64,000 bases of DNA from Trichosphaerium sp. ATCC 40318 (GCA_038496445.1 JALMLS010000368.1:196943-260942), one strand, 5' to 3'. Positions 1 to 64,000 are shown, counted from the stretch's first letter. The notes: generated by a model not told the origin, from the sequence alone. Made by a program: numbers and translations.

Positions 1-632
1 GCAATAGGCAGTCCAACAGCTTGAAATATCTTCTCTTGGCCGACTTGGTGGTCTATGAACGGTAAGACATTATGTTTAACGCTTTAACAAACCAGCTGCG
101 AAATCGTATGTAAATTGGCGTGTTTCTTGGCTATTTACGCGCATTATGACAGTACGCTTGTCATCTAACACTTCTAGTAGCGTCTGTGTTTCATTTTCTT
201 TTTTACTTGGCGGTCTTACGCGCACAAATACTTTGACGTTGTCGAAGGCTAGCACTGTTTAGGTTGGAGGATGATTGTAAGTTATTTACCGGCCATATTA
301 GGCTATTGTTATGTTCGACGTGTATTACTATTCTCTAGACTGTAACTTGGCGCTACTGTTGAAAAATTTAAAATTTAGCGGGAAATGCGAAGGTTAAGTT
401 AGTACACCTTGCACAATACCAAGGCGATCAGAACGCTCATAAAACACATGCGATACCGTTGTTTATTAAGCGTTACAACAGTAGCACGTGCCATCAACAC
501 CAAAAACTCAACTGTATCTGTCTACATACTCAAATAGCGTTGCGCAACGCCAATAGTTACGTGAGGCATGTTCGCTTAACAAACAAGTCAAAACAGATAG
601 CCTCGCACAATACGACGACAAAAGGTCTTACT

Positions 633-1315
633 ATGGCTTCAACCAACTACTACGATCAAATAGCATTGGGTTATGACAGATTACACAGAGGTAAAACATG
701 TGCTCGTATTGGTCAACTAAACAAACTCTAGGCGAACAACGTGGCAAGTTTAGAAAGTTTGTAACGCTGTCAGGTACATTCATGGCAAAAACACTGATTA
801 ACGCGTAATTAGGTTGCAAATTGGGCCCTACAAGCATGTTGTTAGACGTTGGTTGTGGATCAGGTGTTGCTTGCGAGTTTTACAAATCACCAGTAGTATT
901 TGGTATTGATCCATCAGGTGGCTTGTTAGAAAGATCCCCAGCGCACGTAGTTAAAGGTTAGGTCACTGCAAGGTGTCAAATCAAGTGCTTACGCGTGAAA
1001 GGTGGTGGAGAAGCGCTACCGTACAAAGACAGCCTCTTCGAACTCGTCATAAGTGTCACAGCATTACAAAACTTTACAGATCCGATCTTAGGCACGTTTG
1101 CACGCCGTCAATCTCACGTGCTCACTTGCAAGCACATAGGTCTAGAAGAAATGCTTCGTGTTGGCCAATCTAAATTCGTTATCACAATATTGAAGAGAGG
1201 GAAAGATACTGAGAAACTCCAACGTGTTAGAGACCACATCGCAAAGCGATTTGTTATTGACAAGGAAATCGACGATCAGCACGATTTCATTTATGTGTTG
1301 ACACGCAAGAACTGA
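633..1315 (+). CDS. Class I SAM-dependent methyltransferase (Methyltransf_11-like), multi-exon
   Basis: Spliced translation has motif I LLDVGCGSG, GIDPS, EALPYKDSLFELVISVTALQNF and LEEMLRV. ATG at 633, TGA at 1313-1315. Confidence 0.85.
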
Positions 1316-1553
1316 AACCACTTCAGACCTCGCCCTTGCTATCACAGTTGAACTGACGATGTGATAGTAGCACCACAGATCTTAGGAAAGGGCCTTGCTT
1401 CATAGCAATGCCAATCATATTTGAGGGCTGTGAAGGAATGTTCTAGAACCGAAATGTTACTGAAATTTCATTGCACTGAAAGTAAAATACTTTTATTGAC
1501 TGTTTATCCCTGCCTTCCTCGCACTAAAGTTTTGTTAAACCAATTCATCAACA

Positions 1554-2320
1554 ATGTCTGAAACTGCAATTAAAAACCCACAAGTTAACGTAGACGAATC
1601 CGAAGTAGAGGAGGAAAAACCTGTGCAGGCAAATACTGGCCCTGTCACAGTCACTACTGGTGGACAGACCTTCACGCTCGAGATTAAAGAGACCAAAACA
1701 AACGAGGAAGACGAGGATCCAATATTTACCAAGTGCGTGTTTATTACCTCGCCTACAACTTGTGGGCTTAGTATTTTTCCCGCTACGTATTCTAAATTCT
1801 ATTAGACGCGCCAAGCTTTACCGCTTCGCTGCTGAAGCCAACGAATGGAAAGAAAGAGGTAAAGGAGAAGCTAAATTGCTCAAACATAAAACAACGGGCA
1901 AAGTACGATTCCTCATGCGACGAGACAAGACATTCAAGATTTGCGGTAATCATTACAGTACGTAAAGTTGAAAACGCACAGAAAATACCCTACCTCGCTA
2001 CAAAACACGACTAACGCGCGCTTTTAGTTATTGATAGCATGAAATTAGAGCCACACGCTGGTTCAGACAGAGCATTTGTATACACATGCCCTGCTGATTT
2101 TGCTGATGAGGAACAAAAGAGCGAGGTATTCTGCATTCGCTTTGGCAATGCTGAAAGTACGTCACAAACTGACCAAACAATTTTTTCTGGTTTCGCGCCA
2201 TTCTAACTTTTTTTGTGATTTGCAGACGCTCAAGAATTCTCCACACAATTTGATGAAGCCAAAAAATGTAACGCCTCCGCTCTTGCTGCTAAGGCACCAG
2301 AATCAGCCACTGCTGAATAA
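1554..2320 (+). CDS. RANBP1: Ran-binding protein 1 (RanBD domain), 4 exons
   Basis: [40 protein letters not shown]; [25 protein letters not shown]. Confidence 0.95.
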
Positions 2321-2496
2321 ACCTTTTTTTTTTTTTCCTATTTTTTGATATTTCAAATTCTTAAATCAACAAGCGAACAAACTGAGCTAATAAATCATGT
2401 GTTTACTTATTTTACAACGAAGGTTATTTTAGTGGTTTTTTCGCTTTTTTGATATGTGTTTGTTTTTTGGGTGTTTTTTCTGTTTTGTAGTTGATG

Positions 2497-3434
2497 TTAC
2501 AGGGTAGAGTTCTTGTTGTGCGTTTTGAAAGACGAAATGATGGCTTGAGTGTCAATTTGTGATCGTGTTCCGCCTTGTTTCTTGAAGAGACGGGCCACTT
2601 TTTTCATATTGAACAAAACTATTTGTGCATGCTTGTCTACCTTTTTGGCCCAAACCTCCCAATCGTCACGTGTTATTTTCTTCTTTCCATCTTTGCTAAT
2701 TTTATCAAACACTTCCTTTGCTTGTGCAGCAAGATCTGCATCGCTTGTACTATCTACACAACAGCCGTGAGCACACATTGCAACAGAAGAAAACAAGACA
2801 AAAACAAAAAGAGGTTTGACACTAAATGTGGAATGTCTTGGCCGTACCTGGTATTCTACGCAGCGCCCGGTAACCTTTCATACTAACCACATAACGTGCT
2901 ATGAACTGTTTCTTTCTGAGATAGGGTTTTTCCTCCTTACGCAACATGCTGTCCCAAAAGACTACAAAAAAACATGATTAGACACTAATTTTGTGACGAT
3001 TGCACGCACACATTAGGCAGTCAATGTCAGTGCCTCTTGTTAGGGTAGATAAAGATATGCAAAGCTCCTTGAGAGACAGTATACCATTGTCATTTAAATC
3101 AAATAGCTTGAAAACAAAGTCCCACGCCAGCGCTGATAATTTTAATGATCGCACTGCCCTTTTTCGTGTTAGTTAGTGTTAACAAACGAAATATGACGAG
3201 TTAATACTTTGTTCCAGTCTTAAAATCTTCCTCGCTTATCTCCGCTGTGTATTTGCCTCCAATCTCTTGAAACAAATCCGCAATTTCGCGTATTTCGTGT
3301 TTGCTGTCTAAAACACGTCATCAATGGCGTATTAAACGCAATTTCGACGCACATCTAGTGTCCCAGGTAATACTTTCAAGTTCCATGTCCCAATCTCTCC
3401 GTTGTCGCTCGCTGGGCGTCAACGAGTTACCCAT
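2497..3434 (-). CDS. N-myristoylated EF-hand Ca2+ sensor (NCS/recoverin/calcineurin-B-like)
   Basis: Starts MGNSLT. Contains KHEIREIADLF, the EF loop FDLNDNGILSLKE, and C-terminal AKEVFDKISKDGKKKITRDDW. Confidence 0.75.
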
Positions 3435-4069
3435 AGATTATTGTTGCTCGCCGAGGAGTAAGGGGTTGTTTCTGTGATGTGGGTTCTTAAAAAATGAAAA
3501 GAAAAAGAAAAACAACCCGAACAAAACACTACTTAACACTTACCCAAAACACATAATGACCTTGTAACTGAAACACTTTGCTGCACGTAGTATAACGTCA
3601 AATAACCAAGCGGGTTATTAAGGAATTTCGACTCGTAAAAGCTGAGCGTAAAAATTCAAAGAATGGACTTAGACAGAGTTGTGCTTTTCACTCGTAAATC
3701 GTAACTCATTCAAAAACACTTTATTTATTGGTTGCAACAAACAAAAAACGATCACCATTTGTTATTGGTCCTACAAGCTCTTCGGATACATTGAAACGTT
3801 GTTTAACGCTGCTTTGCAACGTTACACTAAAGTCATTAGTGCTCAGTAGGCTCTCATCAATGAAGTGAATCAACAATTGTGCCAGCACTGTCATTAAACA
3901 GTAAACTGGTTAAGCCTCAGTAGTTCACTAACATTTACATGTCGATTATGAAAAGTTTTGAGCAACCATTTACGAAAACTTTTGCACGAGTCGAAATATT
4001 TCATCCGAAGGACCACTTACCTTTCAGTGATACCTGCTGAATAAAGTTAAGCGAACAGGTACAGCCACA

Positions 4070-5622
4070 ATGTCCAGGAAGCTCGTTCACATACTTGGTG
4101 GAGGAGAATTTGGACTTACGACCGCTATTGAGCTAAAATCAAGAGGCAACAGATAGCACAAGTTAAAGTTTTTCATAAAACACTAACAAAACGTTATTAG
4201 GACATGATGTGAAGGTTTACGAGCGCGATGAAGTCCCATCACCAAAAGCTTCTTCTACAGACATCTCCAAGGTGCATAAACAACTCTAGGACCATCAACA
4301 AGCATTATTGCTGAATCACATGCCTAAAAAAACAAAAAAAAATTGTTAATGCTTTCAGGTTGTACGCATGGACTATGGAGGAAACAAAGCGTAAGACCTG
4401 CTCCTCAACAGAGATAAGATTTTTAAGTTGTGCACTAGATACTTCCGTATGGGAGAAGAATCGATAAAACGCTGGCGCAAATGGAACGGCTTTTGGGGAA
4501 AGAACTGTATCACGAGACTGGCGTAGCGTACTTATCTACCAAGCCAATGGAAGAAAAATCGTTTGAAATGCAAAGTGTCCATGACCTACAAGAAAGTGGA
4601 TATCACGTGGACAGATTGGACGCGTGCGTTTTTGTTGTCACGTGCAGAGTAACGACAATTAATAAGTGAGGTAGACAAAGCATCAAACATAGATTTCCCA
4701 ATTGGAAAGAGTCTGACTTTGTCGATGGGTACTACCACAAGAATGGAGGATGGGCAGAAAGCGGTGAAGTATGATACAAGTAGACATGTCATTCAAATTA
4801 ATGAAACATTTAACTCATTTTTAGGTAATCCGATACCTTGGCAAAACTGCTCGCAATATGGATATTACAATAGAGGAAAATGCTGAAATAGATCGACTTG
4901 CTGTAGAAAAAGGCAAGTTGCGTGGATTTATCATGAAAGATGGCAAGGTAGTTGACAGGTGCGAATGACGAACCAGTTTAATGTTTTACCGTTTTGACAA
5001 CCCCTTTTCACAGTGAAAATGTCATCGTTGCCTCAGGAGCGTGGACTCCAGATATAGTACCACAATTGCGTGAATATATCAAACCAACAGCGCAACCTAT
5101 TATCACATTCAAGAAAGGAATCAATGCATCAGAATTCAGCGATTCTCTCCATCCTGTATTCTTTTCAGATCACGATGTGGGCATGTATGGGTTTCCTGCT
5201 ACTGCTGATGGTACTGTCAAGATTGCAAATCACGGTACTGGATTCACTTATAAATACGGTGAGCCTCTGGTCGAGACAGAAGAGATGAGAGCCATGTTTA
5301 CAGCTTGGATAAAACAAAAAATACCAAAGTTGTTAGCAGCTGAACCGTCATATCGCATTTGCCTCTACTGCGACACACTTGACAATAACTTTTTTATTGA
5401 TCACGTGCCCGATATTGAGGGTGCCATGATAGCGTGTGGTGGTAAGTATTTAACAAACTAACATGTTGTTTTCTAACAACTGAACAAGGCAGTGGACACG
5501 CTTTCAAGTTTGCACCTGTGATTGGTGACATCATTTCTGATGTCTTTGAAGGTAAACCAAACGAATACGCGCCTTTGTTCAAATGGAGAAAAGGAGGGGA
5601 GGTCAGCACATCAAGGAAATGA
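4070..5622 (+). CDS. FAD-dependent oxidoreductase, sarcosine oxidase/PIPOX/fructosyl-amine oxidase family
   Basis: GGGEFGLTTA Rossmann motif, ASSTDISKVVR, VIVASGAW, YGFP, CLYCDTLDNNFFID, GGSGHAFKFAPVIG. Confidence 0.9.
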
Positions 5623-6145
5623 TCACTCTCTTCATTGTAATCAAAATTTAATCCATTGCCACTAAAAATGCGAAATACTCACGTGATATACGCTACTGAC
5701 CTGTGGAATTGGTTTTCTAATGTCTACGTTTGGTTGTAGCTTGCGTATACGTGAATTCGTACAATTACACTTCAACATTCACAAAAAATCGCGCGGCGCT
5801 GTCTACTTTATAAGAACATAGTAATGAACGCCATAGGCGTATTGTTTCTCCGCACATTACGTATGTCAAATAAAGTTGACTGTTTGATTTACAATCACTG
5901 CCTACACTACCATATAGTGCGTAAAGGACTTATAAGGCATCTTTTAGCCATCTCGTCACATTACAACCCACAAACGCTTACAAATTCGCATACAACACTG
6001 CGATATTACGTAAAAGGCAACGTACAGCTTCATAGTCACTTTTTGTGGCTCTTCCTAAGAATATCACCCGTACTATTCTGAACAAAAATCCGGTGGAAAA
6101 TTACAGTAAAATTCAATTGAACTAAAACACCAAGCAACAAACACT

Positions 6146-7137
6146 ATGTTCGGTACTTTGATGGATATTATGCTCGCAGAAGGTGGTATTGAAGCCTCAA
6201 ACGCTTTCTTCGGATTCATGGGCTCTGCCTCTGCTCTCATTTTCGCGTGTAAGTTTTAGTGTGTTTGTACCTCACAAAGCGGTTTTTGTCCGGCTAGGGA
6301 CCTAAACCAGAGATTTGCTTTTGATCATGCTCACAACCGCTAATTTGACCCTTCAGGCATTGGCGCAGCTTACGGTACAGCTAAATCCGGTGTCGGTATC
6401 GCCTCAATGGGTGTTATGCACCCTCAACTCGTGATGAGGTCTGTCATTCCAGTAGTTATGGCTGGTGTTATTGGCATCTACGGTTTGATTATTGCTGTAA
6501 TTATCGCAGTCGGTAGTACGTAGTTGGCCTCTTCAATTGAAAAAAACCCAAAAAATTAAGCCTTCGAACGAAAAGTTCTTTCGTGTTTGTGACGCTTACT
6601 AACCGTTCATTTAGTTTCTAACAGCGATGAGTTTAATTCTTTCAAAGCTTTCTCTCGTTTGGGTGCTGGTTTGTCTGTAGGTCTTTCCGGTCTCGCTGCT
6701 GGTATGGCTATTGGTATTGTAGGTGACGCTGGAGTTCGCGCCAATGTACGTCAGAAAAGAAAAGAAGAACCTTCAACTCCAAGACCCCAAACTTTCAAAA
6801 AAAACAGAAAAAAAAACTTTCCCACGCCTACCAAAAACCTAAGTGCCTTTTGGCTTTTTTTTATTGCCAAGGGCGCCTTGCCACGTTGTTGGCGATCTGC
6901 CTTTCATGTTGTAGATTGTTATTAGACATGTCTTGGGTCTTTTCCCATTTTTTTTTTTTTTTTTTTTGGTTTTTCTCGCTTTTACAATTTTACGACTACC
7001 TTTTGTGAAACAAACTGACCTTGTACGCTTAGGCTCAACAACCTAAATTATTTGTCGGTATGATTTTGATCTTGATTTTCGCCGAAGCTTTGGCTTTGTA
7101 CGGATTGATCGTTGCCCTTATCTTGGCCATTAAGTAA
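6146..7137 (+). CDS. ATP6V0C: V-type H+-ATPase 16 kDa proteolipid subunit c
   Basis: [72 protein letters not shown]. Confidence 0.97.
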
Positions 7138-7418
7138 ATATGTCGCACCACATGCGTGCATTAAAATTGGGTTGTTTTTTTTTGCACATTGCGATCATCA
7201 ATTGTTCCCTATTCCCACTTAACCTTGTATTCGAATAAAACCCAAATTTTCGTATATTTCTGCGTTTAACGCTTCTTATGGACTGTTGTTGTTTTTTTGG
7301 AGGGGAAAACATATTTTTTTGAAATTATTTTAACGTTAGATAGGGGAGCTAAGCGGCATTTTGATTTTATCCACAAAGTATTTACAGGTCTCTGCTAGTA
7401 GTACATATTTACAGTTGT

Positions 7419-9981
7419 TTATCTTTTTGTTGTTGTGTCGTCCCAATTTTGAGACATTAGGTCATCCAATTCTCGATCGACAAACTCTTTCAGTAAGGGT
7501 AGCGTCATGCTGAACGGGTGATCCACAGGTAGGATTAGATACATTCGTTTCGCCTTATCCCATGATGCCAGCATACGTAAGACATCGCTGCAACCATTTG
7601 TAAGGTTCTCTTTGTGTGGTTCAGACATTTTAGTCAAATTTTCATCAATACTGGCAAGTAAATCGCGCCTCAATAAAAAACTCTTGCAATAAGCAAACGA
7701 CCCAAGCAAGTGTCTGTGAAAAAAAGCACATTAATTAATTTTTAACTTATCGTTGGTCACAAAAATATTTCTCAAGGTGGATGGATAGTGACGAAGGAAA
7801 AAAAAAAAAACCATTTCGTACGCTAATGCCGAATGTTTCGGCAAATTGCCCTTTCGTGCCAGATCTGCTGCGTATTTTACTAACGCTCCTAAGCTCCTAA
7901 AATTATCTTCCGCTTTCTGTCTCTGTAGGCAACAGGTCGTTAGAACAAAAACAGGAAGAACAAAGACAAATACTGCTTTTGAACGAGATCGCGGACGTAC
8001 GTTTGCCGCTTGTAGGTGAAATAGTTCAATATACTTCATTATGGCGAATAGGTATGATGTTACAACGAATTTTGCCGGTTTCTTGTCACGAAGCTCACCA
8101 TCCGCTTTGTGTTTCCAAAAATCAGCTGCTTTCTTCAGATCCGCTTCAAGGAGCAATAATGTAAGCTCGAGAAAACAAATTGCTAGCTGGCTTACCTTCA
8201 GTTAATGGCACTCGAGATTTTACTGGTTTTGGTTTGGGTTCACGCTTGACTTCATGTCTTGGTTTTGCAGAGAATGGATCGTATGTATCCTCTGATTCAT
8301 CAACTGGATCCACAGGGCTAGGTGTTTTGCTCTTTTCTCTGGATGAATGTCGCCTTGGAGAAGTCGTACGCTGTCTTTTGCTAGATCTCTCTGGTGATAA
8401 AGAATTTCTGGATAAACTTCGTTTTCTTTGTATTGGTGCTTCTGACACTGTAATCTTTGCAGGAGGTACGCCAATCTCTTTTATCTGATAATATAACACT
8501 CAGTATTAAATAAAAGAGAGAGGAGGGGGGTGGGGTATTTCTTTTGTTGAATAAAGTTTGAACGTACGACTTGGTTAACTTTTGGTTGCCGTTTTTTAGG
8601 TTGTTCTTGTTTAACCCTTGATAACCTATCACCTGGTCTACGTTTAGGAGACTTTCTCACCACATCCATATCGTCAATTTCAGCTTCACGTTCCATGTGC
8701 ATATTCCTAGGTGACGGACCTAACGATAACAGAGTTAATTAAAAAAAAACTCCAACTTTGGCATTCAAAAAACTGCTAAGATGTGATATTTGAAGCTCTG
8801 CCTATCCCTCATAGTTACCTCGTTTTCGTGTATCTTCGCGCTTAGGTTCATGAAGTGGCACGTGTCGCGGTGGTGTGCGTAAGGTGACCTTAACAGGCGC
8901 TACCTCTAGCTTTGTTTCAACTGGTCTAACGACTTCCTCGAGCATGCTGGTATCGTCTCCATCGTCTTCATCGAAGGACACATCATCCTCATCGACTACC
9001 ATGCCATTTGTAGCTTTGCTTGAAGGATCAGGTTGTACGATTTTTAAGCGAATTTTAGCAAGAGCTGGAGATTGTTGTTTCTTTGTAGGTGAGAGGGAAT
9101 CCTCAATATCCATTGAATCATTTTTACTACTTGCTTCGCTCTGAGCTGCGAATGCTTGTTCAAAATTGCTAAGGTAATCTTCCTCATCTGGTTTAGCTGT
9201 CCATATTTCCTAGTACAACAAACCATTTAAAATGTATCCATACGGGAGTAGGGGAGGGTCCAAACATTTGAAGTTCATCTTGTCGGTTGACAAATGTCTC
9301 TGTTTCGACAATTTTTTTTTTCTTTGTATGTGGGGGTAGTGCTTACCTCTAAGCGTTTTATTGTGGCGTCGGATATGTTCAACTTGGGGACACTTGGAAT
9401 TTCTTTTGTCATTTCTGCTACAAGTATGCGGGGATCTTGTAAAGGTGGCTCTTCGGGTACATTCCTTGGCGGTGGTTCAGTTTTTATTTCGGTCCTTTGT
9501 GCTGTCGATTCGTTGTTATCGCGTGGCGGCCGTTCATGAAGATTGTTTGTACTTTCAGTAGGCGGAGAGCCACTGTTATCTTTAGTTTCTGTACGGGTTC
9601 GTTCAGTCACTTGAATTGGCTCGTTTTCGGTGTCTGTGGGCGCTTGGGCGTCTTCGTGTGCGTTGTCTGCCATATTGTCTCCTCTAGGAAGATTACGCAA
9701 TCTAATGGCGTTAAAATATGTTTAAAAAACCTGTTGAGTATGTAGCAGTGCTACTTTCGCTCAATAGGCAGTTTAAGTTAACAAGTAGACAATCCAAGGG
9801 ATGTCCTAACTTTTCGAGCTGCTTTCGTTAGAAATACGTACTGTCTGAGTTGCTCCCCTACAAACGAGCCATACTCGCCATTGCGACCGTCTCCTTCAAG
9901 ATTTATTCGCTCAATCATATTATTTGTTGTCTGTTCATCAAAGCTTGGTAGCTTGTGCATAGCCTCTACCTTTGATGTCAT
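7419..9981 (-). CDS. Low-complexity Ser/Pro/Lys/Arg-rich protein with a C-terminal helical domain resembling the AF4/FMR2 C-terminal homology domain
   Basis: Chain of minus-strand exons. C-terminal KKAADFWKHKAD..YLFAIMKYIE..LVKYAADL..SWDKAK..LKEFVDRELDDL. Family call by eye only. Confidence 0.55.
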
Positions 9982-11064
9982 GCTTTTTTATCTATTATGT
10001 CCCTTTGAAAATTATATATCGTCAAGGGTGCATGTCTACGGTTAAATAATACGATGGTACAATGCAATAGCGTAAAAAAGGATCGCTGCCCAGTAACTTG
10101 GTTCAATAAACGCGAATCGTTTTTCTGGAGATTTGACTTTAAAATACCTGAGGAATTTTTACAACGTTTGTTTTTCGCGCCAGTACTCTCTTTTTATGCA
10201 TATAAACCCATTTTGATGTTAATTAAGACTAAAAAACAAAAAAAATTGTTTCCGATTTCTGTACTTCTCAATATAACGTTAGATTATCATTTATTTGTAC
10301 TGTAGTTGTTTAACGTAACAAATATTGTAAATTTTGGATTAATTGGTGCACTGTTTGTCAAAAAAGTTGTTTTGACACTAAAACAGTGGTTTGCCTTGTT
10401 GAAAGGTAGGACTAATACAACACCTCCCTCTATCAATCTCCATACTATTATTTAATCAACATTTATCGAAAATTATTTTTTGACACAACTTGCCCGCTTC
10501 CCGATTTAGACCTAGCCAATAAAATATGTTCAATGCGAATTTGGCTTTAGCAGACTTTCCGTTGCAAGCTCGTACAAAACTGCACTGATTGGTTGCATCT
10601 CACTTGTTAAATAAGCATCTTACTTCAAAAATACATCTGTCGCCCAATTAATGATATACAGGCAGCTCTAAAGACCTAGTTGTGCTTATGGTTTTAGCAC
10701 GCGTTATTAATTTTGTACATCGATGACAGGTAAATAAACTTCGATATGTCGATTTACGCTGAAATGTTCCCCCCTCTGTACAGCTTTTAATTGTGTACGA
10801 GATTAGCTGTGTGAGTATCAGGTGTAAACAAGAGGTAATGGCCGGAAAGCAGAATCATTTGTGAATAAATTATCTATGACAAGGAGTAATGGTGTTCCCA
10901 CAAAATTATACATAGGAACACCTCTTGAAAAGACGTGTTTGTAAGACTGTTATATTCTCATAAAAGTGGTAGCAATTGCTCGCAGTTACCTCCAAATGTA
11001 AATAGAAACCAAGGCGTTGTGATTTGGATATGCTCGTGTCAACTTAAGTATTACTTGACATTGA

Positions 11065-12477
11065 ATGGAGAACGTAGAGCTTCCTGTGGAGGTGTGGCTG
11101 AATATTCTATCAGATACAGCCATTAAAGACTTGTTGTCACTGGCACAAGTTAGTAAGTATGTAAAAACTGTTGTAGAGTGTGATTACATATGGTCGGACT
11201 GACTCATAGCAAATGCACGTTTATTTAACCTCTCAGTGACAGTTGAAGATTTTGCCTGTACAGAAGCTAAATTACAGTTGTTTATACTCATTGTAGCACG
11301 TGATTATACTTATTTACTATTTTTTCAAATTAGGAACCAGCGATTAGACACGGGAATAAGTATTGGTCCAGAAAACCGCTTATACTTAGTGAAGCAGGAT
11401 ATGAACGAATTGGTAGGAAAATGACGTTCAGCTCTGCCAAACTGCAGTACTTTTTAACTTTGTACAATTTCAATCTGTTATGGTTGTTTGCTTATAATGT
11501 GTGCAGCATCAACACTCCCAAAGAGCATGCTGAAGATGCCAAAGTTTGCTCGTGGCTAAAACCAAGACTAATACAGCTGTCCAGCGGAAGCTGCTCACCT
11601 ACAAAGGTAGCAAAGGTACATAGCCACTGCACCCAACTGAACACCTTATTAATAAGTGACAGCTTAAAAAAATAGCTTGGAAAGGCTTCCCTAAACGTAT
11701 CAGAGGTAGGTAGTCGGGATAGAAATGTAGATTAATGTCATTTTAAAGGGCTTGCATATTTTCACTTATCCGGAGGTTACGAAGCAATGCATTTATCCAC
11801 CACAAGTTATCGGGTGAGTATTTGTTTCGGCTCAGTTTGTGATTTTATATGACTTGATAAAGGAATACCTCTATCAATATCAAAAGAAGGCTGGTAAATA
11901 TGCGTACATCTTAAGACAAATACGCACCGATACCCAACTCATGTTTGTTGATCATCGTTATTTTGGTACAAACTCACAAGGGTATACAGACTTTTACTTT
12001 GGTTTTTTCAGTCTAAGCGTGTTTGTGGATATTTCAATCTAATTGCATTTAGAAAAAAAACAATGATGCTAATCTATTGTGCATACTTAGCAAGCACTAC
12101 TGATGTTAGTTATGCAATAGGTAGTAGCAATCTCATAGTCAAAGATACCTATGTTTTTAGGCAATGTGTATTATGTAGCATTGTTGCTGACAATTATGCC
12201 TGACGATGTAAGCATAAACAATTTCTTGTGTTGTATTAAAGCACCTCTAAGCATGCATTTTGGACAATGAAGTGTATCTTTGAAAGGAGTAAATACCTGT
12301 CAAAAGAGCAGGAACAAAAACAAATGAAAATGTTCTATTGTAAGAAAAATACTATTCCCAACCAGATAGAATGGATTCTATTCTATTCAATCTCCTTCTT
12401 ATCTTACACAACTAGTAGTTTCACAAGATGATAAAATACTAAAACAATTGTTTCAAAAATATTTCCCAAACAATAAG
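11065..12477 (+). CDS. F-box protein, multi-exon (3' structure uncertain)
   Basis: MENVELPVEVWLNILSDTAIKDLLSLAQVSKYVKTVVECDYIW is a typical F-box. Downstream exons and stop are only tentatively placed. Confidence 0.55.
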
Positions 12478-13280
12478 GCACAATGGAATAACTTAAACGT
12501 TTCTTACTTGTTATTTTCTTGCTCTTATTTTTTCACTTAGGCATTCCAAGATATGTCAATTCACTTTGCTCCTGCTCGACTATTACGTCAAAACATACCA
12601 GTTGCTTTAACACTATTCGATAAGTACATTGTAGAAGGTACAAAAGGGAGTGAAATGATGCTTGTAAAAGGGCGTTTAGCACTCTAAAAAAGTCCACTGA
12701 AAATCCAATTTTCTTCACTTCTTAAGTGTCAGTGTACTTCTGAATAATTTTTAGGAGTACTTGTATTGTATGCATTCATATTGGCACACGCAGACTTAGC
12801 TTGCAGTATGTAAATTTGTATTTGATTCTTACGCCCTGTAGCTGATAAGAAAGCTGCGTATCATATCTTACAACCAAACCTATGCATACAAGCCTGATGA
12901 AGTATATTTTATGTTTGCTCAGTCAATCTGGAAGTCCAAGAAGTTTAAACAAATAGCCTTGAAGAATAAATAATTCCCTTTTGTTAATTTTTTCACCTGT
13001 CCCGACCCTACGTTTGCAATTCAACATATTAGCGAAGTTGGACATTTCCGTCAGAGTATAGTGGCAATATGTCATGAAAAAGTCAACATTTTTCGCGTGG
13101 AATTTGTAGCTATCAAACATACAAACGTTTATGTTCTGCTTTGCTATCAACTTTTCATGGTAACTTGATCGGCTGACAGTGTTTTGGGATAGGAAAATAA
13201 AAGTAGTAAGGAAGTACTGGCACAAATCTGATAAGCTAGAATACGACTATGAAGTTGATTTATTGTACAAAATCTATTAT

Positions 13281-16200
13281 TTACATAATAACAGTGGACA
13301 CGAGTATAACGATGAATATTAACATGCCACCAAATAATGTCATGCTTTTAGTGGTGATACCATGTGACTGTTTAACAATTACACCATGGTTATCAGGAAA
13401 AGACCTAGCATCCTCATACAGCGTATTATCAAAGGAGAGTTGAGGATCGATAAAAATACGATCAACAGGAGAGTTAACACAAACCGTCAGATTATTTTCA
13501 GATCGAGTCCATTCAAGATCTATATCACGAGAAGTACCCACTACAGATCCCTTTTGCTCAAGACCGAATGATCCAAGGTACGTCGTCTGAGTCACATCTA
13601 AAATTCAACAAAAGTAAGAGAATTGAACACGTGATAAATCAATGTGAAACCAAGAGTTGTTCTTCTCTTGCAGCGTACCAAGGATAGTCAAACGAGATAT
13701 TGTATCATCCTCGCTCACTTCTTCGTCAATGATAACACCCTCACCAAGTATTTCTGAAGCGATACATAGTTTCGAAGTAGGATCAGAGTAAAGTGCAGGG
13801 TCGAATTGTACTTCCAAGAAACATTCCAAGGTATTCGCAGTGACATAATCGCCTTGAGTGTTCCCACCACTGGAAACCTGACATATAACAGATAGAACTT
13901 CATCTACCGTTGTAGATGAGAATGAAACGACTTTCAAACCGTTATTCTCTGTGGTCTCCCCCTCTAAACACAAGCAAGTTAACAAAAAAACAACTACTTT
14001 TTTTTTAGGGTACCTATGGCGTTCCATTCCCATTCGTTATCTACCTGCAATCTCTCGTCTTCTGGAGACAGTTCAAACACCTCTTTAACGTATAGGCACC
14101 ACTCAGGTATCCTCAAGAATGAACGGGTGATTGTAGGGCTTATACGTTCGCTTAACAATCGAGAAAAGCAAAGTAGAGCACCTGATGTCCTAACTTCCAT
14201 ATTCACCTATTTTTTGTTAAATAAATGAATTGCTTTGTACTTGATCAAGTGTTACCGTAATCTCATCTATTATTGTTTCGTTCACTGATTTCAAGCTATA
14301 TTTACGGCTTGTTTTGGGGTTGGATGATGGTAACTGTTTCAAAGTACGAGTCTGTAAAAGAAAGAAAGAGTGAGTCCACCAACACAAAAACCAAAAAAAA
14401 TAAAATGACAAAAGGTCTTTTGTAGACATTAAAAAGTTGTAACGGCTCGTTCTACCTGTTCGATGCTACTCTCATAACATCTATTGCCTGGACCACATTG
14501 CTTCTCACTTTCCTTATGACCAATTCTTGGTACGTTTCTTCTAAACATTTCAAGTCAAACTTTTTTTTGTCTTGTTCATCAAGCATATCGTCAACACGTA
14601 CAGTGGCGCCGGCCTGCATCTATCATTGTCTTGTCTGTGAAATACAGGGCACGTGCACTTAGGACCATCCCCAGTGACTACACATTGACCAAAAGGGCAA
14701 CCGTTTGGTAGGCTATCTGCACATACATTGTTACCACAGTTTACGCCCTCTGTTGGGTTGAACCCAGCATTGCAAATGCACTGAACATTACCTACATTGG
14801 GCGTAATGTTAGATTTGTAATAAAATAGGATTTGTTATAAATTATAATAAGTTACCATCAGTATTAGTCTGCAAAGTACTGTCAGGAGGGCACTGTATAG
14901 CTGAAACTCTCAAGTCTTGCTCTTTAAAGTTACAGATATTACCCGACCACCCTGGAAGGCATACACACTCCCCATCGCTATTAAGATATTGATTAAAGTG
15001 TTTACAGGCACATTCAAGAGATTGTGTTTCAGCGTCAGATCCCGTGTCAACGATACTGTTGGAGGATGGTAGTCCTGGGAAAATGATTAAAAAAGATGGC
15101 TTGTCCTTCGTTTTTCTGCGGCGTACGTGCGCGACTGACTGCTACACAGTCTTGTGGGGACTCACATCTAGGATTGCAATCCTTTTTACGTCGTTTTTCT
15201 GCGCAAACACGCCTTCCATCTGAGCCCCTAGCGAAAAAATGAATAAATTTACAAACTAGGGTATAGGCTATCTTGTAAATGCACTTACGTTATCAATCGG
15301 TATTTGTTAACGCATTGGCAGCGCACACCCTCCTTGTGATCAAGAACACATACTGAATTAGGACCACAAAAGGTACCTAGTAACACGTGATTAAAACAGA
15401 GAAAAGCACCAAGAAAAAAAACTCCCAAAACTTTATGTAACGTACGGTTACAGGCTTCGTCACATTGTCCTGTTTCCATATTCCATGATGTACCAAAGCG
15501 CTAGATAACAAATAAATAAAGCGGTTCTGCACATTGAGCCCAAAGAAAAACGTAAAAAAAGATAAACAGAGTCACACTTACAGTGCAGGAGCAACCTGTT
15601 GTAGGATCCCATTTTTCTCCTCCTGGACACGCACAATAGATCTCTGCCGAGGGTTGTGGTGGTGCAGTAGCTGCGAGATGACATCGCGTCCCTATTGGAC
15701 ATGCTATGCGAGCACAAGCCCAAGGATCAAATACACCAAGTCTAGAAAAATAGTTGGTAAAAAACAAACTGGTTATTTCACTTACTGTGTGCAATTATTT
15801 TGCGCGTATTCCTTTGGACAAATAGAACACGGTTGTACAGCACCTGTTGATGTTTCACGGTCTTCATAGTTGCCAGGGCAACCACATGTTCCATATCTAT
15901 TTACAGTCTGCGTCATAACATTCAGGTAGAAATTACTAGAAATAGGTATGTCAAAACAAGTAAAAAACTACAGGCAATTCTCAAAGAGAGGGATGTACAG
16001 TACCTTCGGCAAACGCGATAATCAGGGCATGCCCCTTTACAAGGCATAGACTGATTAACTGGTACGTCACATATTGCACCACCCCAATTCACGTCACAGC
16101 TGCAGTAACTCGTTGTAGAGCCTGAGCTTGTTGCAGTTAAACAAATACCATGAAGGCAACCAGCTCCGTCTCCACATGTAGATTGAGTGCAACCAGGGCC

Positions 16201-18275
16201 TACAGTACCGTATAATCAGCAATGTCGAAGACTTTACTAAGAAATGAAAATCGTACCTGTATAGCCAGGTCTACATAGTGTACACTGTCCGTTTTCGTCT
16301 CTTGTGAGCTCTTTGCGGCACTCACACCTGACTTTAACTGTCCGCCAATTGAGGATGTCATGTCTATCAAAGGATACTACACATCTTGTACCAGGATCAG
16401 ATTGGCGGCATCGATCATTGCATTCCATAAGGATATTTGGCTCAACTGAGTTATCTGTCTTCATTCTAAACTCTTTATTATTAATATAGTTCTCGCATGT
16501 AGTATCATTTGAGTTCAGAGGGCTACTACACTTTGAGCATGGAAGTCCACCTTCTGGTGTCACCCTAAAAACAGATTATGATTAATTTATGAAGAAGGAG
16601 TATCACAGAGTTTGAAGATTCGTACCATCCTTCATGGCAGAAACAGAAAGGTCGGTTATCTATAGTTGTTATGCAGTTTCCATTATCTCCACATGCTACA
16701 GGACAAGCTGTAGGGGGCTTAAAAGTAGGTCAGTGAGCGCTCTAAGATTATTAATAATCCTTGAAGTAAACGCACCCTTAGCTGTGATACGCATATGCCT
16801 ATTAAACGATCACGTGTGTATGTAGGTGCACATTCAGTACAAACGCCATGGTCAGAATTGACATAACCTATTCTACAATCTCCACACAGTTGCCCTTGCC
16901 TGTTTAAAACGAAATATTAGGTTACCATAAAAGTACTTGTTGATGAGCACGTGCCTGCTGTATGGACAACTACAGCTTGCAAAGTCGCCACCCCTAAATA
17001 CGCATTCACCACCATTTGCTCTACAGGTAGGACAAGCGGTTTCTTGAGGTACGCATGATGACTCGGTTGCCTTAACATAACCTGGAGCACAATCCGAGCA
17101 AGCTTTGACATACTAGAAAATAAACGTTTAAAAAGAATACCTATGATACTGTTTTTATGACGTACTGCGACTGCAGATTTGTCGACTGGGATCACAGCTA
17201 GTGCGTGTCTCCAACCTTCGTTACAAGAGCAATTCACAAAGGTTTCGTTAAAAATATTACAGGTTCCTTGACCGCAATACTCTAGCAAAAAAAGTCAGAA
17301 AATAACGTGATGGTAATTACAATCTTGTTTGTTACCATTTCTATCGCAATTTTCAGCTGTTATCAATTTACATTTTCCATCAGAGTAAGTATAACCCTCA
17401 TCACACTCACAATCGTATGATGCAGGATCTGGAATACAGGTGGCATCTAGAGACTGACAGACTAAAAAGATACACACGTAAATAAATAAGAAAAAATTGT
17501 TTTTTTTTTTTGTGTCTATCTAACGCACGTGTACAATTAGATTGGTTGTTAGCATTTGAAGTCAGAGCGCGTTTGCATACACCTTGCTATTGAAAGAAAA
17601 AAGATAAGCATCTACCGTTACAACTCGTTATAAAAAAGGTATTTCTGAGCGCACCCCAAATACAAAGGATGACGCGCACACGTCGCATTTATCTGACGCC
17701 TCAGAGACTTCCCAACCAGGGAAGCAAATGCATTTTCGTTCGCCTTCTACTACGGCACAGTCACCATGACCACAATCTGTTGGTTCTCCATTGGTTACAC
17801 AAGGATCGTCCGCTGCTTGTGCAGTACAATTGTCTACCGAGAGATAAAAGGGTCAGAACATTTTAATGAACTTGTTTTAACGCGTTTAAAATTTTGTACT
17901 AATAAGTAGCCTCGCTATGCGGGTTCCCACGCGGTCTTAAGGAGTATAATGGGTATATAATATTGTATATAATATTGTATGTAATTAAATGAACCGTTAC
18001 CTGCTAGCTGGCGCCCTGAAATACAATCTGTGCATGTTTGTGTTGTTGTGTTCAACTTAAACGGTACAACGCATACACAGTATTTACTGTACGTGCAGCG
18101 CGAGTTTCGACCATAATCACACTCGTCTAATTACGAATTAGGAACAATTTTTAGTTGGAAGACCTAATAACGCACCACCAGGTATTCTACAGCTTTTTAT
18201 ACCACTTGCGAGAGAATTACACAATAAAAACAAGGACAGCGCTAGAAGCCTTAATAATTGCCTTGTTTCGTGCAT
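13281..18275 (-). CDS. Large secreted or membrane-anchored cysteine-rich EGF-like repeat protein
   Basis: Signal peptide MHETRQLLRLLALSLFLLCNSLA. Many Cys-rich exons (CECDEGYTYSDGKC, CSCNEGW, CRPGYTG). Hydrophobic C-terminus LFGGMLIFIVILVSTVIM*. Could be more than one gene. Confidence 0.7.
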
Positions 18276-18426
18276 TTATGCGCAATAATACGCCTAAGCT
18301 CCCTACAAATAGCTCGGCCGATTGTATCGGCCCGATAAGTCACGTAGTATGCGGCTTAAACAATAAAAAAGTTGAAAGTAGTTTGCCAGGCAAACAAACA
18401 TCGAGTTTATATGTACAGTCTGCTGT

Positions 18427-19744
18427 TTACACTTTTACAAATTGTTCCGTTTCAATGGGTACCCAAGCTTTGTAAAGTAAAAAAACGTCAGTATACAATA
18501 TCACGTGATAATAACGTGTACCTGCAGCAGGATGCATGTGCTTTGTTTGCTTATAAAATGTTGCTGTTACAACCTTTGCTGGTAGTATTTTAACGCCATC
18601 TACCTCGTCTGTATCCCAGTACCATAGAGGTCTACCGTTTTTGCCTTTTTGTAAAAAAGTTAGGGAAGGAATGGATAGTTCAAAGTCTTTAAATTGTAAT
18701 CACGTGATATAAAAAAAACGTGACACTACTGAAAAAGTACTTGTTTGCGAAGTGCGCACCTTTGGCTTTTATCTCACACAACTCGTAAAACGTGTGCGTA
18801 TGTGGAATTATTGTGTCCTCCTAAACATTTGTGGGTTAAGTTCAAGGTGAAAAATATTTTTGTTCTTGTTACCTTTACTAGTATTAATTCGCTTGTACTC
18901 ATGTCCTCAAGTGATTCTGACATACGAATAACTGTGTCAAGAAATTCCCTAATGGTAGCTCCAAACTTTATCTACATTGTTGTCAGTACGTCTGTCAACG
19001 AAATGATCATTCTGTCAACAAAAAAAAAGTTTTTCATTTTTGACGTACTGTTAGTTTATGAGTGTTGCTTACTCCTACTTTATTGAACAAGCACCAGTCC
19101 ACTATAAAATCGGCATCTAACTCAGCAAAGTTAGCTAACTTTAACAAAATCTGATTTTTTTGGCATGTCATGACACACGTGGTCATGCAAGGTTCATTAT
19201 CTTTGGCACCTACTTTGTAGTTGTCGTTGCTTCTCTAGCCATTGTAACTTTAAATGTCCTCTAGCATCCTTCTCAGCTCGTTCACGCTCCCTATCAGGAA
19301 GGAATGTAGCATCCACCGTAGGGTCCTTTGGCAAAAAGGTAAGTCAAGGAGAACAACTAAGCAACAACAATGAACCTTGCCAAGTTTCTTTTTTTTTGGT
19401 ATAAAATCGTCCTCTTCTTCTTCTTCGTCCTCTGTTGATGGTAAGCATACGTCACATAATACATATACGTACCGTCATCAGCAAATGACAGCTGTGCGCG
19501 CATTTTATCCAATTTTCTTTTTTTCAATTGACGCTTTTTCTGTGCTTCCTCTTCTCTGCGTTTGTAGGTAAATAATACGAGTCATGATGCGTGCGTACGC
19601 CCGAATATCACTCTCCGTCTTTTTGTCGGTAATAGCAACTCCAGCGAGCGCTTTTTTACGCCTATAGTCGTCTAGTGTCACCAAACCCCTTGTTTCTTTG
19701 CTAAGAAGCTCCTCGCTATTGTTTATCTTCGAAGAGAAGTTCAT
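18427..19744 (-). CDS. FAM50: XAP5/FAM50 family nuclear protein
   Basis: GLVTLDDY, LSFADD, KDPTVDATFLPDRERE, EDTIIPHTHTFYEL..KAKGKNGRPLW, AKVV..FYKQTKHMHPAAAW. Confidence 0.88.
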
Positions 19745-19921
19745 GGTGTTACTGAGTGGTGTCCGACGTTCAAATGCTTACAATTTGTTGAATTAGCAAC
19801 GCTCAAATCTTTTTTATAGTGACAGTCGCGTAAAGTCATCAAACAAACAACTCTGCACATCACACGGCATTGTGCTTGCGCGTAACGCCGTTTGACGCTT
19901 TTTTAATTCCATGTTTACGGG

Positions 19922-21136
19922 ATGTTGTCCACAACGCGCAATTCTGCGATCAAGCGCATAACAACCAGTAAATACGGTACATGCTGTACGTATTTCGTCG
20001 TGGTTACTACTGTCAACTAAATTAAGCTGTATTTGTAGTACTACGCTCTCGGACCGTGTCAACTAGCGAAAAACAGAAGGAAACAAAAAAAGAACGACCA
20101 AAACCGGTTAGAAACGTTACTTCTTACTCAAGAAACCACTGGGTGAAGTTAGAGAACCAAAAAGAGTATATAGAACGCGTTATAGGTCCTCAAATGGGTA
20201 TTAAATCATTGACAGATTGGTACAATGTCAGAACAAAAGATATACATAAACTAGGAGGAACCTCCTTCCTTACACAGTACGTTAAGTTTTTAATTGCAAA
20301 TCACGTGTTCGTAAACGAACACCAACAGTTTTTTTTTTCCCAACTTTGCGTTGACATGTTGAAGCTACTACCGAGATTCCTTCGCTGCAGCAATCATGGC
20401 GATTTATCCAGAGGTTCTATGGGATCCTGTAAAGTTCAGGCACGTTTTATGATTAAATCAAGGCATAACAAAAGGTGTCAAGGAGTGCACCAAGAGGATA
20501 TTGGAACCATGATACATTTAAACAAAAACTAGAGGAAATTGGCGTAACACTACGTGTAATGATAGTTTCTGATTGGGAAAAGATAAGAGTACATGAGGTC
20601 ATTGCTCGTGGAGGATACTACATTGTCAAGAGGTACTAACAAGACAAATCGGATACTAACATTTCACCTTCTAAATATTTTTAAAGGGCATTCAAAAGTT
20701 CTCTTACCAAAGCCCTTGAAATAATGTACCCTGATTATGATTGGTCCCAACGTTACCAAAAGAGAGCAGGTGGGTTTTGGAGCGATGATAGCCATGTACT
20801 AGATTTTCTGAAGAGTAAGTAACTGATGTCTCTTTTTTCCATTTCCACCTGTGAGGTATTTGTACCGGTTAACATGATCTTTAAGAACTTGAGAAGAAAG
20901 TACATATATCCTGCGCTGAGCAGTGGTATAAAGTATCTCACCTTCAAATACACCAGTATGGAGGCGCAGCAATACTGAACGAAAGGTACCCAAATTGTTT
21001 GGCATTGTTGTATCCAAACTATAAATGGAAGTTCTCCGGATTCAAAGAGGAATCCGTTAAGAAGAGATCTAATCAATTGTACGCATCACCCTTCGTCTAC
21101 TTTATATTTCTTATGCACTTAAAGCGCACTCAGTAA
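19922..21136 (+). CDS. Repeat protein with three ~65-aa W..DWY..GG..YP..W units, possible mitochondrial presequence
   Basis: Units: NHW..NQKEY..DWYNV..GG..AIYPE..W; GYW..DWEKI..GG..MYPDYDW; GFW..QWYKV..GG..LYPNYKW. N-terminus MLSTTRNSAIKRITTSK. 3' end uncertain. Confidence 0.65.
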
Positions 21137-21402
21137 TGCCATAACACGCTTGTTGATGTAGTATAATTCAAACAACTTTGTAAAGATAGAAACAAAATAG
21201 GAAAGCAAACATTGCTTAAAAACCAAGCCATAGGTTGAGCGTAATTATGCTGATGATAAGCGTGATGTAGCTAAATCTTAACTCTTTGCTATATTATTAC
21301 CCAAACGTGTACAATATAAAAATAGCACATTTACTAGCTAAGAAAATTGCTTAAAAGTGTTGAAGTGATCATCTTTTTCGATTGAGGTTCAACCCTTTTA
21401 AG

Positions 21403-21515
21403 AATTAACTGTTTACATCAAAATCTGCTTCATTGGAGATTGTGGTGTTGGAAAGAGTTCTTTGAGTGGTAGATTGACTGATAACGGAACCACTTACAAG
21501 GAAGATCTTGATTAT
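21403..21515 (+). pseudogene. Isolated Ras/Rab-like G1 P-loop exon (probable gene remnant)
   Basis: YIKICFIGDCGVGKSSL flanked by AG/GT. No DxxG or NKxD exon found downstream. Confidence 0.4.
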
Positions 21516-21790
21516 GTATGTTAATTACCACTTGTGACACGTGTTGTTGATAGCAGCTAGATAATGGCTCTTGTATATACCTTGAATTCTATGGGTACAC
21601 GTCATAGAAATCCGTGATTTGTATTCTACAAGCTATTGCCTCACATAGCACAGGTATAAGATGTGCTTGTTGTGCGTAGGTATAGCTACTAGTGGCATTT
21701 TAGTGACGGTGTGGAATTTGTTAGCACGTGCTCTATCTATCACAACTATTGAAGTTCGCGAATGAGTACTAGTACATTTGTTTGTTTTAT

Positions 21791-24700
21791 TTAAGTATTA
21801 AGTAAATCAATACGTTTTGCTCTGTGCCATACAAGTTCTCCATTCCTTTTAAAGTATCTTATACGATGTTGTGGAAACCAATGCGTATCGTCTATACCAA
21901 AGTCATCAAATGGCATTTCTTGAATACCAACAAATCTATCCATGTATCCGATTACAAACTCTGTTGAATCTAACGAAGGATCCCATTTTATCCTTGACAT
22001 AATGTGTTTTGAGTGCTTGAATACACCATCATCTTCCATGTCTTCTTCCTCCTCTGATTCTCCATCAGATGATTTATTATTATTATTACCCTTTGCTGCC
22101 TCTGCAGCAGCCTTGGCGGCAGCCTCTGCAGCTTTTTGTTTCTTGGCATTTTTTCGTTGTAATTTCTGCTGCTTTCGGAAATCTTTTGTGTCCTGTTTTG
22201 TAACTTGCTTGATTGCTGGCGAAGATACAACTGGCGATGGTCGCGGGTTAGGCGTGTATGTTTTAGCTTTAGGAACTTGTGCTGTTTGTTGCTTCTTAGC
22301 GATAGTACGCGCTTTTGGAGGTGAAGGACTATCCAAGCGAGCGCTTTGTTTTGAAGATTTTTGCAAGTTGTCAAGCATGTTGGCTCTAAAACAAGCATGA
22401 GGTTGAGTATAAATAACAGTTTGTACCCTTTGGTAATATTCACTTGTATTTTAAAATTTGGTTGACTTAGAGCAGTATTGAATAGTGCTTCCACTTGAGG
22501 AATGAAAGACTTAAGAGCAACACTTTTTTGGATTGTTTTGAGAAGTCCAAATGTAAGAATGCAAATGTTCTTCTTTCCATTCAAATGTATAGGCGCAGGA
22601 TGGACTAGAAAAATTAAGTTAGATTTGAGAAGCCTTCCTGGGTAAAATAGTACCAATGAGAGGCAGTTCTGTGGATAGCAATTTAACAACATTTGGTGTG
22701 ACGCTTTCGATGCTATCAATGTTGGATTGACTTATGTTATCTCCAGTCACTAAGATAGATCTGTTAGATACTATTTGATACTTTTAAGGGTCGTACTGGA
22801 TACTCTCATATATCTTGGATACATAGAAGAGAAAGGAGGTCCGTGGAATATGTTCCAATCTCCCTTCTTGACTTGTTTAAAAGTTCGTTTGACTCGATCT
22901 GAGAATACAGCAACACTGGCTTTTGTAACGTTTTCTGCCAAGTTTATGACAGGGTGACATGGGGAGCCTACGAACATTGGAAATTCCTATTGATTTATTA
23001 GTAATCAAAAACGTTAGTAGCGCGGAGGCGCACTTGGTCGGTTTGATGTTCTAGATCGTTATCTTGTGACAGATTGATTTGAGATGTCCAGTCTATCGTT
23101 GAGAAGAACTCAAAAAACCTTAGAATAACCTCCCATGTCTCAACACTATGTACACAGTCAGTTAAACGCACTGGAAAATAGGACCTGTATGACTCACCCA
23201 GAGTATTGCTGGCATATTTTGGCTACCATTACACTTAAACACAGTGTTGACGGGAAGCAAGTACCGGTCATGACATACTCTAAATTTAGTCTTAGTACAA
23301 AAAAAACCTGCTCAATCTCATACCTCTTGCCCAAAGCAGTAAACATTGTACAGCTGTTTTAAACACTTGATAGTCTGGTACAGACTTTCTTATTGTCAAG
23401 GTGTACAACCAAGTGTCATAATGTCCTCTCACGGATAATGTGTTTGATGTTTGCATCATTGCATCACATGATTCTCCAACTGTTTGTGCGTAGTACAGTC
23501 GAAAGCACATGTTGTTGAACTGTATTTCTACAAACGGGCAAAGAGTCGCTTGGTCAACCTACAACTTTGTTAATCAAGAACCATGACTAACATGAAATAT
23601 TTGTGAACCGTACGTTAACAATGGTGATGTCAGGTCGAGGTTCAAAATGTGTTGACACAGTGTTTATAAAGGACTGTGGTGAGCACTGTCCTATGACACA
23701 AATATCGTATATTTTGGATGCAAATGAGATGTCCCCTGAAGGTTCACCAGTAAAGTTAGGTTCACCATCCCATTTCATTGCATTGATTTCGCCCATCAAG
23801 AAGTTGATGCTATCCGTAACAAGTTTTACTTCTGTAAAAACGAATTAAGAAGTTGTGTTTGAAATGGAGTTGTTGTTGAAGCAGTAAAAGCTATTGTTTA
23901 TATTTCTTACCTTGAGATGTATTATCAATACCATTGGTTCTTACCAAAGCTGTAAGATCTATACCACAAGAATGTTCTTGAGTTACGACAAGCTGTTTGG
24001 ATGTTACTTTTGGTTCTCCAATGTAACTCAGTGTGCATCTGTACAAGTTTCCAATAAGATCAATGAGCACGTGGTTTTTGCGTACCTCAGTCCATTGTGA
24101 TCAGAAGCAAATGTAGTTATATTCTTCCCACTGGGTGTTGTGATAGATAAAGGATCCATACCAATCATCTGTATGTCATCACATTGCCAATGGCTTGCCC
24201 TGTTATATGTAAGAAAAAAACAAGAACAAGTAAACTCAAGTTCGTTGAAATATACCGTAGTAGTATCCTATCGAGTCTTCCAGGTTCGCCTGTTTTAGAG
24301 TTCATCTTTGCAAGCGTATTTTTACTAGGATCAAAAGTAAAACCAGGATCTTTTGGATGAACTGATTTCCAAGCATCTGTCAATCCACTCTTCTTTACCA
24401 TGAATGTATTAAACGTATCACCATCTCTAACATTGAAATCTCCCAATATAACGGCATCAGCTATAATCAAATGATCAGAACAACAACCCAACAAACTCAA
24501 AGACGAAACCACAATACCACACGGGTATGCCATTACGTCAAGGGAAAAAACAAGTACCTGACCCATGTAGTACGCGATCATACACCAGACTTAAAGTTCT
24601 TGTACGCTTTTCATCAATCACCTGGCCAACGATTAGTACCAAATACAACACTGTAAAATTGCTATTGCTATTGTTACGTACACGCCTTGCATCAGCGTCT

Positions 24701-26359
24701 TTAGTTGGGGAGTTTGATAGTAGATGAAGCACAGGCACATATAGATATCTGTTGTTGATATTGAACTGTCCAATTATAGCTGATTTGTGTGTTGTGAATG
24801 TATGATACAAAACTCTAAATAGAACACTTAGTAAACACAACATTCACAGTCTAAAAAAAAACCGCAATGACGCTACCTGAAAGGAAACTTTGAGAGTATG
24901 ACTTGACCGTAAGGGCAAATTGTGAAACCAGCTTCAAAGCAAGGAGTTAAAACGATAAAAACAAGGTTGCTTGTACCTTTGTCTGAGATGTAGTATCGTT
25001 GCTGTACCCATGGTTGTTTCAGCAACTCTTGTAAGAAAGAATGTGTCATCTCCACGAGGCCTATTATATCAGCATCGCTATCACGCAAAGTGTTCATCAG
25101 TCTGACACGCCTAAAAGTCACGTGATTGTAAGCATCAACCTGGAAATAGCGTATGTCTTAATACCTTTCTGGTGTATAGATTTTATCAGCATCGTATAGC
25201 TCAAAGAGTACATTGTATGATACTATTGTGAGTTTATTTAGACGCTGGCTTTTGTGTGTAGCAGTAGCATAGTCACACATGCCCCACGCATCATTGTTTT
25301 TGTGCGTGTATGAAGGCAGGACTCTGAAAAGCGTCTTATCTTGATCAGAACATCCTTTCTCGAGCCTCTTTTCTTCTGAATAAGCCTACTCTCAATGTTA
25401 CCAATAACTTATTATCGTGTATACGAGTACCTTACAGACGCTACCAACGCGAGAGAATATAAGATTTGTTTCTGGTTTGGCAAACCCCTAAAAAAATAGT
25501 GTCAATTTTAAACGTCGTGGAGTGCACTATCATGTTGGTAACGTACACGAAGTGGAATAGCATGACGTATTTGGAAAGGAGTATCTATCCCTCTTGAAAT
25601 TATATACACGTGCGTCAACTTCCATTTTAGTGGTTTAAAAGATGTTTCTCTGAATTTATGAAGCATCTCATTTGCGTAATCCTGAAAAAAATGTAAGTTG
25701 TTTTCTAACACTAATTCGAGCTTTTGTAGGATTTTTTTTGACTTACCTTTGCTTTTCCAAATGAAGTTACAGATAAATGGGGATTCCACTGACCTCCAGA
25801 AATTTTATCAAGGTCATCACATATCGGAAAAGTTTGAACAAGTTTATCATGTAATTTCTTTATCAATCTTCTTGACTAGCCGAGTTGTTTAAGTGAAAAC
25901 TTGTCCTTCAAGTGAAAAGTGAAAAGTAATAGTTACCTGTATAGCTGGTTTATAGTATATAGTTGAACTCTTTTCAAAGTGGAAAATGTCAAGTGAAGGA
26001 AGGTCAATGTAGAAAGGAGCAATATTTGCCAGAGCCTAAAAACCAAGTTAGAAATACAATTTAATTTGCGACACTAGCAAATGCTACTGACGCCTACAAT
26101 CGCTTGGGTTGAGTAATATTATGACATTTGGTGGCGTTTTGAGGTTTTTAAATACATTTTTAAGTAGTTGTACCTCTTTTGCTTTTTCAGCTGCAGAATC
26201 TATGTGTACATCCTCCAGAAAGGGGTACACGAGGTTCATATGTGGCATCCATCGACAAATACCTGATTTGTCATAAACTCTTCTTATCTTCTGTATATCC
26301 TCCCATGGGCCAGATACAGGTGGTATTATAACGATAGATGTTTGTACCGTCTTCTTCAT
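21791..26359 (-). CDS. Multidomain RNA end-processing protein: 2H phosphoesterase + EEP (DNase I-like) phosphatase + poly(A) polymerase-like + MJ1316 domain
   Basis: 2H: RWMPHMNLVYPF, PHLSV. EEP: YNVLF, DIIGLVE, GDFN, RLDRIL, SDHNG. PAP central: FKTAVQCLLLWAR, MVAKICQQY, FFEFFSTIDW. MJ1316: RIKWDP..FVIGYMDRF.G..E..PQHRIRYFK.NGELVW.R..RID. Confidence 0.88.
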
Positions 26360-26563
26360 TGTTGGTGATTGTAAAAATAGCCAAATATAAAAAACTGTGT
26401 TTTGAGAAAGAAGCGATAAAAAAGTGCTCCATGTTCACCGAATCGAATCATACATACCTTTAACAAGCTTAATAGAGTGTCTCACGTACTATAGAAGGTG
26501 AAAGAATAGAATTATTACTTCTGTAAGCCAGAAATTTGGCTATTTTTCAATAAGGAAACACAG

Positions 26564-27846
26564 ATGGCAGCCAAGGCATCCTTTCGCTGTGAAATATGTA
26601 ATTTGAGCTTCAACAAGGCCGTACAACTCAAAAAGCACGAAAAGACAATTAGTCATGAACGAGCTATTGCTAGACAGGCAGAAATAGCCCAAACAAAGAC
26701 GCAAAGCACCTCACATATAAAAGCGCTTCGCGTACACGGTGAAACATTTCAAGAAGGCATCTATTCACTAAATAAGACAGTAAATACGCCTCAAATACGT
26801 GATACTAACACAATATAGCTCTCTGATCATAAATTTCCGAGCAATCTGAGCTTAAACGACGCGCTTGCCTTGTACTATACGAAAACAAGGCCTAGAAGAA
26901 CAGTAAAGGTACCAAGACACCTATAACGCGTTATCCGCTAAGAATCTACGTTTATAGAATAGGCGAAAGTGTATTTGTACTTTTGTTCAAAATGTCGTTA
27001 CTACTTTGTTCCAAAACTCTCGAATTCGATTGTATGGATCTATATCTCTTAATCTAGACTCTGAAACAAGTGATATCGATGCAAGTATTCAGCTAAAAGA
27101 TACCAAAGCTGATCACGTGGAAGTACTATCAACAGTTGCTTTGGGCATCTCACGTGCTTCTGCTGCAACACTATCAGTGCGCAAAGCGTTGACAGCGAAA
27201 ATACCTTGTGTGACGATATTTGATGAGTTTTCGAGGTTGTCTGTTGACTTGTCTATGTGGAACGCAAACAAGAAGAAAGCACAGGACATAGTTTCTATAT
27301 TTCTAGGGTAAGATTCTTCTTGAAAAAAACACGTGTTTTTGGTGTGTTGACATAACGTGTAGGTTTGATAAACGAGCGACTGTACTAGTTTGGAGTGTTA
27401 GGCAGTGGGCTAAAGCAAATCAATTGAATCATACATACCAACAAGGAACTGTTAATAGCTTTGGTTGGACCCTTTTAACAATTGGTTTTTTGCAATCTGT
27501 TGTAGTTCTTCCTCCATCTCAATCAACTTCTTCAGATTGGTCTAGTGATAATGAATCAAACCTAGGGGACTTATATATTAATTTTTTCGAGTGGCTTAGT
27601 GCTTTTGATGCAGAAACAAGTGTTGTCAGCGTCATAAGAGGTGGTGTTGTTGAAAGAGATGGTAATTCCTTTTTGGAAAACACAACTTTCATTGTTGAGG
27701 ATTTACCACCCAGACCTCCGCCACATGGGAACGTGACACGTCATGTTACAGATAGATCATTAAAGAAAATACAGAGGATCGCAAGAGGGACTGCAAGTGC
27801 ACTTAAAAAAGGCGGTAATCTCTTCGACATTTTAAAGGATGCTTGA
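26564..27846 (+). CDS. C2H2 zinc finger + Cid1/TUTase-family terminal nucleotidyltransferase
   Basis: CEICNLSF..H.K..SH finger; LYGS..SDID; AKIPCV; SVDLS; VRQWAKA; NSFGWTLL.IGFLQ; LGDLYINFFEW; IVED. Confidence 0.88.
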
Positions 27847-28383
27847 AAAAAAAAAAAATCAGTCTTGATCAAAACGCCTTGATACAAGATTAAGATGACA
27901 TGCCCATTTGTAAAATACTGATTCACGAGAACTATCGCGTGTATAGACACTACTTACAGTAACAAAAGTAAAAAAAATTAGAACCCAATTGAGTTATTAA
28001 GGCAGCACTTGAAGGTAATAAAAAATAAAGGAAAAAAAAATGAACAATATCAAGATTTAAATTGTAATGTCGGTGTTTGTCATTGTACATTTTTTGAATG
28101 TCCTACTGTACATTGTTTTTTGTCTCGGTCCCAACAGACTTTTTTTTTTCCACATGTTTTTTTTTTTTTGGTTTGTTCAACAATTCGTTATCATGACCAC
28201 TTCGTCTTTTTTTTTTTTGTATTATTTACAAATAGCCACAAAAATAAATCATCACCAAAAAATCACGGGAAAAAATAGTATCCATGGAGAACCACCTCGA
28301 TTACAAATCGCGGTCTCTTAAGAAAGAATGTGAGCATCAAAAAAAAATCACGTGAAAAAAAGCATGAAATTTCATGGTTCTTA

Positions 28384-31300
28384 CTATTGTTTGTCCTTTG
28401 CCCACTCCTTCAGTTTTGGTGTTGCAGGAAGTTTTCCAGGGCTCATGCCACTCTTGAAGTAAGCTTCGATACCTTCTTTGGTCAACATCCCTTGGGTGTA
28501 ATAGTGGTCGAATGGCATTGTCAAGCGCTCTAATTCAAAAAGTCAATTTAAACAAAAACAATTTTTTTGATTTGTACCTTTGTTCCTGGACTTTGAGTGT
28601 CTGTACCAGTAGATTTGAATGGCTGTGCATAGGGCAGCTTGTGCTTCTGGAGTCTTAAAAAGGAGTTGAGACAAGGAAAGGCAGAAAGAGAAAAAAGAAA
28701 AAAAAGAGTTGTTGTGATTTGTATGTACCTTCAACACAGTAGCAATAAGTGCATCGTATTCTTTTAGAACAGCGACTTCATTATTTGCTAGCTCAGCATC
28801 ATCACTCTTAGCATTTTTACCAACTCGGTCATCAAGGACATAAGTCAATGCATCAAAAATGTTGGTAATAAAAGAGCTGTCTTTTCTTGACGAAGGTGAA
28901 ACATTCTTCTAAACAAAAACTATTAGAAGCTAGAAACAACACAAGGTAGGTAGTATACTAATGCAATGCCAAGGCACGACGAAAACGATGGAGAATCAAA
29001 AGGTATATAGATAGAGGTACAACAAAAAGCAAAATGAATACAGCACCCTACGTTCCCTGGTCCTCACGGACCCAAGTACTGGCAGGGCCATACCATGCTT
29101 ATCTTCGCGGTTCGGAAAGAGACACGGAGTTTTCATGGTTGTATGGCCGTATCCATTAGTAAAGGCGAGATTTTTGAAACTGGTTTGGTCGAAATTGCAA
29201 AAAAACAACTTTTGTGCTATCGCTGCAAATAAACGTACCATGATCCATTCGATGACAGCATCCGCACTTTTTCCTTGTTTAAGGAGATCAGCAGCTGTTT
29301 CTGTTGGTTCTTCTGGTGCTGCATCACTTGCACTATCTAGAATACCATCAAGCTCAAACTCTTCAATGAGTTGATCCAACTGTGAAGGATCCTCCATGAA
29401 CGCCTTCAAGTCAATGCCTTCTTTATTGAGTACTTGTCGTGCAAAATCGAGACCCTATGAATAAATATTAGACCATGGTCACAATACAGCACAAAAACAA
29501 TGAGAGTGTGTCGTACCTTAACATCATAAAGTCGTGTGAAAAATTGGAAAATGTACTTTTGAGATTCCTTAGTTTTGATGTAAGGTTTAAGTTTTGCTTG
29601 TAAGAACTGAACATCAGTAAAAGCGCCAGAAATGTAAATATGGGCATGTGTATTAGCAACTTGCTTCCAAGCCGTTGGTGTGTCCATACGGAACTCAGGA
29701 AAGTTATCAATGAGCATATTCAATCCCTTTAGCCAATTTTCTTTCTTGAACAATGACTGAGATGCAATGTGCTCAAACAACTTTAACACTTTGTCTGTAT
29801 CTGCTCTGCGCTTCATTTCAACCATGAGAGACACGGCTGTTTTTAAAAACTACACGTGAAAGTCAGTACGTTAACACGTGAAAAAAAAATCATGTGTTGT
29901 GTACCAATCCATAAAATTTGGCAGGGATTGTCTTTAGCGTTGTAACAGCACCAGCGTTATCCTTGGCAATTATTTCTTGTACAACAGTTCTGAATAAATG
30001 ATTAGTCTTTAACAAATAAAAACCAAAAAGCAGTGAGGGCGACGTGACTCGAACACGCAACCTTCTGATCTGGAGTCAGATGCACTACCATTATGCTACG
30101 CCCCCTGCTGGATGATTAAATATTGGCCTGGCATAATCCCGGTACCAACTGAAAAGCATTACGAATGCCGTTTTGGTTGTACACCAGTGATTTACCCTGC
30201 ACAACACGAACAAACAACGTACCCAAATGTATCAGCATTAAAAGTGAACTCCTTTTTACGGAATTGTTGACTCTTAGACGAGCCTCTAACTCTTTTACGA
30301 CTCTTTTGGCTGTTGGAGCGTTGAGGCCTTGATTGATTTTCACGAACATCTCCTCTTGGTTGTTGTTGGAAATTTCTCTTCTACAGGTTGAATAAGAACA
30401 CAAAAATGATAAGTTTGTGCTTACCGAGCGCGCATTACCAGTACTTTGGATGGTAGTCCAACCAGAACCATCATTAGTCTTTGTGCGCCTATTTTGACCG
30501 CCACGACTATTACTTCTTGATGCTACAAAAGAAGTTTAAGAAACATGTCAAAAAAAAACCAAAGAGTTAAAAAAACTTACGTTGATTGTTACGTTTATCA
30601 CGGCTATCATTCCTCCTCATAGAAGGTAATTGTGTGCCACGTGAATTAGCCTTTCTCATGCTTGTTGAGGAAGATTTCTTTGTAGGATCGCACCAGTTAT
30701 TCTTACGCAAGGTGATCAAATCATCAAGCATAAAAATAAGACGCTGACAAACAAGTCGTTGGCTGACTAGTTTATTGATGCTTTCAAAGAATGTAGGCAT
30801 ACGCTTAGAGTACTTTGTTTTGTTGAGACGTTCACCTATAAAATTAAGAGTATAAGTAATTTTTACCTTAAGTAAAACGTGTCACGTGAAAAAGTTTTCG
30901 TACCAATTGCAGTTAACAATCTACAGAAATTTTCTATTTCATCTTCATTTGGTTTTTGCCAATCACCCAACAAGCTTCTTAGACAAAAGTCCATAATGCT
31001 AGGCTGTAACATATCCTGCAAGTACAATTGCCCAATAAACTTTACATTTCCAACATTACGTTGTCGGAATTTTACTGCCTGTTCCATGACAGCCAAACGT
31101 GCTTCACCAGTTAATGAATCATCCAATTTTGGTGCAGCTTTTTTGTTTTCAAACTCAGTTTGACATCTGTTAAGCAATAAACGTCTAAAGTCCATAGCCT
31201 AGGAAACAGTACATTAGAAGCTTATTTCTACAAAATTAACGAACGAGTACCTTAGCAGCTGGATCTGCCTTGGCACTATCAGTGACAATCGTCTTGTTTT

Positions 31301-34300
31301 CTAATTTTTTACATAGTTCGGCATATAATACACCATACGTTGGTTCAGTAACGGCCTTATCGTACACAAGGTTGATAATGATTCCAAGCCTGAAGAAAAC
31401 TTTATCAGTATACCGGCGAAATTAAAAAAAATCAAAAAGCAGTGAGGGCGACGTGACTCGAACACGCAACCTTCTGATCTGGAGTCAGATGCACTACCAT
31501 TATGCTACGCCCCCTGCTGGATGATGAAACATTGGCCTGGGACAAACCCGTTACCAAGTGAAAAGCCATCGTACCTGGTCTCATTTTCAATGTCAATGTT
31601 GAGTATATCTTCGCTCAACTTTTCAAAATTATCCTTTGCCAACTTGTTCAAAATAACTTGAACTTGTCTGGTGAGTTTCATATTATCATCCATATTTTTT
31701 GGCCTTGGATTCCATTCTCCTTCACCTGGCTCACGACGTTCTTGAGGGCCTCTACGACCACGTTTGCCTTTGCCACGTGGTGTTTTCCAGCTTCCTCCAC
31801 TCTCTTTGCGACCGCGCTTATCTTTATTTCTCCATCCGCCAGAGTCGTTATTTCTTCCTCTAAAGAACAGTCACTATCAAAAACACGAAATGGAGATAAA
31901 TAAGTTTACAACAAGAAAAAGGTTCAACGCACCTCCTTGATGATGTTGGTCGAGAAAAGTCTGTGCCAACGATATTTTTGATAGCCTCAGTCTTCAACTC
32001 TTCGGGTTGATCAGTGCACAACTATTGAAAAAAAACCGTTAGTAACCAAACAAAAAAAAATGAAAAAAAAATTAAACCTTGGCTAATCACATTGACTGTT
32101 TTAGCGCGTACCTTTTGGAATTGCATCATAAAATTTCTAGAGTACATCTGGCGACCATCACTCGATACTTGAGCACCAGCAGGCGCATCAAAAGGAGAAG
32201 TACTACTCAATAAAGCATTATTAGCAGGTGTTTGATCATCTAGATTAAAATCTCCATCTGCCATTGCTTCCCAATCGTCATCATCTTCTTCTTGCTTATC
32301 TTCAGCCTTTGGTTCCTCTTTAACAGGAGCAGGTTTTGGCTCTTCTTTTGGAGCCTTGACTTCTTCCTTTCTAGCACGTTTTGGCTTATCAGAATACGCA
32401 TCAAATGAAGCTGCAGAGTACTCTCCCTTATCAGCTGCCTTAAGAATATCCTTCAACTTTCTTTTCTTAACTGGAGGAACATAAGGCTCAACCTTAGGCT
32501 CGACCTTTGGCTCAACCTTTGGTTCTTCCTTTACAGGCGTAGCCTCAGCTGGTTTAGGTTCCTCTTGTTTTTCAACAGGCTTCGCTGAAGCAGGTTCAGG
32601 TTCAGGCTCCTCTGTAGCTGGCTTAACGTCCTCTGTCTTGACAGCTTCAGGTTCAGGCTTCTCTTCCTTTTGCTCGTCAACGTTTGGTTTTGGTGCTTCT
32701 TCTTTCTTTGGCTCCTCTACCACTGGTTCAACCTTAACTGGTTCTTCAGGTTTTGGTTCTACCGGCTTCTGCTCAACTGGTTTTGGATCTTCAACCTTTG
32801 GTGTAACCTGTTCTGGTTCAGCAGGTTTTGTAGGTTCAACAGTAGGCTTGACAGGTTCAGGCTTCTCTGTTGATACTTCCTCAACTGCCTTAGGTTCCTC
32901 CACAACTGGCTTGCTAGGCGCTTCAACATTCTCTACTGGTGCAGTCTCCTTCTTTGGTTCAGGTGTAGGCTCAACTGGTTTGCTAACAACCTTTTCGACA
33001 GGCTCCTGTGCCTTTGTAGGTGTTGGAGTAGTATCCTTGACTTCCACAGGTGGTTTAACCTCTTTCTTAGGCGCTTCTTTCGCTACTGGCTTAACAACTT
33101 CTTTTGGTGCCTCCTTTGCAGGTGTAGGCTCAGCAGCAAGCTGTGCAACAGCTTCTCTGAACTGAGCAGCTACCAAAGACGGTGAAGCTTTTGGTGCAGC
33201 AACAACAGGTTTAACACTCTTGGCGACACTATCCACCGGCATACCAATAGAAACAGCAGGAGACCGTTTAGATCCGCCATTTGATTCAGGTTTATGACCA
33301 TTCGTTTGCTTTCCTCCTTGGCTTGGCGCTTCAGGTCCTTTTTCAAGACGAGGTTTAAACGTTGAAGCTTGTGAACCATTGCTTGCCTTGTTGGCTTTAC
33401 CTGATAGTTCAGGTAGTACACCTATAGTTATTTTAAGTACGTGGGCTTTTCGTATAAATAAAAGGGTACCTCCTGGCGTGCGTGGTGAGTTTTGCTTGTT
33501 ATCTTTTTTAAGATTTGCAGAATCAGCAAGGTTGATGGATTTACCAGTTGTAGGGTCTATAATTGGTATTGCTTTGCTCTTTTTTCTGGGTTTTGGTCTA
33601 GCAGGGGAATGCGGCTGATTGTACGTTGTATTACTGTATGCAGCGCTATACCTTAAAGTCAGAAATAAAATGGCAACATACAGTGATAGTAATTGCGAAA
33701 TGGATTGTTTTCTTCACTAATAAAAAACTCAAGAATCTGTATGGTGTTACAAAACGTACCGAGCTCCAGCTGCGTAAGGGTTACCGTTATAAGCTGCTGG
33801 TCCACCGTAAACCATTTGCTGTTGCCAACCACCTTGTGGGTAGTACTGGCGACCATATTGTCCATAACCATAACCTGGTTGAGGTGCACGTGCTCCTCCT
33901 GTATTTTTAAAGTTAGGAAATGTAGAGACGATAATTACAAGCAAAAAAATTAGTTATGTACCAGCCATAGGTTGTGCTTGAGGTCGAGGATGTCCACGCA
34001 TGTTACCTGTATCACAATGAGCAAGAGTTGGTAAAAATAAACGCAGTAGCCACAGTAAAAACCCACCCCCCTTTAAAGCTAAATCTGTTCGCTTAACGTA
34101 CCAGCTTGGTTTCCACCATGGTGTGGCACAGCTTGTGGATTACCCTGATTTTGATACTACAAAGATGTTAATAGCCTAACGCGCAACAAAAGGAGGATGT
34201 TCAGATTTAAAAGCTTGTCAAAAAGAGTACTGTAATAGGAAAGAAAATTCAAACGATGAATCAGCGAAGATCGTTCATTTAAAAAGAAAAAAACGATTGG

Positions 34301-35742
34301 ACCATCAAAGTGTAAACTCAGATTATACCTGATACGCTGGACGATACTGTTGATATTGTTGAGGGTATCCTGGATAGTTTTGTGCAGGGTTACGTTTATA
34401 TGGAGCGAATGCCTTTAAAGTGAGTGAGATTACAAATTAAAAAAATCGATTACAAATCGAAAAACTTTTTTATATTTTGATGCTGGTCAGACATCCAGAA
34501 TAATCAAAAAAAATATCCACAAAATAAAATATTTTTGGCTTAGATTTCGCCAAATTAAGAGAATATTGATTGCATCATAATCTTGAAGGGAATATTCGCA
34601 CACCTTTGTTTTTTGCTGCTCCTCAAGTGATGGTGGCGCTGAACTAGGGCGGTGCATGCCTGCTGTATGAGAATTCACAGCAGGTTGCATGGGTTGTGGT
34701 GATACTGGGTTAGAACCTTGGCCTGTCACTTTTTGAGGAGCTAATTCTTGACCCATTGGAGCATTAGACCCACGAGCAGGCGTCATACCAGCTGTAGGCG
34801 TATTACGAACACCCTGAGACGGCCTACCGCCTTGTGGACCACCCATGCCGTATTGAGGCTGTGGTTGACGACGACCTGCGTGAGATGGCGCAGCAGCGTT
34901 GTAACCCATCTGTTGAGTTGGTCTCATCGGTCCAGGATCTTTAAAACAAGGTTAGAAAAGCATTTTTCACTTTCTTTTTTTTTGGTTTTTTTTTTTCATG
35001 TGGTCGTTTTGTACGACGGTTTTTGCAATCGCCCATGCAGTAGTAAAGTTGTACGAAGGCGTATGAATTAATTTTATGTTTTTCCCAAGAGGTTTGGTTC
35101 CTGTGCATCGAAAAAATCGCAAAAAAAAACTGGCGATAACAGGTGGTTTTAGTGTTGCGGTGTTGAGGTTTAAAAACAACCAAGGTTTCGCGTTTCAACA
35201 AATAATAATTTGTACGCTTGGCGCTTTTTCGTACTTTGTGGTGATGCATGACGATGTGCGTTGCTGCCTCTGCCTACTCCACCAGGGAAATGAGTTCCAT
35301 GTTGTCTAGGGTTTACGCCGCTACCTGCATTGAACACTCAGCGATTTAAAAACAAGCCAGGGCGGAGATAAAAGAGAAAAGCAAGATCGTACGCGTTTTT
35401 CCGTCGCGTGTTGTTGTATGACGAGGTGGGGTCGCTCCGCGGGATATGTGGTTGTTAAGTGTAAATAAAAGAAGGTACAAAGCCCAAGAAAACTGATTAA
35501 AGGGCAAGAAAGCAAAATCTCTTAAAAGTGGCTGAAAGCCTGTGTTTATCACGTATTAATTGACCACATATAATATTGATCACCGTAAATCCCACAGGTC
35601 AACCAGTAGTTGAGAATTTGCTGTTGGGTAAATTGAAAGGATACTTATTGTTACCAGAACCACGTCCGACGCGTTTGTTAGCGTAACCGCCAGATGCCCT
35701 TGGTCCTCGTGTTGTTTTTTTTCCTTGTGTGGTATTTGACAT
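28384..35742 (-). CDS. EIF4G: Eukaryotic translation initiation factor 4G (eIF4E-binding motif, MIF4G, MA3, W2-like end)
   Basis: YSRNFMM (YxxxxL-phi-like), VILNKLAKDNFEKL, YDKAVTEP.YG..YAELC, DFRRLLLNRCQTEFE, GNVKFIGQLY, RLIFMLDDLITLRKNNW. Q/P/G-rich N-terminus and an EPK-rich linker. Start may extend to about 35910. Confidence 0.93.
29036..29154 (-). rRNA. 5S rRNA: 5S rRNA gene inside eIF4G intron 28909-29238
   Basis: 119 nt GGATACGGCCATAC..CCGAAC.GCGAAG.TAAGC..AGTACT.GG..GGGAA..GTGCTGTATTC. Helix I pairs GGATACGGC with GCTGTATTC. Followed by T-runs (Pol III terminator). Confidence 0.93.
30034..30105 (-). tRNA. trnW: tRNA-Trp(CCA), copy 1, in eIF4G intron ~29990-30222
   Basis: GGGGGCG/CGCCCTC acceptor stem, TCTGA-CTCCAGA-TCAGA anticodon arm, GTTCGAG T-loop, TTTTT terminator. 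Confidence 0.96.
31443..31514 (-). tRNA. trnW: tRNA-Trp(CCA), copy 2, in eIF4G intron 31390-31574
   Basis: Identical 72-nt sequence to copy 1, followed by CTGCTTTTT. Confidence 0.96.
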
Positions 35743-36168
35743 GCCACAGGATTGAAAGGACGTTATTAGATTAAAGACTGGGTCTAGATTGCAATATCTC
35801 CCTTTTTTGACAAGGAAGATTGGTGTAGTGGCGACTCGTCCTTTATCCTAAAAATAACGAAGATTATCACTTGCTAGAAAAGTCAGAATTTGTTCAATCG
35901 CCTCCGCCATTTCACTGCTTTTCGGTTCTCTAATTCACGTTAACGAACTGTGCATCTATGCTTGTGGTACTAAACGCAGATATAGTAATACTGCACACTA
36001 CTACAACGATGGATATAGATAATTTTGGGGGTCTGGATTAGTAGATTTAGAAATTTCTGCTTCAACTTTGCAACAAAAATAACCAAATCTAATATTTGTC
36101 TGTACAATAGGGGGGTTTTAGTTTTTTATTTGTTTTTTTTTTTGTGTGTTGTTGGCTGGCGGGTTTGT

Positions 36169-37316
36169 TTAAAACATGAGTATGAACAACATAATAAATA
36201 CACCCATGATGAGTACCATACGTGAAAGCATTTGCCTTTGTTCTTCGGCTGGTGTTAATGGTTGAGCATTTTGCATACCATCCTTTGTAGAAAGAGTGAG
36301 TACAAACGAAGAGTGCGTAAGAAAATTTTAACGACAAAAATAAAAAATAAAAAAACACGTTAAAATTATGTCAACGGTAATCGTCGGAAGTATAATTCCG
36401 CGATGAGGCCCTTTTGGCGATTTTGATGACTGTATAATTTTTTTTTTGTTTGTTATTCCCAAAGATTTAGTGCTCACACAGCGTCATCGGCAAGTACGAG
36501 CGTTGAGAATTGCGGTAGGAGGTTTTTTATCAACGCGTAAATGTACTTTTACAAACGGTTTTTAGAAAAGGCAAAACGTACAAAAGCCATTTCAAAGCCT
36601 GGGAACAGTCCTGCAGAAAAAGATACATTGCCAAATTGTATCGTTGGACCATTATAAGTGAATCCCAGAGGATGAACAAAGTTACCGTGCTGTCTGCCCT
36701 TTTGTAGCGAAGCAATCAGTATTTGGTAAATCAACGTAATAAATAATTATAAAATACCCTGTTTGGAATGGCTCTTGGTGCTGGTGGTCGTTGTCCAGTT
36801 GGTCTTGATGGTATTGTGTCCCTGTTTAGGTTTGATGAGCACTCGAGTTAACATGTTCTAAATGACAGCCAGTCACTTGGTATTTTTACACGTACCTTGG
36901 GTCCTTCGACGCTGACCCATGTCCGTATATTGGAATTAGTGTTGTTTTATCTGGAATACCCGCTTTGCATACGGGACATGTGGCCTCTCCTTGGCATACT
37001 TCCGTCCACTGTAAGTAAGTGTAAGAATAATAAAATAACAAAACAGAAAATTAACTCCAACGCTCGCTCACCCGATATATACACGGCCAACTATTAAACC
37101 GTTAGTTACCGACAAAGAAAGTTACAATTTAAACGTGTACCAGTACAAATGACCACAAACAGTCACAACTGGATCGCAAGCTGAATCCAGGCATATATTG
37201 CATACGAAAGTAGTGTTTTTTGGCTCTTCACCTTCATCCTTTTTTTTCTCGTTTTGAGGCGTATTACGACGTTTCAAGCCATTCGCGTTGGCATCTGTTG
37301 GTGTATGTGCTTCCAT
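36169..37316 (-). CDS. RNF5: RNF5/RNF185/RMA1-like tail-anchored C3HC4 RING E3 ligase
   Basis: [55 protein letters not shown], C-terminal hydrophobic LSRMVLIMGVFIMLFILMF*. Confidence 0.88.
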
Positions 37317-37440
37317 GTTACGCTGCCAAACACGTCATCACGGCGAATTAACATTAAGCGACTTTTAATCTGATTTGACTGCGAAATCGTTTGTGGGAAA
37401 AATCCCCAAAATATTTGATTGACCCCAGTCTTCATTCACA

Positions 37441-40248
<2,808 letters not shown>

Positions 40249-40675
40249 TTAATAAAATAAGAATACATTTTGTCAAAGTTGACTATTTTCTCGACCATGG
40301 TTTTTGTGTTTCTCAAGACTTTTTTTGGCATAAAACTTGTTGGTTCTCTATTCACACCATTGGCTTATTATCATACAGGATGAACTCTATCACTCTTGTT
40401 TGGTACTAAAGAAATACCACACGGCCCTAAATTTTCGAACAACATGTGTGAAATTAAAGTCAAATTAGACAACTTGAAATGGTAACAGTATCACGATTAT
40501 AAGTCAAATTAGACAACAAATACGTTATAACATTGACCTGATAATACCCAAAGTGGTCAAAAGTACGTTATAACATTGACCTGTAAACAAAGTTTTTCAC
40601 AAAGTCCGATTCTTCAAATTCCATAGTTTGATGCCTATTGTCTCGATTGTATAGTTACTTTAATACACAATTGAC

Positions 40676-42605
40676 ATGCAATGCTGCACCTTTAAGGTCA
40701 CGTGCTCTATTTCAATTTCTGTCAAAAGAAAAATGGATCAAATCTTGGAGTATTTTGAGTCAAGAATGGTACACGAGTTTAGACAATTGTAATTTGCGTT
40801 TAAAGCTCATTCTTGCATGCTTACTAGGGGTAATCATTGTTTAGAAACGTTCTAAGCGTGTTATAATTAATATTTGTGTAGTTGGCGTTCGGCGCAGCAA
40901 TTATGCGTACAACCGCAATAATATTGCAATTAAAAGCGTACAGAAACGTAAAACGTCTCCTGTAGTGGTTTGTAGGTATTTATCTCTAGAACAGAAGCAA
41001 CGGCTAAAACAAGAAAGGTGCAGTACTCGCATACGCTCATAATAACCGTACATAGAATATTAGACAAAATCCACCGCTACTACAAAGGCTTATATCTCAT
41101 TCCAATAGATGCCTATCGAGCTAGAAAGTTTAAAAAAAAGCGTTCACGAGGTATGCCAGTACGCTTGTTGATGTACAGTGTCAACAATATGACATAAAGC
41201 CAAATCCAACTAAAACGCTTAAAAGGTGAAAAACTAAAGTTTGCTGAATTCCAGACAATACGTAAATCGAGTTTAAATATAAAAGTACGCTCAAAATGGC
41301 CACAGGACCCTAAAACGCAATGAGAGAAAAAATTTACCAACCAATTTTGATTCTTGATTTTTTCTGATGTTGTTTAGTACTCCATACCATTCTTTCTATT
41401 ATTCCCACTTATGTTCTCAAAACTATCGCCAGGAATAATAGCTGCATTACCTATGATACTTACATATAGATTTGTATGGCCAGAGTGTATGCCGACAACT
41501 CTTTGGTCATGGAAAGTTTGGTTCAGAATATTAAATCGAGATATTTCCAGAAAACACAAGCTATCTTCCACTGTATTACCTACGCTTCATAGTGCGATAT
41601 CTAATATATTAGTAAAAAATACACCAAATAACACCGAGGATGATACGCTTTTGGTTCTTCAAAGAAAGTTAGAAAGAGATACTGACTTAACTGATTTTGA
41701 GATGGATAAGTTAAAGACACTCTTGGGTAGTCGTGCATCTAAGAATGTGATCCTTGCTTCAGCGACAAAGTTTCAAGAAATACTAGAAAAGGTACATATG
41801 ATTGCGTTTAATCTTTTGAAAGCACGTGGCATTTTATTAATGGTTTTCTTTAAGGTCGAAAATGGTTATGCTATCACTGAAGAAGATGTTAAAAAAAGTG
41901 TTTCTATAATCAATTTGATTGGCTTGGATTCTTTTAATTTGAGCCAACTAAGGAAAATATGTCGTTCATTGAGGTACGTTATAAATACAAGTTCAATGTA
42001 TACGATTAATGTCATTTTGGTTTTTTTTTTGCAATCGTAAACTTTTTCATTTCGCTCTTTTTTATTAACACCTGTTGTAGGCTGGTGCAGGTATATTGAT
42101 TTGGCAGCTAAGCTCTTATATTTTCTTACTACTTTATATAGATTTTACCTAGTAAGAAGTTAGCGATAAGGCGTATTAACAAGCGGTTAGTAGAGATGAG
42201 AGAAGCTGATAAGGTACATTACTTAAAAAAACAATCTGCGTTCTGTTGTTGATTATTGACGGTTTCTTCAAGTTGTTAGTTGAAAAGTTAAAAGGTGAAG
42301 GTGTTGTAGAAAGGTACCTCCAAGAGTATTCAATGGAACGTCTCTTGAGAGTAGATCGGGATGGCCAGACATTGTCAGACAACATTTCAACATATCTACA
42401 CTTATCTCTCCATAAAACCGGATCTCAGTCAACACTTAAGGACTCTTCTCTTGTTATCACATCTTTACTATTGAACAATGCTGTAGAGCAAGTACCAGAA
42501 AAAAAAGAAGAAGATGAAGAACTAGAGCGTCGCGAGCAAGCTATGGAAAAAATAAATAAGGAGGTTAAAGCACTCCAAGACACTATTGAAATAGAAAACA
42601 AATAA
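40676..42605 (+). CDS. LETM1/Mdm38-like mitochondrial protein (start uncertain)
   Basis: LKFAEFQTIRKS..IPFFLLFP..ALPMIL..WPECMPTTL and LDSFNLSQLRKICRSL resemble LETM1-like motifs. Coiled-coil C-terminus. Confidence 0.6.
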
Positions 42606-42829
42606 AAAAGTTTCTCGTCTTTTAATATCTATTGTCATAATAAGCAATCTGACCAAATAAGCATCTAGCTCAATACTGAGGTAACATTTTATGACGCACT
42701 TGTGCATTCAAAAGGGTCCAACAATCACGTGGTAAGGGGTTGAAACTTATTTCTAAATTTGCTTTTTTTATTTAAAAAGCCGGGCTCTATTCACACCAGC
42801 GGACATTATAGGCTTAGCTCAACGAGTAC

Positions 42830-43455
42830 CAGCGTTTGAGTTGTTGTAATTCAATTAAGCGATTAAGAAACAACATTTTTCAAAAATTAGTCAGTACCGC
42901 CTTTGAACAAGTTTTATTAAAATTATGAACTCATGTTTGGACTCTAAGCTCCTTGGTGGACCTACGACAACAATATTGTTTGGTAATTTTCACGTGCAAC
43001 AAGGTAAAGGCATACAATTGTTTTTTGCAGCTCTTGCCTTTTTCAGTTTGCCATACCTCCATCTCTTGGTATTATCTAGATCTATTTGAAAAGTAAATGT
43101 TGTCGTTTTGTGTACGTGAAATATGCTGTTTTCACCTTTTTTTCGCATTAGAGTTATTACACTAAGTCTATTCTCTTCTATCAACTAACCAAAGGAACTC
43201 AACTTAGACGATGTTGGGGAAGACAAAATGTCTTGTGGCTCTAGGGCAGCGCCAAGCATTTGTTATCTATTATACAAGAAACACTTGGAAAATAAACAAA
43301 AGTTTTACAGTATTTTTCACAAATTGAAAAGGAAATTTTTTGGGGGATGTGGGTGATTGCTGCTCGCCATGTTCTTTATAAGCGTTGTAGGCTGTTTGTA
43401 GTTGATTTATGTGAGTCTCACTAAGTCTGTAACGGAGAAAAACACGTACAGCCAT
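42830..43455 (-). CDS. Putative small spliced gene of unknown function
   Basis: ATG plus GTACGT donor and short exons with splice signals. No recognisable domain; frame not resolved. Confidence 0.25.
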
Positions 43456-43562
43456 TTTGCTACACTCGCTTAATTGGGAACACAACTTTTTACCCAATTG
43501 TCTAAAACTGTGCTGAGAGCAACACTAATACTTGTCAAGTATAATACATTACGTTATCACGG

Positions 43563-45760
43563 ATGGCGGAGGAATTTAGCATAGATGAGCCGTGTACGCT
43601 GTTTTTAGATCATAGATTGTACATTGAGCTTACGTCACGTATTACAGTCAATCCGTACACTAATAAGCAAAAACTACCGCTAAACGCTTCGTTTGAATCA
43701 AACGATGCTCAAAATGATAATCAAGCACCCCACCAACGACGTAAACACCAAACACGGGCAACAACACAAGAAATCTCAACTCCAGCGCCTAAAGTCGGCG
43801 ATACTTCTCATATTTACTGTGTACCTCTTGAGTGCATTGTTGAAGTACTTGGGTTCTTACCAGTGTCAAAATGGCGAGACTTCGAGTATGACTGGACTAA
43901 TACAGACTATTGTCTGACTTTTCGACATTGAGCTGTGTCAGCAGTACTAAGTGTTTACTAGACTTGTTTGCCTGACTTGGTTCAATATCCTTCAGGATGA
44001 AAGGCTATGGTTGAAGACACTGCCTCAAGATATTCAAGTGAGGTATAAAACTAATAAAGGTGGGATAAGGGTAAGACAATCTCCAAGAGGCTTGGCATTA
44101 TCACGTGCAGTTGGAAAACAATGGGAGGCGTAAGTGTTTTTTTTATTGCTAGGATTTTCTCGTTTTTTTCTTAATGATGATATTAGGCGTTTCAAGAACG
44201 CCTCTACTCTTGCTACTGTTCTTGGTGGAGAGAAAGTTATGCTAAAAACGAGGTCTAAACACGAAGATTTATTAGGGTTTATTTCACGTAAACCTGGAAC
44301 AGTGTTTTCCTTGGACCTTAAAACATTGAAATGCTCTGGTATTTCGTCGTATTTTGAAGGAGATATAATGGCTGTTTACCAAGACTGTACGTACGATACA
44401 TTCGTAGCTATTGACAAATATTAACTTATCTTAACAGATAACAATGATACACTAACAGTGGCTTCAACCCGGTTAGTAGGCAACAAGTGTAAGGTGTACA
44501 CGATGTCTGGAAAAAAGAATGTTCGGCATAAATACACACTTGAGTATACAGGACAGGTCAGCTCTATTGCTGTTTACAAGGATTTCATAATTTTGGTACA
44601 ATAAAACTTGTTATGTTAATATACTTACAAGGATACTAGGAATTTGGTAGTTATCTTCGCAAGTCGTTTATGTACTATTCACTTGTTGGATTGAAGAAGC
44701 AAAAAAAGTATTTTCCTTATTTTCCAAGACTATTCTGTTAACGGGTTGACTTATAGAGCGATTGTAATCAAACCTACTGAAGTAGATCATAGAGTATTGG
44801 ACTATAATTGTGAATATATCGGTGTAACATCACAAGGGTTGATATATCAAAAGCAAACCCAGTTATGGCTTGTCAGCGAGGTATGCTTATTGTATTTCTA
44901 ATTGTTTACCATTTACCTATTTTCTCAGCCTTCAAAATGTGATGTTTTGTTAAATGTTGGATTCAACCCACAATTACAAGTTTATAGATCTAAAAATGAA
45001 GACTTCATTTGGTATTCAAGTTTTAAGACACCAGGTCAAAGATTGTACTTTCTCAAAACAGGAAAATCATATCTTATTACCGAAAATGTAGTATCTAGGT
45101 TCTCTAGTACACGGGTATACTACCCAGAACAAGGTATGGTCAATAAGTTTATACAAAATCTGAGATTGCCTTTTTGTTTTTCCAAGAAAAGCTGATCTGT
45201 ACAGCTCAAATCATTCATATTCTCAGTTTTTTCTCCCTTTGCCTTGAAATATTGTTTTTATAACCTAGCTTGCAAAAACGTAACGTGTTTCTGTGGGACG
45301 GGGAAGAAAAAAGTAGGATTGAACAAATTGTACTACACTAAGCTCTGCTTTTCTTTTTTTTTTTTTTTTTTTTTTTTTTTGTTTGCTTCTGCCTCTAATT
45401 GTTTTTTATAAAGGTTATTTCTTTACAATGTCGCCTGAAAAGAATAAGAGTGTATCGCTTTATAATGTAAGAACAAAGCAAAGAGTATGGATAAGCAAAA
45501 CAGGACCTGAAGTACCTCATATTAGTTCCTTTGTGAATTTCTTTGACTTTGAAAACAAAGTATGGCTTGGGATTGCAGCGAACAGAGGTAAACTTGTCAA
45601 CGTGAATGTTCATTGTGTTAAGACAGGTTTGGTGTTGTATACTTTCACCAAAACATTGCTTCTTCATAAGGGAGTAGATGTTGTTAACGGTAAACTGTTT
45701 TTTTATGACAAAAGTCATACCGTAAAGAAAGGCGCAGTCATGGACCTTAAAGTCGCTTGA
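43563..45760 (+). CDS. F-box protein with beta-rich C-terminal region, multi-exon
   Basis: IYCVPLECIVEVLGFLPVSKWRDF|LVCLTWFNILQDERLW F-box. Confidence 0.7.
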
Positions 45761-46100
45761 GATAAATAATAAAAAAAGTGATTTTATCACTTCATTCTTC
45801 ATCATAGAAACTAAATGTTGAGGCTCAATTGACGCCATTCTACAGATTGTACACTTTAGTGTCAATGCCACTCTAACAAATTACAACACAGCTGAAAGCA
45901 CGATTACATTGTGTTTTGCATAAAACAGCTCATTTTTTTTTATCATCATGTGGCGTTGATAATATAATTGAACACTACAACTTGCTATTAATAAACTACT
46001 TTTTCTTTTATTAATTCTCTTTGTGTTTTCATTAAAGACTAGTCAACTCGAGGTATGTCGCAGGTATCCAATATGTCCATGTAGTAATGCTATGGGTTTT

Positions 46101-46967
46101 TCAGAAAACAATGTGCAACCTTATGCCTAATGCCTCAATAGCTTCTATTGGAAAATTATTCCTCATACTAAAATCCAGGCTAAGTGTTTTGAGAGAAGTC
46201 AAGTATGTCAAACAAACATGTGTTAGTAAAGGACAAATATAAATTGTCACGTGCTCAAGATTTATCAAGTTCTTGAACCCTAAGTCAGTTATCAGGCAAC
46301 ACCTATTCAAACTTAACTTCTTGACATTGGTCAATGATTTAACTCCATCATCCGTTATTGGTAGTCCAACAAGTGAAGCCCTGCCATAAATAGTAATAGT
46401 GTGTACATTACTAAGGTGTTTGAGCCATGAGTCTTTTGGATCGCTGATTGTAACATCATGAACATCTTTGAGTGCCTTTATTCCTTCTTCACTAATATTC
46501 ACACAACCACAAAGATTAATTGTGTGTACACCTCTGAGTGCGATCAATGATGCATCTGTTATCTGTCGTGACAAGTTAATGGTGTGAATGGTGTGCTTTC
46601 CTCCTTGTAGTAATGTAAGGATACCTGAGTCTGTAATATTTGTTCGAACGAGGTTTATTGATTTAACACCAGAAAGACAACACAACTCATCAGGTGATAG
46701 ATCCATATAACTACAATCAATATACGTGTTTTTCAGAAGCGGGCTGCCTTTGAGTGCTGGCAAATCTGATTGTGTTATTGAGAGGCGATGAAAGCCAATA
46801 TTACAACGAATGATGTTATTAAACACGTGAGAAACTGTAGACGTCTTAATAAGGTGTTCTCTTTTTAATTGGCGTAGAATAATGGTTAACGTCTCTGGTG
46901 GTAAATCTTCAAGTGATTTCTCTTTGTTAACTTGAGGACCGGATGTGTGAAGTTTGTTGGTTGCCAT
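46101..46967 (-). CDS. Intronless F-box/LRR protein (copy A)
   Basis: LEDLPPETLTIILRQL F-box; repeats GVHTINLCGCVNISEEGIKAL and VKKLSLNRCCLITDLGFKNL. Confidence 0.85.
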   Translation of the reverse strand: MATNKLHTSGPQVNKEKSLEDLPPETLTIILRQLKREHLIKTSTVSHVFNNIIRCNIGFHRLSITQSDLPALKGSPLLKNTYIDCSYMDLSPDELCCLSGVKSINLVRTNITDSGILTLLQGGKHTIHTINLSRQITDASLIALRGVHTINLCGCVNISEEGIKALKDVHDVTISDPKDSWLKHLSNVHTITIYGRASLVGLPITDDGVKSLTNVKKLSLNRCCLITDLGFKNLINLEHVTIYICPLLTHVCLTYLTSLKTLSLDFSMRNNFPIEAIEALGIRLHIVF

Positions 46968-47308
46968 CGTATTACCTGTGCTTGCCCTCTTGTGAAGATT
47001 TGTTTGTTTGGAGAATTATCAAGAATTGAATTCATAGGACTGAGATTCATGTTATTAGGGAAGCCCTTTAGAAGGTGCCTTATTTATGGCAAAAATGCAA
47101 TAAAGGATTGTTCAAACACGCAAGCTTAGCTGTTGTGGCTACTTGCCACTCTTCAACAACAATGACGCCATGGCACCCGGCTACTTATACTAACCTTGAG
47201 TAAGAAAAACATGAAATGTTCGCTTGGCATTCATACACCTCCTGTAAATAGCATTGTAAAGTGTAAGTTAATAACACCAAAAAACCAAACCAACAATTTT
47301 TTTGGGTT

Positions 47309-49621
47309 TTATTTTAAGATCTTTGCCTCATTGTTAACATGAGAATTCATTAAGTATACGTGTACATCGAGTGGTATTAAGTCTCCTTGTAATTCGTTAC
47401 CATCATCCAAATCTGTTTGTGTATCTTCTGTTGTGAACAATCTCTGGAAAAAACAAAACTATTAGTTTCAAAGTATTTTCAATGAAGGCTTCACCACTCC
47501 CTCCCTATTTACGTACTCTTATGTTCTCTACTTGAATTGGAAGTGTAATTTTGAAAGGAAATCTCGTATCAGTTGGATTTGTTACAATCAGCATTACTTC
47601 ATGTCCCACCTTCCATGCTCTAAAAACAAGAAAATTTTAAGAATAAAACAAAGCATTGATGCTCCTTTATCGTTTTAAGAACGCACCTAGCATCAACATA
47701 AGGTATCTTCCATACTTCTGTTGTATCTTTAGGATAAACATCAAGGGGTATATCTTCACCAAGAAGTATAAAAGGATAAACAACAGGCATCTAGAAACAA
47801 AGATCAATAAGCGGAAAAAACACCGAATACAAATGTTGCTTCTTTGAGTCAAATATTTTGGCTCTCTTACCTCCTTTGCAATTTTAGATGTCTCTATGTA
47901 CAAAGCCGGATTCACATCAGATGGCGCAGAACCTTTCATAAAATATAAAAAGCCATTAACATTGCCATGAACGATCATTGAGTATGACATGTATCGGCCT
48001 TGACTAGGATCTGGTTGAGTTGACCACCACTCACTGGTACCTATAAAGATGAATGTTAGCTTTGTGGACATGATTAATAATAACTCGTAATACCAAATGA
48101 CTGAGGTATCATCCACACTGGCTTTGTGTTAAACGTGTCACCATGATAAATATCCACTCTTTATACAAAAAATGAATTCACGATATCACATGTACGTTGA
48201 TATTTCTTCTATTCTTTGTACCTGTGCGGGGCATCTGTTACATCACCAATACAATCATCGCAACCACATACACCGTATGTTAGATTACAAGGAGTCATGT
48301 CAACGCCCTAGATTAAGTCAGGAGGAATTTGTTCAAAACATCATTCAACTAACAATAGGATAAGGATCTGCCATTAAAACGTCTGTTGTGTGCCAATACG
48401 CTTGTGTTGATGTTAGGCAATTCAACACAACTGTTGTTGGGTGATAAGGGTCTAGTTCTTTAATAAGCTTTTGAGCTTCAAGGACAACAGAAGGAGCAAC
48501 GCCAGGACCATCAGGTTCGTCAGCAGTATACCTAACAAACAGAAGGCTTAACAACCCTCTTGGTTTTTGGCGTAATATTACCATGCAAATATAGCAGGAT
48601 GATCCTTCCACCTATTGATATGATACCTAACTAGATCGAGGTCTTTATAGTAGTGTTCAAGAGACCAATGAACTTTTATTCCTAAACAAATATCAGTAAC
48701 AAGTTTTTTATGGTTTATTCTTCGCACCAAGCTCATGTGCTCTATTCATGAACTGTTCCCATAAGCTCTCAGGCTAGATAAAAGAATGAATATACAGTTT
48801 ATACATGTATATTTGATTATGTTGGGTACTTACTAAGAGCGAAGGCCTTGCTTGAAAGACATTAAATCCATCTAGCTTCATCTGATCAAGTATTGTTATA
48901 TTCTTTGAAAGGTAGTTATCCCAAGAATAGAAATAGCCAACAGGAAAGAAAGGTTCATCATTAACTTTCAAAAAAAAACGTTATCACGTGGGTTGTTTGT
49001 GTTGACATTTTAAATTGAGTTGATGAAAAACGTACCTAGGTATCCGTGAGTCATGTAGTCTACTTTGGCAGTCTCCTCTCGATGCGGAACACGATATAAA
49101 TGTACAGTTTCTGTTGCTATTGGTGTCATGCTATCACTCTCAATCAGCTGACAAGATACATCAGTTTTTTTTGTGCTTATAGGCAGCTTGTTCAGGTCGA
49201 ATGGTATAAACAACTTCCCGCCTGCTTTCACTTGAGTCTATCCAGAGTAAGACAAACCAAAAAGGAAAAAATATTTACGGCAAAAAACTAACCTCGACCA
49301 GAACTTCACCTGCTTGACCTTCTATAACGCCACGAAAAGTGTAAGGAAAGTTAGGTAAATCTTCTTTAATAGTAGCGACAATATGACCCTCAGTTTCTCT
49401 GTCGTACGGTAGTAACCCTTTAGAACACGTGAATCAGATTTTACGGTTTAAAACGATTCATCGGACTTACCAGGCGTAACAATCATCGCCTTGTCATCCA
49501 ACGGTCTAGGAAACGGTACATACGGACCTGGCGCTTGATAGTGTTTACCACACCAAGTTGGATCAGCTGACATCACGTGATAAATAACAAAACATAATAA
49601 AACGCAAACCAATCGCCTCAT
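47309..49621 (-). CDS. Secreted glycoside-hydrolase-superfamily-like protein (copy A), multi-exon
   Basis: Signal peptide MRRLVCVLLCFVIYHVMSA; WCGKHY; PFFPVG; YTADEPDG; DPYHP..VLNC; DPYPI; CNLTYGVCGCDDCIG. Confidence 0.7.
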
Positions 49622-49696
49622 GCTTCTTTTTGTGTTAACGCTCAAATAATATTGAAAAAGTCAGCATATTTCAATGTTTGTTGACTTGAGTTACAT

Positions 49697-50282
49697 TCAT
49701 ACACCTGTTACATGAGTATTCTTAAGACCTCCTACTCCTTCAGGTGTAACCATAGTGTCTTTTAAATGAAGGATCTTAATACCAGCCATGTACTCCAAAG
49801 AAGAGTCGTTGATTGAGATGTTCTTTTGAATGCTTAACTCATGCAACCCGTCCAACGCTTGTACTCCGTGTCCATTAACACAAGAGCATCGATCAATATA
49901 TAATGTATGAATTCCTGTTAGATACTCAATACCTGCATCCATTATACAACCGGAGCCATTCAACACAAGTGTATGTGCTCCAGCCAAGGCTTGTAAAGTT
50001 TTGTTAAAAATAACAAAATCAACTTTGTAATTTATCATTTTCTTCAAAACTAACGTATGAACACCAGCTAACGCCACTATCCCCTTGTGCGAGTAATTAC
50101 AATCTATCAGTGACATAGTATGTACTCCAGCCAATGCTATAATCCCCTTATCTGACACACTTGTGTGATCAAGAAAAATAGTGTGAACTCCAGCAAGAGC
50201 AATGACACCTTCATCACCTACAACAGTTCTTCGAAGATCTATTGTATGGACTCCAGCCAATGCTTTGACACCTTCATCAGAT
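49697..50282 (-). pseudogene. 5'-truncated copy of the F-box/LRR gene at 52206-53168
   Basis: Same translation as the C-terminal 187 aa of ORF 52206-53168; cut at the junction 50276-50282. Confidence 0.85.
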
Positions 50283-50890
50283 TTTACGGTTTAAAACGAT
50301 TCATCGGACTTACAGGCGTAACAATCATCGCCTTGTCATCCAACGGTCTAGGAAACGGTACATACGGACCTGGCGCTTGATAGTGTTTACCACACCAAGT
50401 TGGATCAGCTGACATCACGTGATAAATAACAAAACATAATAAAACGCAAACCAATCGCCTCATGCTTCTTTTTGTGTTAACGCTCAAAATAATATTGAAA
50501 AAAGTCAGCATATTTCAATGTTTGTTGACTTGAGTTACATTCATACACCTGTTACATGAGTATTCTTAAGACCTCCTACTCCTTCAGGTGTAACCATAGT
50601 GTCTTTTAAATGAAGGATCTTAATACCAGCCATGTACTCCAAAGAGAGTCGTTGATTGAGATGTTCTTTTGAATGCTTAACTCATGCAACCCGTCCAACG
50701 CTTGTACTCCGTGTCCATTAACACAAGAGCATCGATCAATATATAATGTATGAATTCCTGTTAGATACTCAATACCTGCATCCATTATACAACCGGAGCC
50801 ATTCAACACAAGTGTATGTGCTCCAGCCAAGGCTTGTAAAGTTTTGTTAAAAAATAACAAAATCAACTTTGTAATTTATCATTTTCTTCA
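50276..50890. repeat. Direct duplicate of 49433-50046 (GH first exon + LRR 3' part) with several 1-nt indels
   Basis: Sequence match; frameshifted ORFs 50284-50511 and 50606-50866. Confidence 0.92.
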
Positions 50891-51573
50891 CTAATATTCA
50901 CACAACCACAAAGATTAATTGTGTGTACACCTCTGAGTGCGATCAATGATGCATCTGTTATCTGTCGTGACAAGTTAATGGTGTGAATGGTGTGCTTTCC
51001 TCCTTGTAGTAATGTAAGGATACCTGAGTCTGTAATATTTGTTCGAACGAGGTTTATTGATTTAACACCAGAAAGACAACACAACTCATCAGGTGATAGA
51101 TCCATATAACTACAATCAATATACGTGTTTTTCAGAAGCGGGCTGCCTTTGAGTGCTGGCAAATCTGATTGTGTTATTGAGAGGCGATGAAAGCCAATAT
51201 TACAACGAATGATGTTATTAAACACGTGAGAAACTGTAGACGTCTTAATAAGGTGTTCTCTTTTTAATTGGCGTAGAATAATGGTTAACGTCTCTGGTGG
51301 TAAATCTTCAAGTGATTTCTCTTTGTTAACTTGAGGACCGGATGTGTGAAGTTTGTTGGTTGCCATCGTATTACCTGTGCTTGCCCTCTTGTGAAGATTT
51401 GTTTGTTTGGAGAATTATCAAGAATTGAATTCATAGGACTGAGATTCATGTTATTAGGGAAGCCTTTAGAAGGTGCCTTATTTATGGCAAAAATGCAATA
51501 AAGGATTGTTCAAACACGCAAGCTTAGCTGTTGTGGCTACTTGCCACTCTTCAACAACAATGACGCCATGGCA
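50884..51573. repeat. Direct duplicate of 46485-47175 (5' part of F-box/LRR copy A), giving truncated chimeric ORF 50863-51366
   Basis: Protein identical to 46101-46967 up to NISEE, then NDKLQS*. Confidence 0.92.
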
Positions 51574-52205
51574 GTCATTTAACGCGCTTCATACCAGTTT
51601 GGAACTTAATTAATATAAGTCGACTTGCTGTATTTGAAGTGCTGAAATACGAATGGAAATTTAGATATTTTGACGTCTTTGCAATTTTTACAATCACCTA
51701 AATCCCCTCGTCTGTCTACTGACAAAGAACGTCCTCTATGGGCTTTTACTAATTGCTTCAAAGGCATTGACATAATCACAGTTTGTTAGTCTTATTCTTA
51801 AAAAAAAAAAAAATCAGTTTGTTAGTCTACAATAAAAAAAATAAGGAGCACCGTGGTATGAGCTTAAGTAAAGTTACATTAAGTGAATGTGTTTGCATAC
51901 AAAACACTAGTTGCAAAAACAACAAGTCCGGTTTGGGAAATCTGAAGTTATTCTCATTTTTAAAGAAACAAGTTCCAACGCTATAAAATCTAATAACATG
52001 AAGTGTTTTAGCGTGATTTGCAGTCATTGTTTTTCGGCGCAACCCAAAAAGTCAACGGTTTTGTTTAAACACACATAACTCAGTATCAACGCAAAGAATA
52101 GCATATCTAGGCTTACGCCAGCATAATTAGAAGTTAATAAGGTATTGTTCGCCGCTATCGTCTTTAAAAAACGATTAGCCGTCTTTTAACGCATGTTAGA
52201 GTACC

Positions 52206-53168
52206 ATGTCTCACCCAGAAACATCCTTTATGCTAGATTTACCTCGCGAAATTCTTTGTGCCATTTTTGCACTTCTAGAGTCACCTTCAACGTTTAACGT
52301 ATGCGCATCATGTTGGCTGTTCGCTAATATAATACGTAATAACGTTGGATACGGTAACGTGGCTCTTTGGTGCTCTGAAGACTATAACCAGTTCGTCAAG
52401 TATAAGTCTATGCTTAAAAATACAAGAGTGCGCATTGAAACACCTCTCATGTTGGAGGACATTGACATATCTTTGTTGGCTGGTATCCATACTATTGATT
52501 TATCCATTACTACAATATCTGATAGTGGAGTTAAAGCCTTAGCTGGGGTTCATAGTATTTGCCTATCACGTTGCCGTAACATATCTGATGAAGGTGTCAA
52601 AGCATTGGCTGGAGTCCATACAATAGATCTTCGAAGAACTGTTGTAGGTGATGAAGGTGTCATTGCTCTTGCTGGAGTTCACACTATTTTTCTTGATCAC
52701 ACAAGTGTGTCAGATAAGGGGATTATAGCATTGGCTGGAGTACATACTATGTCACTGATAGATTGTAATTACTCGCACAAGGGGATAGTGGCGTTAGCTG
52801 GTGTTCATACGTTAGTTTTGAAGAAAATGATAAATTACAAAGTTGATTTTGTTATTTTTAACAAAACTTTACAAGCCTTGGCTGGAGCACATACACTTGT
52901 GTTGAATGGCTCCGGTTGTATAATGGATGCAGGTATTGAGTATCTAACAGGAATTCATACATTATATATTGATCGATGCTCTTGTGTTAATGGACACGGA
53001 GTACAAGCGTTGGACGGGTTGCATGAGTTAAGCATTCAAAAGAACATCTCAATCAACGACTCTTCTTTGGAGTACATGGCTGGTATTAAGATCCTTCATT
53101 TAAAAGACACTATGGTTACACCTGAAGGAGTAGGAGGTCTTAAGAATACTCATGTAACAGGTGTATGA
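52206..53168 (+). CDS. Intronless F-box/LRR protein with regular LAGVHTI.L..T..SD.G..A repeats
   Basis: MLDLPREILCAIFALL F-box plus about 10 LRRs. Confidence 0.88.
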   Translation: MSHPETSFMLDLPREILCAIFALLESPSTFNVCASCWLFANIIRNNVGYGNVALWCSEDYNQFVKYKSMLKNTRVRIETPLMLEDIDISLLAGIHTIDLSITTISDSGVKALAGVHSICLSRCRNISDEGVKALAGVHTIDLRRTVVGDEGVIALAGVHTIFLDHTSVSDKGIIALAGVHTMSLIDCNYSHKGIVALAGVHTLVLKKMINYKVDFVIFNKTLQALAGAHTLVLNGSGCIMDAGIEYLTGIHTLYIDRCSCVNGHGVQALDGLHELSIQKNISINDSSLEYMAGIKILHLKDTMVTPEGVGGLKNTHVTGV

Positions 53169-53245
53169 ATGTAACTCAAGTCAACAAACATTGAAATATG
53201 CTGACTTTTTTCAATATTATTTTGAGCGTTAACACAAAAAGAAGC

Positions 53246-55558
53246 ATGAGGCGATTGGTTTGCGTTTTATTATGTTTTGTTATTTATCACGTGATGTCAG
53301 CTGATCCAACTTGGTGTGGTAAACACTATCAAGCGCCAGGTCCGTATGTACCGTTTCCTAGACCGTTGGATGACAAGGCGATGATTGTTACGCCTGGTAA
53401 GTCCGATGAATCGTTTTAAACCGTAAAATCTGATTCACGTGTTCTAAAGGGTTACTACCGTACGACAGAGAAACTGAGGGTCATATTGTCGCTACTATTA
53501 AAGAAGATTTACCTAACTTTCCTTACACTTTTCGTGGCGTTATAGAAGGTCAAGCAGGTGAAGTTCTGGTCGAGGTTAGTTTTTTGCCGTATCTTATTTT
53601 TTCCTTTTTGGTTTGTCTTACTCTGGATAGACTCAAGTGAAAGCAGGCGGGAAGTTGTTTATACCATTCGACCTGAACAAGCTGCCTATAAGCACAAAAA
53701 AAACTGATGTATCTTGTCAGCTGATTGAGAGTGATAGCATGACACCAATAGCAACAGAAACTGTACATTTATATCGTGTTCCGCATCGAGAGGAGACTGC
53801 CAAAGTAGACTACATGACTCACGGATACCTAGGTACGTTTTTCATCAACTCAATTTAAAATGTCAACACAAACAACCCACGTGATAACGTTTTTTTTTGA
53901 AAGTTAATGATGAACCTTTCTTTCCTGTTGGCTATTTCTATTCTTGGGATAACTACCTTTCAAAGAATATAACAATACTTGATCAGATGAAGCTAGATGG
54001 ATTTAATGTCTTTCAAGCAAGGCCTTCGCTCTTAGTAAGTACCCAATATAATCAAATATACACGTATAAACTGTATGTTCATTCTTTTATCTAGCCTGAG
54101 AGCTTATGGGAACAGTTCATGAATAGAGCACATGAGCTTGGTACGAAGAATAAACCATAAAAAAACTTGGTACTGATATTTGTTTAGGAATCAAAGTTCA
54201 TTGGTCTCTTGAACACTACTATAAAGATCTCGATCTAGTTAGGTATCATATCAATAGGTGGAAGGATCATCCTGCTATATTTGCATGGTAATATTACACC
54301 AAAAACCAAGAGGGTTGTTAAGCTTCTGTTTGTTAGGTATACTGCTGACGAACCTGATGGTCCTGGCGTTGCTCCTTCTGTTGTCCTTGAAGCTCAAAAG
54401 CTTATTAAAGAACTAGACCCTTATCACCCAACAACAGTTGTGTTGAATTGCCTAACATCAACACAAGCGTATTGGCACACAACAGACGTTTTAATGGCAG
54501 ATCCTTATCCTATTGTTAGTTGAATGTTTTGAACAAATTCCTCTTGACTTAATCTAGGGCGTTGACATGACTCCTTGTAATCTAACATACGGTGTATGTG
54601 GTTGCGATGATTGCATTGGTGATGTAACAGATGCCCCGCACAGGTACAAAGAATAGAAGAAATATCAACGTACATGTGATATCGTGAATTCATTTTTTGT
54701 ATAAAGAGTGGATATTTATCATGGTGACACGTTTAACACAAAGCCAGTGTGGATGATACCTCAGTCATTTGGTATTACGAGTTATTGTTAATCATGTACA
54801 TAAAGCTAACATTCATCTTTATAGGTACCAGTGAGTGGTGGTCAACTCAACCAGATCCTAGTCAAGGCCGATACATGTCATACTCAATGATCGTTCATGG
54901 CAATGTTAATGGCTTTTTATATTTTATGAAAGGTTCTGCGCCATCTGATGTGAATCCGGCTTTGTACATAGAGACATCTAAAATTGCAAAGGAGGTAAGA
55001 GAGCTCACAAAATATTTGACTCAAAGAAACAACATTTGTATTTGGTGTTTTTTCCGCTTATGTATCTTGTTTCTAGATGCCTGTTGTTTATCCTTTTATA
55101 CTTCTTGGTGAAGATATACCCCTTGATGTTTATCCTAAAGATACAACAGAAGTATGGAAGATACCTTATGTTGATGCTAGGTGCGTTCTTAAAACGATAA
55201 AGGAGCATCAATGCTTTGTTTTATTCTTAAAATTTTCTTGTTTTTAGAGCATGGAAGGTAGGACATGAAGTAATGCTGATTGTAACAAATCCAACTGATA
55301 CGAGATTTCCTTTCAAAATTACACTTCCAATTCAAGTAGAGAACATAAGAGTACGTAAATAGGGAGGGAGTGGTGAAGCCTTCATTGAAAATACTTTGAA
55401 ACTAATAGTTTTGTTTTTTCCAGAGATTGTTCACAACAGAAGATACACAAACAGATTTGGATGATGGTAACGAATTACAAGGAGACTTAATACCACTCGA
55501 TGTACACGTATACTTAATGAATTCTCATGTTAACAATGAGGCAAAGATCTTAAAATAA
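53246..55558 (+). CDS. Secreted glycoside-hydrolase-like protein (copy B)
   Basis: Mirror of 47309-49621. Confidence 0.7.
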
Positions 55559-55899
55559 AACCCAAAAAAATTGTTGGTTTGGTTTTTTGGTGTTATTAAC
55601 TTACACTTTACAATGCTATTTACAGGAGGTGTATGAATGCCAAGCGAACATTTCATGTTTTTCTTACTCAAGGTTAGTATAAGTAGCCGGGTGCCATGGC
55701 GTCATTGTTGTTGAAGAGTGGCAAGTAGCCACAACAGCTAAGCTTGCGTGTTTGAACAATCCTTTATTGCATTTTTGCCATAAATAAGGCACCTTCTAAA
55801 GGGCTTCCCTAATAACATGAATCTCAGTCCTATGAATTCAATTCTTGATAATTCTCCAAACAAACAAATCTTCACAAGAGGGCAAGCACAGGTAATACG

Positions 55900-56766
55900 A
55901 TGGCAACCAACAAACTTCACACATCCGGTCCTCAAGTTAACAAAGAGAAATCACTTGAAGATTTACCACCAGAGACGTTAACCATTATTCTACGCCAATT
56001 AAAAAGAGAACACCTTATTAAGACGTCTACAGTTTCTCACGTGTTTAATAACATCATTCGTTGTAATATTGGCTTTCATCGCCTCTCAATAACACAATCA
56101 GATTTGCCAGCACTCAAAGGCAGCCCGCTTCTGAAAAACACGTATATTGATTGTAGTTATATGGATCTATCACCTGATGAGTTGTGTTGTCTTTCTGGTG
56201 TTAAATCAATAAACCTCGTTCGAACAAATATTACAGACTCAGGTATCCTTACATTACTACAAGGAGGAAAGCACACCATTCACACCATTAACTTGTCACG
56301 ACAGATAACAGATGCATCATTGATCGCACTCAGAGGTGTACACACAATTAATCTTTGTGGTTGTGTGAATATTAGTGAAGAAGGAATAAAGGCACTCAAA
56401 GATGTTCATGATGTTACAATCAGCGATCCAAAAGACTCATGGCTCAAACACCTTAGTAATGTACACACTATTACTATTTATGGCAGGGCTTCACTTGTTG
56501 GACTACCAATAACGGATGATGGAGTTAAATCATTGACCAATGTCAAGAAGTTAAGTTTGAATAGGTGTTGCCTGATAACTGACTTAGGGTTCAAGAACTT
56601 GATAAATCTTGAGCACGTGACAATTTATATTTGTCCTTTACTAACACATGTTTGTTTGACATACTTGACTTCTCTCAAAACACTTAGCCTGGATTTTAGT
56701 ATGAGGAATAATTTTCCAATAGAAGCTATTGAGGCATTAGGCATAAGGTTGCACATTGTTTTCTGA
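55900..56766 (+). CDS. Intronless F-box/LRR protein (copy B)
   Basis: Translation identical to 46101-46967. Confidence 0.85.
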   Translation: MATNKLHTSGPQVNKEKSLEDLPPETLTIILRQLKREHLIKTSTVSHVFNNIIRCNIGFHRLSITQSDLPALKGSPLLKNTYIDCSYMDLSPDELCCLSGVKSINLVRTNITDSGILTLLQGGKHTIHTINLSRQITDASLIALRGVHTINLCGCVNISEEGIKALKDVHDVTISDPKDSWLKHLSNVHTITIYGRASLVGLPITDDGVKSLTNVKKLSLNRCCLITDLGFKNLINLEHVTIYICPLLTHVCLTYLTSLKTLSLDFSMRNNFPIEAIEALGIRLHIVF

Positions 56767-57106
56767 AAAACCCATAGCATTACTACATGGACATATTGGA
56801 TACCTGCGACATACCTCGAGTTGACTAGTCTTTAATGAAAACACAAAGAGAATTAATAAAAGAAAAAGTAGTTTATTAATAGCAAGTTGTAGTGTTCAAT
56901 TATATTATCAACGCCACATGATGATAAAAAAAAATGAGCTGTTTTATGCAAAACACAATGTAATCGTGCTTTCAGCTGTGTTGTAATTTGTTAGAGTGGC
57001 ATTGACACTAAAGTGTACAATCTGTAGAATGGCGTCAATTGAGCCTCAACATTTAGTTTCTATGATGAAGAATGAAGTGATAAAATCACTTTTTTTATTA
57101 TTTATC

Positions 57107-59313
57107 TCAAGCGACTTTAAGGTCCATGACTGCGCCTTTCTTTACGGTATGACTTTTGTCATAAAAAAACAGTTTACCGTTAACAACATCTACTCCCTTA
57201 TGAAGAAGCAATGTTTTGGTGAAAGTATACAACACCAAACCTGTCTTAACACAATGAACATTCACGTTGACAAGTTTACCTCTGTTCGCTGCAATCCCAA
57301 GCCATACTTTGTTTTCAAAGTCAAAGAAATTCACAAAGGAACTAATATGAGGTACTTCAGGTCCTGTTTTGCTTATCCATACTCTTTGCTTTGTTCTTAC
57401 ATTATAAAGCGATACACTCTTATTCTTTTCAGGCGACATTGTAAAGAAATAACCTTTATAAAAAACAATTAGAGGCAGAAGCAAACAAAAAAAAAAAAAA
57501 AAAAAAAAAAAAGAAAAGCAGAGCTTAGTGTAGTACAATTTGTTCAATCCTACTTTTTTCTTCCCCGTCCCACAGAAACACGTTACGTTTTTGCAAGCTA
57601 GGTTATAAAAACAATATTTCAAGGCAAAGGGAGAAAAAACTGAGAATATGAATGATTTGAGCTGTACAGATCAGCTTTTCTTGGAAAAACAAAAAGGCAA
57701 TCTCAGATTTTGTATAAACTTATTGACCATACCTTGTTCTGGGTAGTATACCCGTGTACTAGAGAACCTAGATACTACATTTTCGGTAATAAGATATGAT
57801 TTTCCTGTTTTGAGAAAGTACAATCTTTGACCTGGTGTCTTAAAACTTGAATACCAAATGAAGTCTTCATTTTTAGATCTATAAACTTGTAATTGTGGGT
57901 TGAATCCAACATTTAACAAAACATCACATTTTGAAGGCTGAGAAAATAGGTAAATGGTAAACAATTAGAAATACAATAAGCATACCTCGCTGACAAGCCA
58001 TAACTGGGTTTGCTTTTGATATATCAACCCTTGTGATGTTACACCGATATATTCACAATTATAGTCCAATACTCTATGATCTACTTCAGTAGGTTTGATT
58101 ACAATCGCTCTATAAGTCAACCCGTTAACAGAATAGTCTTGGAAAATAAGGAAAATACTTTTTTTGCTTCTTCAATCCAACAAGTGAATAGTACATAAAC
58201 GACTTGCGAAGATAACTACCAAATTCCTAGTATCCTTGTAAGTATATTAACATAACAAGTTTTATTGTACCAAAATTATGAAATCCTTGTAAACAGCAAT
58301 AGAGCTGACCTGTCCTGTATACTCAAGTGTGTATTTATGCCGAACATTCTTTATTCCAGACATCGTGTACACCTTACACTTGTTGCCTACTAACCGGGTT
58401 GAAGCCACTGTTAGTGTATCATTGTTATCTGTTAAGATAAGTTAATAAATGTCAATAGCTACGAATGTATCGTACGTACAGTCTTGGTAAACAGCCATTA
58501 TATCTCCTTCAAAATACGACGAAATACCAGAGCATTTCAATGTTTTAAGGTCCAAGGAAAACACTGTTCCAGGTTTACGTGAAATAAACCCTAATAAATC
58601 TTCGTGTTTAGACCTCGTTTTTAGCATAACGTTCTCTCCACCAAGAACAGTAGCAAGAGTAGAGGCGTTCTTGAAACGCCTAATATCATCATTAAGAAAA
58701 AAACGAGAAAATCCTAAATAAAAAAAAAACACTTACGCCTCCCATTGTTTTCCAACTGCACGTGATAATGCCAAGCCTCTTGGAGATTGTCTTACCCTTA
58801 TCCCACCTTTATTAGTTTTATACCTCACCTGAATATCTTGAGGCAGTGTCTTCAACCATAGCCTTTCATCCTGAAGGATATTGAACCAAGTCAGGCAAAC
58901 AAGTCTAGTAAACACTTAGTACTGCTGACACTTTGGATAGCTCAATGTCGAAAAGTCAGACAATAGTCTGTATTAGTCCAGTCATACTCGAAGTCTCGCC
59001 ATTTTGACACTGGTAAGAACCCAAGTACTTCAACAATGCACTCAAGAGGTACACAGTAAATATGAGAAGTATCGCCGACTTTAGGCGCTGGAGTTGAGAT
59101 TTCTTGTGTTGTTGCCCGTGTTTGGTGTTTACGCCGTTGGTGGGGTGCTTGATTATCATTTTGAGCATCGTTTGATTCAAACGAAGCGTTTAGCGGTAGT
59201 TTTTGCTTAGTAGTGTACGGATTGACTGTAATACGTGACGTAAGCTCAATGTACAATAATCTATGATCTAAAAACAGCGTACACGGCTCATCTATGCTAA
59301 ATTCCTCCGCCAT
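57107..59313 (-). CDS. F-box protein (copy B)
   Basis: Mirror of 43563-45760 with a few substitutions (e.g. GEKV/GENV). Confidence 0.7.
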
Positions 59314-60288
59314 CAGTGGTAACGTTATGTATTTTTCTTTACAAGTATTAGTGTTGCTCTCAGCACAGTTTTAGACAATTGGGTAAAAAGTTGTGTTCCC
59401 AATTAAGCGAGTGTAGCAAAATGGCTGTACGTGTTTTTCTCCGTTACAGACTTAGTGAGACTCACATAAATCAACTACAAACAGCCTACAACGCTTATAA
59501 AGAACATGGCGAGCAGCAATCACCCACATCCCCCAAAAAATTTCCTTTTCAATTTGTGAAAAATACTGTAAAACTTTTCTTTTATTTTCCAAGTGTTTCT
59601 TGTATAATAGATAACAAATGCTTGGCGCTGCCCTAGAGCCACAAGACATTTTGTCTTCCCCAACATCGTCTAAGTTGAGTTCCTTTGGTTAGTTGATAGA
59701 AGAGAGTAGACTTAGTGTAATAACTCTAATGCGAAAAAAAGGTGAAAACAGCATATTTCACGTACACAAAACGACAACATTTAGTAAATTAAGACTTTAC
59801 TTTTCAAATAGATCTAGATAATACCAAGAGATGGAGGTATGGCAAACTGAAAAAGGCAAGAACTGCAAAAAACAATTTTATGACTTTACCTTGTTGCACG
59901 TGAAAATTACCAAACAATATTGTTGTCGTAGGTCCACCAAGGAGCTTAGAGTCCAAACATGAGTTCATAATTTTAATAAAACTTGTTGCAAAGGCGGTAC
60001 TGACTAATTTTTGAAAAATGTTGTTTCTTAATCGCCTAATTGAATTACAACAACTCAAACGCTGGTACTCGTTGAGCTAAGCCTATAATGTCCGCTGGTG
60101 TGAATAGAGCCCGGCTTTTTAAATAAAAAAAGCAAATTTAGAAATAAGTTTCAACCCCTTACCACGTGATTGTTGGACCCTTTTGAATGCACAAGTGCGT
60201 CATAAAATGTTACCTCAGTATTGAGCTAGATGCTTATTTGGTCAGATTGCTTATTATGACAATAGATATTAAAAGACGAGAAACTTTT

Positions 60289-62217
60289 TTATTTGTTTTC
60301 TATTTCAATAGTGTCTTGGAGTGCTTTAACCTCCTTATTTATTTTTTCCATAGCTTGCTCGCGACGCTCTAGTTCTTCATCTTCTTCTTTTTTTTCTGGT
60401 ACTTGCTCTACAGCATTGTTCAATAGTAAAGATGTGATAACAAGAGAAGAGTCCTTAAGTGTTGACTGAGATCCGGTTTTATGGAGAGATAAGTGTAGAT
60501 ATGTTGAAATGTTGTCTGACAATGTCTGGCCATCCCGATCTACTCTCAAGAGACGTTCCATTGAATACTCTTGGAGGTACCTTTCTACAACACCTTCACC
60601 TTTTAACTTTTCAACTAACAACTTGAAGAAACCGTCAATAAATCAACAACAGAACGCAGATTGTTTTTTAAGTAATGTACCTTATCAGCTTCTCTCATCT
60701 CTACTAACCGCTTGTTAATACGCCTTATTGCTAACTTCTTACTAGGTAAAATCTATATAAAGTAGTAAGAAAATATAAGAGCTTAGCTGCCAAATCAATA
60801 TACCTGCACCAGCCTACAACAGGTGTTAATAAAAAAGAGCGAAATGAAAAAGTTTACGATTGCAAAAAAAAAACCAAAATGACATTAATCCTATACATTG
60901 AACTTGTATTATAACGTACCTCAATGAACGACATATTTTCCTTAGTTGGCTCAAATTAAAAGAATCCAAGCCAATCAAATTGATTATAGAAACACTTTTT
61001 TTAACATCTTCTTCAGTGATAGCATAACCATTTTCGACCTTAAAGAAAACCATTAATAAAATGCCACGTGCTTTCAAAAGATTAAACGCAATCATATGTA
61101 CCTTTTCTAGTATTTCTTGAAACTTTGTCGCTGAAGCAAGGATCACATTCTTAGATGCACGACTACCCAAGAGTGTCTTTAACTTATCCATCTCAAAATC
61201 AGTTAAGTCAGTATCTCTTTCTAACTTTCTTTGAAGAACCAAAAGCGTATCATCCTCGGTGTTATTTGGTGTATTTTTTACTAATATATTAGATATCGCA
61301 CTATGAAGCGTAGGTAATACAGTGGAAGATAGCTTGTGTTTTCTGGAAATATCACGATTTAATATTCTGAACCAAACTTTCCATGACCAAAGAGTTGTCG
61401 GCATACACTCTGGCCATACAAATCTATATGTAAGTATCATAGGTAATGCAGCTATTATTCCTGGTGATAGTTTTGAGAACATAAGTGGGAATAATAGAAA
61501 GAATGGTATGGAGTACTAAACAACATCAGAAAAAATCAAGAATCAACATTGGTTGGTAAATTTTTTCTCTCATTGCGTTTTAGGGTCCTGTGGCCATTTT
61601 GAGCGTACTTTTATATTTAAACTCGATTTACGTATTGTCTGGAATTCAGCAAACTTTAGTTTTTCACCTTTTAAGCGTTTTAGTTGGATTTGGCTTTATG
61701 TCATATTGTTGACACTGTACATCAACAAGCGTACTGACATACCTCGTGAACGCTTTTTTTTAAACTTTCTAGCTCGATAGGCATCTATTGGAATGAGATA
61801 TAAGCCTTTGTAGTAGCGGTGAATTTTGTCTAATATTCTATGTACGGTTATTATGAGCGTATGCGAGTACTGCACCTTTCTTGTTTTAGCCGTTGCTTCT
61901 GTTCTAGAGATAAATACCTACAAACCACTACAGGAGACGTTTTACGTTTCTGTACGCTTTTAATTGCAATATTATTGCGGTTGTACGCATAATTGCTGCG
62001 CCGAACGCCAACTACACAAATATTAATTATAACACGCTTAGAACGTTTCTAAACAATGATTACCCCTAGCAAGCATGCAAGAATGAGCTTTAAACGCAAA
62101 TTACAATTGTCTAAACTCGTGTACCATTCTTGACTCAAAATACTCCAAGATTTGATCCATTTTTCTTTTGACAGAAATTGAAATAGAGCACGTGACCTTA
62201 AAGGTGCAGCATTGCAT
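60289..62217 (-). CDS. LETM1-like protein (copy B)
   Basis: Mirror of 40676-42605. Confidence 0.6.
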
Positions 62218-62646
62218 GTCAATTGTGTAATGAAAGTAACTATACAATCGGGACAATAGGCATACAAACTATGGAATTTGAAGAATCGGAGTGAGGAACT
62301 TTGTTTTGCAAAAACCCTTTTGACCACTTTGGGGTTTACAGGTCAATGTTATAACGTACTGGTGCTTCTTACCAAAACTTATAATCGTGATAATGTTACC
62401 AATTATTTCAAGTTGTCTAATTTGACTTTAATTTCACACATGTATTTCGAAAATTTAGGGCCTGGTGTGTTTCTGGTATTTCTTTAGTACCAAACAAGAG
62501 TGACAGAGTTCATCCTGTATGATAATAAGTCAATGGTGTGAATAGAGAGAACCAACAAGTTTTACGACAAAAAAAGTCTGAGAAACAAACACAAAAACCA
62601 TGGTCACGAAAATAGTCAACTTTGACGAAATGTTATTCTTATTTTA

Positions 62647-64000
<1,354 letters not shown>

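What the first reader, a model, noticed from the sequence alone, without database searches (positions are those of the whole stretch)
28909..31574. eIF4G gene hosts a 5S rRNA gene and two tRNA-Trp genes in three introns
Seen: introns here are mostly ~50 nt, but three eIF4G introns are enlarged (about 330, 230 and 185 nt). Each contains a complete Pol III-type gene on the same strand as eIF4G: 5S rRNA (29036-29154) and tRNA-Trp(CCA) twice (30034-30105, 31443-31514), each followed by a T-run. Known: intronic snoRNAs in translation genes are common and 5S genes are dispersed in some protists, but a rRNA plus tRNAs nested in one translation-factor gene is unusual. Inference: this may be a nested translation-machinery locus in which Pol II and Pol III output are coupled, or in which the RNAs are excised from the pre-mRNA.
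Basis: partly seen in the sequence, partly recalled or inferred. Interest (0 to 1): 0.82.

Follow-up and report, generated by a model that had tools for sequence, protein, structure and literature searches.

The report
5S and tRNA genes inside eIF4G introns
One translation-factor gene (eIF4G) of an amoeba-like protist really does carry a 5S ribosomal RNA gene and two tryptophan tRNA genes inside three of its introns, all pointing the same way as the host, but this looks like one example of a genome-wide habit and not a special link with eIF4G.

Summary
Rfam and ARAGORN call a full-length 5S rRNA gene (29035-29154) and two identical tRNA-Trp(CCA) genes (30034-30105, 31443-31514), all on the minus strand. 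They are the only RNA-family hits in the 64 kb window.

They lie in introns of 330, 233 and 185 nt of a 21-exon minus-strand gene (28384-35742). That gene has an eIF4E-binding-like motif, MIF4G and MA3. Exon-by-exon homology places both tRNA introns inside one gene. The 5S intron rests on splice signals, frame and codon usage only.

Each RNA gene ends at a T-run. The tRNA bodies are identical while their flanks differ by about 15%, so they look like live, autonomous Pol III genes.

Unchecked notes of this scan report the same sense-in-intron layout for 5S and tRNA genes in many unrelated genes of this genome, so the scan has found this before on other DNA.

Intron-nested tRNA genes are known in nematodes. 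I found no report of intron-nested 5S genes. My verdict is a new variant of a known kind, of moderate interest.

The parts
28384..35742 (-). Host gene, eIF4G-like: 21 exons and 20 GT..AG introns, ATG near 35742, stop at 28384-28386
   Evidence: Exons 8-21 (33645 to the stop) read as one frame with a single terminal stop. The frame also stays open through exons 3-8; exons 1-2 and the start codon were set by hand. Pfam finds MIF4G and MA3. Exons align in order to the eIF4G-like protein P0003.
32115..32144 (-). eIF4E-binding-like motif (Y-x4-M-M, followed by Q-F-Q) at the end of the long exon
   Evidence: Read from the translation. Its likeness to the canonical Y-x4-L-hydrophobic motif of eIF4G is from my own knowledge and was not tested.
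30581..31859 (-). MIF4G domain spread over four exons (31575-31859, 31251-31389, 30904-31198, 30581-30835)
   Evidence: The exons hit Pfam PF02854 profile positions 2-30, 36-63, 69-152 and 157-203 in order. The same order is seen in outgroup loci and in P0003.
31390..31574 (-). 185-nt intron hosting tRNA-Trp copy B, inside the MIF4G domain
   Evidence: GTACGA..CAG ends and a CTGAT branch-like site 15 nt from the 3' splice site. With this segment removed, the flanking exons are exactly contiguous in L009 (4797 to 4819) and in P0003 (219 to 226).
31443..31514 (-). tRNA-Trp(CCA), copy B
   Evidence: 68.4 bits, anticodon CCA.
31515..31566 (-). Conserved 52-nt block directly upstream of tRNA copy B
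   Evidence: 45 of 52 positions identical to the block upstream of copy A. The core 26-mer occurs only at these two places in the window, against 0 expected. No structure beyond shuffled sequence.
31433..31442 (-). Terminator-like stretch with a T5 run just downstream of tRNA copy B
   Evidence: These ten bases are identical in both copies.
29990..30222 (-). 233-nt intron hosting tRNA-Trp copy A, between the linker exon and the first MA3 exon
   Evidence: GTACGT..CAG ends and a CTAAT branch-like site 12 nt from the 3' splice site. It lies between exons 6 and 10 of the table, which map to P0003 374-457 and 676-781.
30034..30105 (-). tRNA-Trp(CCA), copy A, identical to copy B
30106..30157 (-). 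Conserved 52-nt block directly upstream of tRNA copy A
30024..30033 (-). Terminator-like stretch with a T5 run just downstream of tRNA copy A
29517..29989 (-). MA3 domain (exons 29905-29989 and 29517-29849)
   Evidence: Pfam PF02847 profile positions 39-111, E 1.3e-6. Aligns to P0003 676-781, E 1e-14.
28909..29238 (-). 330-nt intron hosting the 5S rRNA gene
   Evidence: GTACGT..TAG ends, a CTAAT branch-like site 14 nt from the 3' splice site, phase 0 on both sides. There is no homology or read evidence for this intron.
29035..29154 (-). 5S rRNA gene, full length
   Evidence: RF00001, 93.7 bits, model positions 1-120.
29023..29034 (-). T4 then T5 runs starting at the first base after the 5S gene (terminator-like)
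28384..28908 (-). Three C-terminal exons beyond the 5S intron (133 codons plus stop). A W2-like tail is expected here but not shown.
   Evidence: Codon usage is positive only in the predicted frame (+0.18 against -0.67 and -0.79 bits per codon). The first in-frame Met is at residue 90 of 133. The atlas look-up gives HEAT/TPR-like hits only. No Pfam or PDB hit exon by exon.

Best explanation
These are three ordinary, self-contained RNA polymerase III genes (one 5S rRNA, two tRNA-Trp) lodged in the host's direction inside three spliceosomal introns of the housekeeping gene eIF4G, in a very gene-dense protist genome.

How it most likely works, all inferred: Pol III starts each gene from its internal promoter (A and B boxes in the tRNAs, the internal control region in 5S), possibly helped by the conserved upstream block of the tRNA units. 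It stops at the T-run directly behind each gene. Pol II reads through all three, and the spliceosome removes them with the introns, whose donor, branch-like and acceptor signals are intact.

Why there: introns of a constitutively active gene offer open chromatin and some of the little non-coding space in this genome. Copies facing the host transcription would hinder it and be lost, which would leave the same-direction bias.

The second tRNA copy arose by DNA-level copying of a unit of about 150 bp (upstream block, tRNA and terminator) into another intron 1.4 kb away.

Shown here: the genes, their position, orientation and end signals, and the one-gene status of the host for the two tRNA introns. 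Not shown: expression, the polymerase used, and the cause of the orientation bias.
For: The 5S and tRNA genes are canonical and full length.

A T4 or T5 run begins within 5 nt of each 3' end. The background for a T4 run starting within 6 nt in this gene's other introns is 0.20 per site.

The tRNA bodies are 72/72 identical, while the flanks differ at 11 of 75 positions. If the bodies were neutral, no difference would have a probability of about 1e-5 (my arithmetic). Both copies are therefore kept by selection or gene conversion.

The homology between the two copies includes 52 nt upstream of the tRNA. A Pol III retrocopy would not carry that, so the duplication was at the DNA level. The flanks have no RNA structure.

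Host introns keep GTAxG donors, CTRAY branch-like sites 12-15 nt from the acceptor, and YAG acceptors. The one-gene status across both tRNA introns is supported.

The window is compact: 83% lies under stop-free stretches of at least 60 codons, and only one gap exceeds 400 nt.

An active Pol III unit in an intron lowered host expression when antisense but not when sense (PMC5358760). Unchecked scan notes report the same layout in unrelated genes of this genome.
Against: The T-runs are only mildly unlikely by chance (about 0.04 for two independent units), because these introns are T-rich.

The orientation bias rests on three genes here, of which only two are independent events, plus unchecked notes from readers who tend to record the striking cases.

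One note describes an intergenic tRNA-Lys cluster, so nesting is not universal in this genome.

The 5S intron has no homology support. I found no conserved TATA-like element upstream.
Confidence: 0.68

Rival explanations
1. Host-derived maturation. The RNAs, above all the tRNAs, are also or mainly released from the eIF4G pre-mRNA or its excised introns by RNase P and RNase Z and other nucleases, as intronic snoRNAs and the Arabidopsis GUT15 tRNA-like RNA are. Output would then follow Pol II transcription of the host.
For: All three genes are in sense orientation, which this route requires. Scan notes say sense nesting recurs across the genome. In C. elegans, where only 56% of intronic tRNA genes are sense, the authors used that lack of bias to argue against such processing (PMC4999229). 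A tRNA-like RNA processed from a Pol II intron is documented (PMC6152437).
Against: Terminator-type T-runs sit directly at each 3' end, and a conserved upstream block flanks both tRNA copies. Neither has a role in this route. To my knowledge no eukaryotic pathway cuts 5S rRNA out of a long precursor. Cleaving a tRNA out of an unspliced intron would destroy the host mRNA. Nothing was tested with RNA data.
Confidence: 0.12
2. One reading: a dedicated translation-machinery locus. The genes sit in eIF4G specifically so that production of rRNA, tRNA and the translation factor is co-regulated.
For: Three of three Pol III genes in 64 kb lie in this one gene. As a rough post hoc estimate, the chance is about 0.01 if two independent units were dropped at random into the window's non-coding DNA in either orientation. 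In C. elegans the host promoter does influence an intronic tRNA-Trp gene (PMC4999229). Several hosts named in the scan notes are translation or mRNA-surveillance genes.
Against: Other hosts in the notes are unrelated to translation, such as CAF-1 p60, SIN1 and a CTD phosphatase. Distant eIF4G loci have no Pol III genes. The two tRNA genes are one duplicated unit and not independent arrivals. eIF4G simply offers many introns: 20 of them, 2.6 kb in total. One tRNA species and one of many 5S copies would be a weak regulatory lever.
Confidence: 0.07
3. Silent passengers. The copies are intact-looking but transcriptionally inactive duplicates, tolerated in introns and of no functional consequence.
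For: 5S and tRNA genes are multi-copy families with fast turnover: 52% of nested tRNA genes are conserved between two Caenorhabditis species (PMC3342880). No expression data exist here.
Against: The tRNA bodies are identical despite about 15% flank divergence. The 5S scores 93.7 bits over its full length with almost no non-standard pairs. Terminators are retained.
Confidence: 0.1

Closest known systems
Intron-nested tRNA genes of Caenorhabditis (Wang & Ruvinsky 2012, PMC3342880; Sagi et al. 2016, PMC4999229)
   Same: [quoted passage not shown] Host promoters influence the expression of the nested tRNA.
   Different: In C. elegans only 56% of intronic tRNA genes are in the host's orientation, so there is essentially no bias. 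Those nested-gene surveys covered snRNA, snoRNA and tRNA genes and list no nested 5S gene. Here all three genes are sense, one is a 5S gene, and scan notes suggest a strong sense bias across the genome (unchecked).
Pol III-transcribed MIR nested in the first intron of mammalian Polr3e (Yeganeh et al. 2017, PMC5358760)
   Same: A Pol III unit sits inside a Pol II intron and interacts with host transcription. In that study orientation decided the effect on the host reporter.
   Different: That unit is a SINE in antisense orientation that acts as a roadblock. Here the units are bona fide 5S and tRNA genes in sense orientation, the arrangement that had no measurable effect in that study's reporter.
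Dispersed single 5S rRNA genes of Acanthamoeba castellanii, Neurospora crassa and Schizosaccharomyces pombe (reviewed in PMC1635290)
   Same: The 5S genes are scattered singly and are not in tandem arrays or linked to the rDNA.
   Different: That review describes them only as scattered and says nothing about introns. I found no paper reporting nuclear 5S genes inside spliceosomal introns.
Intron-encoded small RNAs processed from host transcripts (intronic snoRNAs; Arabidopsis GUT15 tRNA-like RNA, PMC6152437)
   Same: A stable small RNA lies in sense orientation within an intron of a Pol II gene, often a translation-related host.
   Different: Those RNAs lack their own promoter and terminator; the GUT15 RNA cannot be transcribed autonomously (abstract). 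The genes here carry Pol III-type terminators and canonical internal-promoter-bearing sequences.

Membership tests
5S rRNA (Rfam RF00001) | Covariance-model score above the curated gathering score, over the full model | tested here: met
   93.7 bits against 38, model positions 1-120 of 120, E 5.6e-19.
5S rRNA (Rfam RF00001) | Pol III termination signal (T-run) at the 3' end | tested here: met
   A T4 run starts at +1 and a T5 run at +7. Chance is about 0.2 per site in these introns.
5S rRNA (Rfam RF00001) | Transcribed and incorporated into ribosomes | not testable with these tools
Nuclear tRNA-Trp(CCA) | tRNA covariance-model score above gathering, cloverleaf, anticodon CCA | tested here: met
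   68.4 bits against 29 for both copies, with no non-standard pair flagged. ARAGORN calls anticodon CCA.
Nuclear tRNA-Trp(CCA) | Under selection as a functional gene | tested here: met
   0 of 72 differences in the body against 11 of 75 in the flanks. Selection or gene conversion is needed to explain this.
eIF4G (host gene) | MIF4G (HEAT-1) domain | tested here: met
   PF02854 at E 7e-14 on one exon. Four exons cover profile positions 2-203 in order.
eIF4G (host gene) | MA3 (HEAT-2) domain downstream of MIF4G in the same protein | tested here: met
   PF02847 at E 1.3e-6, above its cut-off. Both domains align in order to the single protein P0003.
eIF4G (host gene) | eIF4E-binding motif Y-x4-L-hydrophobic, N-terminal to MIF4G | tested here: inconclusive
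   A Y-x4-M-M-Q-F-Q motif lies at 32115-32144, about 130 residues before MIF4G. I judged it by eye against a consensus I know from memory.
eIF4G (host gene) | C-terminal W2 (HEAT-3) domain | tested here: inconclusive
   No Pfam or PDB hit exon by exon. The atlas look-up gives only generic HEAT/TPR-like neighbours. The joined model was not searched.
Intron-nested Pol III genes (Caenorhabditis type) | RNA gene wholly inside a spliceosomal intron of a protein-coding gene | tested here: met
   For the tRNA introns this rests on the gene model plus homology across the junctions. For the 5S intron it rests on the gene model and codon usage only. There is no read evidence.
Intron-nested Pol III genes (Caenorhabditis type) | Transcribed by Pol III independently of host splicing | not testable with these tools
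   Only sequence signals are available: internal-promoter-bearing canonical genes and T-runs.
Intron-processed small RNAs (snoRNA or GUT15 type) | No transcription signals of their own; sense orientation is obligatory | tested here: inconclusive
   The sense orientation is met. However, terminator-like T-runs and a conserved upstream block are present, which argues against this class without excluding it.

The most novel reading that the evidence does not exclude
In this protist, Pol III genes, including single-copy-style 5S rRNA genes, are housed systematically and almost always in sense orientation inside introns of constitutively expressed Pol II genes. That layout would be functional: Pol III output either depends on host Pol II transcription (chromatin opening, or shared initiation or re-initiation), or part of the 5S and tRNA pool is matured from spliced-out introns. 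Either way, this would be a genome-wide Pol II to Pol III coupling not described for 5S rRNA in any eukaryote.
Probability: 0.15. Interest if true: 0.8.

Novelty: new variant of a known kind. Interest (0 to 1): 0.5.

Why it matters
Where Pol III genes sit, and how they coexist with Pol II transcription, is mostly known from yeast, animals and plants. There, 5S genes lie in arrays, next to the rDNA, or scattered between genes.

A genome in which 5S and tRNA genes live in introns with a strong same-direction bias would be a natural experiment on polymerase traffic: co-directional against head-on. It would also bear on whether host transcription licenses Pol III genes.

This locus packs three such genes into one well-defined host, with a pair of diverged duplicates that mark which flanking bases are conserved. 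That makes it a convenient test case for reporter, ChIP and 5'-end experiments.

If the pattern is only a by-product of extreme gene density, it is still a useful rule for annotating this lineage: look for Pol III genes inside enlarged introns.

Tried and rejected
1. RNA reads. The look-up of sequencing runs listed runs holding 23-49% of the sampled words. All later work was done beside them.

2. Word-based protein searches with the MA3 exon and with the 511-aa exon were both blank. Only proteins of 0.55 to 1.75 times the query's length are candidates, so this says nothing about full-length kin.

3. The exhaustive protein search with the MA3 exon gave three hits. Two are translated tandem repeats (P0001, P0002) and were discarded. 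P0003 is a real eIF4G-like protein, but it has no locus on record, so relatives' introns could not be inspected.

4. Nine metagenome eIF4G loci are only 36-42% identical and intron-poor. They are useful for showing exon continuity but not for the age of the introns or the conservation of nesting. They hold no tRNA or 5S gene.

5. W2 domain: exon-by-exon Pfam, PDB and atlas searches were uninformative.

6. An automatic exon-chaining script read through introns and even through a tRNA. I replaced it with hand-checked junctions.

7. The idea that the conserved tRNA upstream block is an extra structured RNA was rejected: its fold is no better than shuffled sequence.

8. The idea that whole introns were copied (intron transposition) was rejected: homology between the two tRNA introns covers only the unit from about -52 to +23 around the tRNA, not the intron ends.

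9. The idea that the tRNA units are SINE-like retrocopies was rejected: the shared sequence extends upstream of the tRNA, and the tRNA is followed directly by a terminator with no tail.

10. Literature searches for intronic 5S genes found nothing relevant.


Full report
**What is there.** Rfam finds exactly three RNA genes in the 64 kb window, all on the minus strand:
- a full-length 5S rRNA at 29035-29154 (93.7 bits against a gathering score of 38, model positions 1-120);
- two tRNAs at 30034-30105 and 31443-31514 (68.4 bits each against 29).

ARAGORN calls both tRNAs tRNA-Trp with anticodon CCA. Permissive re-scans of the rest of the window, which avoided the places named below, add nothing.

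**The host gene.** The minus strand from about 35742 (ATG) to 28384-28386 (stop) reads as a 21-exon gene.
- The last 14 exons join into one open frame with a single terminal stop through 13 GT..AG introns of 90, 73, 185, 52, 68, 58, 44, 233, 55, 62, 330, 75 and 48 nt. The three large ones are exactly the RNA-bearing introns: 31390-31574, 29990-30222 and 28909-29238.
- The seven 5' introns are longer (about 330, 296, 191, 172, 95, 63 and 114 nt) and hold no detectable RNA family even at E<=1. 'Enlarged intron' is therefore only a local contrast, not a rule.
- Donors are GTAxG-like. 11 of the 20 introns, including all three hosts, have a CTRAY branch-like site 12-17 nt from a YAG acceptor (12-15 nt in the three hosts).

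**Is it eIF4G, and is it one gene?** Exon by exon, four consecutive exons hit the Pfam MIF4G profile at positions 2-30, 36-63, 69-152 and 157-203, and a later exon hits MA3 at positions 39-111. The upstream tRNA intron therefore lies inside the MIF4G domain.

- Distant eIF4G loci from metagenomes (36-42% identity) encode the same segments in the same order and frame. In L009 the two exons flanking the 185-nt segment abut exactly (4797 to 4819).
- The one exhaustive protein search returned a real eIF4G-like protein, P0003. The exons of the table align to it in order: exon 3 to residues 111-219, exon 4 to 226-254, exon 5 to 268-360, exon 6 to 374-457 and exon 10 to 676-781. Both tRNA introns are thus internal to one MIF4G-plus-MA3 gene.
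- A Y-x4-M-M-Q-F-Q motif about 130 residues before MIF4G (32115-32144) resembles the eIF4E-binding motif. This rests on my own knowledge of the consensus and was not tested.

**The 5S intron** has weaker support, because P0003 and the outgroups end before it. The evidence is as follows:
- canonical splice signals, with phase 0 on both sides;
- 133 further codons through two more canonical introns;
- codon usage that is positive only in the predicted frame (+0.18 against -0.67 and -0.79 bits per codon, with all control introns negative);
- no in-frame Met before residue 90 of those 133.

A W2 domain could not be called exon by exon.

**RNA evidence.** None could be obtained. 

**Anatomy of the nested units.**
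- Each gene sits between the donor and the branch site. The distances from donor to gene, the gene length, and the distance from gene to acceptor are 60/72/53 nt (tRNA copy B), 117/72/44 nt (tRNA copy A) and 84/120/126 nt (5S).
- Each gene is followed at once by a T-run: T4 at +1 and T5 at +7 for 5S, and T5 at +5 for both tRNAs. In this gene's other introns a T4 run starts within 6 nt of a random position 20% of the time, so this fits Pol III terminators but is only mildly significant.
- The two tRNA units share more than the tRNA. A 52-nt block directly upstream is 45/52 identical, and the first 23 nt downstream are 19/23 identical. Beyond that the introns are unrelated.
- The core of the upstream block occurs nowhere else in the window and has no structure beyond shuffled sequence.
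- With 11 of 75 flank differences, zero differences in the 72-nt body would have a probability of about 1e-5 under neutrality (my arithmetic). Both tRNA genes are therefore maintained by selection or gene conversion.
- Because the shared sequence includes DNA upstream of the tRNA, the copy was made at the DNA level as a unit of about 150 bp. It is not a Pol III retrocopy, and it is not a whole-intron copy.

**Context.** The window is very compact. 83% lies under stop-free stretches of at least 60 codons, and only one non-ORF gap exceeds 400 nt. Introns make up much of the available non-coding DNA. This gene alone has 2.6 kb of intron in 7.4 kb.

Notes of this scan on other pieces of the same genome, which follow-up agents describe as a marine amoeba-like protist, report 5S genes nested in sense orientation in introns of UPF2, an SMG7-like gene, SIN1, ABCE1, NMD3, CAF-1 p60 and a CTD phosphatase. 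They also report tRNA genes (iMet, Gln, Ser, Ala) nested likewise. Two follow-up reports state that one such intron is truly spliced and that they found no published report for 5S.

These are unchecked AI notes, and readers tend to record the striking cases. One note describes an intergenic tRNA-Lys cluster. Even so, they changed my reading: the scan has found this layout before on other DNA, and eIF4G is most likely one host among many. Distant eIF4G loci carry no Pol III genes.

**Mechanism.**
- My best reading (about 0.68) is that these are autonomous Pol III genes that use introns of a constitutively active gene as a safe, open harbour. Co-directional copies survive because head-on copies impede the host. 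In a mammalian reporter, an active intronic Pol III unit reduced host expression when antisense but not when sense (PMC5358760).
The report's rival section gives the evidence for and against each.
- Shown: the genes, their position, orientation and end signals, selection on the tRNAs, and the one-gene status for the tRNA introns.
- Inferred: the polymerase used, expression, and the cause of the orientation bias.

**Comparison with what is known.**
- Intron-nested tRNA genes are well documented in Caenorhabditis: 264 of 608 tRNA genes are nested (PMC3342880). Only 56% of the intronic ones are sense, and the host promoter influences an intronic tRNA-Trp gene (PMC4999229).
- Scattered single 5S genes are known in Acanthamoeba, Neurospora and S. 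pombe (PMC1635290).
- Five searches found no paper describing nuclear 5S genes inside spliceosomal introns, or a strong sense bias of nested Pol III genes. That library lacks most subscription-journal papers.

**Verdict.** I class it as a new variant of a known kind, because of the intronic, sense-biased placement that extends to 5S. This locus is a compact, useful example and not a unique system. Interest is 0.5.

Noticed in passing
whole window; for example 28348-28353, 29855-29860, 29875-29880, 30883-30888: The palindrome CACGTG occurs 61 times in the window against about 8 expected from base composition, including twice in one 55-nt eIF4G intron. Other scan notes report the same excess genome-wide.
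   Followed up: partly
30106-30157 and 31515-31566 (-): The conserved block upstream of both tRNA-Trp genes contains an acceptor-like TTTTCAG/TTTTCAC followed 3 nt later by a donor-like GGTAMCGGG. It could be chance, a trace of the locus the unit was copied from, or a protein-binding element. Using that donor-like site instead of the intron's donor in copy B would shift the frame by 20 nt.
   Followed up: partly
32112-33645 (-): The long eIF4G exon encodes about 300 residues of K/P/E/V-rich low-complexity sequence (repeated KPVEP-like units) between the Q/G/Y/P-rich N-terminus and the eIF4E-binding-like motif. It has no Pfam hit and no relative in the word search.
   Followed up: no
about 36190-36300 (-): Directly upstream of eIF4G on the same strand, a short ORF ends in a hydrophobic tail (a tail-anchored-protein look). 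The spacer to the eIF4G start codon is only about 450 nt, which illustrates the tight gene packing (sequence printed).
   Followed up: no
33646-35654 (-): The seven 5' introns of eIF4G are much longer (63-330 nt) than the 3' ones, yet they hold no Rfam family at E<=1. Whether they hold unannotated small RNAs such as lineage-specific snoRNAs is open.
   Followed up: partly
P0001, P0002: The top two hits of the exhaustive protein search are translations of long tandem DNA repeats from other organisms. They matched the MA3 exon through many weak repeated stretches, which is a reminder that summed multi-stretch scores can mislead.
   Followed up: yes
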